A stretch of DNA of 63,610 nt, filler included, from Rhabdomonas costata (GCA_019059605.1; 54 parts of 54 records of this genome joined end to end with filler, not necessarily neighbours in it), one strand, 5' to 3'. Positions 1 to 63,610 are shown, numbered from the whole stretch's first letter. Notes: generated from the letters alone by a model not told the origin. Made by a program: numbers and translations.

Positions 1-10
1 GGGGGTGGGG

Positions 11-373
11 GGGGGGCGTTAAGCGTTTAACACTGTTTAACAGTCGAAAAAGTTTTAAACTTAAAAAATCGGCATCTAGGGGGCAGTAGAACACCAAACC
101 CCCTTTAGCTAAGTAACATCAATTAGTGAGTTTTGGCACAGTTCACCCAAGCCCCGTGCTGGGAAGGTGACGTTTTTGAGGAACACGATTTTTGTTTACC
201 GTTTAACACCGTTAAAAAGTCATATTTTTGCAGGACCCCCCCCCATGACACGTCCCCGCCTCATCCGTCCGCTCCGGCCGCGCCGCGGGCTGGCTTCCGC
301 CCCTAAACTAATGCTGTCCCAGTCGATCCACAATGTCCAAAACGTTTAACGCCGTTAAACGTGTAACCCCCCC
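11..373. mobile_element. MITE-like non-autonomous element, copy 1
   Basis: Imperfect terminal inverted repeats (GGGGGGCGTTAAGCGTTTAAC ... GTTAAACGTGTAACCCCCCC); the interior aligns by eye to the reverse complement of 46274-46547. Confidence 0.7.
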
Positions 374-497
374 AAAAAAATTGAAGTTGCGCCTTCTTTC
401 CTTTCTTTGGGTACTTTTCACCCTTATCCAACAGGTGGTTAGCGGAAAGAATATCTGGATGTTTTCTAGCCTTCATTCTGTTGTTCGGGAGGTTCAG

Positions 498-716
498 TTG
501 GCATGTGGCGCACTGGCACACCCACATAAACACAGCCCGAGCTGTGCTGGCGATGGAGAAGGAGAAGGGCTCCTCCCCCACTGCGGGCCAGGCGACCCTC
601 CGGAAGGTCCTGAAGCAGCGGTACCGCGCTGGTACGCTGTACCTCGGGGTCGGCGTGGCTGTGGCTGGGGTTGCCCCCTTTGTGGCGGTGCAGGCCTCCA
701 TGTTCCTGGTGCGCAC
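498..716 (+). CDS. Mitochondrial carrier (SLC25) family exon fragment, frame disrupted near 525
   Basis: LACGALAHP / INTARAVL ... AGTLYLGVGVAVAGVAPFVAVQASMF resembles the Px[DE]xx[KR] and G-hydrophobic-Y-x-G ... G-x-A-P carrier repeat motifs; exon limits approximate. Confidence 0.55.
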
Positions 717-1080
717 AAACACATCATACACTATTAGGTTGTGAGCAGGTGAAAGGTTAGTGCAAAGTTCAAAGAAAGCATAACCTCGACAGGTCGCGAC
801 ATCCCAAGTTAACGGATTACACTCAGGAACACACGTGTGCGTCAGCAAAACTTGGAGGGCTCCTGAAATGTGCTCTTGAGCCCCCCCCCACCCCATTGTC
901 TGTTCTAAGACTTGAATCACACCTGTGATGCACTTCAGCAGCAAAACTTCCAAAAATGGCCTGAATTCGGATGTGAATCAAGAGTTGAGCGGATGCAGTG
1001 AATGCTTTGTTAAAGCATTTACTTTTTCTCAAGCGAGACTCCTTTCGGCGAAGCCTTTTTCCATCCTTGCCCCCCACAAA

Positions 1081-1180
1081 NNNNNNNNNNNNNNNNNNNN
1101 NNNNNNNNNNNNNNNNNNNNNNNNTTAATTAATTAANNNNNNNNNNNNNNNNNNNNNNNNNNNNNNNNNNNNNNNNNNNN
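1081..1180. other. Artificial contig linker (N-run + TTAATTAATTAA + N-run); 53 such linkers recur about every 1.18 kb
   Basis: The same 12-mer, with stops in all six frames, flanked by N runs separates 54 contigs of about 1075-1090 bp. Confidence 0.99.
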
Positions 1181-1960
1181 GTCGGAGGGTATGTTGGTAG
1201 CGTTGGTTGTATTGGTCGTAGCGTTGGTTGTGGTAGCGTGTAGTGGAGTCGTAGGTGCTGATGCTGTAGGGGTAAGTGGTGTGGTAGGAGCTGGTGCGTT
1301 GGATGTTGGTGCTGCTGGTGCGTTGGATGTTGGTGCTTGCGTTGGTTCTAGCGTTGGGTGGTTGGCTGGTGTTGGTGTCCCTGTGTCTGCTTTCTGTCGT
1401 GCTTCCTGTTGGTGCTTCTGTGTGTCCTTCGCTCTCTGTCTCAACCACGCTCCCTGCAACCATGCTCACTCTGTCTCTGTTCCTGTCCCTGTTCCTGTCT
1501 CTGTTCCTTCTGTAGTGTTGGTAGGTAGGTGCGTAGGGTGTGATGTTGGGGCTAGCGGTGTGGATGTTCCTGGTGCTTGCTGTTACGGTCTCTGTTTCTA
1601 CGGTCCCTGTTGCTGATGCTGGTTCTGTCTCCGTTCCTACTGTGTCCATTCAAACATGCTCCCTCTGTAGTGCTGTGTCTGTAGCTGTTGGTGTTCCTAG
1701 CGGTATTCTTGATGCATGTGGCTGTAGCGGTATTCCTGGTGCTGGGTTGAAGGGCGTTGGAGTTGGAGGGTGCGTGGAGTTGAGTGACGTTGGTGGGTTG
1801 AGGGTCCATGTTTCTGATGCCAAGCTGAGTGTGAGGGTTCCTGCTTCTGTGTCTGTGTCTATGCCTTCTGTCTCTGTCTCTATGCCTTCTGTGTGTAAGC
1901 CTTCTGTGTCGATGCCTTCCTGCGTTTCTGTCTCCAGGCCTTCCTGTCTTACGGTCTCTG
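1181..1960. repeat. Strand-biased GT/CT-rich low-complexity repeat region
   Basis: Degenerate units such as GCTGGTGCGTTGGATGTTGGT, CTGTTC and TCTGTGTCTATGCCT; overlapping ORFs on both strands have no recognisable domain. Confidence 0.7.
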
Positions 1961-2361
1961 ATCGGAACATTCACAAAAAAACCATTTTTATAAAATTTTC
2001 AAGAAAATTCATTTTGAGTTTTTATGAAGCAATGAACACTTCTAGATTTGTAGAGTTTTGGTTGGAAGCTGTTCTGGCGAGGCGGGAATTAATCTCCCCC
2101 TTGCCCTGCTCAGCCCCCCTGAGGTTTATAGTCCGGCGCAGGAGTGATCAGGGAATGAGAAATTTATACCAGCAAGACCAATGGATGCACCCCGTAAAAA
2201 TCCGAAATAAAAAAGGAAACGAGAAGATGCCTAATCACGTCAATCGGCTCACCCAACACCCNNNNNNNNNNNNNNNNNNNNNNNNNNNNNNNNNNNNNNN
2301 NNNNNTTAATTAATTAANNNNNNNNNNNNNNNNNNNNNNNNNNNNNNNNNNNNNNNNNNNN

Positions 2362-2430
<69 letters not shown>
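2362..2430 (+). repeat. (AAC)n microsatellite at contig start
   Basis: About 23 perfect AAC units. Confidence 0.97.
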
Positions 2431-2431
<1 letters not shown>

Positions 2432-3064
2432 TGAAAAAAACAAAAAACAAATTGGACTGGAAATAACAAGCGGGACCACTTCCTAATGCGCCTGCATCTG
2501 CGAATCCACGATAACTGGAACCTCTCCGAAAGGGAGGGATGGAATCAGTCCTTTTGTGCTGAAGTGTGTGGCTGGGTTTTTATTCACGGGAGTTATGGCA
2601 GCCGTCGTGGGCCCATTTCGGGCCTGAAGAAAACAATGGCAATGCTGGTGTTTTGGGGTTCCATACTGCAAGGCGCGGGGCCCCCTTTGCCCTGCCGAGT
2701 CGAGATCATCAGGAGAACATTTGAAAGCAAACGGATAACAACCTCTCCGACCATTACGCGACAAATTCTGTGCACCAATCCCCCGTCACGCAACATCGCC
2801 CAAGCACCAACCTTCCACAGTTCCTTCAACCCGTTTTCTCCTGTCTTCCGTCCTCTTCGTGAACTCGTTTTTGTCCAAGTCTCACAAAATAAAGTCTTTT
2901 CTTCGCCCTTCTCGTGGGCGCAAACTCTTGGCTTGCACAAATGGTTGGAGATTTCGGAAGAAATGGGGGAAAGAGAGTTGGTAGTCTGCAATTTACCTCT
3001 GGTATGTCCATGGGAGAGGGGGTGCTGCGACGAGTCGCGGGGCGGGGCCCACCACACGGCTCGC

Positions 3065-3139
3065 CTGGGCGAAGAACTTGGAGAACAGGGAGTAGTTCAG
3101 AATGTAGGCGATCCCGATCATGGGGTAGACCCACACCAT
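3065..3139 (-). CDS. Membrane-protein exon, possibly EI24-like
   Basis: CAG|MVWVYPMIGIAYILNYSLFSKFFAQ|GCGAGC; the W-x-x-P ... L-N pattern loosely resembles EI24. Confidence 0.35.
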
Positions 3140-3718
3140 CTGTGACCCACAACAACAACATAGTGGCAAAGCGATTTCCATTTCAGTTGAAATTGCAGTT
3201 GGCGCCACGATTCATTTCCTGAACAGTGCCCTGAACGGTGAGAAGAAAGTGCGTCAAGCTCTGAGTGTGTGCTCCAGTAAATGATGCATTGCGCTGGGCA
3301 AATCACGTACGCATGAAAGCGGATCAACATACAAGTGGATGCACATAGAATAGCAATGGCAGAAAGTGTCAGAAGGCACGGCGGACTCGCACCAATTACG
3401 TGGCTCTTGCGACTTCCCCGAGAAGCACACTCGATCCTCCCCACCACANNNNNNNNNNNNNNNNNNNNNNNNNNNNNNNNNNNNNNNNNNNNTTAATTAA
3501 TTAANNNNNNNNNNNNNNNNNNNNNNNNNNNNNNNNNNNNNNNNNNNNGGTTGGCGGGCCCACTCAAGTACAGTACACTATTTCATAATTTCCGGGGTTC
3601 CGACACAGCTTACCGACCTTCTTCCAGTCGACATAACAATTTCTCCGTCAGATCTCTGTATATAAAGCCAACATCGTTGGTCCCCCAAGGAAGTGAGCAT
3701 GCTAGCACTCTGCAGTGG

Positions 3719-4179
3719 TTAAAATACCTGTAAAAAGGGTTGTCTGAGCAACTCCTCGCAGGATGGTCGATGCTCAGGATCCTTTTTTAGACACAACCTC
3801 AAAAGGTCCATCAGCTCCGGCACATTAGGGCATTCCTCCGGGGAGGGAAGCAATTCCTCTGTTGAAATCTGGCCGAGAGTCACCTTGCTGACGCACAGGC
3901 ACATCTCAACCGTGGTAGAAGCATGACGGTAGGGCCTCGGGGGAAGTCCTGTAAGCAGGACGAACAGAGTGATGCCAAGGCTCCAGATGTCATAGCTGGG
4001 CGAGGGCTCGCGCATGCCCGCCTCAGGAGGAAGAAAGTAGGGGGTGCCCAACCCATGGCAGGAATTCAGGGAAGAGGTGGGCTGCGTGGCCTGAGCTAGC
4101 CCAAAGTCCACGAGCTTCACAGTACCATCCTCGGCTAGCATAATATTGGAAGGCTTCAGGTCGCGATGGATCAAGCCCG
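3719..4179 (-). CDS. Ser/Thr protein kinase, C-terminal lobe exon
   Basis: HRDLKPSN, DFG, GTPYFLPPE, DIWSLG and subdomain XI (DPEHRP); pyrimidine tract plus CAG acceptor at 4180-4182. Confidence 0.95.
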
Positions 4180-4728
4180 CTGTGAGAGAGAGCGGCAGCC
4201 AATTTGAAGACATCGAATTAGAAAAAGAGAGCTTCCTACTTGTTAAGTGGGTACAAGACCAGCGACAGCCAATCCGAAGATACACCCATTTGTTTCGTTC
4301 GGCAGGCAAGCATGCTAACCGAAACCCAGCTCATACCACAGAAAAGGGGGTGGGTGTTCAGAAAACGTCTAATGGCGGTTAAACATTCGACATCCCTACA
4401 CCCACCACATCCCAAATGCGGCACATATAGTGAGGCTGTAATGTCAACAAGGAAACTGAAATGATGAGAGCTTCCCACCCCTCATGTGTACATGGAGAAG
4501 GGGACTCAGAGAATTGAACAACGGCTGCACAAGATACGCCATGGTTCAAGCCCCAACCGAGTGCTGGGTGAGGGATCAGGTTCGAATAATGAGAACAGCA
4601 CCTAAATTTCGGCTTGTAAAGCGGGTGANNNNNNNNNNNNNNNNNNNNNNNNNNNNNNNNNNNNNNNNNNNNTTAATTAATTAANNNNNNNNNNNNNNNN
4701 NNNNNNNNNNNNNNNNNNNNNNNNNNNN

Positions 4729-5686
4729 GTGTTGGTGTGTTTGGTGTGGGTGTTGGAGTGGGTGTTGGTGTGGGTGTCGGTGATGCAGTGGCTGTGGGGG
4801 TGAGAGTTGGAGTAAACGACGGCGTCGAAGTAGGAGAAGAGGAAGGTGTTGACGACGGAGAAGACGTGGGAGTGTTCGTGAATGTGGGCGTTGGTGTGGG
4901 TGTGGAGGAAGGGGTGCATGTGGGTGTGGAGCTGGGCGAAAGCGTTGGTGAAAATGTTGGCGACGCAGTTGGTGTGTCACTCGGGGTTGAGGTGGGACTG
5001 GTTGTGGGTGTGAAGGAAGGTGTCGCTGTGGGTGTAGAGCTGGGAGTGAACGTCGGTGTGGGTGTAAAAGTAGGTGTGTGCGTCGGTGTAATTGTGGGCG
5101 AAGCAGTCGGGGTACTGCTGGGCGAGGCACTTGGCGACAAGGTGGGAGTAGAGGTGGGAGTGGAGGTCGGACTAGATGTAGGCGTAGCCGAGGGTGACAT
5201 TGTGGGAGTTGAAGTGGGTGTTAATGAAGGCGTTGATGTGGGTGTGGGTGTCGATGTTGGAGTGGATGTGGGTGTACAAGTGGGAGAAGTCGTAGGTGTG
5301 CTGGTAGGTGTCAAGGTGGGCGATGAAGTTGGTGAAGAGGAGGGGGTACTGCTTGGCGTCGAGCTAGGACTGGCCGATGGCGTAGCGCTGGGGGTCATCG
5401 AAGGTGACGGTGTCGGAGTTGGAGTGATGGTCGGAGTGAATGTGGGCGTTGACGTGGGTGTGCCGGTGGGAGTCTCTGTAGGAGTGCTGCTGGGTGTAGA
5501 AGTCGGGGTGGTGGTTGGGCTTGCCGTGGGGGTGGAAGTCGGAGTCGAGCTGGGAGAAGATGTCGGGGATGAGGTGAGGGTAGGGGTTGGAGTGGGGCTG
5601 CTACTTGGGGTCGAGGTTGGCGTTTGGCTTGGAGAGGAGGTGGGTGTGAAGGTGGGAGTTGACGAAGGCGAGTAGGTGGGGGTAGA
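4729..5686 (-). CDS. Thr/Pro/Ser-rich (mucin/extensin-like) repeat exon, partial
   Basis: About 320 codons of TPT/SPS/TPS repeats with varied synonymous codons, which argues for coding rather than a simple DNA repeat. Confidence 0.7.
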
Positions 5687-6160
5687 CTTTTCTCAGCCAT
5701 CATCTTGAGTCTTAAGTCTCGCGACTGCTTGGCACTCTGATCGTAAAGCACCTTATGTCCCTAACTAGGCACCTGCTGGCCCCCATAATCCACAGGGGAA
5801 GTCCTGGTNNNNNNNNNNNNNNNNNNNNNNNNNNNNNNNNNNNNNNNNNNNNTTAATTAATTAANNNNNNNNNNNNNNNNNNNNNNNNNNNNNNNNNNNN
5901 NNNNNNNNTGTAGGGGAGGTGGGGCTGGAGAAGGGGGTGAAGGGAGGGTGTTTCAGTGCGCTGGGCGAAATTGCTTGCTGTCAAGTTTTTGCTGTGGAAT
6001 CATTGTATGCCAAATGTGCTGAGCTGTAGTACGTGTCCAAATTATGTGTGGATGAGTTGTTACGTTATCCGAGGCTCAGGAGCGATTTCCCACAGTGCCC
6101 TGAGGCTTGGTAAGGCTTGTGGGGTGTTATCTGGTCTGCTTTTGGTGTGGCGGTGGGAAG

Positions 6161-6333
6161 GCTTGGACGAGGGCCGCAACCTGAAGAACGACCTGGAGGA
6201 GATGACTCACAACTTCCACCTCAGCGAGGAGCAGGTTGGGCGGCTGGAGGCCGACAAGAAGGCGCTAACCACAGAGCTGCGAATGACCCAGACCGCGGCC
6301 AAAGACGCGATTGAGGCCTCCAAGCAAATGCAG
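6161..6333 (+). CDS. Coiled-coil protein exon
   Basis: AG|..LDEGRNLKNDLEEMTHNFHLSEEQVGRLEADKKALTTELRMTQTAAKDAIEASKQMQ|GTGCTT; heptad pattern and GC3-rich codons. Confidence 0.7.
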
Positions 6334-7367
6334 GTGCTTCTCTTCCCTCAAATGGTAATTAGCGAACGAATTTCCTGCGGGGGGGGGGGGGGTTCCAAAG
6401 CCAGTCTTTTGGAGAGTTTGGCTCAATCAGAATGGCAGGCTCGTGCCCGCTTGTTTTACCTGCGTGGAGTGGAGCAGCAACGGTTACCCGTGGGAGCTTA
6501 ATCGCTCAGGTGCTGGGAACACCGCGAGGGGCCAACAGCGCGTGCGCCCTGAGTCCAAAGCGGTTACCAAAAGTCAAGCAGGAAACAGCCAGCTCTTTGC
6601 GACAACGCTTACTCTTTTCCGCGGGGAAAAGACCACGGAAAATCGCATTAAAAACGTACAAACGTCGTCAGCTGCACACACACACACGCACATGCAGGTC
6701 CCCATGCAGCCCCCCAAGGAAGGAGTGTGGAATCGCAGAGACCTGAGCAGCAATGGAGCAATGCAGGTAGCGCCGGAAAGGAGCAGCTGCGCGACAATGG
6801 CCCGGGACCCGTGGGGCTGAAAGGAGGTTACCAGATGTGGAACGTTCGGCGGTGTGCCGGTTCCGGTTGCCCACGGCACCGTTCGCTCCAACGGCACCTC
6901 TCGCGAGCACCCGTGGCCAACAGCGCGTGTGCCTCAGTCCCCAGTGGTCGTCAACAACCAAGCCACCAGGCAACTAGGCAACACCCCACNNNNNNNNNNN
7001 NNNNNNNNNNNNNNNNNNNNNNNNNNNNNNNNNTTAATTAATTAANNNNNNNNNNNNNNNNNNNNNNNNNNNNNNNNNNNNNNNNNNNNTGTTGGGTGTG
7101 CTCGCGAGTCGGGGATTTCAGGGGTTCGGCACCAGCACAGGATGGGGCAGGGTTGAGGTGTGCGAAAAGCAGGAATTGCGACGAGAGACCATGAGGAGAC
7201 TGTGTGCGACTGTGTGCGCAGAAGCTACACAGTGAATTGTAAGGAGGATGTAAAGGGCAGATGAACCACTCATACTACACGCAGTGGAAACCCATCAAAT
7301 AGTTAGGATGCTAGTGAAAAGCAAAGCTAGTCCTACAGGGCAAGTGAAAGTCTGCGGACGCGCTCAC

Positions 7368-7517
7368 CTGCCCTCCAGCATCCACCATTAGAATCCTCTG
7401 AGCCAGCAGCCAGTCGAACTGCTGGTCTACGAGCATCGGGGGCAGCTCGCTGACCAGATGGTACAGCTGCGGGCGGTACAGCCGAGCCTCGGGATGCGAC
7501 AGAATCACCGCAGCGGC
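7368..7517 (-). CDS. Unknown protein exon (150 nt)
   Basis: CAG|AAAVILSHPEARLYRPQLYHLVSELPPMLVDQQFDWLLAQRILMVDAGGQ|GTGAGC. Confidence 0.65.
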
Positions 7518-7572
7518 CTGTTTACAAGTGTCCGCAGACTGTGCGAAGATCTATTGATCCGACTCTGTCTTT

Positions 7573-7780
7573 GAGGGCGAAGCCGAAGCAGGTCCGGGGT
7601 CTTTTGATTGTACACTGGGCCTCCCAAAACGCTGCGTAGGCCGGTCTTTGCACCCTCAGGCTGGTACCCACCCGTGCCCCTTGGCGGCTCTTAAATCTTG
7701 TGAAGAAATAAGCAAGCGCAGAGCGCAGCCAAATCACTGTCGAGGGCGAAGCCGAAGCGGGCCTGGCGTCTTATTATATA
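7573..7780 (+). repeat. Dispersed repeat, two copies of a GAGGGCGAAGCCGAAGC-headed motif 169 bp apart
   Basis: Copies start at 7573 and 7742; a third is at 16354-16428. Confidence 0.75.
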
Positions 7781-8439
7781 TTATGTCGCCTTATATATTG
7801 TGCCAACTTAAAAGTGAGAGTTCTGAGATGTACTCCACAGGAGGCATTTTTACCTTGCAAGCGATATTTCCTAAGAAAAAAGTTGCTGTGGAATTTCTGT
7901 TGAAATGTTGCATTCGAAAAGTTGGGTTGGTGGGAACAGATATCATCGCAAACCTCACACTGAAAAGGCTAAAAGTGACATGGTTTTCTCTTATAGCACG
8001 CGACTTTGCGTGGTGGTCAGGAAATTTTCAGGCCTTTTCGGACATTAATTACTCTTCACTCTATTACTGAATGCCATTACATCTGGTCTTTGAAGTTCCG
8101 TGGTCAGCTTTTGCCGCATTATCGTCTCAGCTGTAACTATCACTTTTGACATGACCCGTACCCAACACCNNNNNNNNNNNNNNNNNNNNNNNNNNNNNNN
8201 NNNNNNNNNNNNNTTAATTAATTAANNNNNNNNNNNNNNNNNNNNNNNNNNNNNNNNNNNNNNNNNNNNTGTGTGGTGGACTGGCTGTTGTTGTCTGTAT
8301 GCTATATGTGTTGTGCTTCCGCCTGCCGGCGCGACCGCTTCGACTACGTAAAATTTCAAGTGAACAGAAGCCTCCAGCGTTTGAGTTCTCTTTTTGTAAA
8401 AAGATTTGTGACGATAAGCATTTTTCACTTCTGTCTTCG

Positions 8440-9300
8440 GAATATGGGGCATTGTCTGGCGCAACGTAGTTGCACGGCTGAAACGGCTGTATGATAGAAC
8501 TTCCATTTGAATGTCCAGATAAGCCGTTGGTAAGGAGAACTTGCTGTAATAATACTGTAATATTTCTGTCTATGGTCCAAGATGTGTGTAGATGATACGC
8601 GTCGCCTTGGAAATATGTGTTGGCATGGGAAGTTTGCTGCTTGAAAACCTGGAATTGGTTTAAGTCAAATCTTAACACCGAAGAGATAGTGCGCACATTT
8701 GGATACAAGATCATTTGAAGCCAAGTATGGGAAACATGGGTGTATATCTGGATTCGCTCATTTGCGCTTTTTCGAGGGACACGAGAAGTGCATGTGTGCA
8801 CATCCAGAAGTCCAGATGTTCATGACATACTACACCACTGTTGCAGCGCCAGACCTGACGCAGAATAGCCGCAAGTGGACGTAGTTGCCAGAACAGCAGC
8901 AAGCTTTTGAATTGTTGAAGTTGCGCCTTCCACAATTCGCGCGAGTTCTTATTCACCACGACATGAAGAATCCATTTCTATCTTACACAAAGACGCGTCA
9001 GAGCTGCAAGAAGCACTGAAGTTTCCATTGGTAAATTCCAATGCCCAGATCACCAACAGCAAGCCGTGGATAAGGACTTGAACTTGAACTGGATGTGGAC
9101 CAGAATTTTTATAAAAACACGCAACAGGCAATGGGACCTCAATGCCGTCCATGAGGATGACCCATTTGCGGTGTATGCATTTCATTGTGTCCACACTAAG
9201 AGGATCAGGAAGCAATCGAACCTTCCAACAAAGTTGTGCGGTTTGATCTGGAGGAAATTGTGCTTCAGCTCCAACCACACTCACAGAAAGAGGCTGCTCC
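8440..9300 (+). pseudogene. Decayed Ty3/Gypsy LTR-retrotransposon pol (RT-RNase H junction)
   Basis: FMTYYTTVAAP ... KWT*LPEQQQAFELLKLRL ... LIHHDMKNPFLSYT/DAS matches the W-x-x-EQQ-x-AF-x-x-LK ... PF-x-L-x-TDAS connection/RNase H start; stops and frameshifts present; limits approximate. Confidence 0.75.
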
Positions 9301-11809
9301 ACTACCAGTGTGGTAGCAGTGTATGTGATTTGTACTACACAACCACCCANNNNNNNNNNNNNNNNNNNNNNNNNNNNNNNNNNNNNNNNNNNNTTAATTA
9401 ATTAANNNNNNNNNNNNNNNNNNNNNNNNNNNNNNNNNNNNNNNNNNNNGGGGTTTGTTCAATTGCCCCGTGAAGACATCGCCAACAATAGTGGAGAAAA
9501 GCATTGAATTTCAGGTCTGTTGAAGGTTTCAATCCCTGCACTTCCGTGATCCGAAAATGCGTATCTCGGCAGTGCTCTAAGTTAATTAGCGGAAGGAAAT
9601 GTAAATATTTTCCCGATATTCTCCCCTGGGTCCGATGGAAATTGGGGACTGACCCTCTTCGGGGGAATCATGCCTCTTAGGGGGAAGGGGCATGATTTTT
9701 AGCTGCACGCGGACTTTTCGAGTGCCCCCCCTCCTATTCCGCGCGTGCATGGCATCTTACTCGAAGTCTGCCTGCGCTCTCTATGGGGTTCCTGCCCTAT
9801 CTGCTCTTCCGGAAGCCACTGGGCTCTTTTTTATCTCATCTGTGTCACCTGTGAAGTGAAGCTTCCTCGCGATGGCAGGCCGCACCGTGCTTGTGAGCAA
9901 CATCCCACTGGGAGCGGACCGCCAGCAGCTGGTTTGCCTTGAGCTTTCCACCCTATTTCTCTCAAGTTCATGTTTTCTGCGTTTTAGTAAATAAGCGCAG
10001 GATGGGTCATGCTTCCCAAGATCACGGGATCTTTGGGATCCAGGATCTCTGTATGACTGCGTGATTTTTTCGTCGACGAGTTGCAGCAGACACGCGTTCT
10101 CCGTTCCCCGTTGCCTCTTTCATCCTGGTAAGGCATCCGAAAAAGTGGTGAATCAGAGGAAGAGCAACGACCGCTGAGCTTTGGGCTTCTCCCTGCCTAC
10201 CTCCTGCTCAGGAAGCCCTGTTCGAATTCTGCGGTGAAATTTCCAGCATTGAGCTCGCAAGGTTTGGGCTCCCTTTCCTTTTTTCTGTTTTTGGTCTCGG
10301 TTGTGCCCTGGGGTTTGTGTTTCCGTAGCACGCCGCTGAGACCCGTCGGGTTAGCGTAAAGGTTGCAGAGCTGTTTTCACTTGGAACTTGCAGCATTCCC
10401 GCCGTATAAATCTGATAATCTGATGATGTCTGTCGCCCATCACTCCTCAAATTAAACCCCACAATGAAGATTGTATAAACCTGGGAATCTCAGGAGTCCC
10501 CCACCCCCCACCCCAAACACACCCACCACNNNNNNNNNNNNNNNNNNNNNNNNNNNNNNNNNNNNNNNNNNNNTTAATTAATTAANNNNNNNNNNNNNNN
10601 NNNNNNNNNNNNNNNNNNNNNNNNNNNNNTGTTTTGGGTGAGTCTGGGGTGAGGAACACCTCCACAGGCGACGTTGGAATGCTACGGGGCATCGTCGGCC
10701 AGGTAGGAGTGGTTCCTGCAGCAAACCCGCCCATTGTGGATTTCTTAAAATGGTCCATTACGAGAGAGGGTAGGCACCGCGACAAATCGAGTTGTCCGCT
10801 GCTGTCTCAGTCCTCGGTTGTCTTTCATCATTCCCCAGGCCTTTAGAGATGCCCCCAACCATTGTGTTGGCATCCATCGTTTGCATCTATTACCTGGCTT
10901 TCTTTGGTGGCTCTCTCACTTGCATCCTTTTTTTTTTTTGCGCTTGAGCTTGTTGACTGCCTTCCGGTGAAGGTCACTTTCTCCTCTGCCGTGTTACTTC
11001 ACCTTTAGGTGGCAAAATCAAAGCAGCTGATTAACCTCCGCAATCCCTCCGACAGGTGCGCTTGTCTGCGTGTACGTGTACACTGGGCACCCCGCAACAT
11101 TGGGCATCACGAAGACTGTGCTTACAATAGATAGCAATGTAGCAAAGGGTTCGAAATCACGAAAGGAAGCGCTGTGCGCGCGAGCAAGTTCGTTGACATC
11201 ACGAGGCCAACGGTGGTACATACGTATTTTTTTGGTTTCGGTTCTGTGGTTTTTGACCTGCTTCTGTGCAGATGTAGCAATTGGTGTGTCGTAGCTTTTC
11301 CCCCGTCACACGTACGTGCCGAAGTTGATCGTTCTTCTCCCGGTGCTACCACCTCATTTTGTTGCTTTTGGTTGGGGAAGTGATCTACACCCTTTCGCTC
11401 CACCCTGCGCTGCAGCCCCATGCTTCACCCCAACTGACATCTCGCCAAGCGGTTTGTAACCGGCCTCGCAGTTGCTGACTGCATGTCCCACCCAGAAATT
11501 CATGAGGTGGTCTGAATGAAAACGTCCTCTTTTCCGTTCCGTTCATTCATGTGGCGCTCTGTAAAAGATTGAGAGGGTGGTGGTGGCCCAGAATGGTTCA
11601 GACCTTCCCCCATTCCCTTGTCTCCTTCCAGCCTTTCCCTCTCCACAGCCCCTTCTTCGACCCCTCTCTGGACGCCGTTGGGCCGTATGCTTGCGTGTAC
11701 ACCCCCACANNNNNNNNNNNNNNNNNNNNNNNNNNNNNNNNNNNNNNNNNNNNTTAATTAATTAANNNNNNNNNNNNNNNNNNNNNNNNNNNNNNNNNNN
11801 NNNNNNNNN

Positions 11810-12390
11810 GGTGTTGGTGGGCGCCCGGTCACGCCGCAGTTCCAGCGGTTCCCATTGTTTATGAAGTGCGTCGGGACGGAGACCCCCACCAACGCGGAGA
11901 TCGCCATTTCATCATAGGAGAGAAAATCCTCCAAGGGCAGGTTGGAGTCCTCCCCACTGTCTTTCCCGATTAGCTCAAACCCGCCGAACCCAGACTTGCC
12001 CTTTTTGGTGAGGTACTGGTCCGAGCCTCCCAGGAAGGTCAACGGCCGGTTTTGAAGAATCCGGTCGAAGAACGCCTCCACCGAGGCGATGGTGCTGAAG
12101 AAGCGCTTTTCCTTCTCAGTACCGTGAGCTTTCTTGATGGACAAAAATGCCTCGGCCAGTTGTTTGACGTCAGCGGAGGCAATCGGGCGGGTTTTCTGAG
12201 CGTGGGCGAGAATCTCCTCCTGGACTGCAACGTCGCGGCCAACTTCGAACATTCTGTTGTTGGAGGTGGGAAATCGGCATATGGTCTTGTGAAACTTGTC
12301 CGACAGGTCTACTAAAGTTGAGAAGGAGATTGTGTCGCCACCAGCCGCCGGCTTTGGCTTTGAAGTCGAGTTCACGACGTCAGTTGACAT
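11810..12390 (-). CDS. MavL-like / DUF4804 family protein, 5' part
   Basis: K-x-x-HGT-x-x-EK, RPLTF, D-x-YL, GGFE-x-IG and LSYDEM-x-ISAL-x-x-VS-x-x-T-x-FIN-x-G-x-R-x-N-x-G motifs; pyrimidine tract and AG upstream of the ATG. Confidence 0.8.
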
Positions 12391-14484
12391 GCAAGAGCAC
12401 ATCAAGGGGATAGAAAAGAAATATAAGCTGAGAAATCGAAGAAGAAGTGTGGGGCCCAACCACAACCAGCATTATGACCGCACTCTGAAACCCACTCAAC
12501 TCGCATTGAGGCGGTCCTAAAATCCTCCCAAATGTTTGGGATAACCCCTGTCACTCCTCATTTCAACCCCTCGCTGTCGTTGGTGATCGTAGTTGGCCGA
12601 ATGCTTCGAAACTTTGAGGGAAGCGGAAATGGATGGCGATAGATAAACGCAGATGAAGCCTGCGCTATGGAAACCGGTTCCAGCATTATTTTCCGTGGCT
12701 AAATTCATTTTCGGTCAGTCTGCAACGTAAACCGCAGCCCATTGTGCTCACACTGCAATTTCTTTTTGCACCAGTAAGAACCTCTCCAGAAAGACTTTCA
12801 GCCCCTAAAACAGCCTGAAAGAAGATTGATAAGGTGAAGTGTTTTGAAGTTTAATAGATTAATTGTTCTCAAAAGTTCCGGTGCCCCTTNNNNNNNNNNN
12901 NNNNNNNNNNNNNNNNNNNNNNNNNNNNNNNNNTTAATTAATTAANNNNNNNNNNNNNNNNNNNNNNNNNNNNNNNNNNNNNNNNNNNNCCGAAGCCGGC
13001 GGACACGCTCTCTCCGTTCCTGCGCGATTTTTTTTTTTAACAAAAAACGTACCGAATTCTGATCCAGCAATAGTAGTGTGCATTTCTTCCCATATTACAA
13101 GCCCTGCCCAGAAGTAGTGCTGGAAAAATCGAACAAACATGCATTTAACCTGCCTTACTTCCAGAAGGGCGCAGTCCAGCCGAGACGATCAGGAGGTACA
13201 AGTTCGATCCTCAGTCAATCCAAACTCAACGAGTCAATGATCGCATCAATTCATGTGGGTTTCTGTTTACCCGGAAAGCAATTCTGGTCGAGCGGAGTTA
13301 ATTCAGGCGCTTGTGGGGCTTGCACAGTATTTGGTGTGCCCTCCCCTCCTCAATGAAAACCGAAATGACCTTGGTCGGAGGATCTGCGGAGGAATCTGGA
13401 GCAGAGATGGGGACGTCCCGAGTGAAAACGGGCGCCCTGCTGCATCGCAGGCGGGACTTCATTTCAAAAAAGAGAATTCATGAAAGAAACAAATGGAGCA
13501 CATCTGCGTGGCGTGGCAGGTGAAAAATGCCCACATGTTAGGAAGAAAGCAACCATTGGAGTCTAGCGGTGCATCTTTGATGAGTGGCAGAACATAGAAT
13601 CATGTCAAAACGAAGACCATGGTCAGCAGTCAATCATAAATATCCTCGTGTCCGGATGTCGGGACCCGTATCGGGAACTCACCAGCTTGTCTTCAAAATT
13701 CTCTTCACAGAAATTCATGGGTCGGATACTTTCACAGAGCACAATGTCGTCAGACAGAAGCAGCATAAAAAAAAACAGGCAAATTAAAGTCTCCCAAAAG
13801 AGCCCACCCCCAGCACAAAAGCTGCATGACCAGTCCACACCGCCATTAGAGACAAAGTGAACCACACTTTGCGGCAAAAGAGGACGGCAGTCACACGCCC
13901 CGGCAGCGCTGCGCTGCGGAGGTTACAATGAAAGCCCCAAATAGCAAACAGTACAATGGGATCAAGGAACACGCCAGAGCCAGAAGGAAAGAAACAGGGA
14001 GCAGGCAAATGCCCTGGAAAGCCAGGCCCACAATGCGAGAATGGCGAATCCTCAAATGCCCCAAAAAANNNNNNNNNNNNNNNNNNNNNNNNNNNNNNNN
14101 NNNNNNNNNNNNTTAATTAATTAANNNNNNNNNNNNNNNNNNNNNNNNNNNNNNNNNNNNNNNNNNNNCTGCCATGCCGGTTTGTATGCGCGTGTGCACG
14201 CCATTGAGGTTTCCCAAGAACCTCCGCCCAGCAGAGGGGTGATCCGTACCCAGAGAGAAGCGGCTAGGCAGCAAGGAGTTTAGTAAGAGAAAGTTTGAAA
14301 GCCCGCTGGAAGCTGCAAACCAAAACCATGCCTTGTGCATGAAGTGTGTGTGTGTGTGTGTGTGCCTGCGTTTGTATGCGCGCGCGCCAAGCCACACGGC
14401 CAGACAGGTTTGGCGCAAGGTTTTGAAAAATTCCATGCATTCCACGTACCGCTATTAGGAGCTCAGGAACTCGTGTTTCTGCAG

Positions 14485-15187
14485 GAAAATTGAGGCCGAG
14501 GTCGCGGCCATGCTGACTGCTGCAGAGTGCCCTCCGCTACTGGTGGTTGTTGGGTTGCACTTTTTGGCAGCCCTGGGCAACGCCTGCCTAGGGTATGGGA
14601 CGCCCTCCCTCGTGCTGTCGCGCCCCTTTGAAGTTTTGAGTCACAAAAAGTAACTGATGGGAACGGAGTGCTTTTTTGGTTTGAATTTCCAGGTTCACAT
14701 TTTCAGCGGAGAGGCTACAGAATATTGGTATCGTTGTTTTTGTGAACTTTCTGATTTTGTTCGCTCGCCTGCTTCTCTTAGGCTGTTCGGTGAACTCCGG
14801 GGTGTAGTTTCACTCACGCTGGGCTGTGTGATGGAGCTTCTCAACGGTGCAGACTGTGAAATCAGAGGTTTGTTGAGTGTCATTTCTTTATTTCGGAACG
14901 ATTCTCCCATCACAGTGCCCCGAACTCCTCCGACCGCGTCACCGTGAAATGCCCTTTCAAAAACCCAACCCCGATGTCATCCTCGCATTCTGAAGCACCA
15001 AAGGGTGCCAAAACTGAACGCGAGTGGATAGCTTGGGGTCCAGTCCCATCTCCCCGGGGGAGCTTCTCCAGGCGATGGTGTGATTCTGGTGCAGTATGTG
15101 CCCAAGTGGACGCAATTTCTCTCTCCTCTTGGGGGGTTCTCAGGGCAGGCCTACGTTCTGCTCAGTGTTCTCTTCCGCGCGGGGGAG
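14485..15187 (+). CDS. Unknown protein, two probable exons (about 14485-14592 and 15094-15187)
   Basis: CAG acceptors, GTATGG and GTGTGC donors; KIEAEVAAMLTAAECPPLLVVVGLHFLAALGNACL and YVPKWTQFLSPLGGFSGQAYVLLSVLFRAGE. Confidence 0.45.
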
Positions 15188-16353
15188 GTGTGCGTGCTCC
15201 CCGAGAGAGATTCCCGGGAGGCAAGCGGGCATGAGGACAACCCAACCCNNNNNNNNNNNNNNNNNNNNNNNNNNNNNNNNNNNNNNNNNNNNTTAATTAA
15301 TTAANNNNNNNNNNNNNNNNNNNNNNNNNNNNNNNNNNNNNNNNNNNNGTTGGGTTGTGTGGGATGTGCATGTCATTTACATCAATGCATTCATTAATTC
15401 GAGAATCATCTCCTGTCATTGATCAAGTCCCGTGTTGGGCCGGTTGCGTCAGGCGTAAGCTGCTCTTGTGAAGGACTGCAAAGGGGACGGGTGCTCTTTG
15501 TGGATGGGGGCAATAAACTCTGGTTGGATAGGGACAAAGTAATAATAGGAGTTTACGATTGTTGTTGTGGTGTTAAACGTTCCAATAGGAGTTTCTTGGC
15601 GAGCGAAATTGAGGAATGTCCAGCAACAGCAGGTTTGGTCAAGCACGGTCATATTATTGTGCTGATGCGTGAGGGGAGGGGGCTTTGTTATGAATATGCA
15701 ACCACGCGCACGCAGGAGCTTCACGGCAGCTCACCATGAGGCAACCTCCACTCACATTGAGGGGGTGCGGCGAAGACAGGCCATGGTGCAGGACTTAATG
15801 CAGGTAAGTACTTGGCCCCAGCCTGCCCTGTCCGTCCGCTCGTGTTTGCTCGCTTGCCTCTGCTCGTTCTCTCAAGCAATTGTTTCATGAGGTGGCATCG
15901 AACACCATGTGCTGTTGCATAAGGATTCTGAGTTCTGAGTTCGGTATGTTTTGCTTTGGGCGGTGCTGTACTCCGCATCGGTTTGTAACGTTCCTGCAGG
16001 GCCTTGTGAAAGCCTAAAACTGTGGCAGGTTAGCTTGAGTTGTTCACTTTCCAGCTCTTTAGTATGCTTCTGGGTCCTTGCGTATTACAGCAACGGTCCC
16101 GGCGCGAGCGAAAGCACGATGCAGTGATGAACCACATCCCCAGGCAGCGGAAGAGGAGGAGAGAGCTGGACAAGGATCCACCAGAAGGGTCCCTGCCCCT
16201 CTTTCCGATGCATTGTGATAACTGTGTGGCCTTTTTTAGAGCGATCAGTTTGTATTGGCGAATCGTTCGTGTGACCTGCGATTTTTGGTCAGGGCCAGAA
16301 TCAAAATGTCGGGGATAATTATGGATATGGCTTGTGAAAACATTGGGAGTCGA

Positions 16354-16428
16354 GAGGGCTAAGCCGAAGCAGGCCTGGGGTCTTTTGTATATACAGCAGG
16401 TCTCCCGAAACGCTGCGTGGCCGGTCCT
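16354..16428 (+). repeat. Third copy of the GAGGGC(G/T)AAGCCGAAGC repeat
   Basis: About 75 bp similar to 7573-7647, including AAACGCTGCGT(A)GGCCGGTC. Confidence 0.75.
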
Positions 16429-16941
16429 NNNNNNNNNNNNNNNNNNNNNNNNNNNNNNNNNNNNNNNNNNNNTTAATTAATTAANNNNNNNNNNNNNNNN
16501 NNNNNNNNNNNNNNNNNNNNNNNNNNNNGTGGTGGGTGTGTTTGGGGTGTTTGGGAACTTTGTCAGGGTCCTGGGGTGCACTTTTCGGACCTTTCCACGC
16601 CTTAGCAATGAGCTCAAGCATTGGGCGGGGCCTATTAGCATACCTCAGGGTTGAGCCCAGGAGTGCTTCATGCTGGCACTGGAGTGAGCCGGCATGCATG
16701 TGTTTACAGCAGCCCTAGAGGTCTTTTTAGGCCATTTTGGGTGTTCTTGAACCCTTTTGCCTTTACATAGGCTTGAAAGGACCGTTTTTCTTGCTTTACC
16801 TTGGACTTGGGTTTGGATGAGAAAGAACTGTAGGCTGGCACACCCCACCTGCACACCGGCGTAAGCTCTAAGTTTGTAATCTTGCTTGGTTTTATGGTGG
16901 ATGTTTTTTTTGACGGTTTTCTCCTGGTTCTTTTGTATCAG

Positions 16942-17346
16942 GCGGCACCGAAGCCCGATGCCCCCGCCAATGGCAGAGCTGTGCTGCCCAATGCTCCGGG
17001 TCCCAGCCTTCCCGCCGCGATGAGCGTGGAAGAACATGTTGAGAAACTTTTTGCCGCCCATCCACTGCTGAAGCAGATCAGAAACATCAAAACCCAGTAC
17101 GATGAGGTGCAGAAACTGAAGCAGTCTATTGTTTTCGGACGGGTGTGTCCACTTCTTCTGCCGATGTGCACGTTTCTAGCCTCATTGTTTTCGTTGTTCT
17201 GCTGGTCGTTTCTTGGATTTCAGGTTGAACCCACAGAGGAGCTGATGCGACGAGTTGCGGACGCCCCTCAATTGAAGCAGAAAGCCGCCGAATTGGAGCT
17301 GCGCTGGCAGACTGAGAAGACCGAGAAAGTGGCTTTTCTGAAGAAA
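16942..17346 (+). CDS. Unknown helical protein, exons 16942-17142 and 17224-17346
   Basis: Canonical 81-nt GT-AG intron; KQIRNIKTQYDEVQKLK helix. Confidence 0.7.
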
Positions 17347-19140
17347 GTTAGAGTGGTACGGTTGTGTTTGTATTTCTTGCCCAATCAGAAGCTGAAATAG
17401 TTCTTCACGAACAAACGTTGAGTTGGCCCATCTACCTCATTTGGGCATCTTCGGAAGCAGGTCCAGAAAGCTCCCAGTGGAAGCGAAGTTTTTGTAAGAA
17501 CGTCCAACCCGAATAAAAAAGCACGCACGCACGCACACACACACACATACTTTGTGCACTTGGCCGGGACGACTTTTTTATTCGGGTTGGACGTTCTTAC
17601 AAAACCCCNNNNNNNNNNNNNNNNNNNNNNNNNNNNNNNNNNNNNNNNNNNNTTAATTAATTAANNNNNNNNNNNNNNNNNNNNNNNNNNNNNNNNNNNN
17701 NNNNNNNNGTTGTTGGGGAGGAGGGGGTTGTCACGCGGGCGTACGTTGGTCCTGGTGACGTGTAAGGTGTAACAACGTGTACATAATAACATACCATTCA
17801 AAGCTGACTTGCTGTTTTAACAGCACGTGTAGGTTTCAGCTCTTTCACAATCAGTGCATGGCACATGACCAAAAGATAGGCCAGATATGTTGTTGGTAAG
17901 CAGGTAAAACTCGGTAACTGGTGCCCAAAACAATCAGTCAGTTGGTAATACACCCTTGATTCTGGCAACCCCACACCATTTTCGAACCTACAAAACCCCA
18001 CTTAACGTCCCGAGTTGGCTATCCCATCACCCCTCCCGAGCCATACGCAATTCACACATGCCAACACACAATCAAGCCAGCAGTCGTCACAAAAAGCACC
18101 AAGGAGCACCATCCCAAAACTAGTACAAAAACACACACCGATGAGCATGAGCCAGGAGCAGATGACCGCGTATGGTTTCACAGCTCCCTTTTCCCTAGTC
18201 CCACTAGTGCTACCGTCAACGCAGACATATTGCCACCAAAAATACAAAGAGGCAAATTTACAGAAGCACATGTCTGACAAAAAACCGCGGAGACAATGTC
18301 GGCAGCTGCCTTTTGCAGCGTACGCAGAAGTTTCCCATGGTCCAGCAACGCGACAGGAAACGACTAACACGGGGAGGAGCCAGACGCGGAGGAGCCACGA
18401 ATCGACCTGAGAAGGCACCAAGAGGCCGCGTCGTAGCTCACACCCACCAGAAAAAGCACCACCCAGTAGGCAGGAACAAAGGGAATGCCTACAGCTACGC
18501 GCATACAAACAAAGACCACCAAGAACCTCGGAGCACGTCCACTTCGGAATCCTGCTTTCCGTGAAGGAAAGGACCACAACGTGGTCCTGCACCGGCTACC
18601 CCCTTTTCTCAGCACACAGTAAAGTGAGTCTGTGTTCCAGTGTGCAGCTCGGGGCCATTACAGTGAGCGCTCCGCAGCCTCTAGCTGCCTCCGGAGCTCC
18701 CGAAGCATATCCCGAGCCGACTGGGGCTCCTCCAGGTGGGCCGCATCCTCCTGCTCGGCCAGCTCAGCTTTTCTTTCGCCACACCACCNNNNNNNNNNNN
18801 NNNNNNNNNNNNNNNNNNNNNNNNNNNNNNNNTTAATTAATTAANNNNNNNNNNNNNNNNNNNNNNNNNNNNNNNNNNNNNNNNNNNNCGGTTGACCGTT
18901 CATCAGATAAGAATCAAAGGTGGGTGTGCGGATGTGGTTCGAAATTCATCCCCCATGGCATCCAAAGTAGTGTATTGCTTGGGCAGCCTTCCCACATGGA
19001 TGCTTTGTCTCTTGTCCGTATTCGGCAAACAAAATGATGCGCTAAACCTCACGCTTGTGACCCCTCACATATTCCTCGACCTGTGTGTGGAGGGTTCCCG
19101 TTGCTGTTTCAGTTCCTCATCATTCTTCAACTATTCAGCA

Positions 19141-19303
19141 ATGCGCGGCTTTATGGGAGTAGCCCTAGTGCTGATGTTGGCGTCCTGCTCTCTTGCGCGT
19201 CACGCCCGAGTCGTGACGCTAAGCAAGGAGACGGCCAACCAACAAGTGAACCTGGGCGAGAATGATGAGCTGCACGTCACGCTTCCAGCGAATCCGTCCA
19301 CTG
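19141..19303 (+). CDS. Chagasin/ICP (MEROPS I42) cysteine-protease inhibitor, exon 1 with signal peptide
   Basis: Hydrophobic N-terminus, then V-x-LG-x-x-x-x-L-x-VTLPANPSTG, the I42 NP[ST]TG loop; GT donor at 19304. Confidence 0.75.
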
Positions 19304-22300
19304 GTCTTGTTTGCTAGGCCCTGATCGCAGGTTGGAAAGTTTCCTTCGCAAAATCGGAAATTCGTTCAAGCCACGTGATGAATTTCCTAACCAGCAAATT
19401 GCTGTACCGTGTGCCATCCCCTTGCTTTTTGTGTTTCCGTGAAGTTTTCTTTTGTTTGTGTTTGTTTGATGGATGATTGCTATGGATGAATGGTTCGGTT
19501 CGACTGACGTTGGGGGGGGGGTGTAGTACCCGTTACCAGCGGTGAAAGAAAACTAATGAAAATTTGTTTTATTTTAACTTGCAAACGGGTAGCACCTTCG
19601 AAATGACTCTTATTTAGTGTAAGTTTAGTGTATTTAGTGAGGGGGTCAGGTGACCTGTGCCGTGTTCGCTTGACGAGTATCCTTGGTCTTTTCTTCTTGC
19701 ACGTCAAATTTGGTGCTGATTTTAGGACTACACGGCTGGGATATGGGGGCCAGTCCGCGGCGCAGCCGGAGCTGACTGGGGTAAATGGGAACGTGCCCAG
19801 GGGGGGCCTTTTCCCACTTTTTTTTAATCATCCAATAGAAAAATTGATACCAGTGGTGAGCGTTACCACTCCGTTCCCTCCCAACGTCAATTGCACCGAT
19901 GGTTCTTCGTATGACAACCGGTGACAAACATGTTCACCACACTGGAGACGTAACTTTGGCCTCAAAACNNNNNNNNNNNNNNNNNNNNNNNNNNNNNNNN
20001 NNNNNNNNNNNNTTAATTAATTAANNNNNNNNNNNNNNNNNNNNNNNNNNNNNNNNNNNNNNNNNNNNTGTTTGTGGTTAGTGGTGAAAATGAATTAAGC
20101 AATGCAGCCACATGCCTTCTGGGTTCCGAGAAAACTGCACATAGCAAGTGTTTTAAGTATTTGTATCCAATGACTGGTGTGTCATGGTGGTGGGGTCTCC
20201 ATACGGATTATTGAATGTGAATATAGTGTATCAGCCGTGCGGAATGGTTTCCAGAGAGAATGCCGGGCATTCGAGTTTTCCACGCAATCAAACTCACCCG
20301 GTACCAAGGGCTGTGCACTCTGTGGCAAGGAGCCCCAAGGGGTATATGTGATTACCGTTTGGGTAAATCCCGTTGGTCTCGATCCTCACGGGCACCAGTG
20401 CAACTGATCCATATTATTGACCACATTATTGATGTTGACATCCGCAGTCATGTTTCGAGACTGTATCAGTCAAGTTTGCGGCTTCGACATTCCGCATGTC
20501 TAAAACAAGGCTTTTGTATGCTCTTAAGTATCAAATTTCTCAGATTTAGAGAACAAGAAGAGTCCATCTAAGCAAGGAACCAGCTCCATCATTTGGCATT
20601 AGAAATGTACCCCACCACACTGACGCGGTGTCTATGGCGGGTAACCTGTTTGTCGGTATATATAAAGCAAATTCAACGACAGCTCACTTTTTACGACTCC
20701 AAACGCGGTGTGGCATTACCTTGTCTGTCATTCACGTCTTTCCGCCTGTCTTTGCTCTTCATTGGGCACTCGTCATCCCAATAAATTTCTTGATCAGCAG
20801 CAGAAAAACGCTTTGCTTCGGCGTTCATAACAAGAGCAGTAAGACGAACGACTCTATACCGATATCTTGCAATCTACGCTAGTCTATGTGTGTTTGATGT
20901 TGCTGCAGCGCTCCTGGTCCGTGAATGGTCTTCTCTCCTTAGAAAATCGGCTGGTAGAGTAGCACAAAGTGGTTGAAGAGTGCCCCGAGGAAACAGAAGA
21001 TTTGGAAGGTAACGACAAAACCACTCACGACGCTCTTCACGTTTCCAGTAATGTCGCATGTTGCAACTTCTGGACTTCCGCTCTCGGTGCACAGCTCCCG
21101 CTGCTGCTCCAGCCGAACTTCTGGTCAACGTAGTGACCTGAGAGCGCGNNNNNNNNNNNNNNNNNNNNNNNNNNNNNNNNNNNNNNNNNNNNTTAATTAA
21201 TTAANNNNNNNNNNNNNNNNNNNNNNNNNNNNNNNNNNNNNNNNNNNNGGGTTTGTTTTTGCTGCTGCTGCTGTTGTTTTTGTTGAAAAGGCGGTCTGCC
21301 GGAATCGAGTTCACTTCGGATTGGGATGCTGCTGCTGGCAGGCCCTCCCCAGAGCCTCCTGGACTGAGGCAGCGCTTCCAGGCCCTTCTCCGGAAATGGG
21401 TGCCCTAGCACCCGCGAGTAGGAGAGTCCTGTGGGCGCTTTTGCGCGTGGGAAGGCTCTGAACCCATTGAATGATGTGCGCTTTTTTGTTAAGCTCATTA
21501 CATCCCCGTCTTTGTGGTTTTGTGCTGTCGCCCCCTTTAGTGACTCCATTGTATTACTGCGTGCACCACGTGTAATTTCTCGATTCCGATGCCCACGGAT
21601 ATTACCCTTTCTCCTCCTTCTTCGTGCCCTGTCTCTGGCTCTTTTACGTGTTCCCCCTGCATTCTTTCCCCTCACGATGTTGAAAAGCTGTGTCTGTGTC
21701 TGTAATTCTGTCTCTCTGTGGGTTCGAAACGTGTCTTTCCTGGCTGCCTGCTGGGACTCAGGTGCGACCCTCTCCGTGTGACGCCCTGTAACAAGGGAAC
21801 AGTTTGGCGCGACGGAATGGACGTCCACCCACCCATCGCACCCACTCAGAGTCTCTCTCATACGCCCCATCTCTTTTGCTGTGGCCTCCTCTTCTGTGGC
21901 CTCCCCGTCTCAGTCTTGTCCTTTTCCCCCGTCTTTCCTACATGCGCAGAGACAAAGGTGATATCTGCTCTCTACCGGCGTTGTTGGTGGGCGCCAGCAC
22001 GTGCAGCTCAGGTACTGCTTCTCAGCACCCGGGCACCCCCTAACCCACAGCCCCACCCCCATCACGATCAGGACCTAACCGCGCAGTCACCCTCAGATAT
22101 TCACTCCGCGACAGCTCCTGCCCTTCCTTTCTGTCCCCCCATCTCTTGTACTGTCGTATTGTGCAGGAAGGTGCGACGGCCATCGAGGGACTCACTCCCG
22201 AATCCCCTGTACACGATTCGACAGCCAAAGGCAGAGGGCCATCGGGGGCACAGGGGATTCGGGAGTGAGTCCCTCGATGGCCCTCTGCCTTTGGCTGTCG

Positions 22301-22428
22301 AATCGTGTACAGCCCTCACACCCCCACANNNNNNNNNNNNNNNNNNNNNNNNNNNNNNNNNNNNNNNNNNNNTTAATTAATTAANNNNNNNNNNNNNNNN
22401 NNNNNNNNNNNNNNNNNNNNNNNNNNNN

Positions 22429-23508
22429 GCAAGGCCGCACAGCTGCTCAATCAGCGCCTCGGTAGTGTCCGAGGACAGAGCCGTCCCAGGAGCCGTCATG
22501 TCAGCGAGGACCTTTGACAAGCAGTTTGAAGGGGAATGAGATACACTGAGCAGACGATACCCTCCACAAGCAGAGAGAAGAGTGTGTGCAGTTGGCAGGA
22601 TGGAAGATGAAAGAAGCAAAATGGGTGTGGTTGCGATCACCAGTCATCAGGCTATTGTTCCAACAAAAAGGTGCGGCCCACGTCATCTACTAAAGGTGTG
22701 TGACACACCTTTAGTAGATGACGTGCTTGGGTTAACATGGTGTTCCTGAATCGGCTCGAAATATCACGGTGGACATTTTTAATTGGCGACCTCAAAAATT
22801 AGGATTGTGACCAATTCAATGCACAACTAACACCAGTTCTCCACTGGAAAACCTGCATACCCCAATTCAGACCAAGAAATCTCTAAAACGCGGCTCTGAA
22901 AAGAGACTCAAATCAAAGTACAGGCACAGTTCACGTGCTTTGGGATACCGACGAGCTCAGTTGACAGTTGTTTTGGTGGTACACTTTCGGAACAAAGAGA
23001 GATCACCACACCGTATTGCAGCACAGTGTAGATATTCCCCCCGACAAAAGTTTATTCAGTCCTAAAGTGTCAAAATTTTTTTTTGGTAAAAAGGCACAAA
23101 CAATACGAGATTCATACGTTCGCCAAAGAAAAGTGTCCACCCCAATATTTAGAGATACCGTGCTGGTAACTGTAGGAAGGACACTTTGCCTGAGATGGCG
23201 AATTCGCCTTGACGACTCTCCGATATGCTTGCAGTGGCACTCGCTGAAGACGGGAACGATGGTGGTGCTAATGAAGGTGAACATACCCAGTAGAGTGGTG
23301 ACCGCTGCCAGCAACTGCTGCTGATGCTGCTCCTGCTGGGCCGCGGTAGGCGCCATAGGTACCAGCACACTCATCAGCCCTGCAAGGCCGCACAGCTGCT
23401 CAATCAGCGCCTCGGTAGTGTCCGAGGACAGAGCCGTCCCAGGAGCCGTCATGTCAGCGAGGACCTTTGACAAGCAGTTTGAAGGGGAATGAGATACACT
23501 GAGCAGAC
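22429..23508. repeat. Contig with identical 127-bp direct terminal repeats (953-bp loop)
   Basis: 22429-22555 is identical to 23382-23508. Confidence 0.95.
23287..23464 (-). CDS. Helical (HEAT/ARM-like) protein exon
   Basis: AAG|VLADMTAPGTALSSDTTEALIEQLCGLAGLMSVLVPMAPTAAQQEQHQQQLLAAVTTLL|GTATGT. Confidence 0.55.
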
Positions 23509-24822
23509 NNNNNNNNNNNNNNNNNNNNNNNNNNNNNNNNNNNNNNNNNNNNTTAATTAATTAANNNNNNNNNNNNNNNNNNNNNNNNNNNNNNNNNNNN
23601 NNNNNNNNTTTTTTTTGGGGGGGGGACTATTAGCTTTTTGCTTGAGTTCGAGAAAGGTGCATTATGGAAGCCTAATGCCCTTCTGTTGGCTCCTTCCTCC
23701 GTGCCACTTCGGATTTTTAATTGGTGTGTAAGCTGAACCTCTGCGACATACGACGAGTGCGGCTGCTCGGATGTGGATTTGTATCATGCATCATGCATCA
23801 ACCCTGCTTGCTTTTCTTCCTTTTTTTTTTCGCGCCCTCCCAGTGTTGTCCATCTTTGTGTGTGCGTTTGTGGACTTTTGTTTCCGCGGCTTTCTTTTTT
23901 GTGCCCGTGTGCTCGTCGGTGTGTGCTCTGCGTTTTTCCAGCCTGGAGTATCTTCCCTCCATCCCTCCCCTCCGCCTTTGGTATGCTCACCCCTCTGCAA
24001 GGAGGACGCCCGCGCGACCGGCGTCCCTTGGCCGGCGTGGGGCTGCATGCTGGTGAAGAGGTTCTGGGGTGGTTCAGTGGCCACCTCGAGGCGCACTCCA
24101 GTGCGGCCCGGGTCTCGAGGTTCAAGCGCATCCTCCGCCCTCTCTCACACCTGCTTTCTCTTTGATGCCTTAAGAAGCCTGCTAAACGTGAGCAATGCCT
24201 TGCAATATGAATTTTAAGCATGGCAATGTGTTTTGTTGGGCACCCTTAAGCTTTCATCCTGAGCGTCCACTGATCACCTCATCAATACGTCGTAAGGTGC
24301 TGAGTGCAGAAGACAGTTGAGTGTTGTTTCCTGCAGAGACTCAGAATCGCTCCGTCTTGTCTGGTTGACCTCACCACTTGAGTGCTGCCCGGATGTATGA
24401 TTTTGTAAGATTTTCTCTCTTGCCTTGTGTGCCTCGCGCGCCCCACTACCAAAAAAACAAGGTTCGTACACGGGTTCGCCGCGGCGCATAACCTGAGGCG
24501 AATCCCCGAGCGTGGCTCGGGTTTCGACCCGGTGGCCGTGGTGGCGGCCGTGGTGTCTGGGCTGGGTGTGCGTCAGAGGTTATGTTTCTCTTTCGCTGGA
24601 AGACACAGGTAGGTGTGCCAGGGCGGTTGTTTTGCATGAGCACTACTGTTCCGCCTACTGGGCTTCGGTTGCATTCACAAATCACTTCNNNNNNNNNNNN
24701 NNNNNNNNNNNNNNNNNNNNNNNNNNNNNNNNTTAATTAATTAANNNNNNNNNNNNNNNNNNNNNNNNNNNNNNNNNNNNNNNNNNNNCCCCCACACACA
24801 CTGCAGGGTGTTTTCTTTTCCT

Positions 24823-25672
24823 ATGAGTGTATCGAGGGTTGGCCTTTTCGTGGTACTCTGGGCTGCTGTGTGCGGTTGTGGAGGGAATGAGGGCCTGCAG
24901 CGGCCTGTGCAGCACGTGGTGCTGGTGGGGCTGGATGGGCTCTCCGTGTCTGCACTGCGGAGAGCACTGCGGTTGGGGATGGCCCCCACTCTCAGTGCTC
25001 TGCGGCAAAACGGCTCCTTCACTGACCAGTGCGTGTGGCCCCTCCCAACAAGAAGATCTGCGGGACTTCTCTTGGTCCAAAAGACTTTTTATACTTCATT
25101 GGACCTCAACCCAGAAGGTGATTCAGTTGGTGCAAGGGATGGTGATGATGTAGAACCACCAGGTGTTCTTCCTGGAGCCGAGAACGTTGGTGGGTTCGAG
25201 GTGCCCAAGGGTTAGTCAGACAATGGTTAGGCTTGAGAGGCTGCTGCACAATGACTACAAAGAGCTGGGGAAGGGAAGGCAGAAAAATGAAGGTTTAAAA
25301 AGCAACGGAACTCGTATGGCGGTGATCCGATGGCTTTGCAAACAACGATATGGGCAGAAGCAAAACGGAAAGGTACCAATGTGCACATGGCAAGCTGCGC
25401 TCGTGCTGAGTGCTGCGTTCATGTCTTTGTTGTGGGAGCGATTGTTTATCATCGGAAGACAGGGGTCTCTTTGATTCTGTTTTTTTTCCAGTGCTCGCTC
25501 GGTGTACCCCACCCTCTCGCTCCCCAACTGGGCTGCCGTGCTGCAGTCCACCAGTCCGGAGTTCAGCGGGATCACGAACAACCACTGGGACCCCGCCACG
25601 GCCGCCGTGGCCCCGCTGGACGGCCGTTTTGCGTTGATTCCCGACCTCTTCACGGCGGCCAGGGCACAACAG
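24823..25672 (+). CDS. Secreted alkaline-phosphatase-superfamily / type I phosphodiesterase (NPP-like); exons 24823-25028 and 25492-25672
   Basis: Signal peptide, HVVLVGLDG metal site, ARSVYPTLSLPNW nucleophile loop and SGITNN; phase-2 GT-AG intron. Confidence 0.9.
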
Positions 25673-26292
25673 GCATTCTCACCATCTCGCGAAAGTCCTG
25701 CACGCGCTGCTCTCACGCTCCCAATAAATTTCAGAGCCTTCCCAGATCACGCGAACAATCGCCCCGATCGCTAGGGAGTGCTTAGCAAACCCATCGCCTT
25801 CCTCTTCAGATTCTTCCTCTTGTCCTTTAGCATCTCATCATCGCTGCTCATTCACACACCCACCCCCNNNNNNNNNNNNNNNNNNNNNNNNNNNNNNNNN
25901 NNNNNNNNNNNTTAATTAATTAANNNNNNNNNNNNNNNNNNNNNNNNNNNNNNNNNNNNNNNNNNNNTGTGTGGTGGGAATGGGCGAGGCGAGGCCAGAT
26001 GCCGCTGCTATTTCGTTGCTGATGCTGTTGAGGTGTACGTTCACAAGTCGGAAAGTTGGAAGCGCGGGTGTGTGTACAACATGCATTTGTCAATAATTGT
26101 ATGTTTCCATTTTCCCCTTCAGCTTGCCCCTCTTCCCTGTTCCTATCCCTGTTTCTATTGGCCGCACCGTTGCAGACATTCGTTAATCTCTGCGCCCTAA
26201 TCAGGACCCTTACTACACCCTTGTTTGTTACTCGCTGGTGATTTCCTCCACCAGGCCATCTCGTGTTCTGTGGAACTTCCCGTTTTTTTACG

Positions 26293-26593
26293 ATGACTGA
26301 TCCTCACGCCTCCAGCAGCAGCAGCAGTGATCTCAGGGGGCCCGCAGGTGGTGGTGAGGACTCTCCTGGGGCCGTGGATGTTCACCAGCTGTTCGTGTAC
26401 TACGATGGACTGTACTTCGGGGGCCAGCTGGTGGCCCATGGGGTGTGCGTGCGGTGGAGCAGCGCTCGAATGACGCTGTGCGCAGGACTGTGCCAGTACC
26501 GCGGCGCGGCAGGGGGCTGTGAGATCACTCTGAGCGAGCCCCTGCTAAGGTACCGTAGCGTGGGGGAGCTGAAGGAGACTCTCCCTGCACGAG
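26293..26593 (+). CDS. SPRTN: SprT/Spartan-like metalloprotease exon 1, with a +1 frameshift before HExxH
   Basis: DVHQLF-x-x-YD-x-LYF-x-G-x-L, V-x-WS-x-x-RMTLCAGLC, I-x-LSEPLL-x-x-R and LKETL(+C)LHE|GTATGC. Confidence 0.88.
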
Positions 26594-27579
26594 GTATGCG
26601 GATGCGCAGCTTGATGTGACTTTCCGGGCTTCCGGTGTTTTGTGTATGCCTTGGTGAATTGAATGAGTGGACCCAAGGGGGAAAGGGTTGTTTTCAAGTT
26701 GCACGTCAGGTGCATATTTTTCGTCGAAACACCGCAGGCTTCGTATCTGCCGGGCGTTGGCCGCTGAAAACTCCACCGGGTAACGAATCTTCATTGCCAC
26801 TGCTGAGCTCGGGTCACATACCCAGCTAAAGCCGAGCTTCGGCAAGAATCGAGGAAATCCACCACTTCGGTGGTGAGCCAGAATCACAACAGAATCGCAG
26901 CTTGTAAGCACCCCCTTTAACCTTTGTTTTTAATATTTCCAGACGTTTTCGTTGAGTGGGAGTCAGAGTAATAATTTACGGTATTCATAGGAAGCTGTCA
27001 TGGATGGTGAGCAGATTGCATATATTCTTGTCTTCTCACACCAAAAANNNNNNNNNNNNNNNNNNNNNNNNNNNNNNNNNNNNNNNNNNNNTTAATTAAT
27101 TAANNNNNNNNNNNNNNNNNNNNNNNNNNNNNNNNNNNNNNNNNNNNCGGCACCACAATTTTCGATATTTGGTCGTGCCACGCCGTACTGCGAGCAAAAT
27201 AAGAGAAGATTGAGACCGTGAAACCATTCCGCCTCTGACGTCCGAATCATTCATCGCAATCTTCTCCAGCTGCCTCGCCCCTGCTCCACTGTGTGCGTAC
27301 TGCATCGATGCAGTCGATGCAGTAGGTCTCTGGTGGTTCTTCTTCTGCCTTCTCTCTTGCCTGCTCTTGTGAGATGCGTGCACGCCCGTAGGGTGTGCTG
27401 GCCAGTTTGGCGCAGCACCGCATATGGGACATCCTTAGATCTTTTGCACCCTCTGCCCCAGAAACCACACCTCAGCGTGTGTTTGTGTGAGACTGTGCCT
27501 GTGCATACATCCTATCTATGGCCCCCCAGTGTACGGGTGCGTGGTGAGACCTGCCGAAACAGACGCACACGGCGCATAC

Positions 27580-27681
27580 CGTATCGTAGCAGGAGCTCCG
27601 CCAGCTTCAGCCTGCCATTTTCGCACACGACGTACAGCGGAAAGCCCCCAGTGTCGGCCCGGGCTTGGTTCACGTTGGCGC
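27580..27681 (-). CDS. Ankyrin-repeat exon (102 nt, one repeat); probable terminal exon at about 27247-27452
   Basis: GANVNQARADTGGFPLYVVCENGRLKLAELLLRYG bounded by CAG and GTATGC. Confidence 0.85.
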
Positions 27682-29721
27682 CTGTGGCAGACCCAAGGGA
27701 GAGGAAGAGGGAGAGAAAGAGAGCCTGTGTTGGCGGACGCCCTTTTGGGCGACGCTGTGTGAAGAGTTGGGCTAAAAAAGGCGTTCGATTGCTTATTGCA
27801 ATCAAAAAGAAGAGTGCTGCGACCGCCACCAACAGAAATCTCGCACAGTGGCACTTGCCACACAAGGGGATCACGGAATGCTTCGCAATGTGATCGTACC
27901 CGGCACGTATTGGTCGAAGGTAAATCTTCTACAGAACCTTTCAGATCCAGCATGTCTGGTTGGGTCAGAGCAAATGCGTCTTAGACTGCCGAATTCCGAA
28001 GTTAAGGTTCGTGCGAGAACAGGCAGAATAGAAGGAAAGAAAGAAGAGGCGAGTTAAAAATACACGGAGAAGGATGCGGGAGATAGCAGCAGTGATAGTA
28101 GCCTCGTAGCTCACCCCACACAGCGGGTGGTAGCGACCACAACAAATCAATTTAGGTCGCCATAACATTCCGAAATAGTGTTTGGTTGACAATAAGCAAA
28201 GGCTGTCAAACTGCATGAATGAATTTTNNNNNNNNNNNNNNNNNNNNNNNNNNNNNNNNNNNNNNNNNNNNTTAATTAATTAANNNNNNNNNNNNNNNNN
28301 NNNNNNNNNNNNNNNNNNNNNNNNNNNGTGGGGTTTGAGGCAGCTGTGTAATCACCTGTAGTGCCCGTGAGTGATGTAAAGCGTTGCAAGGGTGTCGTAT
28401 TTCGTCAGCTGATTTCAAGGACACACCATACCCGTCCCCGTCGGTTTGACGCAAAACAGAGTCCAAAGAGGGACGCCCAACCGTATTCATACGCCCCGCC
28501 AGCTAATCCCCGCCCCACTAAATAGTGGTACCAAGATGCGGCGTAGCCTCAAACGAAGGCATACACACTTCGTGTAGAAAAGCTGTGGCTGACCATGTGT
28601 GAAACGATATTAAAGGCATGCCCGCAGAAGCAGGATAAGAGAGCATTCAATAAACACCGGGGGGGGGAACCCATCAAACCAGAGTTTGAGTCCCACACGC
28701 GCACCTCGGTAGAACGCACTGACGCAGTTCACCCAACTGCTCTGCCGTGGATGCTGGTTCTCCTTGCCGCCCTCGTTGTTTGCAAAAGAGTACAGCCACT
28801 CCCCTGCAGGGCCCACCACACCCGTTGCGCATCGTAGCAAGACACTATCTTTTCGCTCTTCGCCAAACCCTTCCCGCTGCAATATATATACTCACAATTC
28901 ACTCCGCAGCATCCACACAGCCTCACCGCTGCATCAGAAAAGACGACCGGAGGATATTCTAGCCCCACCCTAGGTGTTAGCCAACCTGAAAAAAAGGAGG
29001 GCACGGTGTCTGTTTTTGGGCTATTGCTGGTGTTAGCTCGACTCCGAAGAAAGAGCAGCACGATGACTACACCCACTTTTGTACACTCACGAAGGAAATT
29101 ATACTCACCACCCCTTCCGTCTCCCCTAAACTCGCACCATCACGCCCCACCTCTTCTCTGTCCCTCTGTGGCTCGTTGGCTGATGCCACTTCCTCTTATA
29201 GCACGGGGAAAACCCTCGTGGCTAATGGTACACGGGGATGCAACCCCTCTCTCCGCGCTCGTACACGCCGGAAACCTGCCGTTCCCTGTTCCGGCCGAGC
29301 ACACCCACGCATACCGTCGAAGTCCGTCCTTGCGGCAGAGGCCGAGGGCACCAGCTCGAAAACCCGCCCGAACTGCAGTGCAGCCTCCGCGTTGTACACC
29401 ACAACACNNNNNNNNNNNNNNNNNNNNNNNNNNNNNNNNNNNNNNNNNNNNTTAATTAATTAANNNNNNNNNNNNNNNNNNNNNNNNNNNNNNNNNNNNN
29501 NNNNNNNGGGTGTGGGGAAACTGGGGAGCAAAACTGCCCTAAAACTGCCTTTCAGAGCCCAATTTTTGCCTTTTTTTGGGTGTAAATTGGTGTTAACAAC
29601 GCTCTGGCGGTGCTTTTTCTGACTCTACGACCCCGAAAACTGGGGGGTAGGTCCCCTTGTCCGGCCTAGCTGCCCGTGTCACGCGATTTGATTCTGGCCC
29701 CCGCGCGCGGTTCTCTTTCAG

Positions 29722-30583
29722 GGTAGTGAGTATGCGGTGTGTGCGGTCTGGCTTGTGGCTGGGATATACCTGCTGATACTGCCGCCCCACTGCGGGGTTG
29801 TGGCCTGGGCGCACGCTCGGCTGGTGTGGGTGCTGGAGGTTTGTGGGGGGACCACGGCGAGGGAGACCTCTTCGCCGGCGTCGAGGAACCGCGGGAAGCC
29901 CGACGTCACCGGAGGTTTAATGCCGTTTTCTTTGGAGGTCATGGCAACACCACATGGCTTCCTGAATACCTGCTAAGAGTCTTTGATTAGTTTGCTCGAC
30001 TATTGAAAGTTCAGCTTGCTCAGGTTGACTCACTTGAAGTGGAAGGTGAGCGTAGCAAGTGGACATTTTCTGGGTTGCCATCCCTGAGCCGGCAATCGAG
30101 TATACTTGGAATCTTCAAAGCCCGTATCCCCGTGCGGGCTGCTCAGGACAACTACACGAAAGGAAGGTTGTTGGAGTCTACAGAACGGGTGTCCTCAGCG
30201 ATTCACGGGTGCTACTTTTCCGATTTACTTCATTTTCTTTATTTTCTTCATTTTCTTCACCTTTCAATATTCACCTCCCCTTGTGGTTGCGCCCCTTTTG
30301 ATATGGGGCGGGACTTCGGATAAACTGCATCCGCCAGGACGTTCACCACAATATACCCACAAAAGTCGCCTTCCTTTTCGTGATCACGGCTGCAGGGCCT
30401 CCCGACCACGTGCGGTACAACATGATCCTTTCCTTCTTCTTCTGCATTGTCACGGAGATCGTGCTGACATTCTACGTGGGGTTGGTCGACTGGGAGAGCA
30501 TCGTGGGCCACAGCTGCAAGGTGATGTCCTTCTACCTCATCTACAAGGCCCTGGTGCGGGCAACGCTGTCCGAGCCCTACACC
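29722..30583 (+). CDS. MASE3-like membrane sensor domain; exons from 29722 and from 30396
   Basis: GSEYAVCAVWLVAGIYLL and ILSFFFCIVTEIVLTFYVGLVDWESIVGHSCKVMSFYLIYKALVRATLSEPY match the MASE3 SEY, SE-x-x-FT-x-Y, GH-x-x-K and Y-x-A ... L-x-x-PY motifs. Confidence 0.75.
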
Positions 30584-30688
30584 CCCANNNNNNNNNNNNN
30601 NNNNNNNNNNNNNNNNNNNNNNNNNNNNNNNTTAATTAATTAANNNNNNNNNNNNNNNNNNNNNNNNNNNNNNNNNNNNNNNNNNNNT

Positions 30689-31263
30689 TTGGTGAGTGAG
30701 TGAGATGGAGGGGTTAGAGTTGAAGGTTTCGCTTCGGTCTTCACTCTTCGGTCTTTGCATTCGGGGTTCGGGGTTCTGCATTTAGGGAGTATGCGAGACA
30801 AGTAGTGACGAGTATACGACCAGCACAAACTTGGGGGCCCCACGAATGCACATGAGTGGGGTATATGCAGGTATGATGCATTTAAGATACCCCTACATGC
30901 ATCTCTCATATCGGCATTCTTTCACCCGCAGGTCATGCGTAGTAAGTGCATGTATCACATACCCCTATCTCATCTCTTCAGCATCTTTTTCATCCAAATA
31001 TTTGCTCGGAACCCTGAATTCTGAGGGTATGCATCCCACATCGGGGTATCATGACCACCCCTCATCCCCATCATGCATTTTGCTCAAGGCTGGTGGGGTT
31101 GTTCTTTGGCACGGGAGGATACATCTTTTGGATCACTCATTTCTTAGGAAGCGTTTCTGGCGGTTGGGTTTTGGCATCCAGGGTTGGGGTTCCGTGAGTC
31201 GATTGTGTGATTGGTGAGTGAGTGAGATGGAGGGGTTAGAGTTGAAGGTTTCGCTTCGGTCTT
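30689..31263 (+). repeat. 53-bp direct repeat pair (30689-30741 and 31211-31263)
   Basis: TTGGTGAGTGAGTGAGATGGAGGGGTTAGAGTTGAAGGTTTCGCTTCGGTCTT occurs twice. Confidence 0.9.
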
Positions 31264-33602
31264 TGGTTTGGGTTTTGGTTTCTGCCTTCGCCTTCGCTCT
31301 CCGCATCGGTTTCTATGACGTCCCTCGGGATGTCCAAGCTTTCTTCAAGCAGATGGAACAACGTACGCCGTGAGCAATGACAGATGATGATGAAAACGAC
31401 CTCGACATGAACGGAATAGGCAGGCTGGAATCCAGACGCCCCCACATGAGGATCGACAGGAAGGCCAGGATGACCAGGCCACCGGATCCGCTTCGACGGC
31501 AACGCTTGATGAACGCACTGTCTCAACATACACTACGAACAGCGATAAGCAGTGAGATGCGACTAAGTGGGACGGGCCCATGGTGTCAGTTCATCTGTTT
31601 CGTGTGAGTTATGCGTTTAAGTGGGACGAGCCCATGGTAACAGTAACGCACGATAGCGCCAGTGGTTCGATGGCTATAAACTACCACTGGTTGACACACA
31701 CATGCGGAGTACCACGATGGGTATATGCCACGTTGGGAAACCGGTGATGTCAGGAGTCGCCTAGTCCNNNNNNNNNNNNNNNNNNNNNNNNNNNNNNNNN
31801 NNNNNNNNNNNTTAATTAATTAANNNNNNNNNNNNNNNNNNNNNNNNNNNNNNNNNNNNNNNNNNNNAAGTTCAGGTGTGACGTCACCCCTCTTCGTGCT
31901 GACTCCCTTTTGCGTCCGTTTCCTATAATCTGGCATTCGTCCGGATGAGCAGTTTTCTCATTTCCCCACGATTCCCATGAGTCGCTCGCTGTCCATCCTG
32001 TCTCTTTCACCTGGTTTCCTGCTTAATTCATGTGAGTGAGTGTGTGAGTGAGTGAGTGAGTGATTAGGCTCTCCTCTGACTCTGTCACCTTTTTCTTGAT
32101 AACTTGCTCTTCTTCTTTTTTTCTTCTAACTTCCGCTCCTTTTTTTGTTCAGCGTTCGTGCTTTGGCCGCCAGGCGAATTACCTGCTTCCAACACATTTC
32201 GGTTGTTGCTTTAGTGGAGAACACGCCTCCGTGGAAGCTGCCAGTGAACGCGAAGCAGGCCAAGTTGGCCAAGCCGCAGCTCTTCCCTTTGCACGACCGA
32301 GCTTTCAGCCGGAGGTTGTGAGCGGGAGAGAACAAACATCTCAAAAAGCCCAACTTACGCGAAGGTCGCGCTTTCACGAATCCTTGCGCCCAAGCTGTGT
32401 TGAGTTTTTTTTAAAGTTAGGAGTCGGCTTCTGGTGGGGTCAGGGTGCTGTTGCGCACAAACATGTTCAAACTTATCTACTGTTCCAGCCACCCAAACCA
32501 AAAGCCGTTGCCTCCCCCCTTTCCGTACCTTCTGCGCTTTGCCGCCCTGCTTCATTCTTCATTACTGCCTGCAGCCTATGCTCTCTGTAATGTGCCAAAC
32601 CCGTCTTGCTTCTTTCGTGTCTCAGCTATGAAGGTTTGCGGGAGCTTCTTTCTGAGCAAAACATCAACCAGCAAGATGATGCGGGTTTGTATCGTGTTCC
32701 TTTGTGCGAGTTTTAAGTATTCATGTGACAGGTTTGGGTTTTGCTTCGCCGAGCGAGAGTATTTTTACAGCGAGGGTATGCCTTCCCTCAGAAACCAAGG
32801 CTCCTAAGTTGTCCTAAGGTCTAATAAAGGCGCTGTGCTCGAACTTCGATGTCTACAAACCGTTTTTGTTGCGCCTGAAACATCTAAAGTCAACAGCGAA
32901 GACATGCCTCAGAACCCGACGTAATGGAAACCATTCACCACACAACCNNNNNNNNNNNNNNNNNNNNNNNNNNNNNNNNNNNNNNNNNNNNTTAATTAAT
33001 TAANNNNNNNNNNNNNNNNNNNNNNNNNNNNNNNNNNNNNNNNNNNNTACAAATACTGGGAGCAATTGATGGTTTGTGTGTCAGGGTGCATAGTGTGTTT
33101 GATGCGCATGAACGTTACAACTGCAGCCATAGAATTACCTTTCCGGACAGCAGAAAACGACACACTGCGGTCTGAGGCTGGCGAGAAGAAGGATGACGGA
33201 GGATGACGTGCAATGATCCCGGGGCATTCTCGCAATTTCCTTTGGCTTCTTCTAAGAATCGATCTCGAAGCCCCGCTTGGAGCCTTTAGGGCTTGCCGCT
33301 GTGGCAGCCTTAGACAGCTGACACAGTGGCAAAGTTGACACACAGTTGGGTGTTCATTCTTCCAAGATATGTGCATGTGCATGTGCATGCCAGCCCAACT
33401 TAGCTATGCAATGGGAAGGGTGGGGAAACGAAGAAAGGAAGAGCATTCTGAAAGGGCCCCTGCCTCACGGAAGATCGGACACGCCGCGGAGGGATTTCCC
33501 TGGCATCTTCCTCCTTGAGCCAGCCTGCACACACAGCCATGTGAGAGTGCGGCAGTGGGCGTGTGAGGTGGGGTGAGGTGGGTGCGGATGTGAGGGGAAT
33601 AC

Positions 33603-33787
33603 AGATTGCGATCAGGAGCTTCTCCTCGAGGATCTCCGCGGTTGGGTACTGCGGCAGCTTGAGGTAGTGGAAGCACGTGTTGCAGGTCGGGAGATAGCAC
33701 TCCGGGGCGGTGTCGTGGGCGGGGTCCCCGCCCCCCACGTCCCGCCGCACCACAGTAAGCTTCGGGGACAGCCCCGACAGAGGCATC
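33603..33787 (-). CDS. HECT E3 ubiquitin ligase C-lobe exon (TRIP12/UFD4/UPL3-like)
   Basis: GLSPKLTVVRR ... YLPTCNTCFHYLKLPQYPTAEILEEKLLIAI contains the catalytic Cys. Confidence 0.92.
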
Positions 33788-35092
33788 CTGTGTGTGTGTG
33801 TGTATGTGTGGAGGATGAGATCAGTGAGAGATAGAGAGCGGGCACCCAGATGATATCGAGAAAGCCAAGCACAAACACAACACTAAACACTCCCCGAACC
33901 AACAACATCGCCAACACCAGATCCAAGAACCCATGACGCAACCCCAGCAGCCAGCACCAACACACAGACCGTAACACCAGACGTACCGACAACAACACAA
34001 CCACCAACCAGCCCACCAACACCACAACAAGCAGCTAAGACAACAACAGTCATGACAACACTACGCGGACAGCCCTAACACTGACACTGACACCAACAGC
34101 ACAAACGCAGACACTGCCAACCACGGCNNNNNNNNNNNNNNNNNNNNNNNNNNNNNNNNNNNNNNNNNNNNTTAATTAATTAANNNNNNNNNNNNNNNNN
34201 NNNNNNNNNNNNNNNNNNNNNNNNNNNGAAAGCCTGGGTCCTGCCTCAGTGTGCGATACTCACGGATGCCATTGCCTGCACTCCTTCTGATGATCTTTGT
34301 TCAGTTTCCGCAGAATGCACGCCTGTGAGAGTAATATGTATGTAGTGCGAGCGAGTGCGAAGGCGCCAAGGCGCTTTGCGTGTGCCCAGATACCGACACG
34401 CACTGGTTGAGGCTTGCCACGCACGGGGTGTAGCCCGCCCGTGGACTAGCCCCCCGCAGAGACATTCCATGGCCAGGTGGGCTCGGGGTGGCCGCGGTGT
34501 ACAGGGATCGCCCGACGTCCACAAATAAGGGGCTGGGCGTCACCGGGGCAGGCGAGCACGACAGCCGCGAGCCCCAGATGGAGCCCCCCTCTGGAGAGCC
34601 GACCCGTAGGGTGGGCTCGTTGTAGCTGTACCGAGCCTGTCCCACACACAAGCACCACTCTGCCGCTAACGCACTTTCTGCCCAATCGCAGCGGAAAAGG
34701 ACTGGAGTTTTTTAGGGGGCCCTTGCTTTACACAAATTCTAAATCACGCTTCAGCTGCTGCTCCTGCGGAAGTCAGACAGCCACTGCCCCCGGTCATTTC
34801 ACCCGGGCCGGTCTGCAAATCGGGAGAACTAATTTACACCGATAAAAATCAGAGAAGGGCGGCCCGCAAAAAGCGGTCACTTGTCTCTTCGGCCGCACCA
34901 TGGGGGTTCACTAATTCAAGATCAGTGGTGCTTCAAAGCACGAAGCTCACTAAGAAGGGAAGACCTGCTCACCCACGTTGCGGGGTAGCCGCTCTTTTCA
35001 CCCTTGCAAAAAACAACCCTTACAAACGGGGTCAACAATTTTGTCGAAAAAAATTAGCCGTCTGCTATCGCAAGCCATTAAGATCACTGTTG

Positions 35093-35130
<38 letters not shown>

Positions 35131-37878
35131 CCAGCATCTGTTCTTTTTGTTGACACGTGTCATTCCGCCCGCCCCACCACTTTTAGAGACTATGAACGGC
35201 GCCTTCCCGCCCATTGCATCCCTTGGTGCTGTGCTGTCTTGCCTTCCGGGTTGCTAGAAAAACGGAGGTTTCCGCAAGGAAACAGAATTTTTTTTTTGGA
35301 ATAAAAANNNNNNNNNNNNNNNNNNNNNNNNNNNNNNNNNNNNNNNNNNNNTTAATTAATTAANNNNNNNNNNNNNNNNNNNNNNNNNNNNNNNNNNNNN
35401 NNNNNNNTGTGTTTTGTCATATTTCGACGTACAAAGCTGATTCAACGACTCAAGTTCGTGAATATTCAAGAACTTGAGTCGTTGAATCAGCTTTGTACGT
35501 CGAAATATGACTAAATAACTAAATACCAAAACAATTTTGCTGGCCTCCAATCAAAAAACAGATTGCGGTGCAAACGGTGAGTCTGCAAGCAATTAACGCG
35601 GCAGAGATTTGTGCTGGAATTCCGGAGGTTGTCACACAGATAGGAGAGCATTTTAGTCGGTGTTCTGATGAGTTTACCATCTTCTCTTCTCAAAAGCTCT
35701 GTTATCTTAAATTAGAGTGATGTATGAAATTCCGACTTACGTGCCATTAAAGTACCGCGCGTTGGTGATAACGTTTTCCGTTTTTTTTTCCTACCACCAA
35801 TTGTCTACGTTATTCAAGTGTTCTCGGTGATTCCATTATTATCTGTGGACATTACCTGATAAAATGACCTACGTTAACACATGCATAGCATGTGTTTGGT
35901 ATTTTTTCTTTAGACTGTGGATTATTAAGCACGCCTTATCTGCGGTATCGGAAAGGATACGATGGCCTCCCGTTAAACCGTCACGTGGCGGTGTGAGTCT
36001 TTGTAATTTTCTACGGGGTTGGTTTTTATGCTCCGAATAAATCACGCTCTTGCTCCAACCCTTGGTTGCAATTGATTCATGCCTTACGGAGCATCTGAAA
36101 AGGGGCTGTTGTTTTTGAGGTTTCTGATGGGAATTTGTCTTGGTGGCATTCCAGCGCGATGCGCCTATATGCCGCCCTTATCGCTGTTGGCGAAGCCTTT
36201 TCATTCACTTCAATTCACCCCCGCTTCACTGAAGGACTTCTTCGGTGCTTCTTCCATCCGCTGAAGTTTACGCCTCTCCTGCATCCGCATTCCTCCATTC
36301 CTCAACACTTTTTTGTGATCGCATTCTGACACAGCTTTAGTTCTGCGACTTCTCCTCTTTATGTGTCAATTACACAAGCCTGGCGTCTCTTTCTGATTCT
36401 ATCATTGCTCACATGTCTGACTCACCGCGGATTAGCCTTCCCGTCCCACGTTCCTCACTTTGCATCTTCTCTTTCTCCCGCCCATTNNNNNNNNNNNNNN
36501 NNNNNNNNNNNNNNNNNNNNNNNNNNNNNNTTAATTAATTAANNNNNNNNNNNNNNNNNNNNNNNNNNNNNNNNNNNNNNNNNNNNAACATTAGCATCAT
36601 GATCAGCATCTTGAGGCAACTGCGGTTTGTAGTAATAAAAAGATGATTCACGACATATCGAGCCATAAGATCGTCTGAGCAAAGGCGTGGCAGAAGCCAG
36701 CCCTAGCGGGCGAAGCCGGGGAGGGAAAAGCCAGAAGGCATTACGTATCACCTACCAACATGAGCGCGGACACTAGCGGCAACCTCGAAACCACAGAACC
36801 ATCAGCCGCGCACGCACACACAAACACACACACAGAAGAGTTGACGACACCGAGCCGGTGGATGTCCGACAAGCCTTGCTTTTCCACTGCACCCAACCAA
36901 TATTCTGGAGGCTTCGGGTCGGCGGCTGAGAGTGGAGCGGTCCAGTTGGCGGAAACGAGCCGGAGAGGCCAACGCGGACTACCGGAAAGCGCCACCGGCA
37001 TGAAAAAGCCGATTTATCTTGAAGGAATCGCAGCCGGCGGCGCGGATACCAAAAACAACGAACGGCGAGGAGCAAGGCCGGATGGGCGCACCACCACGGA
37101 TAATTGATGAGCTTTCCGGAAACGAGCACACCAAAAGTCGACAGGCCAGAATCCTGGAATGCACACACCGCCGCCAATTGAAGGGCCTTTCTTCCATTTG
37201 GGATAAATCTGGCTGGACTGCCCCGGTCTGGTCAAATACGAAGCGCTCAATACCCCATGGTTGACCATGCCCTTGTCATTGTCTGTCTTGCTTGCCAAAA
37301 TCTTCTTCGGTTTGTTCGCCGTTGGGTCCGGGCAATAATTTTCCACCTCCAGTTTGGTTTTGCCCAGGGGTCCCGGGGGTACCTGCCCAGCGGTGCTTCC
37401 TGCTGGTAGGGACGGCGTGCTCGAGACTAGAAGGTTGGGCTTACACGACACCGAAAGTGAAGCTCCACCCAAAATCGGAGGGCTTTATTTGATTTCTTTC
37501 CACTTTTGGGGCACGGCAAAGGTTTTGGGGACTTTCCAAACTTTGGGGATTCTTGTTCCAGGGCTTTTGGCAATAACCAGTCATGCTCTAAGCGTCGGAA
37601 GGCAGCGTTTTGCTGACCCAGTAAACGCAGGCGGAGATGAACTTCTCCGCTATGGACAGCATAACTNNNNNNNNNNNNNNNNNNNNNNNNNNNNNNNNNN
37701 NNNNNNNNNNTTAATTAATTAANNNNNNNNNNNNNNNNNNNNNNNNNNNNNNNNNNNNNNNNNNNNGTTGGGTGGTCCATCTGAGATTTCAGATGAATCT
37801 CAGATGGACCACACGGGACCGAGCAAAGCAGCAGAACAGAAAAATAGAGAGGCACGTCCAAAAGGAGCGAGCGCTTAC

Positions 37879-38746
37879 CTGGGTTGAAAAGGTTCGTTGG
37901 ACTGGAGCGCCAGCCCACGCTCCGGGACAGCGCCCCAGTCTGCATGGACGGCGACTGCATCAGGTCAACGTCAGGAATGAACGCCGCGAGGACGTTCCAA
38001 ACCGGCATCAAGGTGACCGGATCCAAGGGATAGATCTCTTCTCCCATCAGGCTGTGCAATGGAAGAGAAAGTATCAAGACAGGTGCGAACAATAGAGGGT
38101 GTATTAGATACAGGTTAGGAACGTTCCGTGAGTTGTGTCGTGTCAAACATTGGAGATTAGGAGCAGGCACTCCACACAAACGAGAAGGCCAGTAATGCAA
38201 AAAAAAAAGGGGGTGGGTGCACCCACCGATGGCAAAATGGAACGCGAACCTACAGTTGCTGCCCGGAAAGTGCACAGTGTCAGTGCACACTGTGGCGTTG
38301 AACGAACAGAAAACAGAGATGCCGGCTGTGGGGTTCCAGGCCATGGCCCGTGCAGGTCCCGGGTTGCCCGGCCACTGCAGGACTGACCAGATGTACGTCC
38401 CCTCCACACTCACAATCCCAGGCAGCGTAAGTGGCCTCCACGCCGTCCATGCGTTCGCAAAGTCGTCCATACGAAGGCCGGCCCGCAGGAAGTACAGAGA
38501 CTCTACAAAATTCATCTGATGACCAATCTGCACTTTGGACACAATGAGGTTCATCACGCTCTGTGCCGCCCCTTGCATGTCTACCTCCGCGATCTCACGA
38601 AGACTTTGCTGGCTCCGCAGGTAGGTCAAGTAGAATCCCAGAAATCCGGCCACCGTCATCAGCGAGATGAAGGCCACCGTAAGCAGTACCTTCAGCGACA
38701 GCACATTGTCGGCGAAGCTGCGGCACTGAGCGCCTAATTTGGACAT
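37879..38746 (-). CDS. Receptor-type membrane protein N-terminus (TM plus extracellular Cache-like region); exons 38746-38250 and 38051-37879
   Basis: SLKVLLTVAFISLMTVAGFLGFYLTYLRSQQSLREIA resembles N-termini of dCache-bearing cyclases/kinases; 198-nt in-frame GT-AG intron. Confidence 0.55.
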
Positions 38747-41306
38747 CGGCTTTGCGCTCAGGAAGGGCAAGCAAACAAAATGAAATGGGCTGTTGGAAGG
38801 GAAATTTCATTTTGTTTGCTTGCCCTTCCTGAGCGCAAACACCAACNNNNNNNNNNNNNNNNNNNNNNNNNNNNNNNNNNNNNNNNNNNNTTAATTAATT
38901 AANNNNNNNNNNNNNNNNNNNNNNNNNNNNNNNNNNNNNNNNNNNNGGTTGGTTGTGTAGCTCTCAGACTTCCACCTCAACAACCCCGCACAAGTGAAAA
39001 GATCAACAAACCCGAAAAGGCAGAGCAGTGGAAGTCTGAGAGCTACGCAACCAGTACCTTGTGGCAACAAAAAACGACTTTCAGGTCCGCAGAAGATGCA
39101 TAAAACAACGCTAACCTTGAATTTAACCGTACGCTCGTCAAAAAGTGAGGTCATCAGCGAGACATTGGCCCAGTTTTCGGTGTTCACCATGTATGCGACG
39201 CACGCTGAGTCGCTGGGGGGTGAAAACGGCACTGTAAGAACATCGCAGCCGGACTCTTGATGGAGCGTGAGGTACTCCGGAGGAGCTGCACAAAAAAGAT
39301 TCAACAAAAAAGTATTCAGACTTGAAGCGGACAACGTCCAGCCTACATCACAGCTAATTCCCAGTACTACAGGAAAAACAAAGTCCGTTGATCCGAGCTA
39401 GCGCTTGCATTGGCGCTGAGGGTGGCTTTCGGTTGCTGGGTTTACTTTCGGGAAAGCGGAAGTAAATTGCACAATGTTCCGCGTCAACGTATTCCATGCC
39501 GCCACCTTGACAACAAACGCCCAGAGAAACTATCAATCCCGGCATGCTAACAGTGTTGTGGTTCATGACAATGCAGTGTTAACCGTTTGGGCCCCAGTGC
39601 TTCTTCGGCACCTCCTTGATGATGCGCTCCAGAAGGCTGCCGTATTGACCTTGTGGAGGGCGCCCCAAAGAGGCCTTCAGAAGAGGCCACTCCACTGAAG
39701 CGAACGGTGTGGACACCGCAGGATGAGATGGAGCGGCGCTCGGAAGAGATCCAGAACCAGAGGCAGATGAATTTGCGGAATTGGCTGGAGGTCACGTGTT
39801 TTTCTGCCGGTCTCTTAAAACAACGTAACAAACACGAGACCGACCAGATTGACTTACTAGTCATGTCGACGACAGCATTCAGGTCACTGGTTAATTTTTC
39901 AGCGCACAACGACCATGGTAAAGAGTAGCAGCAGCAAAGTGCTGTGGTTGCTATTTTCATTCAACACAAGTTTTCGTTCCGAAAACTCACGTTACCTCAC
40001 CCCTGATTTGACTCAAACACACCCCCNNNNNNNNNNNNNNNNNNNNNNNNNNNNNNNNNNNNNNNNNNNNTTAATTAATTAANNNNNNNNNNNNNNNNNN
40101 NNNNNNNNNNNNNNNNNNNNNNNNNNGGGGGGTTGGGTAGGAAGTATGGCTGCGCCTCGGACGTGGACGTGGAGACGCGGGATGGGGTCCTCGCGTTATA
40201 AGCATTGTATTGATACTTAACAGCGATATCTTGCAGCGAAGATAACTTTTAGCACATCGAACCACATTCCGGTATTATTTCCAAGGCGCGTCCTTTTCAG
40301 AAGCCGAATCGAAATTTCTCATATTTCACTTTCTTCATGTAGAATAGCTTGTGCGGATAATGTCTACCTCGTGTGATAAAAGCCTTTTCCGTGGCCCGAC
40401 TTCTTCTACGGAGAGTCGGAGCGGCCCCCACGTGGCTCTTGGTAGTGAATCGAGCGGTGATTGGTGTTGGGAATGGTTCATCGAATAATGGTCGAAGAAG
40501 AAAATAAAGTTGTCGCACAAGTGGCAAACACGATGCGCGTCTCCGGCAGATCAACGAAGAAGGTAGTAATTGTTGTGCTCTTTGGGGTGTTCTAGGATGC
40601 GCTAAGGAGGTGCTGCACTCAGCATTACAGTTAAAAAAGAGCACTTGACCCTTGTGAATCTAGACATAAATTGCGTCCCAAAGAAAATGAAACGAGAGAA
40701 GAGGCGCGCACTTTGGTGAAGGCTGTAAAACCGCAATATCATCGCTAAACTTGGGGACAATAGTGCGTGCAATCTCAAGGGCCAGAGGACTTTCGGAGAG
40801 CCTTTGCTGCGCTATATAGGAAGGACGGAGAATTTGCCGAATTGCCGGCAAGCTCGTTCTGTCCATCAAAACTTGCCCTATTGAGCACCAACACAAAACG
40901 AGGATGCATTATCGTTGCTTTATTTGCAAACTCCGCAATAGGCATTGTGAAATGATCAATTCCGAGTTCCGGCGCACGTTGCTGGCTTAAGAGCAGAGGA
41001 GAAAAGAAAAATCTCAAGAAATTGGAACGGAACCCACAACAGAAGGGAATCCAAGGTTTCACCATCAGCGCATTGGCGCTTCGGAGGTTGTTGGAATTGA
41101 GGAGGAAGACCGCATTGGACGGGCTAACCAATCCCACGTTGTTGCACAGGCAATCAGAGTTGCCAAAACGTTCAACATACCCTTTTAGGGTCGCAGCCCA
41201 CCCCACNNNNNNNNNNNNNNNNNNNNNNNNNNNNNNNNNNNNNNNNNNNNTTAATTAATTAANNNNNNNNNNNNNNNNNNNNNNNNNNNNNNNNNNNNNN
41301 NNNNNN

Positions 41307-42386
41307 TTTTTGTGTGGATGCGGGAGCTCCCCTTTCGGGCCTTGCCGCCTTGGTGACCGTACATGAGGAAGCGTGCTTCTCAGAAAAGTACGAAGACTCG
41401 CCCCAGGTCCTCCATAGCTTCTTCCTGTCGTTGGATGTTTTTGGCCGTGCAGTGCTTCCTCATGCCTTGGCCATTGGGAGGGAGGACTGGTCTCCCGCCC
41501 CCGACACTCTAGCCTCCGGCCAGTGGTTCACCTCAGTCCCGTCCCAACCATCGACTTTTCTTCAAGACGTAAAAAAGGCATGGAAGAAGTTTCGAGATGT
41601 GGGGAATTTGTTGCTATCCCGCGCCATGTTGCTGTCGGAGTTTGAGCAGAAGTGCCTTGAACACCCGCAGCTCCTTCAGTATTCATTTAAGGTGATGGAG
41701 CAAGAGATCCGGGATTGCGGAGTTTCCCCCCCACTTGCGGAGGCCCTGTCAGCCACCGCCCAGGTGAAACACCTTGAAGATGACGACCTTCCCGTGCAGG
41801 TTGCCCAGGGCATTCGGTCCCACCTAAAGAAGCACTACAAAGCCTTGATCTCCATCGGTGGCGTAACTTGTGGATCAGCTCAGTGCGTTCCCAAGAATTC
41901 GATTCGGAGGTACTGCTACGAGCGAGCGGCCGCGAGCATTCAGAAGTTGAAAGAAGTCTACAAAGCTCACAAATGTGTGTTGCGCGATCCTAACGGGAAT
42001 ATTGTCAGCTCTGTGGCGGATTATCTTTTGGCGACCACTAGAGTCTCTTCAGCTGAGAAACTTGGGCCTGCAGCCGCGCAGGCGTTGAACGCAGCCAAGA
42101 TGGATGCCAAGGGTATGTATGGCGTCGTTGCACGGTCCGCCGAAGCTTTGACGATGCCCGTCTTCAGCAAGGAGCTCAGCGTCTTGGGGGGTACACTTTG
42201 TGTCAACGTCACGAGGCTCGACTTGACTCTCACCGTGGTGGCGGTTGGCGTTTCCTGTGCAGCGCCCGCGTTGGCGTATATTTCTGGCGAATTGACCTGG
42301 TTGCAGCTGAAGAAGGCCCTTGCGGTGGGAACCCTTCAGAGTGTCAGCGGTGCCGGAGTGGGCATCCTGAAGGGTTCCCACCCCAC
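41307..42386 (+). CDS. Unknown protein; uninterrupted ORF spanning the whole contig
   Basis: About 360 codons with no stop; hydrophobic Gly/Ala-rich C-terminal part. Confidence 0.7.
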
Positions 42387-44928
42387 NNNNNNNNNNNNNN
42401 NNNNNNNNNNNNNNNNNNNNNNNNNNNNNNTTAATTAATTAANNNNNNNNNNNNNNNNNNNNNNNNNNNNNNNNNNNNNNNNNNNNGTGTGGTGGTGATT
42501 GTTCCCTGGCAACAAAAGCTGATGCCAGGGAACAATCATCATCACGTCCTCTAAATACTCTGCCCAAAAAAGTCCCTGCAATAGAGAAAATCGCGTTAAG
42601 TATGATGGATGTGCCAAATAAACCGCTGTGCTTGCTCGTGTTTAGTTGTGCTTCTTCCAAACATCAGCGGGCATAGATGCGTTTCTCTCCTTTCAGCGAA
42701 AACGGGTCACGATGAGAAAATCAACTAGATTTCAATTATTGAAAGTAGAGGAGGTTATATCATGTCGGTGGTTGCTGGCTCGAATCAAACCAAATAAGCT
42801 AGCTTCAGCTTATACCTGCCGCTAACGTTGGAACGCAGCCCGCCTTGGATAAAAGCTGCCGTGCGCAAGTAAATCAACATGAAACTGAACAGTATCAGAA
42901 GAGTTGTATATAATAATCTGCTTCCAACAGCTACTCCGCGGAGTGCTCCGTTCGCTCATCCGAACTGTCTCCTCTGGCGAAAACAGCACAGAAGCGTTCC
43001 GCACAACAAACCTGAGACGAGAGGCCGAGCGGGCTGCTTTGAGGGAGACTTGAGGGAGGACTGCCTCGGGGGCGACCTGACGGAGGAGTGCCTTGGAGAT
43101 GCCGGAGAGGCCGCCGGAATGGGCGCGGCGGCGGTGGCGGGGACCCCAGACCCAGACACGGATAACGTGGGTAAGGGAGGGTAGACGGAATGAGGAGCTA
43201 TGTTCAGACAACGACCTCATCGTATCCTCAGCATTCCCCAACCCCACCGACCAGAGATTCTCAGAGATTCTACAGAGGCTGTTGCATCACTTCCCAAGGA
43301 AGAGCCATAAATAGAAATTTGAACAGAGCTAACGACATTCAACCTCACGATCAGGAACACAAACATAACGGCCTTCCTTGAAAATGTGGTGAATATATGC
43401 ATATACGAAACGACATACCATCAACAGCTGCCTAGCCACAAAGCATGTATCTGCAGTTCTTTCTTTTGGACCATTCGGCAGGAAGAGAACTTCATGGGTT
43501 TGTAAGCAGGACTAGGAGACTTCCTTACAAGCCACCTAGGCGTTGCGAAGTTCAAAACAAAANNNNNNNNNNNNNNNNNNNNNNNNNNNNNNNNNNNNNN
43601 NNNNNNTTAATTAATTAANNNNNNNNNNNNNNNNNNNNNNNNNNNNNNNNNNNNNNNNNNNNGGTGTTGTGGAAGAGGATATATGGGAGAGTTAGGGGAT
43701 ATAGGCTCCCTTCTCCAGCGAGAAGTGGAAGGCCGCGGCCCCGCCAATACGAGGCAATTTGCCAGAAAAACCACAGGTTGAAGCAAGCCTGCTGCTGGAA
43801 TGTAATCTGGCTTCACCGTTGGAAATGTCAGTGATTGGGGAAGCAAAAGCCCCGGAGAGACCTAAACGGGTATGTTTTTACTGTTACTGTTACTGTTTAC
43901 AGAGATTGTGAATTGGCTAAAACGGAGCTGCACTACAGAAGATAAGTAACGCAGTGGCTGTAGAACAACTAAGGAAAGTGTAGTACACAAATAGATGTGC
44001 AGGAAACCTGGTCTCTCCTGTCCCACCAATTGGCTCCACCACAGCTAAAGTTCCCAGCCGCATTCTCAGAAGAGCTTCGGAGGAAAAAACCAGCCACAGT
44101 CAATGGGTGGACGACCGAGTCGCAATTAGCTCTTGCAAATAGCTCTGGTATGTCCGTTAGAAAGTCAGAGACGTTGCCATCAGTTCTGCAAGTGGAGCTA
44201 AATGGCAAGATGTTGAGCTAAATTTGGAGAAAAGATATATATCGGCTCTGAATGTGCTACATGTTGAAGATAAAAGCATTTGGATGACGCTTAGTTCATC
44301 GGAGGAGGCATAGTCGGCACTTCAACTAGCGAAATCAAATTCCACCAAGTAATAGAGCCATGCTTTTGTTCAGAGCAGGCAACGTTTGCTGGAAACTTTG
44401 TTGCAAAGCACGTCATCTCAGTTTTCAGAAAGCGTCCTCTAAAAAGGTTCAAAAATCATGTGAGATTCCGGTGTTGTCAGTGATAACGAGGAGAAGGTTG
44501 GCCATTCCAAAGGTAAGTTGTCTAGTGAACTGTCTGACTCTTGTATATACAAAGCGTTGCTTTTTAAATGGAGTGTTAAAAAATAAGAAATTTCGGAGAA
44601 TGCTTCATTTGAGGACTGGTTAGAATAACGACAGGATGTAGCAGTCAGCAACATCCCACGTGGCAATGGAAGTTGCCAGGTACCGCTTTTCGTGCTGTCC
44701 TTCCAAAACGTTGGCATGGAAGGGGATGGGTTCGTCGGGACTNNNNNNNNNNNNNNNNNNNNNNNNNNNNNNNNNNNNNNNNNNNNTTAATTAATTAANN
44801 NNNNNNNNNNNNNNNNNNNNNNNNNNNNNNNNNNNNNNNNNNTTTTTGGTTGCTTTATTCGCCTCTATTTTGCAATTGACCGACATTCACACACACACAC
44901 ACACACTTCCTATGTATCTCTCATCCAG

Positions 44929-45279
44929 GTCGACGAACCCACCGAGCCACGCTCCTCCCACCTGCAGTCCAGTGTCACCGGCGCCTCTGCCGCCCGCTCA
45001 GCCAGCCCGATCACTATGGACGAGCGGCTGGCCAACTTGAGCTTTGCTCGGCCCACCACCAGTTTCCGCTTCACCCGAACCGACACCTCCACGGAGCACC
45101 ACTCGGGGTCCCCGCACCACCCCTCGAGCGGCATGGCCAACCTGGCCACCGCCCTCTCCGGGGTCTCAGCGGCCTCCACGCCCTCCCTGGTGGTCTCCTT
45201 TCGGGCATCGGGCGCAGCCCTACCGCCCTCGGGTGAGGGGCCAGGGGCTGAGCAGGAGGAAGGCGACTCCAGCGTGTAA
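44929..45279 (+). CDS. Ser/Pro-rich terminal exon of an unknown protein
   Basis: CAG acceptor, GC3-rich frame ending in TAA, followed by AT-richer sequence. Confidence 0.6.
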   Translation, partial: VDEPTEPRSSHLQSSVTGASAARSASPITMDERLANLSFARPTTSFRFTRTDTSTEHHSGSPHHPSSGMANLATALSGVSAASTPSLVVSFRASGAALPPSGEGPGAEQEEGDSSV

Positions 45280-46273
45280 TGCCGAGACTGCGGTAAAAGG
45301 TTTGGCATACACCGCGGGGTCTTGGCGAACATGGGAACGGGCCGTCGTGGGATGTGTAGTAGTAGTAGTGTGGGGAAACTCCACTGCCAAGTTGTATCTG
45401 CGTTTGCTGCGGCGGCTTTTTTGTGGTTTGCGTCCCTTCGAGGCTGGTGATATTTTATGATCATGAAGTAACTGGTCCGTTGCGCTGGGCTTTTTTTTTG
45501 CGTCGTTTTATAGGCGGGATGATTGCGTGCCCACTGCTCTCGTCTGCAAGTCAAATACGCGACGCGCTGTTTCATAATTTCGTGAACACATTTATTCGTG
45601 AACCAAATGCTACCCAGGCTTGTTTGGGAGGGAAAGCGGACCTTCAGCTGCCACCCAGGGCAGCTACACCAGATACATGCGTGAATATACTGAATAATGG
45701 GTGAAATGTATTGATTACATTACATTAATCTTAAGTGTTAAGATTAAGAATCATTTACGTACTCGAATTAAGTAAATAAGAATCAAGAATTACTGACATA
45801 TATGTGGTTTCCCGCATGTAAGGGCAAATTCATGTTGGGTTTGGGGTGGATATTATAGCTTATTTGAAGAAGAAAAAAAAAGAGGCGTAGTGGCATTATG
45901 GGGACCTCTACCCCCCCCCAACNNNNNNNNNNNNNNNNNNNNNNNNNNNNNNNNNNNNNNNNNNNNTTAATTAATTAANNNNNNNNNNNNNNNNNNNNNN
46001 NNNNNNNNNNNNNNNNNNNNNNGTGTTGGGGGATCTGATTGAAATATTATCCAATCGCGATAGATGGTGCAGCGGGAAAGAAGCTGCACAAGACTGTACA
46101 ATATACATGAGCCGCCAAGAATGGAATGGCTGGCGTGCAAGGACCAATGCGCAGCCGTTTCCGGTGTTTTGGCATAAGCCCCAGTGGTATTTTGAGATCA
46201 GAGCTGATAGAGTTTCAGATCGGAGCACCCAGCGATGGATTTCCATAAGCGGAACAACTGTATTGGGGGGGAG

Positions 46274-46547
46274 GGGGTGTTAAACCTTAAACGCCGTTAG
46301 GGGACGTGCAAAGAGAGGGTCTTGCAAAAATTTGACTTTTGCCGTTTAATGGTATTAAACAGAAGAATTGTGGTGAAGGTATTTTCAGACCACTGGGGTT
46401 AGGCAATTGTGCCTTTACCCACTAGATGACCTTATTTTCTAAAGGGGGTTAGGTATACTGTTGTACTGCCCCGCGGATGCCCATTTTAAAACTTATTTAA
46501 AATAACTTTTCGACCGCTTACCGGCGGCTTTAAACGTTTAACACCCC
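46274..46547. mobile_element. MITE-like element, copy 2 (inverted relative to copy 1)
   Basis: TIRs GGGGTGTTAAACCTTAAACGCCG and CGGCTTTAAACGTTTAACACCCC; interior homologous to 11-373. Confidence 0.75.
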
Positions 46548-46624
46548 ACACAAACAAAATACAGCAGCTCCGTTGCTCGTGTTTGGGTGAACCTTTTCTT
46601 TGTTACCTCTGATCCTCCTCACAG

Positions 46625-46870
46625 GCCTTCAAGACGGTTGTGCTGGTCAGCGAGAGCACCATGAGCAAGGCCAGTGGTGCCTTCCGGTTCCGTGCCCTGG
46701 GCAAGATCACGGTGCCTGGGAAGAGCACTGTAGTTTCTGTGTACGAGCCCCTCTTTGCGTTGCCCCCGGAGTCCACATGGTCACCTACACAGGGAGACAG
46801 CCCAGGGGCGGGGGATTTGTTGCGGGGAAGCGGCAGCAGCGACGCACTTCCTGGAGTGGGCAGAGATGGT
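46625..46870 (+). CDS. Class III adenylate/guanylate cyclase, C-terminal part of the catalytic domain
   Basis: AFKTVVLVSESTM ... FRFRALGKITVPGKSTVVSVYE matches the ILIS-x-x-T ... R-x-LG-x-I-x-VKGK ... VYE pattern; 3' limit approximate. Confidence 0.85.
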
Positions 46871-47466
46871 GGTGGTGCGTTCCGTTTTCTTCTTCGTTGC
46901 TAGCGTTGGTCTCGTTTTGTGGTTAATGCTGTCCGAAAGGTGGATTGCGAGCGGAAGGTTGAGCGGTGAGATTCCTACAAACCGGAATCAAGAGTCTGTA
47001 TTGCAGTAACCCTCACCTTGCGGTCAACGGTGCTCGCCGATGCAGCTGTTCCGAACAATCGCAACCATGGCAACCAATGGCAACCAGCTGTTCCAACCAA
47101 CANNNNNNNNNNNNNNNNNNNNNNNNNNNNNNNNNNNNNNNNNNNNTTAATTAATTAANNNNNNNNNNNNNNNNNNNNNNNNNNNNNNNNNNNNNNNNNN
47201 NNTTAAAAATAAACAAATGGGGACTTCTTTAGGAAACCAAACCTGCATATGAAAACAGACTCCTGACGCCCTTCACTGTTGCTTTCATATGCAGGTTTGG
47301 TTTCCTAAAGAAGTCCCCATTTGTTTATTTTTAACGAAAACAATCAATGAATCACATACTTCAGAAAGAATATGGTTAGAAGGTGAAGGAGAGAGAACGG
47401 GTTGCAAACCAAATGCATCAGCGCGCAAGGCGTGAAAAATAACTGATGTCCACCAGAGCCACACAC

Positions 47467-48282
47467 TTTGGACTCATCCTCTGCTCTCTGGCGATGGTCC
47501 TGGCTGGCGCCAGCGATGACGTGGCAGAGCCTGAGACGGCCACCAGAGTCCCTAACAAGATCGGCAAGCTCCGTGGCGCATAGGATGTCGTCGAAGGACT
47601 TGTTGGGGAAGATCATGCGGAGGTCTTTTCCATCTGGATTCTGCCCGAAAAAACATTCCAGCAACCATTCGCAAGCGCTAATCGAGGAGCACAAACGTTT
47701 CAGATGACAACAACCTCTAAACCTGTGTTTTCGGGTTCCTCAACCCCCAGAGATCGGGTTCAGCTTCGAGGCTCGATTCCCCTAGGGACCCATTACGGAA
47801 GCCCCGTGCACGATCTATTCGTGGGCTGCTTTTGTGAGGCAATCCATGTACCACTGTATCCAACGACAATATACTTGCAGAGTTCAGTTGTTCCGACCGA
47901 CACAGCTCCACTGCAATGTTACAAAAGACCCCGGGCCGGCTTGGGCATGGCCCACAAAAAAACGGTGAATTCTCACTGAAAGATCGGGACAAAAGGCCGC
48001 CACAATGGCTCCAGAAAAAAAGCAACGCACTGACCTCAGCAACCAAGACTGCCCTCAAGATGGCCAGGGCGGGGGTCAGACCCGTGCCCCCGACCAGGAA
48101 GTTCATCTTTTTGGTGAAGAAGTAGTGACCATGAATGCAGAACGTGCCCCCGCCGACGTACCATAGGTGTCCCTCGGGGCCCTTCACCTTGACCCTCTGG
48201 CCGAGCTTCAGGTTCTCCAGAAGCATCGTGAGCTCTCCCCCCGGACGGCCGTCGGACGGAAAGTACATCTTACACCAACAAA
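47467..48282 (-). CDS. FAD/NAD(P)H reductase module of nitrate reductase or cytochrome b5 reductase; exons 48282-48035 and 47640-47467
   Basis: YFP ... PGG-x-LT-x-x-L-x-x-L-x-x-G-x-x-V-x-VKGP-x-GH-x-x-Y-x-G-x-G-x-F, GGTGLTP and N-x-x-x-x-DIL-x-x-x-EL motifs. Confidence 0.9.
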
Positions 48283-50749
48283 NNNNNNNNNNNNNNNNNN
48301 NNNNNNNNNNNNNNNNNNNNNNNNNNTTAATTAATTAANNNNNNNNNNNNNNNNNNNNNNNNNNNNNNNNNNNNNNNNNNNNTGTGTTGGGAGAGATTGG
48401 TTTTGTGGTGGTGATCGGATGACGTTCCTTCGCGTGTGCTTCGCCAAGCTGACCCCCAAGTCTAATCTTGGCAAAGGGCATCCCTGATTGTCACCGTTCG
48501 AGGGCTTGGACACCGGACAACCACCGTCAAGTTGCAAACAGCTGCTCGATTTTGGCCGTCACTCTTTTCTCTCTGCTGCTCTCCTAGGATCATTTTTCCG
48601 TGTCCAGTGGCCCCTTGGCTGCTTTAGGCTACACAACGCATTTCCACGTCTGTGGTCATTTTTCGTCGGGTTCTGGGTTGTGTCGGAAATGTGAACAGTA
48701 GCCAGGACAAGGTCGGTAGTGGTAGACAGAACTAAACTCATTTTACGCCACTGTAAAGTTGTGTCCCAGAACCTTGCGTTTATATATTCCGCGTGAGAAG
48801 TTGTGGTGACCGCAGTCCAACAGGTACGCCTGGCAGCGCAAGCTGCTGAACCACGGATGAGGCCACCACATGTCACCCCCAAACAGACACTCTTTCGGCT
48901 GCTCCCAAGAAGACTGGTAATTGGTAGGCAGGCAGGCTGTAAAGTCAGCGTCCAGTTCCTTGGCAAAGGGTGTTCAACAAGTGAAGGTGCTTACCTATTT
49001 TGAAAGGGAAAATATCTTTGACTTAGGGACAGTTGTGTCTATTTGTTCGTGTTGTGTTTATGCATTGTGCGTTGTGAAGTTAGAAAAGAAACACACACAC
49101 ACACACAAGCAGACGTGAAGGAGAGAGATGATGGAAAGAAAGGAAAAGCTGCCCCTTACCCAAGACTCGCACGGAGGGTTCTATATCTGAGATCAAAAAC
49201 GTGGAAACATAAGTTCGGTTGAAGCACCACCAAAACCAAGGACCAAGGACACAAAAGAGTCCAAACACGTTTTCTGTTCTCACCGCCTTTTTCAGTGGGA
49301 TTAACCGAAGGAAAACTATAAAACACGGAGAAAAGGCCAACGTGGAACTGACTTTTTTTACCGCTGCTGCTGCAGTCGACGTGGAGCAGCTTGCTGTCCC
49401 AGCACCGCCTTTCTCTCTGGTACCCAAGACCCGTCAATAGTTCAGACGCTAACCCCAAAAACNNNNNNNNNNNNNNNNNNNNNNNNNNNNNNNNNNNNNN
49501 NNNNNNTTAATTAATTAANNNNNNNNNNNNNNNNNNNNNNNNNNNNNNNNNNNNNNNNNNNNCGAGAATTGCACCAGAACGCACAATCACATTTCTCCTG
49601 ATCCAACGCGGACAGGCGAGCGATGTGTTAGGTTCCGCGGCGGGCGAGGGGGGAATGACCCGATAGAGCGAGGCGTGCTGACTACGGAGACGCGCGGGTG
49701 AGCCACGGGGAAGCCCTTCTCGTCATGCAGGGAGCTGGTCGACGGCAGCATGCGCCCCCTGGAACAACAACGACAACACAGAGAGATGCTGCCAATCCAC
49801 GAACACAACATAAAACGGGAACGTGTTTTCACCACAGCAACAAGGAAAACAGAGTCAACACCTAAACCTGGACGCAAAGGAGTAAAGGAAATTTTTTGTT
49901 CTCAACAGGTTGCTAGTTAAAAGGGGGGGAAATCAAAGAATAGGCCAAACCAGAAGCCAAACCAGCAAACGCAACCCACTCCTCCAAATCAAAGCATCCG
50001 CTCAGGCGTACGAGGGCACTCAGCACCCGCTTCAGGTGTGGAATATTGCTTCCCGGTCGTCCCAAGCATAGTCCATGTTCCTCTGGGCAACCATTGTCAA
50101 GGGTGCTCGTGACGCAACCTCAAAATGGCCATTTTATGCAAAACGAAACAGCAAATGTTGCCCACGGCAAGGACAAGACCAGGCTAGAAGCTGCTGATAG
50201 ATCCCCCCTCTCTCTCACACGAATTAAAGAAAGCAAGACATTATGCACACAACGCATACACACTGTACACACATAGACAAACACCCGGAGGCTGAGGTAT
50301 CATAGATGGCCGAAGCTCTGGCGGAGGGAGTGCACATCAGACTGCCAGAAGCCTCCGAGGGCAGAGTGCTGCGCAGCTCAGGTTCCCCCACCGAATCCCG
50401 GCTGACGGGCATGAGAAAAGCAAAGAGGGACCTTGGGCAATCATCCCTGGCTGGTGCAAAACGCCCCCCTCCCCTTCCCTCCATTACAACCACAACCTTT
50501 ACAACCTGTGTCAGGCCTATGGGGCTACGCCCATTCTTCTTTCATTGCACTTTTCCATAGCGTACCACATTACTCCCGAAGTGCCTTCCGACCCACACAC
50601 ACAAAAAAAATCCACCCGGGCGTACCGGTGCACCACCAACACNNNNNNNNNNNNNNNNNNNNNNNNNNNNNNNNNNNNNNNNNNNNTTAATTAATTAANN
50701 NNNNNNNNNNNNNNNNNNNNNNNNNNNNNNNNNNNNNNNNNNGGGGGTT

Positions 50750-51458
50750 TGGCGTAGTAGTCGACGATCTCCAGGCTGGCCACAGTGACGCACTCGAACT
50801 GGTCATTGATAGTGCGCTCCCCGCCCAGCAGCCGGCTGATCACGCGACTGTCCAGCACGGAGCGCAACAACAGCTCCTGCTTCACGGTGAGGTCCTGGAA
50901 TTCGACACAGAGGTGCGAGGCAAGAAGTGCACACACAAATGGTAATGCTGCAGCTGGATTTGCCCTTATCTGGGAAAACGAGGCCAGCAGGGGCAACTCT
51001 TTCCTGCAGTTAAAACATTTCCAGGTGTTGGCGTTGACACGTAACGTGTATAGTTTGGAATGGTGTTGGGCTGAGCCCGCAGTTAGACTTACTCCGTGTT
51101 GAAGACTTATCCTTACATGTCGCATACTTCACATTTCCTCTCAATTCTTTCTTCCTTTCGAAAGCTGTCGTTCTGCTATTGGTTGGTTTGTATCGCCTTT
51201 TCCCTTTCTTCTACTCGATAGCGAGAATAAAAAACACACCAGAGAGAACGGCAGCTGATGCTGCGCTCAAGCGCGTCCCATATGCGGCGCAACAGAAAGG
51301 GAGTCAAAGCGAGAGAGGGGTGAGATGTGCACCTGGAACAAAGTGAGATCACGCACGTCCACGAGGTAGCCCAGGAAGAACAGCGAGTTTTTCAGCAGCA
51401 CAGGGGAGACCATAATCTCCAGGGGAAAGCTTGTGGTGGTCTTGTCCACTGCCAACAC
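50750..51458 (-). CDS. PAS(PAC) domain exon (51458-51333) followed by a signalling helix and the start of a class III cyclase domain (50894 to contig end)
   Basis: AVDK-x-x-x-SFPLEIMVS ... FFLGYLVDV (PAC); ELLLRSVL-x-x-RVISRLL-x-GE-x-x-INDQF-x-x-VTV-x-x-LEIVDY; both splice sites phase 0. Confidence 0.8.
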
Positions 51459-51929
51459 CTGCGCCATTCAGACACATAAGATGTGGGGAACGGGAGGGCA
51501 GCACCACTTGACATAAAGCCCCCCCCCCCGCCCTGCACACAAACACAATCTTCACACATTGATTGTAATTGTACGAAACTCAAAAACAATTTCGACTCGT
51601 CAAACACACCTGACACATGCAAACATGGATCGTGAACTCCGGAAAACTTTCAAGCCAGGGCACTGACCGTATTTATTCGGGCCACTTCTCATGGACATCA
51701 CTGTGAAGGGAAAAGCCAACAACAGGTGGAAGCCCAAACTCCACAAATGTCCCTCCACAAACATCCCGCCTTTCTCCCAGTCCCGCTCCCAGCCCCACCT
51801 CGCGCTTCTGGCCCCCAAACAANNNNNNNNNNNNNNNNNNNNNNNNNNNNNNNNNNNNNNNNNNNNTTAATTAATTAANNNNNNNNNNNNNNNNNNNNNN
51901 NNNNNNNNNNNNNNNNNNNNNNGGTTTTG

Positions 51930-52243
51930 GAGTAGGCCCACTCCGTCTGCCACTATCCCGCTGCACCGCAGAGCTCGCAGACAGGCAGTCGTCGACATGG
52001 GCGTTTATCTCGGACATGGGAAACCTTCGCCCACAGCCCACCGGGCACACCACACCACTGACCACTGCCCCATTTTTCGCCCCCTTTGCAACCTGTTGGG
52101 GCAATGCCCCTTGTGATGGCTTTCCGGTCTGCTGGGCTCTCTCTTGGGCGAGTTGGCGGGTGGTCAAGCACTCGTCGACATGAGTTTCCATGTGCCCCAC
52201 GGGGATCCGCTGCCCACAGCCGACGGGGCACAGCACCGTGCTG
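51930..52243 (-). CDS. Protein with two UBZ4 (Rad18-type) zinc fingers
   Basis: VLCPVGCGQRIPVGHMETHVDECL and VVCPVGCGRRFPMSEINAHVDDCL. Confidence 0.85.
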
Positions 52244-54356
52244 GCCACGGCGGCAAAGGAGGCAATTGAAGTGGGCTTCCTCCGAGACGCTGCCGCCGTG
52301 CCCTCCTGAGAATCGTAATAGAGTTACAATGCATCGTTGTAGTGTTATGGCCAACCAAATCAGATCAAACCAGTGTTGTTGGGCTAACAAAGTCGTCAAC
52401 AGAATCAGCGGGATAACGGAGAGCCGTTCTACGATTGCAGCTTTCGTTGCTTTGACACCAATATTACTTTTGCCCATTTGTGGTGAGTGCCCGGCCGGAG
52501 TTCACAGACACCACGACACGGAGGTCAACAGAAAAGCCAGGGCCACTGTGCTGAAGACATGGAAACCCAACCTGAAAAGAAAAAAGTAGGGACGCGTGGA
52601 TGTAAATAATTCAAGCAGATGAATAAATAGAGAATGCCAGGAAATCGGAAATGCAGATGGAAAAATGTTTGTGCTCTTCAACGTTACGGGGATGCCCTGA
52701 AGTGAAGAAGTGGGGGAAAAGAGTGCTCTGGAGGTCTTGGTCTGAATGCATATGAACATATTCAGTCCACACATTTGCGTCCCCGGTTTGATGAATTGCT
52801 TTTCGAATAAATCCGAAAAGGGGTGCGGTGAGGACCGCAGCCATTGACTGCATATAAATGGTCAAAACCGAAGCACCATCACTGTATTCCTCCGTTAATT
52901 CCACGTCACCAATCCTCTCTGAATCAAACCCAAGAATATCGTTACCCCCCCCCCACCATACACGCACCGAGACCCCACATGCGCGCAAGTGCCCACACAA
53001 AANNNNNNNNNNNNNNNNNNNNNNNNNNNNNNNNNNNNNNNNNNNNTTAATTAATTAANNNNNNNNNNNNNNNNNNNNNNNNNNNNNNNNNNNNNNNNNN
53101 NNGTGTGTCGTTTCTGGCTATGTCTGGTGAATTATTATGACCAGTTGGATTAGTTCTCTCTGGGGCTGTAGCGTACGAGTTGAAGACAAGAGTCTCCTTA
53201 TCCTCGGAAGTAACACCGCGTAGTCCGTTTTGCGGACCTGGCGGCTGAAGCGGGCACTTTATGTGTAGTTCGGGCGTTGGTAGCCATCCAAACGCGGCAA
53301 ACATGGGGTTTCTCTCGCTTCCTGCGTGTGGTTCTGTTGCCGCATCTTCTCCTGATCGGATAGAAGTTGTTCCACCTTCAGTCTTGTTCGGTATCTTGTT
53401 CGGTTCCGTTCCGCCTACGCAAAGCACTTTCCTTTCTACGGACAAGAACAAGCCTCCGGCCATCCCATCGCGAAGTCGCGCTGAAGGTTCGGAGTTGTGT
53501 CTGAACCCTCGCTTTTCAGGCTGGGTCCCCGGCAGGCTCGCCATCCTCCATCTCTGCCGCGAAGAGCCGCCCCGCGGTGGCCAAAGAAGCCTCACCACAA
53601 TCCTGCACAGCCCTCGCCAGAGGTCAGCCTTCGTCCAACCCGTGTCCCCACCCCTGCGAAAAGCGCAACAGCACTGCCGCGCATGATGGTGGACTCTGCA
53701 GAGCAGTTGGAGCGGACTCCCCTGTGACAGGGAAAGCCCCGAGCCCGTCCTCTTCAAGGGTCTCGGCCGCGGTAACGGCCTGGCCACACCGCCTGGAGGC
53801 CCTGGACGTGCTGTACTGCACATCGGTGGAGGGCGGGCAGGCGGGAGTTGCGGAGGACCTGGCGGGGCTGTACTCGGCGATGGGCCGGCCAGAGCCCGTG
53901 GCTGGGGCCTCACGAATGGCTATTCAAGCTTAAGGCGTACAGAAGAGTTCTTCTGTGCACAGTGGGTGTTCATGTCATGATGGGGTGTGAGCTGTATATA
54001 GACACTCCTTTTTCTTCTCGTATTGCACATTCCATTCCTTTGCTTCTCGCCATGTGCACTTCTGCTGCGCTGTGCTGGAAGGTTTCAGAAACTTCGAAGC
54101 CGGTTGAAGTCACGTTGACGTTGACGTGATGGCATTTCACCTACCCTTGCGAAAAATGCTTGTTTGGGAAATACCCAAAAAANNNNNNNNNNNNNNNNNN
54201 NNNNNNNNNNNNNNNNNNNNNNNNNNTTAATTAATTAANNNNNNNNNNNNNNNNNNNNNNNNNNNNNNNNNNNNNNNNNNNNTTGTTTGGGGAGATGTGA
54301 ATATATCTCTTTGGCGTGCGGCCCGTGGCTCAGCAGCATTAGGGGCTCTTTCTCAG

Positions 54357-55128
54357 GTGTTACTACGTGCTGGGCACGAAGTATGACATTATCTACCGGC
54401 GTGGGGAATGGGTGCAGCTCGTGCACCGCTACATCACGCAGTGGAGCCCTGGAACTGGGGACAAGGTGAAGACCATCCGGAAGTGGATGCCCAGCATCAA
54501 CCTGTCAGACCTTTTGGGGTGGGGGGTGACCCGGGGCCAGCTGGAGGCGCTATTTTGGGACATGCTGACCCAGGTCTGCTAGCGGCTGGAAGGCACCTCC
54601 TCTGTTTGAGAATTTGAGGCTTTGGTTGAATCCCTTTCTGCTCGGGTGCTCGGGGCTGTTTTTATGTTGTTATGCTTACGTATGTTAAGCGGATTTCCCT
54701 TCACGGGATCTCCCATGGCTCTCTTCGGTGGTTAGATCAGCTGTTGTGGACCTTGGCTTGTGACCGTTGATGTCGTGTGAGCCTTTTGCATCCAGTGCAA
54801 CGCAGTGTTACTGCTGCTGAAGGAATGTGCGACTCTGCCCCCCACCCCCACCCCACCCGCTGTTCGCTATTCGTCTCATGTTCCTTCGCAGCCCTCCGCG
54901 CCGGACCCGGCGATCCAGAACTGGCTGATGGGCCCGGGAGGCCGGGTCGTGAGGATCGACGCCAACCAGCAGATGGTGGCGTCGCGGCATCCCGAGGGCC
55001 GAGCCTATATCGAGTTCCTGAGAATCCACACCTGCACCAGCCCCTACGGGCGGTGGAAGCAGGTGCAGCGCAAGGAGGGCCTCATGCACGAGACCCTGGA
55101 CGCCCGCCATCGCTTCATGTGGACCAAG
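54357..55128 (+). CDS. Unknown protein, possibly an atypical kinase fold; exons 54357-54573 and 54892-55128
   Basis: Clean phase-0 GT-AG intron; DPAIQNWLM ... VVRID gives a DxxxxN plus downstream Asp pattern. Confidence 0.6.
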
Positions 55129-55609
55129 GTGGCGTTTGCATGCTATAGGGTCAGTGCCAACCCCGGATCTGATAACTTGCATCACCCGGATCATGTCCCC
55201 ACATCCCAAGCCACCCAGACCGGCCACGTTATATCGCAGTTATCGCAGTTATATCCTATGACGTTATATCCTAGAACCTCCGATCGCAGCCGGCTCCACC
55301 CGCACCCAAGCATGTGGAATAAGGGTTGATTGGATGTCCCCATGTGGGTCCTCTAGCCCCATNNNNNNNNNNNNNNNNNNNNNNNNNNNNNNNNNNNNNN
55401 NNNNNNTTAATTAATTAANNNNNNNNNNNNNNNNNNNNNNNNNNNNNNNNNNNNNNNNNNNNTGGGTTTGTGTGCGTAGCCTGCGTGCGCGTGTCCTTGA
55501 GAGCCTCTATGAGGATATTCAAATGGTTCAATCATCACGCCGCCCCCCTCCCCCCATTACGTAGTGTGCGGAGTTGTTTGTATTGTTGGTGGGCCTGGGT
55601 CCGCGTCAG

Positions 55610-56497
55610 ATTTTGGGCTTGCCAACCTGCAGAACAAGAACGAGTTTCTGAAGACCGTCTGTGGAACCCCTAATTACGTCGGTGTGCCGCTCAGCCCCTC
55701 CGCCGCTCAGCTGGCTCTTGTGTGATGGTGTAGTCGCGCAGTATAGGAGGGACAGCTGTATTTGGGGATCGGGGAGACTTTTAATGTCGAACGCCGGTGA
55801 GCATACGTGGACTTTATTATACAACTGGGACAGACGACGTTTTGAGGGGAGGCCAGTCCGTGAGAAGCGGGCGTATGAGCCCGGGACCTCGCATGGCATT
55901 GGGGTAACAGAACAGGCCGAAAAGGGCAGAAACACCTCCAGGTCAAAACCAGACTTTTCACCACTTCCTTTTGGCTTCGAAAGCCCCAAAATATGCATGA
56001 TTTAGAGTGCACTCTTCTGGGGAGTTCCGCTTTGCGGTGACACGGACGGTATATCCGTGGCCGTTCAGGTGAACGAATGGAAAGAACTTTGATGAAGTTT
56101 GGTCCATTTATGGTGTTAATCGTTTCAAGATGAGAAGATGAGAGTTTAAGGCACCCCACCCCCTACAATGAATATCAATGCCTTCCTCGCACAGCCGCTA
56201 ACGAGATGAGCTCTTGTGAATATCAATGCCTTCCTCGCACAGCCGCTAACGAGATGAGCTCTTGGACCCACACCTCTGCACATCCGCTCCGCTCACGCGC
56301 ATGCTCTTTCATGTCCTCAGCTCCGGAGGTGCTGAAGCAGACAGAGTATGACGGGTTCAAGTCCGACCTGTGGTCGTGCGGGGTGATGCTGTACGTTATG
56401 CTGGCGGGGCGCCTGCCGTTCTACCAGAAGCAGCTCCCCGAGCTCGTCGCGAAGATCAAGGCTGCGGACTACAAGATGCCTGACACCATCCAGCCAG
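55610..56497 (+). CDS. CAMK-group (SNF1/CIPK-like) kinase; exons 55610-55681 and 56321-56497
   Basis: DFGLAN ... LKTVCGTPNYVA|PEVL ... YDG-x-KSDLWSCGVMLYVMLAG-x-LPF. Confidence 0.95.
56169..56264 (+). repeat. Perfect 48-bp tandem duplication inside an intron
   Basis: 56169-56216 is identical to 56217-56264. Confidence 0.95.
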
Positions 56498-56674
56498 GCA
56501 CCTCCCAACCTCACCCCCCACCCCAAACACACCCACACNNNNNNNNNNNNNNNNNNNNNNNNNNNNNNNNNNNNNNNNNNNNTTAATTAATTAANNNNNN
56601 NNNNNNNNNNNNNNNNNNNNNNNNNNNNNNNNNNNNNNGGTGTGTGTGCGTGGGAGTGTGTAGGGGGGATGCAC

Positions 56675-56892
56675 CCGGTGGCAGTGGGAGCTGCAAGTAG
56701 TGCATTGTGCCCTGGGAGGTGCCGACCAGGGCCCCACCCGTGGTGAAGTCCTGAGGGCGGGAGGGGCTCAGGCTGGTGATGCCTCCACTGAGCTGGGCTC
56801 GCCCTCGCTCGTCCAGCTGAGGCTGCTTCGGGTCCTTCAGGGAGAGCAACACCACACTGCCGTCTCCCCCGCCCACGAGCAGCAGAGTGGGC
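56675..56892 (-). CDS. WD40-repeat exon (CFAP52/WDR90-like)
   Basis: LLVGGGDGSVVLL ... QLSGGITSLS ... LVGTSQGTMHY. Confidence 0.7.
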
Positions 56893-59800
56893 CTGAAATC
56901 AAAAGGAAACCGCACAGAAAGAGGGAGCGGAGAGGAAGCGGAGAGACACAGCAGAAATTCAGCTTTCAAAGGGTGCAGTGAGTGTGTTGCGGAACACAGA
57001 TACTGAGTGGGCAATGGAAGCTGGTCCGACTGCTAGCAAAAGGTCGAGAAGAAGAACAGAAAAATGACAGAAAAATGCCCCTAGAGATGAAAACAACTTC
57101 CCGCTTAAAAAGGACGAAAAACTTCCCGCTTACCTTTCAAGATTGAGAGGTTTTTTGTGCCGCCGACAGCTTGGATAACAAGGGGGGATAAAAGCAGGGC
57201 TATAAAAACGCCTCGAGTCCGTAAAATACGCTAAACCGAACTTTTGAGGCGGTCACATAACGCCCGCGCGTCAAAAATGAAAGTTTAACTCAAACAGATA
57301 GCTCTCCGCCCGCTCTCTGAGCATCAACAAAAACGCATGCACACACACTTGGTGCACTTGGCAAGGATGAGTTTTTTCTGGGGAGGACTCGAGGTCTACT
57401 TCCCCCCTGGGCTCCCACCTTTCGATGGGGCATGGGCCCATCGGGCCTCACACCCTTGTCGGTCCACCTCATGGCGTGGGCCCTCACGCAGCTTTTTATA
57501 TGTTTCCCACTCTCTTGTGCCGCTTCTCCGCCCAGAAGCTGAGGGTTTGACGCGACACCCACAACGTAGAGTGGCGGAAAGCAAGGGGGTCAGACAAGTG
57601 CAGGGGAAAAGCTGCGCATCAATCAAGGGGCTGCGATTCTTCCTTGTCGTCAGCTTTATTGCCGAGAGATTAAGACCTGAACAGTCCGTGCCTCGGTGCG
57701 ATAGTACAACCAAAAAAANNNNNNNNNNNNNNNNNNNNNNNNNNNNNNNNNNNNNNNNNNNNTTAATTAATTAANNNNNNNNNNNNNNNNNNNNNNNNNN
57801 NNNNNNNNNNNNNNNNNNGGTGTGGGTTCCACTGCCACCAAGCGGAAGTTCCGGGACGTTCGGGGTACCTCCGAATTGATTGTCCTCGAATTCACTTCGG
57901 CACCAGGCTCCCGGCAGAACTCTCCGGGCTTGGGCCTCGCCTACCAAAGAACCCCCAGGGGTACTGTCACCTGCACACGTAAGGCGCGCTCCTCGAGCTG
58001 CCGCGCTGACTCTCGGAGCCCCTTGGCGCCAGGGATGTCCCCAGGATTCAACATTGCAGAGGCCACCCCGTACGGCCCGAACTTGAGCTGGGCTGACATA
58101 ATGGATAAGCATGAGCTGTTTTGTACATTCAGGGGTGCCGGGCTGGTTGCCTCTGCGCTGTGCGCCGCCTTGCTGGCGTGCTCCCGAGAAGCCATAGATA
58201 CGGCCCCGTATGATGCAGCTTCCTCGGCTACGCCTACACCTTCTCAGACGACAACTTTTTCTGAGTCATCGATGTTCGCTCCACCGCAGGAAAGACCGCC
58301 CACCGCCGTGAACGATCCCTACTTTCTTTGCATGACTGAGGTGCAGTCGGAAGCCCCGACACAGATGACACAGCCTCCGAATCGGATTGGAAGATTGCGG
58401 CACCGGTGCGACCCTGCAGCTCACACCTTGTTGCCTTCTGAGAGGGCCTCGGCTGCTCTCACCTCAGCTTCAGCCTTCTCCTCCTATGTGGAGCCCGCTT
58501 CCTGTCAGTGGCCATTGGGTACCTCTCCCGTGCTCGCAGATGGATCGTATGGTGGAGCTCTGACCCCATGTGGCAGGTCAGTATTGAAACCTTTCACTCC
58601 CTTTTGTGGTTTTATGCCAAAGGTGCAGCAGACCTGAAGCGCGTTGTTGCATTGTAAATTACCAAAACTACCATGAAGTCAGCCCCAGACTCCTCAACTG
58701 AGAGATTCGGTTCGTGTCATCTCAAATCTAGTGTTCAGCGGTAGAAACACTCAACAGGCCCCCCCCCAAAAAAAAGAAACTAAACACCTCCGTAAAAAAA
58801 AACGAGTTCTTTCACCAACCTCCACCCCCGCCCCCCGCTCCTTTACAGCTCTTGACACGCTTCTGTTTGGCGTGCATCGCCCTGTAACACCCAAACCNNN
58901 NNNNNNNNNNNNNNNNNNNNNNNNNNNNNNNNNNNNNNNNNTTAATTAATTAANNNNNNNNNNNNNNNNNNNNNNNNNNNNNNNNNNNNNNNNNNNNATG
59001 TGGGGGGGTTGCCGAACAATGTGAAGCCCTTGGACATACCTGTGTGTTCCGCGAAAACGGCGCAGTGACGGGTGAAGATGATCGATTCATACTCAAAGTT
59101 ACAAAGTCACGGAATGCATCGGCACAGTAGAACCGAGAACCTTTGGACCGCTCCATGAGTGGAAACTCCCGCTCAGTACAGGATGTAACCCTCTCAGCTA
59201 CTCTGCTGGTGATGCAGGCCAGGCAAGTGTAACGGCCTGGCCGGTGATCGTGATAAACTGGTAGGCGCTGCTGTCATCATCATCGTCAACGATGACGTGG
59301 TGATGGCACGTGTAGTTCAGCAGGGCGTTGCCTCCTATGACCACAAAGCAGGAGGCATGTTTGCGAGCAGCTGGGGCTTTGCTTCCAGGATACGCGGCAA
59401 AGGATAATGCACAACCACAACAATGTCGTTTGCAGACAGCTGGACTCTTTTAGTGCGCGTGCGGATGCTCGCAAATTTCAGCGGAGGCGTTACAATTCGG
59501 GGAGCAGCGCCCACCTTCCCTTGAGCTTGATATATACATGTTTATTACCTTACCAGCTTCGAATCGTTGGATCACCAGAAAAATGGACCTCAAGGCATAC
59601 CCACTGCAGCGATCAGACGGTGCACTACACAGTTGGCCTCCACTTGCACGCTGTGCGTGAAGGCGCCAATCCCGCCGACGCCCTCGTCCGCATCAATGTG
59701 ATCGGTCTCGCGTAGGAAGTGCTGGCTCACCCGCCCATGGTACCTGTATGAAGACCATCACAAGGGCAAAACCACATAAATTATTGGATGATAGGGTGGG

Positions 59801-60423
59801 GCCGCTGTTGCGTTGTGCAGACCAACAGCGCCTGCATCTGCATCGCCCCTAGCCACAGACCAGCTTTGTTCTAGGAACACCAACATCGCTCCCCCTCTTC
59901 AAGAGGAATAACCTGTTCTCGGAACATCAAGTGATCTTCAGCAATGCGCCATTGTAATACCAACGTATCGAGAGGAGGCAAGTAACAGAACGCCTGACAG
60001 CTGACCCCCCCCCCCGCACAATTACGGCCCAATTCACCCCACCATGAATCACAATCCTCACAAACGCACCCCACACNNNNNNNNNNNNNNNNNNNNNNNN
60101 NNNNNNNNNNNNNNNNNNNNTTAATTAATTAANNNNNNNNNNNNNNNNNNNNNNNNNNNNNNNNNNNNNNNNNNNNTGTGGGGGGGCTTCCCACCAGACA
60201 CCTGCCTACACTACCTACAGGTCACTTGTTTCTTCGTCTGAACGAACGGTGAAACACTGTTCTACCGAACACGGAAGAAAAGCGAAGTCGAAGTTGGCAA
60301 GGTTTCTGACAGAGTTGCGGTGCAAGTCAAGCTCCTTTTTACAAATTGTTTACGCAAGAAAGGAGGGTGAACCTCGTCTGTCAGCACCGTTGCTCCGTTG
60401 TGCTGACCTTTTTTCTCCCTCAG

Positions 60424-61249
60424 GGAGCTTGTACGTATGGGGACAAGTGCCGGATGAAGCACCTCACCGCTGCTGTGGCGGCTCAGCTGACACTTTGCCA
60501 GCCTCAGTACACGGGTTGCAGTGAGGCCGTGTGTACGCTTCCTGTTCGCGTTCGGGTGTGTGGAGGCGAGTGTTGCAATTTTTAGGGCCATGAAAAATGT
60601 TGACAAAACGGAATGAATCAAGAGGTTTCGTGGTGATGTTTCCGGCTATCCCGCTATATGTTACTATATGTTATCCTGTCGGTATCTTGTTATATGTTCT
60701 TGGCGCCTGGGATTTGTGTGGGGCGGGATGGGGTAACGGATCGGCACATGCTTCGCTTCATCACGGGGGTTCAGAAACGGAACACGGGCTATGGGAGAGC
60801 CCGGGTTGGTTCACACGGGTGTGCCAGCAGCCCCCCCCCCAAAAAAAAACCCGTGTGAAAAAAGGGGGGAAAGTGTGAATCCCGTGCCAGTTCGTCCCAC
60901 CTAACCGGAAAGCACAGGAAAACCCTGCTGAATGCCCGGCAATTAATGTATCATGTAGGGGTGTGAGTTTTGGGAGAAGCTTTCTGTTTTTGATGTCTGT
61001 TTCATTCTCAGCGGAGAAGTGAGGCCTCCCCAGCCCACTTTCGGGTTCTCTCGCTGTGCTGGCTCCCCGAGGCATGCGCCAGCGCTACCTCCGTGCACGG
61101 GCAGCACTGCCATGAGGTGTGGCTGCGCTGGGAGTACCGGCGCGCCCTGATTGCGTCCGCCGTGCTCCCGCCCGAGTTTGCCCCGGACGTGCTATGTCTA
61201 CAGAAGGTGGATCACTTTGACTACTTCAATTGCCTCCTGTCAGACCGCG
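60424..61249 (+). CDS. CCCH zinc finger exon (60424-60528) plus CCR4/nocturnin/Angel-type EEP domain exon (61012-61249)
   Basis: GACTYGDKCRMKH; FRVLS ... LRWEYRR-x-LI ... PDVLCLQKVDHF-x-YF-x-x-LL-x-x-x-G; compatible phase-0 splice sites. Confidence 0.8.
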
Positions 61250-62557
61250 GTGTGTNNNNNNNNNNNNNNNNNNNNNNNNNNNNNNNNNNNNNNNNNNNNT
61301 TAATTAATTAANNNNNNNNNNNNNNNNNNNNNNNNNNNNNNNNNNNNNNNNNNNNTTCCGAAGTCCTTGTGTTGGGAACCCAGCGAACCCGCTCCCCGGC
61401 ATGTCGACGTGTCAGTGATGCACACTCTGCACCATACCTCTTCCCCGGCGGAGGTCACCCCTGGCGCAGCGCCAGCCCAGCGCGAGACAGAAAAGCTGAG
61501 GTCTGACGCGGCGCGGGAATGCGCCAGGTTTCGTACAGGTGCGTGGGAGCTGGCCAGAAAACAGTGCATGCGGGTCGGGGAGGAGCTGGTGGTCTCCTGT
61601 AAGCGGCCGTGGAGGCGCCTCTCCAGTGCAGTGGCCGGTCGCTGCTGCGCGGTATTGGGACGGGGGGCAGAACGCTGGAACACTACCAGCAGCCTTGCGC
61701 TGAAGCGTACGTGGGTAGGTGCATAGAGCTTCCCCTCCTGGTTGCTGCTCATGCTGCCGCCTCGCGACAGCCCTTTGTCAGACCGGCCAGGGGTGAAACG
61801 ACCGGCGGCAGGGGGTCCCTCTCTGCAAAGGCTGTCTGACTTCTGCAGCAGCCGCAAGCATTGTGCAGAGGAAGCGTGATTTAGATTTTACAAGCCCCAA
61901 GAAAAAATATACAATATTTGATTTTTGAGTTTGGAAACTATCTTCAGTTCCCCAAGCAGAGAGTACATAAAGCAACAGGGATCGCCCAAAATATCAGCAC
62001 CTCTATTGGGAATACATCGTGCAAAAGGCTGCACACAATGTTGAGTTCCTTCCGTTTCTGCTTCTCATTGCGAAGAAGAAATTGACCACCAAAAAGAAAT
62101 AATAAAGCTAACGCTTGCGCTAAGCAGCCATATTCAGAAAAAATCCCTCAAAAACTTGGTTTTAACTGATGATCCCATAATCACTAAAACTCGTAAGGAG
62201 GTTGCTCCCCACATCTGAGTGACGTTCATCTCGTTGTCAACGCAAAGCGAAAAAATAAAGTTGTAGAATCGACTTTATACCTTTCGCATTGGGCGCCAAT
62301 TCAGAAATTGAACCCATTTCACAACTTTGCCAAAAAAATCGATTTGGACGTAATCATTATAAACTTTCTCTTTTCCCAAGCTTATGTTGTTGCTCCATCA
62401 GAGGTCTGCACGGTGCAACCAACAAAACACCNNNNNNNNNNNNNNNNNNNNNNNNNNNNNNNNNNNNNNNNNNNNTTAATTAATTAANNNNNNNNNNNNN
62501 NNNNNNNNNNNNNNNNNNNNNNNNNNNNNNNCGGTATGGACCATGTCACACCAAAAT

Positions 62558-63082
62558 TTACTGCAGAGGGTGGAGCCACAATCTGCTCCATCGTACGATA
62601 GCAAAAACCTTCCCCACGCTACAAGGAGGTGGAGGAAGCACCGAAGTATTGATGGGAGACGTTAGCTTTGTATCATGCCGCATTTTGCTTGGGGGCACAC
62701 CTGAGGTCGTTTTATTCACAGCACAAAAAACCACAGCCAGATCGTACCGTGGCAGTAGAGCCAGGGGCTGTTTCAAGAGGTCAGTGATCTTCTGTTGCCG
62801 GAGCACAATAAAGAGCCGCACAGTCACGGGGAGCTCATCCGCCTCTAAAAAGAAGCGCACAAGTCCCCAATCCGAGTCGCAGCCAACCTTTATGCTGACA
62901 GGCAACCACTCCTCAAGATTACTCTGGCACTCGCCCTCCTCCAGATCGAGGCGGTCCTGCTCCTCCAGGTTCAGGTGCTTAAGGTGGGTTTGAGCGCACC
63001 ATCGCTGGCAGACCAAGCAGTGATTGGGGGACCACCGGAAGCTGAGGATGTACCCCAGAATATCCTCTGGAATGGTGTTCAT
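62558..63082 (-). CDS. F-box-like protein
   Basis: N-terminal IPEDILGYILSF ... LVCQRW. Confidence 0.6.
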   Translation of the reverse strand: MNTIPEDILGYILSFRWSPNHCLVCQRWCAQTHLKHLNLEEQDRLDLEEGECQSNLEEWLPVSIKVGCDSDWGLVRFFLEADELPVTVRLFIVLRQQKITDLLKQPLALLPRYDLAVVFCAVNKTTSGVPPSKMRHDTKLTSPINTSVLPPPPCSVGKVFAIVRWSRLWLHPLQ

Positions 63083-63610
63083 GCTTACCGGAGCTGCTCA
63101 CGTAGCTTTGGATGTGCGCGGATTCACAAATAAGCTGGACGCACCATCTTCGGCGCTGACATGTGCAGCAAAGGAAGAAGGCTCGATAAAAGTAGAAACA
63201 GCTGATATGAAAACGAGGATGGGGAAAAACAGCACAGTGCCTGTGCGGCCCTCCAGCATCATGTTCGCTACAAAGCGTGAACCCTTTGCTGTGCGATAAC
63301 GTGGCGGTGTCCGAACTAGGGCCTCAGTACCGCCATCGACACACCATGGGTTGCAAAAAAAAATGAACCCTTCCCACTCATCCTGACCTTGCGCAGAACC
63401 CGGAGCCACCGTCGAAAAGCAGCGACGCGCTCTGCTCCAGAAGATAGCCACTGAAGACATCCCATCTTTGGATATTCTACCCGATGTTTTACCTGCTTCA
63501 GAGAAAGTTTACTGAACGCCCCCTTTTCACCCCAATGCGTCAATGATATAAGTTCGTCCTAGTAAAAAGTCCCATGACGAAGTACCAAAAAACCCAACCA
63601 CACCCAACAC

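Follow-up and report, generated by a model that had tools for sequence, protein, structure and literature searches.

Judged by the protein they would encode, two exons on a contig of Rhabdomonas costata (GCA_019059605.1) represent the final third of a membrane sensor of the bacterial MASE3 type. MASE3 sensors are widespread in prokaryotes, and we know of no ligand for them. We regard the locus as a real intron-bearing gene fragment, probably of a bacterial-derived MASE3 hybrid histidine kinase. It appears likely to us that the whole picture holds, namely that these are two internal exons of a euglenid nuclear gene, presumably expressed, for a polytopic MASE3 membrane sensor with kinase output and of bacterial origin.

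The window, i.e. the whole stretch of 63,610 nucleotides that was analysed, consists of 54 separate contigs of 1076-1087 bp each, joined by N runs around the linker TTAATTAATTAA. The MASE3 fragment lies wholly within the contig at 29508-30587, and physical linkage exists only inside that piece. The other pieces of the window are unlinked contigs and thus carry no information on the MASE3 gene, which also removes them as the clue to a cyclase for which the sequence-only reading had taken them. Two open segments are found on the plus strand in different frames, both directly preceded by CAG (Table 1). The contig ends two codons past the EPY motif, and the output domain of the window copy lies off the contig. 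Rfam gave no match in the entire window, and a Pfam search of the contig's stop-to-stop ORFs of at least 20 aa, exon B excepted, returned just UTP6_C and C1-like_CT, both below threshold and attributed to chance.

Table 1. Features of the MASE3 contig and the favoured exon-intron model (positions counted from the first letter of the window)
Feature	Position	Strand	Description
3' part of upstream intron (predicted)	29508..29721	+	non-coding; pyrimidine run and CAG at end
CAG 5' of exon A	29719-29721	+	
exon A, 193 nt in favoured model	29722..29914	+	G-SEY, MASE3 membrane helix 6, start of cytoplasmic loop insertion
SEY	29725-29733	+	
intron, 481 nt, GT...AG, favoured model	29915..30395	+	with tandem repeat (9 nt x 4) at 30223-30259
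CAG 5' of exon B	30393-30395	+	
exon B, at least 192 nt	30396..30587	+	cut by contig end; loop end, MASE3 helices 7 and 8, terminal EPY
TEIVLTFY	30452-30475	+	
GH	30506-30511	+	
SFYLIYKALVRATLSEPY	ending 30580	+	

The assignment to MASE3 rests on a profile match for one exon and on homology for the other. Exon B (81-aa cut) matched the Pfam MASE3 profile PF17159 with 56.1 bits (E 5.3e-15; gathering cut-off 31 bits) at profile positions 158-226 of 226, and the 95-aa ORF at 30302-30586 on the plus strand matched it with 55.5 bits (E 7.8e-15). The NCBIfam model NF047874 (MASE3_PAS_HK) reached E 1.1e-10 on the exon B segment, far under its whole-protein cut-off, as expected of a fragment. Exon A by itself (upstream ORF 29692-29973) gave no Pfam match at E<=10, so that the Pfam check suggested for the two exons succeeds for exon B and fails for exon A alone. 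Compared with a local HMM of 95 prokaryotic MASE3 rows, which are a subset of the relatives retrieved in the searches, exon A scored 2.8 bits at profile positions 144-160, which is the right place and not significant, and 29 of 200 constructs in which exon A was shuffled scored at least as high as the real spliced product. Exon A is regarded as MASE3 because it is homologous to a euglenid protein, P0001, and not because of its own profile score.

P0001 (EukProt Rhabdomonas costata RCo043423, 462 aa) was the one protein found in the search with exon B. In a tblastn search of the window, its residues 210-275 aligned to 29725-29919 with 29 of 67 positions identical (43%, E 1e-8) and its residues 276-336 to 30401-30583 with 47 of 61 identical (77%, E 6e-26). 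The two segments are collinear on P0001, and the part of P0001 that corresponds to exon A falls within the region matched by Pfam MASE3 in P0001 itself. P0001 matched none of the other contigs, nor anything upstream of exon A within the contig at 29508-30587. The sequence-only reading, which had described two AG-preceded exons with consecutive MASE3-like motifs in the correct order, is borne out on all these points. The share of MASE3 held by the contig corresponds to profile positions ~144-226 of 226, and the whole domain is present in P0001. Kyte-Doolittle values of at least 1.6 in 19-residue windows were obtained at residues 1-30 and 70-97 of the spliced product, with the hydrophobic stretch of exon A at residues 4-26; the third helix of the window part, which is amphipathic, does not reach the hydropathy threshold. 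The equivalents of these three helices in the structure model of P0001 are helices 205-227, 277-298 and 306-331.

A HMMER search with P0001 against 1.84 billion representatives gave as best matches P0121 (E 4e-88), which is R. costata RCo017388, and P0122 (E 1e-65), identified by exact look-up as the Peranema trichophorum transcript NODE_362. With a profile of P0001, P0121 and P0122, two further proteins were found: P0272 (R. costata RCo053378) and P0187, a 381-aa ORF on a 3775-bp ENA contig that is 87% identical to P0272. By Pfam, P0122 and P0272 have the architecture MASE3-HisKA-HATPase_c-Response_reg, P0121 has MASE3-HisKA-HATPase_c followed by a receiver-like tail, and P0001 and P0187 are truncated after MASE3-HisKA. 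HisKA thus follows MASE3 in all five euglenid relatives, HATPase_c is present in all three longer ones, and a Pfam receiver in two of these three. P0122 and P0272 contain canonical H, N, G1 and G2 boxes as well as the receiver residues, and P0001 contains the H-box. In P0121, the phospho-accepting His is replaced by Asn (SNEIRAP at the H-box), and some members of the family may accordingly lack kinase function. With these relatives at hand, a histidine kinase is the best guess for the output of the window copy. The spliced window product shares 59.5% of its residues with P0001 (126 aa) and 52.5% with P0121; its identity to the 95 prokaryotic MASE3 rows does not exceed 41.2%. The window copy could be either a paralogue of P0001 or an orthologue from another species.

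Among the 120 relatives listed for the MASE3 region of P0001, only P0001 itself comes from EukProt, and among the 120 listed for the three-protein profile only P0122 and P0272 do, the query members P0001 and P0121 not being listed there. The source was checked for 18 of the 150 listed HMMER matches of P0001, of which two were EukProt proteins (P0121 and P0122) and 16 came from NCBI, ENA, JGI or Logan contigs. No other eukaryote with MASE3 was found among the matches listed, which are otherwise prokaryotic and drawn from thousands of prokaryotic MASE3 proteins. When P0001 was compared with metagenome contigs, 23 loci were obtained; all of them matched the HisKA part only (query residues 322-462, 34-52% identity) and none was euglenid-like.

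The two exons span 15 columns with at least 90% conservation among the 95 prokaryotic rows, and the window copy is identical at 12 of them. The retained residues comprise E and Y of SEY, E..T.Y, GH..K, F, Y and A of SFYLIYKA, and P of PY; the three changes of near-invariant residues are I to V, F to L and N to S. These changes would fit a decaying or non-catalytic paralogue, i.e. a pseudogene or a P0121-like pseudo-kinase that was kept or is drifting after duplication, and so would the fact that no more than two exons can be seen, the residue after EPYT (P in the window copy; C, Y or V in the five euglenid relatives) and the loss of the H-box histidine in the paralogue P0121. Furthermore, the window protein was not found in a collection of 5.8 billion clusters at 143-2000 aa, whereas P0001 was. 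We nevertheless consider decay unlikely, as both exons are open, 12 of the 15 key residues are kept and the GC3 of the coding sequence is 0.85, not lower than the 0.61-0.70 of five other Pfam-positive ORFs of the window. The terminal branch of the window copy in the tree described below is 0.15 compared with 0.47 for P0001, which speaks against relaxed constraint.

We now return to the reading as an intact, split gene. The spacer of ~480 nt between the coding segments is closed in every frame (8, 3 and 3 stops), and a read-through from exon A meets a stop at codon 85. The GC content of the spacer is 0.478 compared with 0.63 for the exons (0.67 for exon A). A stop-filled, lower-GC spacer with GT-AG ends supports the claim of an intron-containing gene. 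Twenty frame-keeping GT/GC-AG pairs exist, with introns of 394-553 nt, and the exact junction among them is probably that of the favoured model, 29915-30395. Its donor G/GTTTAA (29914/29915) and acceptor CTTCCTTTTCGTGATCACGGCTGCAG/GG (30395/30396) would join to a Gly codon. This pair is favoured because it yields a loop of 37 aa (38 aa in P0001), has the best pyrimidine tract (0.65) and gives the exons a coding-like GC3, which is 0.74 at 29722-29838, 0.84 at 29839-29914, 0.92 in exon B and 0.58 on the intron side. An alternative splice pair is 29838/29839 with 30337/30338.

Upstream of exon A, the predicted acceptor is GGTTCTCTTTCAG/G at 29709-29722. An AG at 29725-29726 might serve as acceptor instead. 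The residues L-T-x-F-K, found ahead of SEY in every one of the five euglenid proteins and at 91-100% in the 95 prokaryotic rows, are missing from the read-through of the window and must therefore belong to an exon beyond the contig. On this evidence the gene would be split by at least two introns. Spliceosomal-type features are present: the ends are GT...AG, there is a pyrimidine tract, and the junction keeps the frame. The genes of R. costata are described in the available text of the study of this organism as intron-rich, with fully mapped introns being GT/AG (PMC8219788), and a conventional intron is thus to be expected in this group. A non-conventional euglenid intron with paired ends was also considered; the sole inverted repeat near the ends, of 14 nt and 79% complementary (29818-29831/30355-30368), was treated as chance.

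In the careful IQ-TREE analysis of the MASE3 columns (72 rows x 229 columns, unrooted), the six euglenid rows form one group among prokaryotic MASE3 (UFBoot 100 / SH-aLRT 98). Within this group, the window copy pairs with P0001 (100/86), this pair is joined by P0121 (100/98), and P0122 from Peranema forms a second clade with P0272 and P0187 (100/100). Quick trees likewise placed the euglenid rows on one side, with SH-aLRT values of 90 (101 rows) and 92 (72 rows). The stems of the euglenid clades are long (0.9 and 1.35), the bootstrap correlation of 0.972 is not fully converged, and the union of the two clades could partly reflect long-branch attraction. No prokaryotic sister or donor was supported in any of the trees, quick or careful. 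Desulfococcaceae and Magnetomorum, which provide the best-scoring full-length bacterial matches, fall in a clade apart from the euglenids. The proposed origin of the gene is thus supported as far as its eukaryotic, euglenid nature is concerned, with R. costata and Peranema trichophorum EukProt proteins as nearest relatives, and the comparison with prokaryotic MASE3 yields a single euglenid group, albeit without a supported donor.

Two independent characters that the euglenid sequences share support the same group. Of the 385 stored proteins, five contain the motif SEY-x-[IV]-C-x-x-W and each of these is euglenid; the window copy also has the W. The distance from SEY to E..T.Y equals 38 aa in 290 of these 385 proteins, as opposed to 51, 74 and 81 aa in those three euglenid proteins whose distance was measured correctly and ~80 aa in the window model. 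The four-domain order of the euglenid proteins is also found in Desulfococcaceae proteins, with 33% identity over 94% of the length, which speaks for the transfer of a whole gene. The ORF of P0187 is unbroken through the entire MASE3 region. The introns of the window copy are thus not common to all members, which fits a later gain of introns. Most likely, and as the simplest reading, an early euglenid would have acquired the entire MASE3-kinase gene from a bacterium, after which the gene would have been duplicated into two clades and have gained spliceosomal introns and the loop insertion. We infer the direction of the transfer from the distribution of the family, the tree being unrooted. According to the available text of PMC8219788, 12% of the robustly placed R. 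costata proteins branch with prokaryotes.

The AlphaFold2 model of P0001 (64 aligned sequences; mean pLDDT 85.3, pTM 0.73) contains eight long helices at residues 32-65, 67-91, 99-120, 135-157, 165-189, 205-227, 277-298 and 306-331. An unbroken helix at 334-390 with His372 comes after helix 8 and connects to the second DHp helix. The insertion of P0001 is modelled as a short helix at 234-250 and a segment at 253-271 with a pLDDT below 50. Given the eight-helix topology with a cytoplasmic kinase, the insertion loop is predicted to be cytoplasmic. In 77 prokaryotic proteins with MASE3 linked directly to HisKA, the distance from the Tyr of PY to the phospho-accepting His is 30 residues in 12 proteins, 37 in 47, 44 in 5, 51 in 7, 58 in 2, 65 in 3 and 94 in 1, and 76 of the 77 distances thus equal 30+7n. 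The euglenid proteins have 37 residues (P0001 and P0121) or 44 residues (P0122, P0272 and P0187). A rigid coiled-coil transmission helix would be expected to show heptad steps of this kind.

We propose that the window exons supply helix 6 with SEY, then a loop on the cytoplasmic side that is enlarged by ~40 lineage-specific residues, and finally helices 7 and 8 up to EPY. If the window copy resembles its closest relatives, the last membrane helix would run as a continuous coiled coil into HisKA with its phospho-accepting His, and downstream of HisKA an ATP-binding HATPase_c domain and a receiver would complete a hybrid histidine kinase. A signal in or at the membrane might be sensed by the helix bundle and passed along the rigid helix, where it would switch autophosphorylation and phosphorelay.

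Structural comparison yielded an additional lead. In VIA-align, the GPCR fold could be superposed on helices 2-8 of the P0001 model, with 8jmt_A as best match (Z 15.0, rmsd 4.1 A, 217 residues, model residues 64-336), although helical bundles can reach Z ~14 through arrangement alone. The 50 top VIA-align entries comprise 48 GPCRs and two designed GPCR-like folds. In Foldseek, 47 of the 50 listed rows were GPCRs, with weak E-values of 5.5e-3 or worse, and the model gave no match in the PDB at E<=0.001. The euglenid model differs from GPCRs by an identity of 4-13%, an extra N-terminal helix and an output through a kinase helix instead of a G-protein interface. We therefore take the likeness as a structural lead suggested by the model and claim no homology. 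A sequence search of the PDB with P0272 gave 60 listed matches, all of which start at residue 297 or later and hence concern the kinase part only, with none on MASE3.

A different output for the window copy, namely a class III nucleotidyl cyclase as in the sequence-only reading, or GGDEF or HD-GYP, appears very unlikely to us. The contig stops short of the output domain, and prokaryotic MASE3 proteins are listed with GGDEF (PF00990), HD-GYP and SpoIIE-type phosphatase. However, all five euglenid relatives run from PY into HisKA at heptad-exact spacing, and the window copy is the sister of one of these HisKA proteins, P0001. PF00211 (Guanylate_cyc) is absent from all five euglenid relatives and from each of the two sets of 120 listed MASE3 relatives. 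No cyclase domain was found in the 290 window ORFs of at least 77 aa that were scanned (out of 506 ORFs of at least 60 aa), which are in any case unlinked to the gene. The idea of a wiring to a class III cyclase is thus not supported, notwithstanding the large class III cyclase families that are described for euglenids in the available text of PMC6366073.

It is scarcely credible that the contig derives from contaminating bacteria or from a chimeric assembly, with the intron as an artefact: MASE3 is otherwise prokaryotic among the matches listed, and the contig is short and stems from a very fragmented assembly, but its nearest relatives are euglenid transcript-derived proteins with 52-60% identity as opposed to at most 41% for the 95 prokaryotic rows, the euglenid-only W and the loop insertion are present in the contig, the two halves lie in different frames ~480 nt apart, the spacer between them having GT-AG ends and a markedly lower GC content, and sigma-70-like promoters (1) and terminators (1) show no excess over the shuffle means of 0.3 and 1.9.

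Among known systems, prokaryotic MASE3 hybrid kinases such as the Desulfococcaceae proteins P0273 and P0274 or those described by NF047874 share with the euglenid proteins SEY, E..T.Y, GH..K, SFYLIYKA and PY, the domain order of the full-length relatives and the heptad-quantised spacing from PY to His. They are unlike them in sequence (33% identity over the whole length, at most 41% in the window part), in the lack of the euglenid loop insertion of 13-43 aa between helices 6 and 7, and in that the window gene would have at least two introns. All scores against NF047874 are below its cut-off of 560, the best being 300.7 for P0272. The EukProt proteins RCo043423, RCo017388, RCo053378 and NODE_362 belong to the same family and tree group as the window copy and have the loop insertion and the W after SEY; even the sister RCo043423, however, is no closer than the identity given above. 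These four proteins are transcript-derived predictions, and no mention of them was found in the literature searched.

In the available text of a survey of histidine kinases across eukaryotes, Euglenozoa are represented by Leishmania and Trypanosoma (T. brucei) only, with 0 kinases (PMC6324907). The same text reports kinases with MASE1 from early land plants and from Ectocarpus, and none with MASE3 (Kabbara et al. 2018, PMC6324907). In these MASE1 kinases, too, a prokaryote-type polytopic sensor heads a eukaryotic histidine kinase; they differ from the euglenid proteins in the sensor family and in their hosts, i.e. early land plants and, for virus-derived genes, Ectocarpus (PMC6324907). In the available text of the R. 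costata study (PMC8219788), 'histidine kinase' and 'two-component' occur 0 times each, and the available texts of PMC7052976, PMC10463195 and PMC6366073 contain nothing on euglenid histidine kinases. No description of a eukaryotic MASE3 was found in the literature searched, where the papers using the term 'MASE3' are not about the domain. The claim of novelty thus holds for the literature searched, which describes no eukaryotic MASE3 receptor, and does not hold for the sequences, the family being already present in public EukProt proteomes. As far as our searches reach, the kind of protein is already known, the host lineage is new and the family is undescribed.

In conclusion, an intron-bearing eukaryotic copy of MASE3 would mean that euglenids domesticated an entire bacterial sensor kinase, which diversified afterwards. 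The gene family, with three members in R. costata, one in Peranema, the window copy and one on an ENA contig, is of interest to work on environmental sensing in free-living euglenids and provides a candidate two-component pathway for Euglenozoa, where the trypanosomatids of the survey, in its available text, had none (PMC6324907). The spacing of 30+7n from PY to His and, according to the model, the GPCR-like arrangement of helices may be general features of MASE3 that are testable in bacteria. Going further, we speculate, while giving this extended reading a little less than an even chance, that the bacterial-derived MASE3 hybrid kinases form an old family spread over the whole euglenid lineage. 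They would fall into two paralogue clades, one of which, being common to Peranema and Rhabdomonas, would predate the split of the two, and would have gained their introns and the disordered cytoplasmic loop since the transfer. This loop would lie at the position of the third intracellular loop of GPCRs and is perhaps a docking site for eukaryotic partners. If this is true, Euglenozoa, of which the sampled trypanosomatids have none, would gain their first recognised two-component sensors.

The linker helix that joins MASE3 to the kinase module obeys a strict heptad rule between the PY motif and the phospho-histidine. In a set of 82 MASE3-HisKA proteins, 77 of them prokaryotic and five euglenid, the phospho-histidine lies 30+7n residues from the tyrosine of the PY motif that ends MASE3; this spacing holds in 76 of the 77 prokaryotic sequences and in all five euglenid ones. 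The phospho-accepting site itself is altered in P0121 (R. costata RCo017388), which is closely paralogous to the gene in the window. Its residues 245-251 read SNEIRAP, whereas the others have SHEIRTP or SHELRTP. Because the phospho-accepting histidine is thus exchanged for asparagine, P0121 may be a pseudo-kinase.

In the AlphaFold2 model me1fb2e61c847 of P0001 (RCo043423, the closest relative of the window gene; residues 60-339), MASE3 helices 2-8 superpose best on the seven-helix bundles of GPCRs, and the best 50 structural matches were all GPCRs or designed GPCR-like folds. The top GPCR superposition (Z 15.0, rmsd 4.1 Å over 217 residues) is near the level that helical bundles attain through their arrangement alone.

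The window (1-63610) consists of 54 distinct contigs of 1076-1087 bp each, joined by runs of N flanking the linker TTAATTAATTAA. The contigs are merely concatenated, and therefore the neighbourhood of the pieces is without meaning. Gene fragments on other contigs than that of the MASE3 gene encode kinase, HECT and SprT-like domains (see table). These are ordinary eukaryotic genes, consistent with a eukaryotic nuclear assembly. The MavL-like ADP-ribosylhydrolase family takes its name from a bacterial effector; judged by its Pfam match, the frame assigned to it could be a further bacterial-type gene in this eukaryote, or else could mark a contaminant contig.

Other coding fragments and repeats in the window
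Feature	Position	Strand	Remark
Protein kinase domain	3722-4330	-	gene fragment
Protein kinase domain	56134-56538	+	gene fragment
HECT ubiquitin ligase C-terminus	33403-33882	-	gene fragment
SprT-like domain	26242-26616	+	gene fragment
MavL-like ADP-ribosylhydrolase (PF16062)	11812-12471	-	220-aa open frame; Pfam E 4.4e-29, profile 9-157/448
Opposed open frames	contig 4729-5808	both	321 aa (-), 314 aa (+)
53-nt perfect direct repeat	30689-30741, 31211-31263		spacing 522 nt
34-nt repeat pair	31557-31644		same contig as 53-nt repeat

A Pfam search of the two opposed frames gave no match. Their contig shows the window-wide peak of GC skew (0.417, in bin 4001-6000) and looks like biased or repetitive sequence. 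The direct repeat lies on the contig following that of the MASE3 gene, its first copy beginning one base in from the left end.

P0187, a 381-aa ORF on a 3775-bp ENA contig, shares 87% identity with R. costata RCo053378 (P0272). It carries the whole MASE3 region without interruption and departs from RCo053378 directly after ...VVINDL, where the divergence probably reflects an intron. P0187 is a genomic trace, from an independent assembly, of the second euglenid clade, to which P0272 and P0122 of Peranema trichophorum also belong.
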